Source of the DNA: Candidatus Heimdallarchaeota archaeon | GTDB lineage: Archaea > Asgardarchaeota > Heimdallarchaeia > Heimdallarchaeales > Heimdallarchaeaceae | Length of the DNA: 13,066 bases | NCBI GenBank assembly: GCA_016839945.1 | Contig: JAEOTE010000048.1 | Location: 1 to 13,066 of the forward strand | Direction of reading: 5' to 3' | Shown here: positions 1 through 13,066 of the stretch, piece by piece | Layout of the letters: each line of letters starts with the position of its first letter | How positions within the stretch are numbered: the first letter of the stretch is position 1 | The notes under the pieces: generated by a model | Database searches by the model: none | The model's input: the letters and a program-made list of their open reading frames with translations, nothing else | What the model was told of the DNA's origin: nothing | Position numbers and translations under genes: made by a program

Positions 1-94
1 GTATCATCCAACTTTAAATAATGAATTATATAATATTGTGTAATTTAACAAGTGAAGAAGATCAATGAACGTTATACACTGCATGTGAATAAGA

Positions 95-1042
95 ATGAAA
101 TTCATTCCAAAGCATTATTTATTATCCGATCCCTCTTTTTGGGATCCTATTTTCATAGAGTGGAATTATACTGATACGATTCTTCTAACAGCTTATGATT
201 TATTAAGAAATGATGCTTTGATCTATTTCCTTCACTCAAACTCTATGACATTGAAGGAACTAATGAGAGAAAATGGTTTTCCAAAACAAACTAAGATTTT
301 TGCAGACTCTGGAATCTTTATGCTTGAATGGTTTAAGTTAACGAAAAGTAAAACTTTCAAACAGGATTTTTCAAATGTCAATCTTCCAATTGAAGAGATA
401 ATAGAAGGGTACAAATTAATAGATCCCGATTATTTAGTTGCTCCTGATGAGATAATATTGCCAAATGAGAAAGAAGAAGTTGTAAAGGAAAAAACAGAGA
501 AGATAAAAGAAGGAATATTAAAAACTCTAGATGAATTTCCAAAACTGAAAATTGTTGGTGTGATTCAAGGAACAAAAAAAGAAACGATGGATGAGATTTA
601 CGATTTTGAAAAGTCAAATGGCATAACAATATTTGCAAGAGGAGGATTAATCCCAATTAAAAGAAAAAACAATTTGTATTGCAACGTTCTAACTTATTCT
701 AGACAACTTACCACAAAGAATACATTGCATGCTTTTGGAATTGTGGGTTTGGATCAAATAAAGTGCTATGGTAGATGTGCACAAATAGACTCCTTTGATA
801 GTACAATTGTGAGAGCTTTAACTGCAGAATTATATTGGATTGATTCAAAATTAATGAAACGCAGATTTAACGATCAAATAATAAATGAATGTAATTGTGA
901 TTATTGTGAAGAATTAACAGAATTGAAATTAGATAGATATGAATACGCTTCAAGAAAAATAATGATAAATCTATATTTACACAATATCAAAAACATTTGG
1001 AAATATTGTGATAATTTAAAAAAATTTGATGTAATATGTTAA
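95..1042 (+). CDS. tRNA-guanine transglycosylase (TGT/DpdA) superfamily protein, short form without archaeal C-terminal PUA region
   Basis: 315 aa; TGT-fold motifs in order: FADSG (catalytic Asp), APD, GVIQG, LHAFG, DSFDST (second catalytic Asp), Zn site CNCDYC...LHN. Confidence 0.8.
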   Translation: MKFIPKHYLLSDPSFWDPIFIEWNYTDTILLTAYDLLRNDALIYFLHSNSMTLKELMRENGFPKQTKIFADSGIFMLEWFKLTKSKTFKQDFSNVNLPIEEIIEGYKLIDPDYLVAPDEIILPNEKEEVVKEKTEKIKEGILKTLDEFPKLKIVGVIQGTKKETMDEIYDFEKSNGITIFARGGLIPIKRKNNLYCNVLTYSRQLTTKNTLHAFGIVGLDQIKCYGRCAQIDSFDSTIVRALTAELYWIDSKLMKRRFNDQIINECNCDYCEELTELKLDRYEYASRKIMINLYLHNIKNIWKYCDNLKKFDVIC

Positions 1043-1136
1043 GTTACTGATTTTTTTTGTAAATAAAAATTGTTCTTTTGGATACAAATATAATACTATA
1101 ATAATACAATTATAATACTTGTGATTTTCAAAAATT

Positions 1137-2732
1137 CTAAAGTAATGACTGAAGAACTTCCTTTCTTTGAGTATTCAAGTAATTTAGTAGAATATTCTCC
1201 ATTTTACTGAATCCATATTGTCTGCATTTTTTTATAGCCATATACTGAAGTGCTGGTCCAAGAGGATCACCAATCTTATATGCCCCTACTTGGATGAAAG
1301 CTTCCATGAAAATACGTAATTCTAAAACTTCGATTCTGTCAAGTTGATTTTTGTATTTTACTAAAAGAGGATAAATGTCTTTGTATCTTTTCAAAGAAAA
1401 TAATTGTTGTGCAATAAGTAAATCCGCAAAAACATCCTCAGTGAAAGTTGTCTCAGTGGTTTTTTCTCTATTTTTTAATACTTCAATTATGTCTAATTCT
1501 CGCTGTTCATTGAAATATTCCTTTGTCCTTTTAAGAAGCTCAATAGAGATTATGTGTTTAATACGATTAATACTAAAGTTGTCAGTAGTCATGAGTTCTT
1601 TAAGTTTTGAAGATGATAAATTTGAATTAAGTATGTACTCATTCAAGAGCATAAAATTACTATAAAGCGTTTTACTTCCTATTAATATCTCTTCAATTAA
1701 ATCTTTCATCTCTTCCGAATCATAGTCTATTAAACGGGAATGAACATAGAACTTGTTTAAATTAAGAGTATGGTAAATTTGTTTTTTAGTGCTTGAATTA
1801 AGATTTTTCTTGAAAAATTCCTGTTTAAGTATATCCTCAACTTTTTTTAATATCTCACAAGCTTGATCGATTTTTCCTTGTAAAGCCTTAACTGTAACCA
1901 TATGAGAATGAAGAATTATGAAATTGCTGAAATAGATACTCTCTTTGTATATTGGTTTAAGAATTTTATAGGATTTTTGAAAATAGGATTCAGCAAAGTT
2001 AAGCTTTAAATTTAACATAAATCCCAAACCAACAAAATAATATGAAATTGCTTTTACATCAGAAGGTAATCTTTCGAAAATAATTTTATTTGCAATAATG
2101 CTCTTACTTTTACCCAAAATTTTTTGACTGTTTTGCAATCTTGTATATATTATACCTAATACAGCGATAGTTTGTGAAAAACTTCTATAAAATCCTCCCT
2201 TAAAGAAATAGTCTAGACATTCTTCCAAAATTAATGAACATTCTGAATTATGATTACTTAGCCACTCCTCAATTGCATATGAATATTTTACAAAATGAAG
2301 CGTATATAAATCATCTACAAGATCTTCATTAACTAATCTTATTGCATCATTGATTGCCAACAAGCTTTTTTTCTTATTACCGTTTAATTTTTCAATATGC
2401 CAAGTCAATTGCTTAACTAGCGCATTGCAACTATCATCTCTGAGTTCTTTAGCTAGAATATTCATTTCAGAAAGTAGTTCACAAACATGTTTCAAATTAT
2501 CATTGAGATGATAGATTTGCCTGATTTGTAAATCATAAAGATATAAGGTTAATTTGGTATCGTCAAAGCATTTACTGATTTTTAGTGCTTTTTTTATTAA
2601 ACACAATACTTCACTAGATTTATTATTTACAGCAATTGGACGAAGTATGTGGATAACTTCTATTAAATCGTCCTTTGTGGTAATTCCTTCTATTAGTCCA
2701 TTTACAAGTTCTTTCCTCATCACAGAGCACAC
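1137..2732 (-). CDS. TPR-like all-helical protein (531 aa), copy 1; paralog of 7308..8906
   Basis: Long ORF, amphipathic helical repeats with TPR-like A/G/Y pattern; colinear with 7308..8906 (manual estimate ~30% identity in N-terminal ~130 aa, ~75% in a central/C-terminal segment); GTG start in both copies. TPR call is by pattern only. Confidence 0.8.
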   Translation of the reverse strand: MCSVMRKELVNGLIEGITTKDDLIEVIHILRPIAVNNKSSEVLCLIKKALKISKCFDDTKLTLYLYDLQIRQIYHLNDNLKHVCELLSEMNILAKELRDDSCNALVKQLTWHIEKLNGNKKKSLLAINDAIRLVNEDLVDDLYTLHFVKYSYAIEEWLSNHNSECSLILEECLDYFFKGGFYRSFSQTIAVLGIIYTRLQNSQKILGKSKSIIANKIIFERLPSDVKAISYYFVGLGFMLNLKLNFAESYFQKSYKILKPIYKESIYFSNFIILHSHMVTVKALQGKIDQACEILKKVEDILKQEFFKKNLNSSTKKQIYHTLNLNKFYVHSRLIDYDSEEMKDLIEEILIGSKTLYSNFMLLNEYILNSNLSSSKLKELMTTDNFSINRIKHIISIELLKRTKEYFNEQRELDIIEVLKNREKTTETTFTEDVFADLLIAQQLFSLKRYKDIYPLLVKYKNQLDRIEVLELRIFMEAFIQVGAYKIGDPLGPALQYMAIKKCRQYGFSKMENILLNYLNTQRKEVLQSLL

Positions 2733-2817
2733 TCATTATACTTATTTTCTTATGTTCAAAATGATTTATAAAGGAGGGAAATACTAAATTTATTCTTAAG
2801 ATGGATTTAATTTTTAT

Positions 2818-2848
2818 AAAAAAAAGAGAAGGATAAATCAATTTATCC
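2818..2848 (-). terminator. Hairpin plus U-tract overlapping the stop codon of small peptide 1
   Basis: Minus strand reads GGATAAA-TTGA-TTTATCC then TTCTCTTTTTTTT; equivalent structure at the same position in copy 2. Confidence 0.6.
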
Positions 2849-2911
2849 AGGAGACCAAAAAGGTGGTGTTATATCTTCATCTCCATCTTCAGGATCGTGT
2901 TTGTATTTCAT
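2843..2911 (-). CDS. Small acidic peptide, 22 aa: MKYKHDPEDGDEDITPPFWSPG
   Basis: ATG at 2911, TAA at 2843-2845, SD GAGTGAT (2917-2923) 5 nt upstream; 17/21 aa identical to 7137..7202 with four synonymous third-position changes. Confidence 0.85.
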   Translation of the reverse strand: MKYKHDPEDGDEDITPPFWSPG

Positions 2912-2954
2912 TTCGTATCACTCTTGATTTGTTTATATTATCGTTCAAGAATAA

Positions 2955-2984
2955 TACTTAAACCTCAAAAGAAAAAAAATGTCA
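2955..2984 (-). promoter_or_regulatory. Conserved promoter block of peptide/TPR cassette 1 (TATA-like TTTAAGTA)
   Basis: Reverse complement is identical over 30/30 nt to 7064..7093 (TGACATTTTTTTTCTTTTGAGGTTTAAGTA), 43 nt upstream of the peptide ATG in both copies. Confidence 0.7.
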
Positions 2985-3185
2985 ATTCGAAGCAAAAAAA
3001 AAGATTTTGCGAGCTAAACTTTCTGTAGTTTCAGTTTTACGTTTAGCTACATAACTAGTTTCCAATCTAAGAATAAATGTAATTTCTGTATGACGGAATG
3101 AGGAAAAGAAGAAATTCATTCAACAATAATTACTGGAAAACACTTCCACAAAATTAAAGAATAAAGAAAATAAAAAGGTAAGTAC

Positions 3186-3998
3186 ATGAGAAGAATGTTA
3201 AGATCAAAGCGTGGAGTTACTAGCATTATAGCAACAATTGTAATTTTCACTGTTATGGTAGGAGCTTTAGGTTTAGCTTTATCTCAAATCATTCCATCGA
3301 TGGAAAGATTCCAAACAGAAAGTGACTTAACAGCTGCAACAAATGCCTTTCTTTCATTTGATTCTGAAATTAAAAATCTCATGAACACCCCTGAAAACTC
3401 ATCAAGTGTTATAAGGTATAATATAAACAATGGAATTCTAGATTTGTTACAAGATCGCGAACTGTTTCTAGTTGTTAAATCAGGTGGAGAAGAATTGCTA
3501 AATTATACTTGCTACACAGGTGAAGTAGTTTATAGACTAGAAGGAAACTTCAAAGGTTTAGGTGGTGCTATATATGATTTTGGAAGTCCAGTATTGTTAG
3601 TATATTCAATTAATAGAACAACACAGATGACAAATATTGTACATCAAACTTTTGATAATTATAAATTACTCAAATTATATTATAGTGTTTTCTTAAACAT
3701 TGAACAGGTTAGTGACAGCGAAATTGAAATTAATTTTATAATAATCCATCTAAATACAACAAAGACAGTCGAAGGGCAAGGAGAGTATTTCCCAATTATT
3801 AATACTCAAACTAAAATCCAAATAACTAAGCAAAGTCAACTACTAGAAATTTATCACCCAGGAAATAGAAGTGATGACTTGAGTATTGAAGCAAGAACAA
3901 CAGGTTTCTCACAAGTAATTGAATATCCAATAGCTCCTGCAACATTTGATTTGACTATAAATCTAATTCACATTAACATAGACTTTCGTACAGTCTAG
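3186..3998 (+). CDS. Archaeal type IV pilin-like protein (class III signal peptide)
   Basis: N-terminus MRRMLRSKRG|VTSIIATIVIFTVMVGALGLAL: basic stretch, KRG cleavage motif, hydrophobic helix, then beta-rich domain. Confidence 0.75.
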   Translation: MRRMLRSKRGVTSIIATIVIFTVMVGALGLALSQIIPSMERFQTESDLTAATNAFLSFDSEIKNLMNTPENSSSVIRYNINNGILDLLQDRELFLVVKSGGEELLNYTCYTGEVVYRLEGNFKGLGGAIYDFGSPVLLVYSINRTTQMTNIVHQTFDNYKLLKLYYSVFLNIEQVSDSEIEINFIIIHLNTTKTVEGQGEYFPIINTQTKIQITKQSQLLEIYHPGNRSDDLSIEARTTGFSQVIEYPIAPATFDLTINLIHINIDFRTV

Positions 3999-4059
3999 CC
4001 AATTATTATCTTTTATTCCAAAAGGTAGAACTTATTAGCAACAATACTTTATTTTGTAT

Positions 4060-4132
4060 GGCGAAGTTTTCTCGTGTGGGATTTGACTTAAGCTTTCAGC
4101 CTTGAATGACAATCTCATTTCGAAACTTCGCC
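4060..4132 (+). ncRNA. Candidate structured small RNA or cis-element (73-nt long hairpin)
   Basis: Perfect 10-bp closing stem GGCGAAGTTT/AAACTTCGCC, inner stem TGGGATT/AATCTCA (one G-U), opposed TGAC/TGAC, apical GCT-TTC-AGC; followed by TTTATTTTTTT. Confidence 0.5.
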
Positions 4133-4229
4133 TTTATTTTTTTAGGAGAATGACTTTCCCAAAGTTTGTACTAATATCAAAAAGAAATACTCATAAACGT
4201 TTGATTGGTTTTTGTTCTGGTAATAATCT

Positions 4230-5093
4230 ATGGATAAGATAATTGAATTCAACGGAGTAACAAAGAAATTTCAATTGTTCTGGGAAGACGTTTTAATATT
4301 AGAAAAAGTAGATTTAGAGATAAACAGAGACGAATTAGTATTATTATATGGCCCAAGTGGAAGCGGTAAAACAACTCTGTTGAATTTATTAGTCGGATTG
4401 CTTGATCCTGATGAAGGAGAAATTCAAGTTGCAGGATTATATATCGATCTTATAGATGATAAAGAAAAATCAGACTTTAGATCAAATTATCTAGGTATTG
4501 TTTTTCAAGAAAATAATCTCATTTCAACATTAACAGTTACAGAAAATATTGTATTATTTCAGGAATTATGTGGAATCAAAGTTGAAGATAATGGAACAAA
4601 AATTGAAGATCTTCTAAAGAAACTTAAAATTGATCATAGAAAAGATAGTTTTCCTGCTCAGTTGAGCGGAGGGGAGAAAAAAAGAGTTGCTATTGCTAGA
4701 GCACTATCGAACGATCCATACATTTTGATTCTAGATGAACCTACAGGGAATCTAGATAGAGAATCAGCAGATCAACTGTGTGAATTAGTTAAAGATTTGT
4801 TTCTTACAACCGATATGACTATACTAGTTGCATCTCATGATCAAAAAATGATGGACATAGCTACAACCATCTATAGAGTAGGATCAAAGAAGGTTGTTCT
4901 TGAAGAAAAGAAACCTGAAAGAAGAAAGAAGAAAAAATCAGTAAAATATCGATCTATTGACTCCATAGAAAGAATGAAAGAAGAAATTGAAATGTCGAAA
5001 AAAGATCTTATCTACACTGAAGAAGAAATAATGAGTATGTCAGAAGAGGAATTAGCACTTCTTGAAACAGAATTAGAAAGTAAAGATGAGTAA
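4230..5093 (+). CDS. ABC transporter ATP-binding protein, LolD/MacB/FtsE-like
   Basis: Walker A GPSGSGKT, Q-loop VFQ, signature LSGGE, Walker B ILILDEPT, H-loop SHD; extra charged C-terminal tail. Confidence 0.95.
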   Translation: MDKIIEFNGVTKKFQLFWEDVLILEKVDLEINRDELVLLYGPSGSGKTTLLNLLVGLLDPDEGEIQVAGLYIDLIDDKEKSDFRSNYLGIVFQENNLISTLTVTENIVLFQELCGIKVEDNGTKIEDLLKKLKIDHRKDSFPAQLSGGEKKRVAIARALSNDPYILILDEPTGNLDRESADQLCELVKDLFLTTDMTILVASHDQKMMDIATTIYRVGSKKVVLEEKKPERRKKKKSVKYRSIDSIERMKEEIEMSKKDLIYTEEEIMSMSEEELALLETELESKDE

Positions 5094-5119
5094 ACAACAT
5101 AAACGTGGAACTGGTTTAA

Positions 5120-6928
5120 ATGATTGGTCAACTTAAATTCGCTTGGATTGATTTTAAAAGATCCTTCCTGGCTTCAGCTTTTACTTTAATTAGCCAGATA
5201 ATAACATATTCAGCAATCACAATAAGTATAGGAATTTACTCTATATCCAAACCGTTTCTAAGTTGGACTGTTAATTACACATTTTTCAAATCTTATATGA
5301 TAATTGCTGCAGTATTTATTGCTGTTTGTATAATAATAGGTGGTGTTGTTACTTCTAGATCAATAGAACTTAAATTTCAAAATCAGAAAGAAGATATAGG
5401 AATAATGAAGAATGTTGGGGGGAAGAGTAGATGGATATATAGTTACTTTATTTTTAATCAAATGCTAACAGCAGTGATTGTACTATTTCTAGGAATGATT
5501 TTAGGGGTAGTTTTTCTACTCATTATTCTAGGTTCGTTTAACTATATTTCTCTTTTCAGATATATTCTATTTATGCCGATATTAGGAGCAAATCTAATAA
5601 TTTTAGTTATTTCGTATCTAAAAGCTCACTACACAATTATTAGATTTGTAAGTGAAAAAGACTTTGAAGAAACTACTAGTAAATTGAGTAAATATAAGAG
5701 TATATTCGAATTGAATTCAATAGTTAGAAAAGCTGGCACTTCAGTAAAAATGGGTTTGAAGAATTTCTTAAGATCAGGAAAAATTTTATCTAGTCTCTTG
5801 TTTAGCTTTTTCTTGGTTTTTTCCTCGATTTCTTTTGTTCTAGGGCCACTTACGATTGCAGAAACTTATACATATCAGATAGAAAATGGTTCACAAATAT
5901 ACTCTTATGCAGTAGGAGAAACATTAATGGTTGACTTCTACAATCAAAGTCTATCACTAAATAAATATGAAAATTCTTCGTTTGTAGAAGAACAAAACGA
6001 AATTAGTTATTTTTCAAATACTTCTTTATCTTCTAGTTACATAAATGACTTGCGTGATATGGAGATAGACTTCCAAGAAATATTTCTGTGTAAACTCAAA
6101 GTAGAAGAAATTCCGTATATAGATGTTAGTTCATATGGGTATAACTTAATTGGAGAAAATCGTACTTTTTATGCTACGATTGTAGGTTATAGTGAAGATT
6201 TCTTACCTGAAGAGTTGTTTGTATGGGGAGAACACCCAAAAGCAGGTAGAAATGAAGTTTTGATAGGAGATACTTTGGATCATGAAATATTTGATAACAG
6301 TTCAGTAGAAAGAATGAGACTAAGGGAGGAATCAACTAAATTTAGTATAAGTGGAGTGATAAAGGACGAACTAGCAGCAGGTCTTACAGTATATATACCT
6401 TTAAACAAATTAATTCAAGATGGAATAACTTCTGATCCAAATCTTATAATGTTTGAAGATATCAACTCAACAATCTATGATGAAATAAGAAATACTTCTA
6501 GCAGTTATGGTTATGATATTGGAAACGTTTCAGAAATAATTAATAGTAAAAGAATAGAATATGCGGAATTCTCATACATGTACAGCTCTTTAGGGGGGGG
6601 TTTATTCATAATCTTCTCATTTCAAATAGTAGTTTTTTGTTTTCTATACTTCCTTAATTATAGAAAAGATTACGAATTGTTGTTTAAACTAGGAATTGCA
6701 AAAAGAAAAATCTATAGAATAAACATAACTGCCACACTTCTACATATAATTCCTGGTATGTTAACAGGGATATACTTGGGTTCAATTCTAGCAAGATATT
6801 TCCTTGTACCAGCAGCTCGACTGTCTTGGTTTAGTCTTATAATTGGAGTAGGGATATTATTCTATATTCTTTTAACACTGATAGGATCAAGAATAGGTGG
6901 GAGAAGAGGATTAAAAAGTATAATTTAG
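5120..6928 (+). CDS. ABC transporter permease, FtsX/MacB-like
   Basis: Multiple TM segments, FtsX-type motifs EDIGIMKNVGG and DYELLFKLG, large extracytoplasmic loop; 26 nt after the ATPase. Confidence 0.88.
   Translation: MIGQLKFAWIDFKRSFLASAFTLISQIITYSAITISIGIYSISKPFLSWTVNYTFFKSYMIIAAVFIAVCIIIGGVVTSRSIELKFQNQKEDIGIMKNVGGKSRWIYSYFIFNQMLTAVIVLFLGMILGVVFLLIILGSFNYISLFRYILFMPILGANLIILVISYLKAHYTIIRFVSEKDFEETTSKLSKYKSIFELNSIVRKAGTSVKMGLKNFLRSGKILSSLLFSFFLVFSSISFVLGPLTIAETYTYQIENGSQIYSYAVGETLMVDFYNQSLSLNKYENSSFVEEQNEISYFSNTSLSSSYINDLRDMEIDFQEIFLCKLKVEEIPYIDVSSYGYNLIGENRTFYATIVGYSEDFLPEELFVWGEHPKAGRNEVLIGDTLDHEIFDNSSVERMRLREESTKFSISGVIKDELAAGLTVYIPLNKLIQDGITSDPNLIMFEDINSTIYDEIRNTSSSYGYDIGNVSEIINSKRIEYAEFSYMYSSLGGGLFIIFSFQIVVFCFLYFLNYRKDYELLFKLGIAKRKIYRINITATLLHIIPGMLTGIYLGSILARYFLVPAARLSWFSLIIGVGILFYILLTLIGSRIGGRRGLKSII
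6857..6928 (+). repeat. Direct repeat copy A (last 24 codons of permease)
   Basis: 60/72 nt identical to 8926..8997, with a perfect 26-nt core TAGGATCAAGAATAGGTGGGAGAAGA (6882-6907). Confidence 0.9.
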
Positions 6929-7063
6929 TAATTTTGAGTGAATAAAGCCTAATAATTTAAATATTTTTTTTCTCCATAGCATTAAGATTTGAATCTAATT
7001 TCAGGAATATAAATCATTACTCCAAACGGTCTAGTTTTCATTATTTGCTGTTTTCTTATAAAA

Positions 7064-7093
7064 TGACATTTTTTTTCTTTTGAGGTTTAAGTA
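7064..7093 (+). promoter_or_regulatory. Conserved promoter block of peptide/TPR cassette 2 (TATA-like TTTAAGTA at 7086-7093)
   Basis: 30/30 identity with the reverse complement of 2955..2984. Confidence 0.7.
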
Positions 7094-7136
7094 AGCTTAT
7101 TCCATAATACTATAAACAATTCAAGAGTGATGAAAG

Positions 7137-7202
7137 ATGAGATACAAAAACGATCCTGAAGACGGAGATGAAGATTTAACACCTCCATTCTGGCAACCTT
7201 AG
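7137..7202 (+). CDS. Small acidic peptide, 21 aa: MRYKNDPEDGDEDLTPPFWQP
   Basis: ATG 7137, TAG 7200-7202, SD GAGTGAT (7125-7131) 5 nt upstream; homologous to 2843..2911. Confidence 0.85.
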   Translation: MRYKNDPEDGDEDLTPPFWQP

Positions 7203-7221
7203 TTGCCTTTGATTCTTTTTT
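7192..7221 (+). terminator. Hairpin plus U-tract overlapping the stop codon of small peptide 2
   Basis: GGCAAC-CTTA-GTTGCC followed by TTTGATTCTTTTTT. Confidence 0.6.
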
Positions 7222-7307
7222 AGATTAAAATAAATAATATAGGAAAATGTAAAAAATATGCAATTTTTGTAAATGACTTTTAATATATATACTTTGAAAA
7301 TATATCG

Positions 7308-8906
7308 GTGGATAGCTTGTCTGTTGAAGAAATGTTGAAATTAATTGAGACAGTTGATACAAGGGAGAAACTTAGGGAAATATTGGATGAACTTTGTATT
7401 TTAGCATCGAATGAGAGATCAAACAAAAAAATGATTTATTTAATAGATCAAGCAATAGAAAAGAGCATTCGTTTTAATGATAAAATAACTTTAGTTGATT
7501 TACTAGGATATAAAATTCCATTTTTATATAATCAGAAGGAGAATATTAACGAAGTACGAAAACTCATTTCACAAATGAAAAGCATTTCAGAAATAAACAT
7601 GTATCATGACAGATTAGCTTGGGTATATTCATACATATGGTATGTTGAGAAATTTGAGGGAAACAAAGAACAAAGTGTTGAAGCAATTGAAAAAGCATGG
7701 GAGTTGTTAAACAAATTTTCATATGACAATGAATACATTTACTATTTTGTACGTTACTCGTATGGATTTGAATTATGGGTAGAAAAACATGATATTAATA
7801 GTTCAATCATTTTTGAAGAATGTTTCCAATACTTCCACAAAAATAGTTTTTACAGAAGTTCTATCCAAACACTTGGAATATTAAGCATCATATATACTCG
7901 TACTCAAAATAGTAATAGAATTTTAGAATTAAGTAAAAGAATATTATCAGATAAATATCATTTTGAGAGTCTTAATGAAGAAGTTAAAGCTATGTATTAT
8001 TATTTTACAGGTTTAGGTTATATTATTGATTTGAATCTAAATTTTGCTGAATATTTTTTTGATGAAGCTTACAATATTTTACAACCAATTCATAAAAACA
8101 GTATTTATTTCGCTAACTTCATTATTCTTCACTCACATATGATTACTGTTAAAGCTTTACAAGGGAAAATTGAACAAACTTGGGATATAATAAAAAGAGT
8201 TGAAGATATACTCAAACAAGAATTTATCACGAAGAATCTTAATTCGGGAACTATACAGCAAATTTCCCATACTCTAAATTTAAATAAATTCTATGTATAT
8301 TCCCGTTCAATAGAATTTGATTCAAAAGAAATGAAAGGTTTAATTGAAGAGATATTCATAGGAAGTAAGAAGCTTTATAGTAATTTCATGCTTATGAATG
8401 AATTCATACTTAATTCAAATCTACCACCTTCAAAACTAAAAGAACTACTTCTTGTGGATAGTTTCAGTATAAACCGTGTAAAACATATTATATCATTTGA
8501 ACTCCTTAAGAAAAAGGGTCGAAAGAATAAAGAAAAACAAAAATTGGAGAGAATTGAAGTATTAGCTAATAGAGAAAAAACTACTAAAACAACATTTATT
8601 GAGGATGTTTTTGCAGACTTGCTAATTACAAAACAATTGTTCTCCTCAAAACGGTTTACAGAAATTTATCCTCTACTGAAAAAATATAAAAATAAACTTC
8701 ATCGAATAGAAGTTTTAGAACTACGTGTTTTCATGGAAGCTTTTATTCAAATAGGAGAATATAAAAGTGGTAACCCTCTTGGACCAGCATTACTGTACAT
8801 GGCCATAAAGAAATGTAAAACTTATGGATTTTCTAGATTGGAAAATATGCTTCATAACTATTTAGATATGCTTAAAAAAGATGCTCTAAATTCGATTTTA
8901 TTATAA
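7308..8906 (+). CDS. TPR-like all-helical protein (532 aa), copy 2
   Basis: Paralog of 1137..2732; shared blocks such as NFIILHSHMxTVKALQGKI, HTLNLNKFYV, RIEVLELRxFMEAFIQ, GxPLGPALxYMAIKKC. Confidence 0.8.
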   Translation: MDSLSVEEMLKLIETVDTREKLREILDELCILASNERSNKKMIYLIDQAIEKSIRFNDKITLVDLLGYKIPFLYNQKENINEVRKLISQMKSISEINMYHDRLAWVYSYIWYVEKFEGNKEQSVEAIEKAWELLNKFSYDNEYIYYFVRYSYGFELWVEKHDINSSIIFEECFQYFHKNSFYRSSIQTLGILSIIYTRTQNSNRILELSKRILSDKYHFESLNEEVKAMYYYFTGLGYIIDLNLNFAEYFFDEAYNILQPIHKNSIYFANFIILHSHMITVKALQGKIEQTWDIIKRVEDILKQEFITKNLNSGTIQQISHTLNLNKFYVYSRSIEFDSKEMKGLIEEIFIGSKKLYSNFMLMNEFILNSNLPPSKLKELLLVDSFSINRVKHIISFELLKKKGRKNKEKQKLERIEVLANREKTTKTTFIEDVFADLLITKQLFSSKRFTEIYPLLKKYKNKLHRIEVLELRVFMEAFIQIGEYKSGNPLGPALLYMAIKKCKTYGFSRLENMLHNYLDMLKKDALNSILL

Positions 8907-8925
8907 ATAGAAAAAAATGTGTTAA

Positions 8926-8997
8926 TTATTTTATATTTTATTAATACTGGTAGGATCAAGAATAGGTGGGAGAAGAAGATTGAAGAGTGTATTATAA
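8926..8997 (+). repeat. Direct repeat copy B (detached remnant of permease 3' end)
   Basis: Translates LFYILLILVGSRIGGRRRLKSVL* versus permease end LFYILLTLIGSRIGGRRGLKSII*. Confidence 0.9.
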
Positions 8998-9293
8998 TCA
9001 CAAACATTATTCTGAAGAAGATAATGACACAACTCCACACTAAGATTAGTTCCTGCATACAGATAATTTTTGTTAATGTTTTTCCACTCTCCCATTGAAT
9101 CATAAATGGTTTCAATATGGGGAGGAATTTGTACTTCTTCAGGTAAGAGCGTTCTTTCATGTTCTCTAAAACGTTTAACAGTTTCGGAATTAGCATGTTC
9201 GATAATAAGATCTATGATTTCTTTCTCTACTTTCGTACGCCTCTGATTTTTTTCTTTAATCAGATTGAAGTGATCTTCCAAAGTTTTAGGCAT
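8931..9293 (-). CDS. Hypothetical protein (120 aa)
   Basis: ATG preceded by GGTG on the minus strand, protein-like composition, co-oriented with 9377..9658; no family recognised. Confidence 0.65.
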   Translation of the reverse strand: MPKTLEDHFNLIKEKNQRRTKVEKEIIDLIIEHANSETVKRFREHERTLLPEEVQIPPHIETIYDSMGEWKNINKNYLYAGTNLSVELCHYLLQNNVCDYNTLFNLLLPPILDPTSINKI

Positions 9294-9376
9294 CGAAACA
9301 CACCAAGTTCTATAACATTTCTAACACAGAATATTATAGTTTATAATAGATATTTAGTATAAAAAAGGTTCTAGAA

Positions 9377-9658
9377 TCATTTTACAGGAACAAAATCTCT
9401 ATCTATAATTTTTTTAATGTGATCTTCAGGAATTCCTTTGCTTCGTAAACCATTCAAAAAAACATTTAAACAATCTTTACAATAGACCTTCTTAGTTTCG
9501 GTATTGTAAGCAAGTGGAGAAAGGAATTTACTTTTCTGGCAAAAAGTGCATTCAACTTTAATTCCTGCAGCAAATCTAGCAGAACAATCTTCGCAGTAAA
9601 CAGACTTCCCTGTTATTGGTCTTCCACATTTGGCACAAAATTTTACTCTAGTAACCAT
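9377..9658 (-). CDS. Small zinc-finger protein with four CxxC motifs
   Basis: CAKC, CEDC, CTFC, CKDC followed by a C-terminal helical segment. Confidence 0.8.
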   Translation of the reverse strand: MVTRVKFCAKCGRPITGKSVYCEDCSARFAAGIKVECTFCQKSKFLSPLAYNTETKKVYCKDCLNVFLNGLRSKGIPEDHIKKIIDRDFVPVK

Positions 9659-9734
9659 GTTGTTCGAATCTTTGAGATTGGTGTTAATTTTAAATTTATG
9701 GATAGTTAGAAACTAAATGACAAGCTGACACACT

Positions 9735-9753
9735 CCCCTTTGCTTCAACTGGA
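9735..9753 (-). promoter_or_regulatory. ORB-like origin recognition box
   Basis: Minus strand TCCAGTTGAAGCAAAGGGG; resembles archaeal ORB (TCCAGTGGAAA..G-string); 16/19 identical to 12174..12192. Confidence 0.65.
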
Positions 9754-9889
9754 GATATTGTATATATTCTAGTACCACATGGATATAGTTTAGGGTACTT
9801 TGTACATAGTCCCCCAATTAATATAAAACTTTAATTATATAAATGTTTCTCTGAAACAATAGACAAACTTATATTCAATTAAATAAACT

Positions 9890-9908
9890 TCGAGTGGAAA
9901 GAATGGGG
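9890..9908 (+). promoter_or_regulatory. ORB-like origin recognition box
   Basis: TCGAGTGGAAAGAATGGGG(TGGGG); 16/19 identical to 12174..12192; inverted relative to 9735..9753 across an AT-rich stretch. Confidence 0.65.
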
Positions 9909-10055
9909 TGGGGATGCCTCCAACAAAGAAAAGAACAGTGAATAAGCCAAAATTATAATAATACTTACACTTATTAAAGCACAATACTAGTCTAACATGA
10001 TATCTATCTTTAAATAGAATCTTCATGGATAATTAAGTAGCAGAACGTGATTTTA

Positions 10056-10502
10056 ATGCCAAAAGAGATTACAATTAAACTTCCTGATGGAACTATAATA
10101 AGGATACCTTCAGGTGACACAGAAAGTCTAAAAACAACTCTTGCATTAGTTACTGGAAAAGATGTTGGATCTGGAGAAGGAGAAAAAGAGATACAAAAGA
10201 TTACATCTATTCATGAACTAATAGCAGCATCAAAGATAGAGCGTGTAGCTAGTATAATTAGAAATCATTATCCTGAAGGGGATTGGTTTACCTCAAATGA
10301 AGTATGTGAGCTGTATGAGATAATATTTAGGGAAGGAATAAAAATGAGCACTGTAAGCACATACTTATCAAGACTAGCAGATGAGAATCTACTTAACAGG
10401 AAAGGAAGCGTATCCCAAAGATTGTATTCAATAACAAAGAAATTAGTAGAAATATTCGGAGAACTTAAAGTTCTAGAAATACCTCCTGATCTTTTAAGTT
10501 AG
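10056..10502 (+). CDS. Winged-helix DNA-binding protein (probable start ATG 10056)
   Basis: C-terminal wHTH pattern FTSNEVCELY...MSTVSTYLSRLADENLLNRKG...LYSI; GTGAT at 10047-10051 reads better as the SD for ATG 10056. Confidence 0.8.
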   Translation: MPKEITIKLPDGTIIRIPSGDTESLKTTLALVTGKDVGSGEGEKEIQKITSIHELIAASKIERVASIIRNHYPEGDWFTSNEVCELYEIIFREGIKMSTVSTYLSRLADENLLNRKGSVSQRLYSITKKLVEIFGELKVLEIPPDLLS

Positions 10503-10532
10503 CCCAGTTAAGCGGCCGTTTTTTATTTTTAG

Positions 10533-10674
10533 ACATCTTACCACGCAAAATAAAAAAATGTGGTAAGATGTTCATTAAATCAAAAATTATTGTCTTACCA
10601 CACAAACTGATCGATTTCACGTGGTAAGATAATACAGTACGTCTTACCACAAAAAAATAATATCTGTGGTAAGA
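10533..10674. repeat. Array of three inverted pairs of the 9-mer TCTTACCAC/GTGGTAAGA
   Basis: TCTTACCAC at 10536, 10593, 10642; GTGGTAAGA at 10560, 10621, 10666; inner spacers 15, 19, 15 nt. Confidence 0.95.
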
Positions 10675-10739
10675 ATTATAAACAAATTGATGTTTCGCTC
10701 GCACAAAACTAAAAAAAATCTCCTTCCCGATAATAATAA

Positions 10740-11873
10740 CTAAATTTTAGTAAAGGATTCTACAGTATCCTTATCCAGTCTTTTTACTAATTCCAAAATC
10801 AGTTTTATAGCATTGTTTACATCATCTAGATCTATAATTCCATTATGTGAATGTATGTGTCTTGTTGGTATTCCTATCACAATACTTGGACATCCCATAT
10901 CTGTCAGATGAATAACTCCTGCATCTGTACCCCCAGCTTTAACTAAAGATAGTTGGTGAGGTATTTCTAGTTCTTCAGCAGTTTTTATCACGAAGTCTCT
11001 AAATCTTGGATTTGGTATCATTGATCTATCATATGTCAAAATTGTAGGTCCTTTTCCTAACTTAGATGGAGCATCTGTTGCTTTTATTCCTGGAACATCT
11101 CCTGCAATATCAACTTCCAGCGCTATACCAATGTCTGGTTTAATCATTTGAGCAGCTGTTTTTGCTCCTCTTTTTCCTACTTCTTCTTGAACTGTTGATG
11201 CACCATATATGATATTTGGATGCTCTATCTTTTCTTCTTTGATTTTACGTATTAACCCAGCTGTCACAACTGATCCAAGTCTATCATCAAACGCTTTTCC
11301 TACAGCTAATTTTGCTATTTCTTTTTCTTCAGTGGAGTCTTTTTCTTTCTTTATTCTAGGTCTTTCCCAGATTTCAAAGGTTGCGTCAGGCATTGCTGGA
11401 TCACCAACACGTATTCCCATTTCTTCCACTTCTACTTTACTTGTACAACCAATATCGATGAACATTTTATCTTTAACAACAACTTTCTTCCTTTCTTCAG
11501 GTTCCACAACATGTGGCGGTTTAGCTCCAATCACTCCAGGAATCATCTTACCTTCTACAGTTCTTACAATAACTCTTTGAGAAAGTAATGTTTGATCCCA
11601 CCATCCACCTAATTGATGAAATTTAAGAAACCCATCTTTTGTAATCCCAGAAACTTGAAAACCAATTTCATCAATGTGACCTGCAATCATTATTTTTGGT
11701 CCATTTTCAATTCCTTTAGATGTGAAAATCAATGTACCAGTTCTATCTTGGAGAATTTCATCTGCAAATTTCTCCACGTATTTTTTAAGTATCTTTTGAA
11801 CTTCCCATTCAAATCCAGAAGGGCCAAATTCATTTGATAGCTCTTCAAGTAATTCAATATCGAAATCTACCAA
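10740..11873 (-). CDS. M42 family (TET/FrvX-like) metallo-aminopeptidase
   Basis: GPSGFE, AGHIDEIG, GKAFDDRLG, TVQEEVG, EVD, GGTDAG, RHIHS motifs; TTG start with AGGTGAT SD. Confidence 0.95.
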   Translation of the reverse strand: MVDFDIELLEELSNEFGPSGFEWEVQKILKKYVEKFADEILQDRTGTLIFTSKGIENGPKIMIAGHIDEIGFQVSGITKDGFLKFHQLGGWWDQTLLSQRVIVRTVEGKMIPGVIGAKPPHVVEPEERKKVVVKDKMFIDIGCTSKVEVEEMGIRVGDPAMPDATFEIWERPRIKKEKDSTEEKEIAKLAVGKAFDDRLGSVVTAGLIRKIKEEKIEHPNIIYGASTVQEEVGKRGAKTAAQMIKPDIGIALEVDIAGDVPGIKATDAPSKLGKGPTILTYDRSMIPNPRFRDFVIKTAEELEIPHQLSLVKAGGTDAGVIHLTDMGCPSIVIGIPTRHIHSHNGIIDLDDVNNAIKLILELVKRLDKDTVESFTKI

Positions 11874-11890
11874 TCATATCACCTATTTCT

Positions 11891-12449
11891 AATTTCACAA
11901 TAGTTTTTTTCCATAACTATTTTGAAAGATAAACAGTTGTTATTTAACTATTACCTTAATAATGAAAAAAAGATATAAAAGAACACAATTTATGTTTTTT
12001 AGTTAAAATTGATTATAATTCTTAATTCATTTCTAAAGTTTAGACTAAAATATCATGCTAATTTGTGAAACGTTCCAATAGAAATCTCCTAATTCTTTAT
12101 TCTATTATTGTTTATGGGCTTTAAAGTGTATTCACACGTTGTGAACAAGCCAAAACGTAGATTTCTTCAGTTTTCCAGTGGAAATAAAGGGGTGCTAATT
12201 GTTTGTTCACAATTAAATAATTCCGATAAAAATTCAGATATAAGATGTTAAGATTTATGTCGAAACAATATATTTGTTCACAGATTTTTCAAAACACAGT
12301 GAACGGTCAGAGCACAACTATTCACAAATATTTTTTGTCGTTGAATTAGCCTAATTAAAAGCTCTAAAACTAGATTTAATGTTTATGTGAACTAATGTAT
12401 TAACTGTGTATGCTGTATTTATTCGGTATTACACTAGAATTGTGAAATT
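11891..12449. repeat. Dispersed TTCACA/TGTGAA repeat cluster (best copies TTGTTCACA)
   Basis: Hexamer starts at 11894, 12064, 12131, 12140, 12206, 12277, 12321, 12386, 12441, plus GTGAAC at 12299; three exact TTGTTCACA copies (12140-12148 minus, 12203-12211, 12274-12282). Confidence 0.8.
12174..12192 (+). promoter_or_regulatory. Canonical-looking ORB (origin recognition box) with G-string
   Basis: TTTTCCAGTGGAAATAAAGGGGT in a 600-bp AT-rich intergenic region; shorter ORB-like TTCCAATAGAAAT at 12073-12085. Confidence 0.75.
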
Positions 12450-12478
12450 GTAATACTAGACTGAAGTTTGTTGTAAAA

Positions 12479-12826
12479 TCATAATTCATTCAATCGATAT
12501 ATTAAACTCTTTATTTTTTCTTTCCTTTTTTCAAGTTCCTTTATTGTTCTTCCAACTTCCACTCTTTCTTCAATAGTACCAGGTATTTTCTTTCCTAGAT
12601 ATTTTCTATATTTATAGTCAGGTTCCAATCTAAGATAATAATATGGTCCATGACCAAATTTTTCACTTTTATTACACTTACAATTTTTTTTACCACATTT
12701 GACGTATTTTGAAGTTATGAATCCAAAAATTGGATCTTTGCTCATTAATATATTTCTTTGATGTTCAATGGCTTCTATAGCGTTTAATAAATTAACTTTA
12801 AAATCATCTATTTTATTAACTTCCAT
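12479..12826 (-). CDS. Putative Zn-binding nucleic-acid-binding protein (DUF6788-like)
   Basis: KCGKKNCKC...GHGPYYYL...KYLGK motif flanked by coiled-coil-like helices. Confidence 0.75.
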   Translation of the reverse strand: MEVNKIDDFKVNLLNAIEAIEHQRNILMSKDPIFGFITSKYVKCGKKNCKCNKSEKFGHGPYYYLRLEPDYKYRKYLGKKIPGTIEERVEVGRTIKELEKRKEKIKSLIYRLNEL

Positions 12827-12959
12827 TTACAGTCAGATATATATATGTCTTTAACAAAGAAATTCTTAGATATTACTCTGATATTCTGTGGATTATATTG
12901 AATTATTTATTCGACATAAATCCTCTAATTATATAGAAAAAATTGACAGAGTGAATAAT

Positions 12960-13066
12960 ATGGCTCAAAGTAGAAATCTACTTACAAAGAAGATAGAAGA
13001 AAAATCATCAATTCAAGGAATTGTTGTAAGTAGTCGTAGAGTGTATGTATACACTGATGAACCCGA
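12960..13066 (+). CDS. 5' part of a CDS running off the window (MAQSRNLLTKKIEEKSSIQGIVVSSRRVYVYTDEP...)
   Basis: ATG at 12960 with GAGTGA SD at 12949-12954; open to the window end; divergent from 12479..12826. Confidence 0.6.
   Translation, partial: MAQSRNLLTKKIEEKSSIQGIVVSSRRVYVYTDEP

Follow-up and report, generated by a model that had tools for sequence, protein, structure and literature searches.

Switches built from a small peptide and a TPR receptor are known from Bacillota, and two surveys of RRNPP systems, PMC10075063 among them, do not mention archaea. In Rap-Phr and the other RRNPP(A) systems of Bacillota and phages, a small ORF lies beside the gene of a TPR protein whose groove holds the peptide (PMC10075063, PMC9765709, PMC5199041). 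Members are recognized by a small propeptide of 10–100 aa, which carries a Sec signal or is short and hydrophobic, and by a receptor of ~250–500 aa (PMC10075063) with peptide-binding TPRs, encoded as a direct neighbour; the peptide is exported, matured and taken up again. Within Rap-Phr, duplication of whole peptide genes and paralogs made of the receptor only both occur (PMC5199041). In a further arrangement, that of the leaderless communication peptides and RopB-clan receptors, the peptide has no export leader and its TPR receptor is encoded next door (PMC10518010).

The DNA analysed here, a stretch of 13,066 nt from a Heimdall (Asgard) archaeon called ‘the window’ below, holds two cassettes of comparable layout, each with a micropeptide gene and a TPR protein gene. 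The family to which they belong resembles the Rap-Phr pair in architecture and evolution: the small ORF is a direct neighbour (105–110 nt in the window), the peptides (18–28 aa) fall in the RRNPP(A) size range and are predicted to lie in the groove of the partner, the receptor has no recognized DNA-binding domain, as is the case for Rap, and there are many paralogs, switched specificities, duplicated peptide genes and receptor-only paralogs. It differs from Rap-Phr and RRNPP in being archaeal, in a whole acidic peptide that is conserved, with ~13 residues in contact according to the model, and in a receptor of 530 aa whose conserved part is C-terminal and which has no sequence-level match to RRNPP profiles. 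No Sec signal or short hydrophobic form was seen on inspection of ~100 peptides, and the receptors (520–535 aa) narrowly exceed the size range (PMC10075063), so the family is not classified as an RRNPP member. The analogy had been proposed in an earlier note on this DNA with the missing export signal as its caveat, and analogy and caveat both hold. Compared with the leaderless communication peptides, those described here are longer and acidic. No archaeal description of such a lock-and-key module of peptide and TPR protein was found in the literature readable without subscription. Models and sequence comparison suggest that two Heimdall genera carry many pairs in which a peptide of 20 residues and the groove of the TPR protein encoded with it correspond residue by residue.

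Peptide genes and their family

The features of both cassettes are listed in Table 1. From the letters alone, the earlier note had described an unannotated ORF of 21–22 codons 5′ of each large gene, preceded by a common Shine-Dalgarno element at equal spacing and by a shared 30-nt block; all are in place, and the two blocks are identical. The four synonymous changes reported between the copies are likewise present, together with the replacements K/R, H/N, I/L and S/Q, and the DNA 3′ of the peptide stop aligns poorly between them, as had been noted. When a peptide profile was run against the 143,201 stop-terminated segments of the same genome, four matches scored 33–46 bits and the next best 10.9; two of the four are the ORFs of the window and the other two precede a third TPR paralog on contig C157. 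Both ORFs of the window are thus confirmed as members of an unannotated peptide family, beyond what chance would give.

Table 1. Coordinates of the cassette features in the window
Feature	Position	Strand	Remarks
Cassette 1, extent	999..3137		replaces ~240–250 nt in the two closest relatives, the final codons of a TGT-like gene among them
TPR solenoid protein, copy 1	1137..2732	-	531 aa; R71/Y74/H112 as groove code, suited to Ser behind the peptide Trp
Spacer, copy 1	2733..2842	-	oligo-T tract, putative terminator
Micropeptide gene, copy 1	2843..2911	-	22 codons, 22 aa; ORF 2911..2843, 110 nt 5′ of GTG 2732
Shine-Dalgarno-like GAGTGAT, copy 1	2917..2923	-	5 nt 5′ of the peptide ATG
Conserved 30-nt block, copy 1	2955..2984	-	ends in a TATA-like box; putative promoter of the peptide gene
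Left 72-nt direct repeat	6856..6927	+	3′ end of the FtsX-like permease gene
Conserved 30-nt promoter block, copy 2	7064..7093	+	identical to copy 1 block 2984..2955
Shine-Dalgarno-like GAGTGAT, copy 2	7125..7131	+	5 nt 5′ of the peptide ATG
Micropeptide gene, copy 2	7137..7202	+	21 codons, 21 aa; 105 nt 5′ of GTG 7308
TPR solenoid protein, copy 2	7308..8906	+	532 aa; P71/Y74/Y112 as groove code, suited to Gln behind the peptide Trp
Right 72-nt direct repeat	8925..8996	+	85% identical to the left copy; with the next 50 nt matches the permease end of relative G003

The family comprises 102 distinct peptide genes of 18–28 codons with a PPxWxP core, from ~47 related loci. Among the 84 genes spaced in the usual way, the residues Asp, Gly, Asp, Pro, Pro, Trp and Pro are invariant or almost invariant, yet each of the four codons for Pro and for Gly is in use; entropy is highest at the third codon position (0.53, 0.51 and 1.39 for the three positions). 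The selection on the peptide that had been deduced from two copies extends to the whole family: synonymous changes dominate, with a pooled dN/dS of 0.16, a value biased low because the peptides were chosen by amino-acid pattern. A search of larger regions with a DNA profile returned 82 intact and 17 broken peptide copies.

Looking for the motif 5′ of TPR homologs, as the earlier note had advised, revealed an obligate pairing: where the upstream DNA could be read for 350 nt or more, every core TPR gene (80 of 80) is preceded by a peptide gene no more than 350 nt away, at a median gap of 108 nt. The peptide was found in 23 of the 301 genomes of the phylum, all 23 from two genera of one family (Heimdallarchaeaceae), and strong TPR matches cover nearly the same genomes. 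These relatives are Heimdallarchaeota MAGs (Heimdallarchaeaceae in some sources), and a search of IMG/VR by protein and by peptide pattern gave no relatives.

Peptide genes across the family have a TATA-like box of their own. An element similar to GAGTGAT is found at 83 of the 102 peptide genes and a T tract at 86, and 56 of 74 TPR upstream regions have a TATA-like box; in copy 1 this box lies in the spacer ~35 nt 5′ of the TPR start and would be a second promoter. Together these elements suggest that the peptide is transcribed apart from the TPR gene. A sigma-70 promoter scan, which is unsuited to archaea, gave nothing. The upstream position at a narrow distance and the di-proline motif would also suit a cis-acting leader peptide, or a conserved DNA or RNA element, controlling the TPR gene. 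Such a role is nevertheless very improbable, given a distant subfamily with the peptide downstream on the opposite strand, the T tract and second TATA box between the genes, the free use of Pro and Gly codons, the covariation with groove residues described below and the absence of an Rfam match.

The partner protein

The large proteins of the two cassettes are 56% identical; that of copy 1 may start at ATG 2720 instead of GTG 2732. TPR profiles match them only sporadically. The AlphaFold model, however, is an all-helical solenoid (pLDDT 92.6) with helical hairpins from residue 7 on, shaped like Rap and NprR, and the earlier description of the protein as TPR-like is upheld by this confident prediction. 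The best fold match is Apc5 (Z 20.3, rmsd 7.7, 468 residues aligned); a phage Rap with its peptide matches residues 24–387 (Z 17.7, rmsd 6.1, 328 aligned), followed by NprR (Z 16.7) and LGN (Z 16.4). With identities of 9–14% to the eukaryotic proteins, the likeness to these is one of fold and does not establish common ancestry, and since eukaryotic TPRs score as high as Rap the fold is no sign of RRNPP kinship. The last 146 residues taken alone form TPR hairpins, with a best Z of 12.2 that is within the range of common helical arrangements.

The extended, acidic, Trp-anchored motif in a long groove also recalls eukaryotic pairs of TPR and linear motif (LGN–Inscuteable, kinesin light chain with Trp-acidic cargo, and the TPR subunits of APC/C), with the difference that the motif here is a free-standing gene. 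RopB receptors are DNA-binding transcription factors. Their N-terminal helix-turn-helix has no equivalent here, where hairpins start near the N-terminus and no HTH profile matches; more generally, no DNA-binding (HTH), enzyme or defence domain was recognized by profiles or fold comparison. Searches of Pfam, NCBIfam, PADLOC, PHROGs, PDB and viral or Atlas folds gave no convincing toxin, enzyme or defence match, which is an absence of match and does not exclude such a role. A longer fused form containing residues 400–531 was not found, which is weak evidence.

Conservation is concentrated in residues 441–520, where 45 columns are at least 90% conserved, whereas the groove region at the N-terminus varies, with Y150, W157 and a small number of further residues as exceptions. 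Invariant polar residues are H321, N324, Y329, E365, H393, E432 and C503. Beyond the core proteins (520–535 aa), distant paralogs of 550–580 aa belong to this family too. In one group of them, a related peptide lies 34–60 nt downstream on the opposite strand, and in another no peptide is detectable. At L135 (G001:C8:12398-14393) a 560-aa distant paralog lies between identical peptide genes, one on each side in inverted orientation, and at G000:C110:5785-8376 a 226-aa protein, whose N-terminus is basic and coiled-coil-like, is followed by a 618-aa distant TPR gene for which no peptide was detected.

Predicted complex and residue code

Modelling of the complex, another check proposed beforehand, placed peptide residues 10–22 in the TPR groove with a score of 0.64, whereas the highest-scoring of three controls reached 0.03. 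Different runs have 69% or more of their contacts in common, peptide pLDDT is at least 56, and the invariant Y150 and W157 belong to the predicted interface. The score passes a mark reached by 58 of 80 solved pairs and 2 of 110 mismatched pairs, in a calibration without chains shorter than 30 residues and hence outside the range of the peptide. This pass may reflect likeness to solved TPR–peptide complexes; the model lends support to binding without proving it.

Covariation, which the earlier note had proposed as a test, was measured independently of the model over 75 natural pairs. Variable peptide positions covary best with predicted contact residues: of the 30 TPR columns that covary most strongly, 10 fall in the predicted interface (1.8 expected), and three peptide positions have a predicted contact as the highest-ranked of the 511 columns (TPR–peptide 154–14, 187–18 and 71–20). 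The residue that follows the peptide Trp maps to TPR positions 71, 74 and 112, with Phe accompanying Gly112 in 16/16 cases, Ser His112 in 13/14, Gln Pro71 in 8/9 and His Leu71 in 8/9. The resulting groove code, read from the same nearest-peptide pairs that it fits, accommodates the nearest peptide in 61 of 68 cases and, of the peptides that lie farther off at these loci, 5 of 29, in support of specific matching. The two pairs of the window follow different codes, so that they are predicted not to cross-react in full.

Convergent evolution of the code, suggested by 6–8 of 6–8 independent pairs on the whole-protein tree, was overstated and largely collapses on the tree of residues 10–200, where code changes fall from 7 to 3, 7 to 2, 6 to 1 and 10 to 4. 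This lower recurrence, together with spacer DNA that also tracks code states (AUC 0.65), points to a swap of peptide end and TPR N-terminus as one block; part of the covariation signal is accordingly block recombination. Linkage alone fails to explain the position-by-position match: groove columns, although partly chosen post hoc, are better predictors of the peptide residue than the remaining columns in that span (AUC 0.96 versus 0.73 and 0.78 versus 0.54), and the code separates nearest from distant peptides. Specific binding of the peptide to its cognate TPR protein appears very probable.

The same data bear on two other readings. In the first, a RiPP is made from the peptide as precursor by the large protein, which would be a maturase of a new, all-helical kind. 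Stacked precursor-like ORFs and the invariant polar residues could be taken in its favour; this is nonetheless quite unlikely for a protein that has the TPR fold end to end and no family match to a modifying enzyme, with stacked peptides that mostly misfit the protein in cis by the groove code and no protease, transporter or tailoring gene travelling with the cassette. Nor was a catalytic domain recognized, which leaves a small chance of a new chemistry. In the second, the TPR proteins recognize, as adaptors or sensors, PPxWxP-like tails at the C-terminus of host or mobile-element proteins, and the free peptides are tunable decoys. A 91-aa phage-like protein on contig C95 of the same genome does end in a peptide-like tail, in the place where its homologs carry a PIP-box-like motif, but this is one clear case at 10.9 bits, with a more degenerate tail in two relatives, and one-to-one covariation with the adjacent peptide requires no third partner; the idea appears improbable. 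The gene of the 91-aa protein (L179:477-752; G000:C95:8476-8751, minus strand) belongs to a family limited to the same two genera.

Gain and loss of cassettes

The site of copy 1 is empty in all ten relatives with both flanks read, two of them at ~90% DNA identity. Beside it lies a short TGT-fold gene (window 95–1042), which 12 of 25 genomes from the genus possess and whose last codons differ from those of close relatives where cassette 1 begins. At copy 2, the left 72-nt repeat matches the permease end of relative G016. A target-site duplication by an integrase was considered for these repeats and dropped, the two copies matching different relatives (G016 and G003); they fit recombination between diverged alleles. 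Across relatives, the site behind the permease is empty in some and occupied in others by a cassette, which is found in both orientations; in G011 it contains an intact peptide gene alone, and in G016 a frameshifted one alone. A 120-aa ORF at 8931–9293 (minus strand) overlaps the duplicated permease end with its last 22 codons; its C-terminal part alone is found in one relative, next to a different gene. Contigs of two DNA runs join 8935 to 6953 with 16 letters between, at chromosomal depth, a joint that is not in the assembly and that, both runs being from one study and perhaps the source of the assembly, has no independent support; candidate explanations are a circular form, a tandem copy and DNA of foreign origin.

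Cassettes crowd one chromosomal region, between core genes (formate-dehydrogenase-like, PPase, PEPCK, pilin-like, ABC, M42), with up to six on one contig. Many are flanked by imperfect direct repeats of 29–150 nt, 80–100% alike, which differ from site to site. Their content is limited to peptide(s) and TPR gene, with no recombinase or transposase of their own and no fixed ends, and an autonomous integrative element or transposon was therefore rejected. They recombine across the peptide–TPR junction and leave stacked and orphan peptides behind. This gain, loss and recombination had escaped the earlier note.

Other repeats were seen nearby. Palindromes at 10533–10568 and 10639–10674 (10–11-nt arms, 14-nt spacer), behind a winged-helix gene, recur beside cassettes in other genomes and are a possible binding or recombination site. 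In the arrays L134, L130, L135 and L139 a 22-nt core repeat separates peptide–TPR cassettes and unrelated unique genes; it flips orientation around a 108–111-aa gene, is integron-like and has no Rfam match.

Proposed function and its main rival

The preferred explanation, given a little less than an even chance, is that a cognate intracellular peptide holds its TPR protein off and that the near-invariant C-terminus of the latter acts on a host target. The peptide would be made from its own short transcript, as the TATA-like box, Shine-Dalgarno element and T tract suggest. Its lack of an export signal, its conservation over 17 residues and a binding end that is the true C-terminus lead us to infer that it stays whole and cytoplasmic. 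According to model and covariation, its C-terminal 13 residues would lie antiparallel in the N-terminal TPR groove, where variable groove residues would read variable peptide positions and thereby leave paralogs largely insulated. Bound peptide would keep the TPR protein off; with falling supply, the C-terminal 90 residues would act on one putative conserved host partner, at a cost to the cell. Cassettes would move by recombination into gene ends of the one region, and specificity would change by the joint swap of peptide end and TPR N-terminus.

A pair with such an off-state and such a cost on release would be antidote-like, with TPR genes that keep their peptide and spare peptides that survive. 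The nearest peptides are intact in 68 of 70 loci (of the other two, one precedes a broken TPR gene and one has lost only its stop), and spare intact peptides amount to 42 (29 stacked and 13 lone, some of which may have lost their TPR gene to contig ends), whereas 8 of 71 core TPR genes are broken. This retention pattern leans towards an antidote role. It parallels type II toxin–antitoxin pairs and orphan-immunity arrays, with a small acidic partner that lies upstream and is never lost from intact large genes, an accumulation of spare small partners, and patchy gain and loss. Unlike in type II toxin–antitoxin pairs, no known toxin fold was recognized, the promoters are probably separate and the antitoxin would be a 20-mer without a DNA-binding part.

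An antidote is not the only role compatible with this asymmetry, given the duplications known in Rap-Phr (PMC5199041) and the distant peptide-less subfamily found here; with phr duplications and orphan receptors on record (PMC5199041), signalling stays a serious rival. As the main alternative, an exported kin or density signal like Rap-Phr would leave the cell leaderless, return, bind the groove and switch a protein–protein output. Rap with its peptide and NprR align to the solenoid, residues 400–531 resemble TPR parts of ComR and Rgg by features and PlcR by fold (Z 11.6), the multiplication, specificity switching and receptor-only paralogs are those of Rap-Phr (PMC5199041), leaderless signals exist (PMC10518010), and an FtsX-type ABC system and an M42-family peptidase are encoded in the region. 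The transporter and the peptidase, however, are core genes that also lie beside empty sites, Apc5 and LGN score as high as Rap, and the peptide is acidic and Pro-rich, without a hydrophobic stretch and conserved along 17 residues instead of over a short mature part, which makes an exported signal unlikely, though far from negligible. Of the three mechanisms that the earlier note had offered, peptide–receptor switch and antidote–toxin pair are thus both viable and inseparable by sequence, while the RiPP maturase finds no support, given the one-to-one specificity and the lack of a detected catalytic domain.

The antidote reading has a broader form, in which the cassettes are a new class of archaeal system for addiction or conflict that spreads by itself, with a pure TPR effector, a free linear-motif antidote of 20 residues and a specificity reshuffled across the junction by a residue code; this is a possibility of rather low probability.

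Significance

For the genomes concerned, the family adds 4–19 unannotated genes each. Its ~75 natural cognate pairs display a visible residue code and are possibly orthogonal peptide–protein pairs, which can be studied without culture of the host, by means of synthetic peptides and recombinant protein. The family belongs to Asgard archaea, which are near the branch of eukaryotes; recognition of short linear motifs by TPR solenoids would be a device that is used and diversified in archaea as well.
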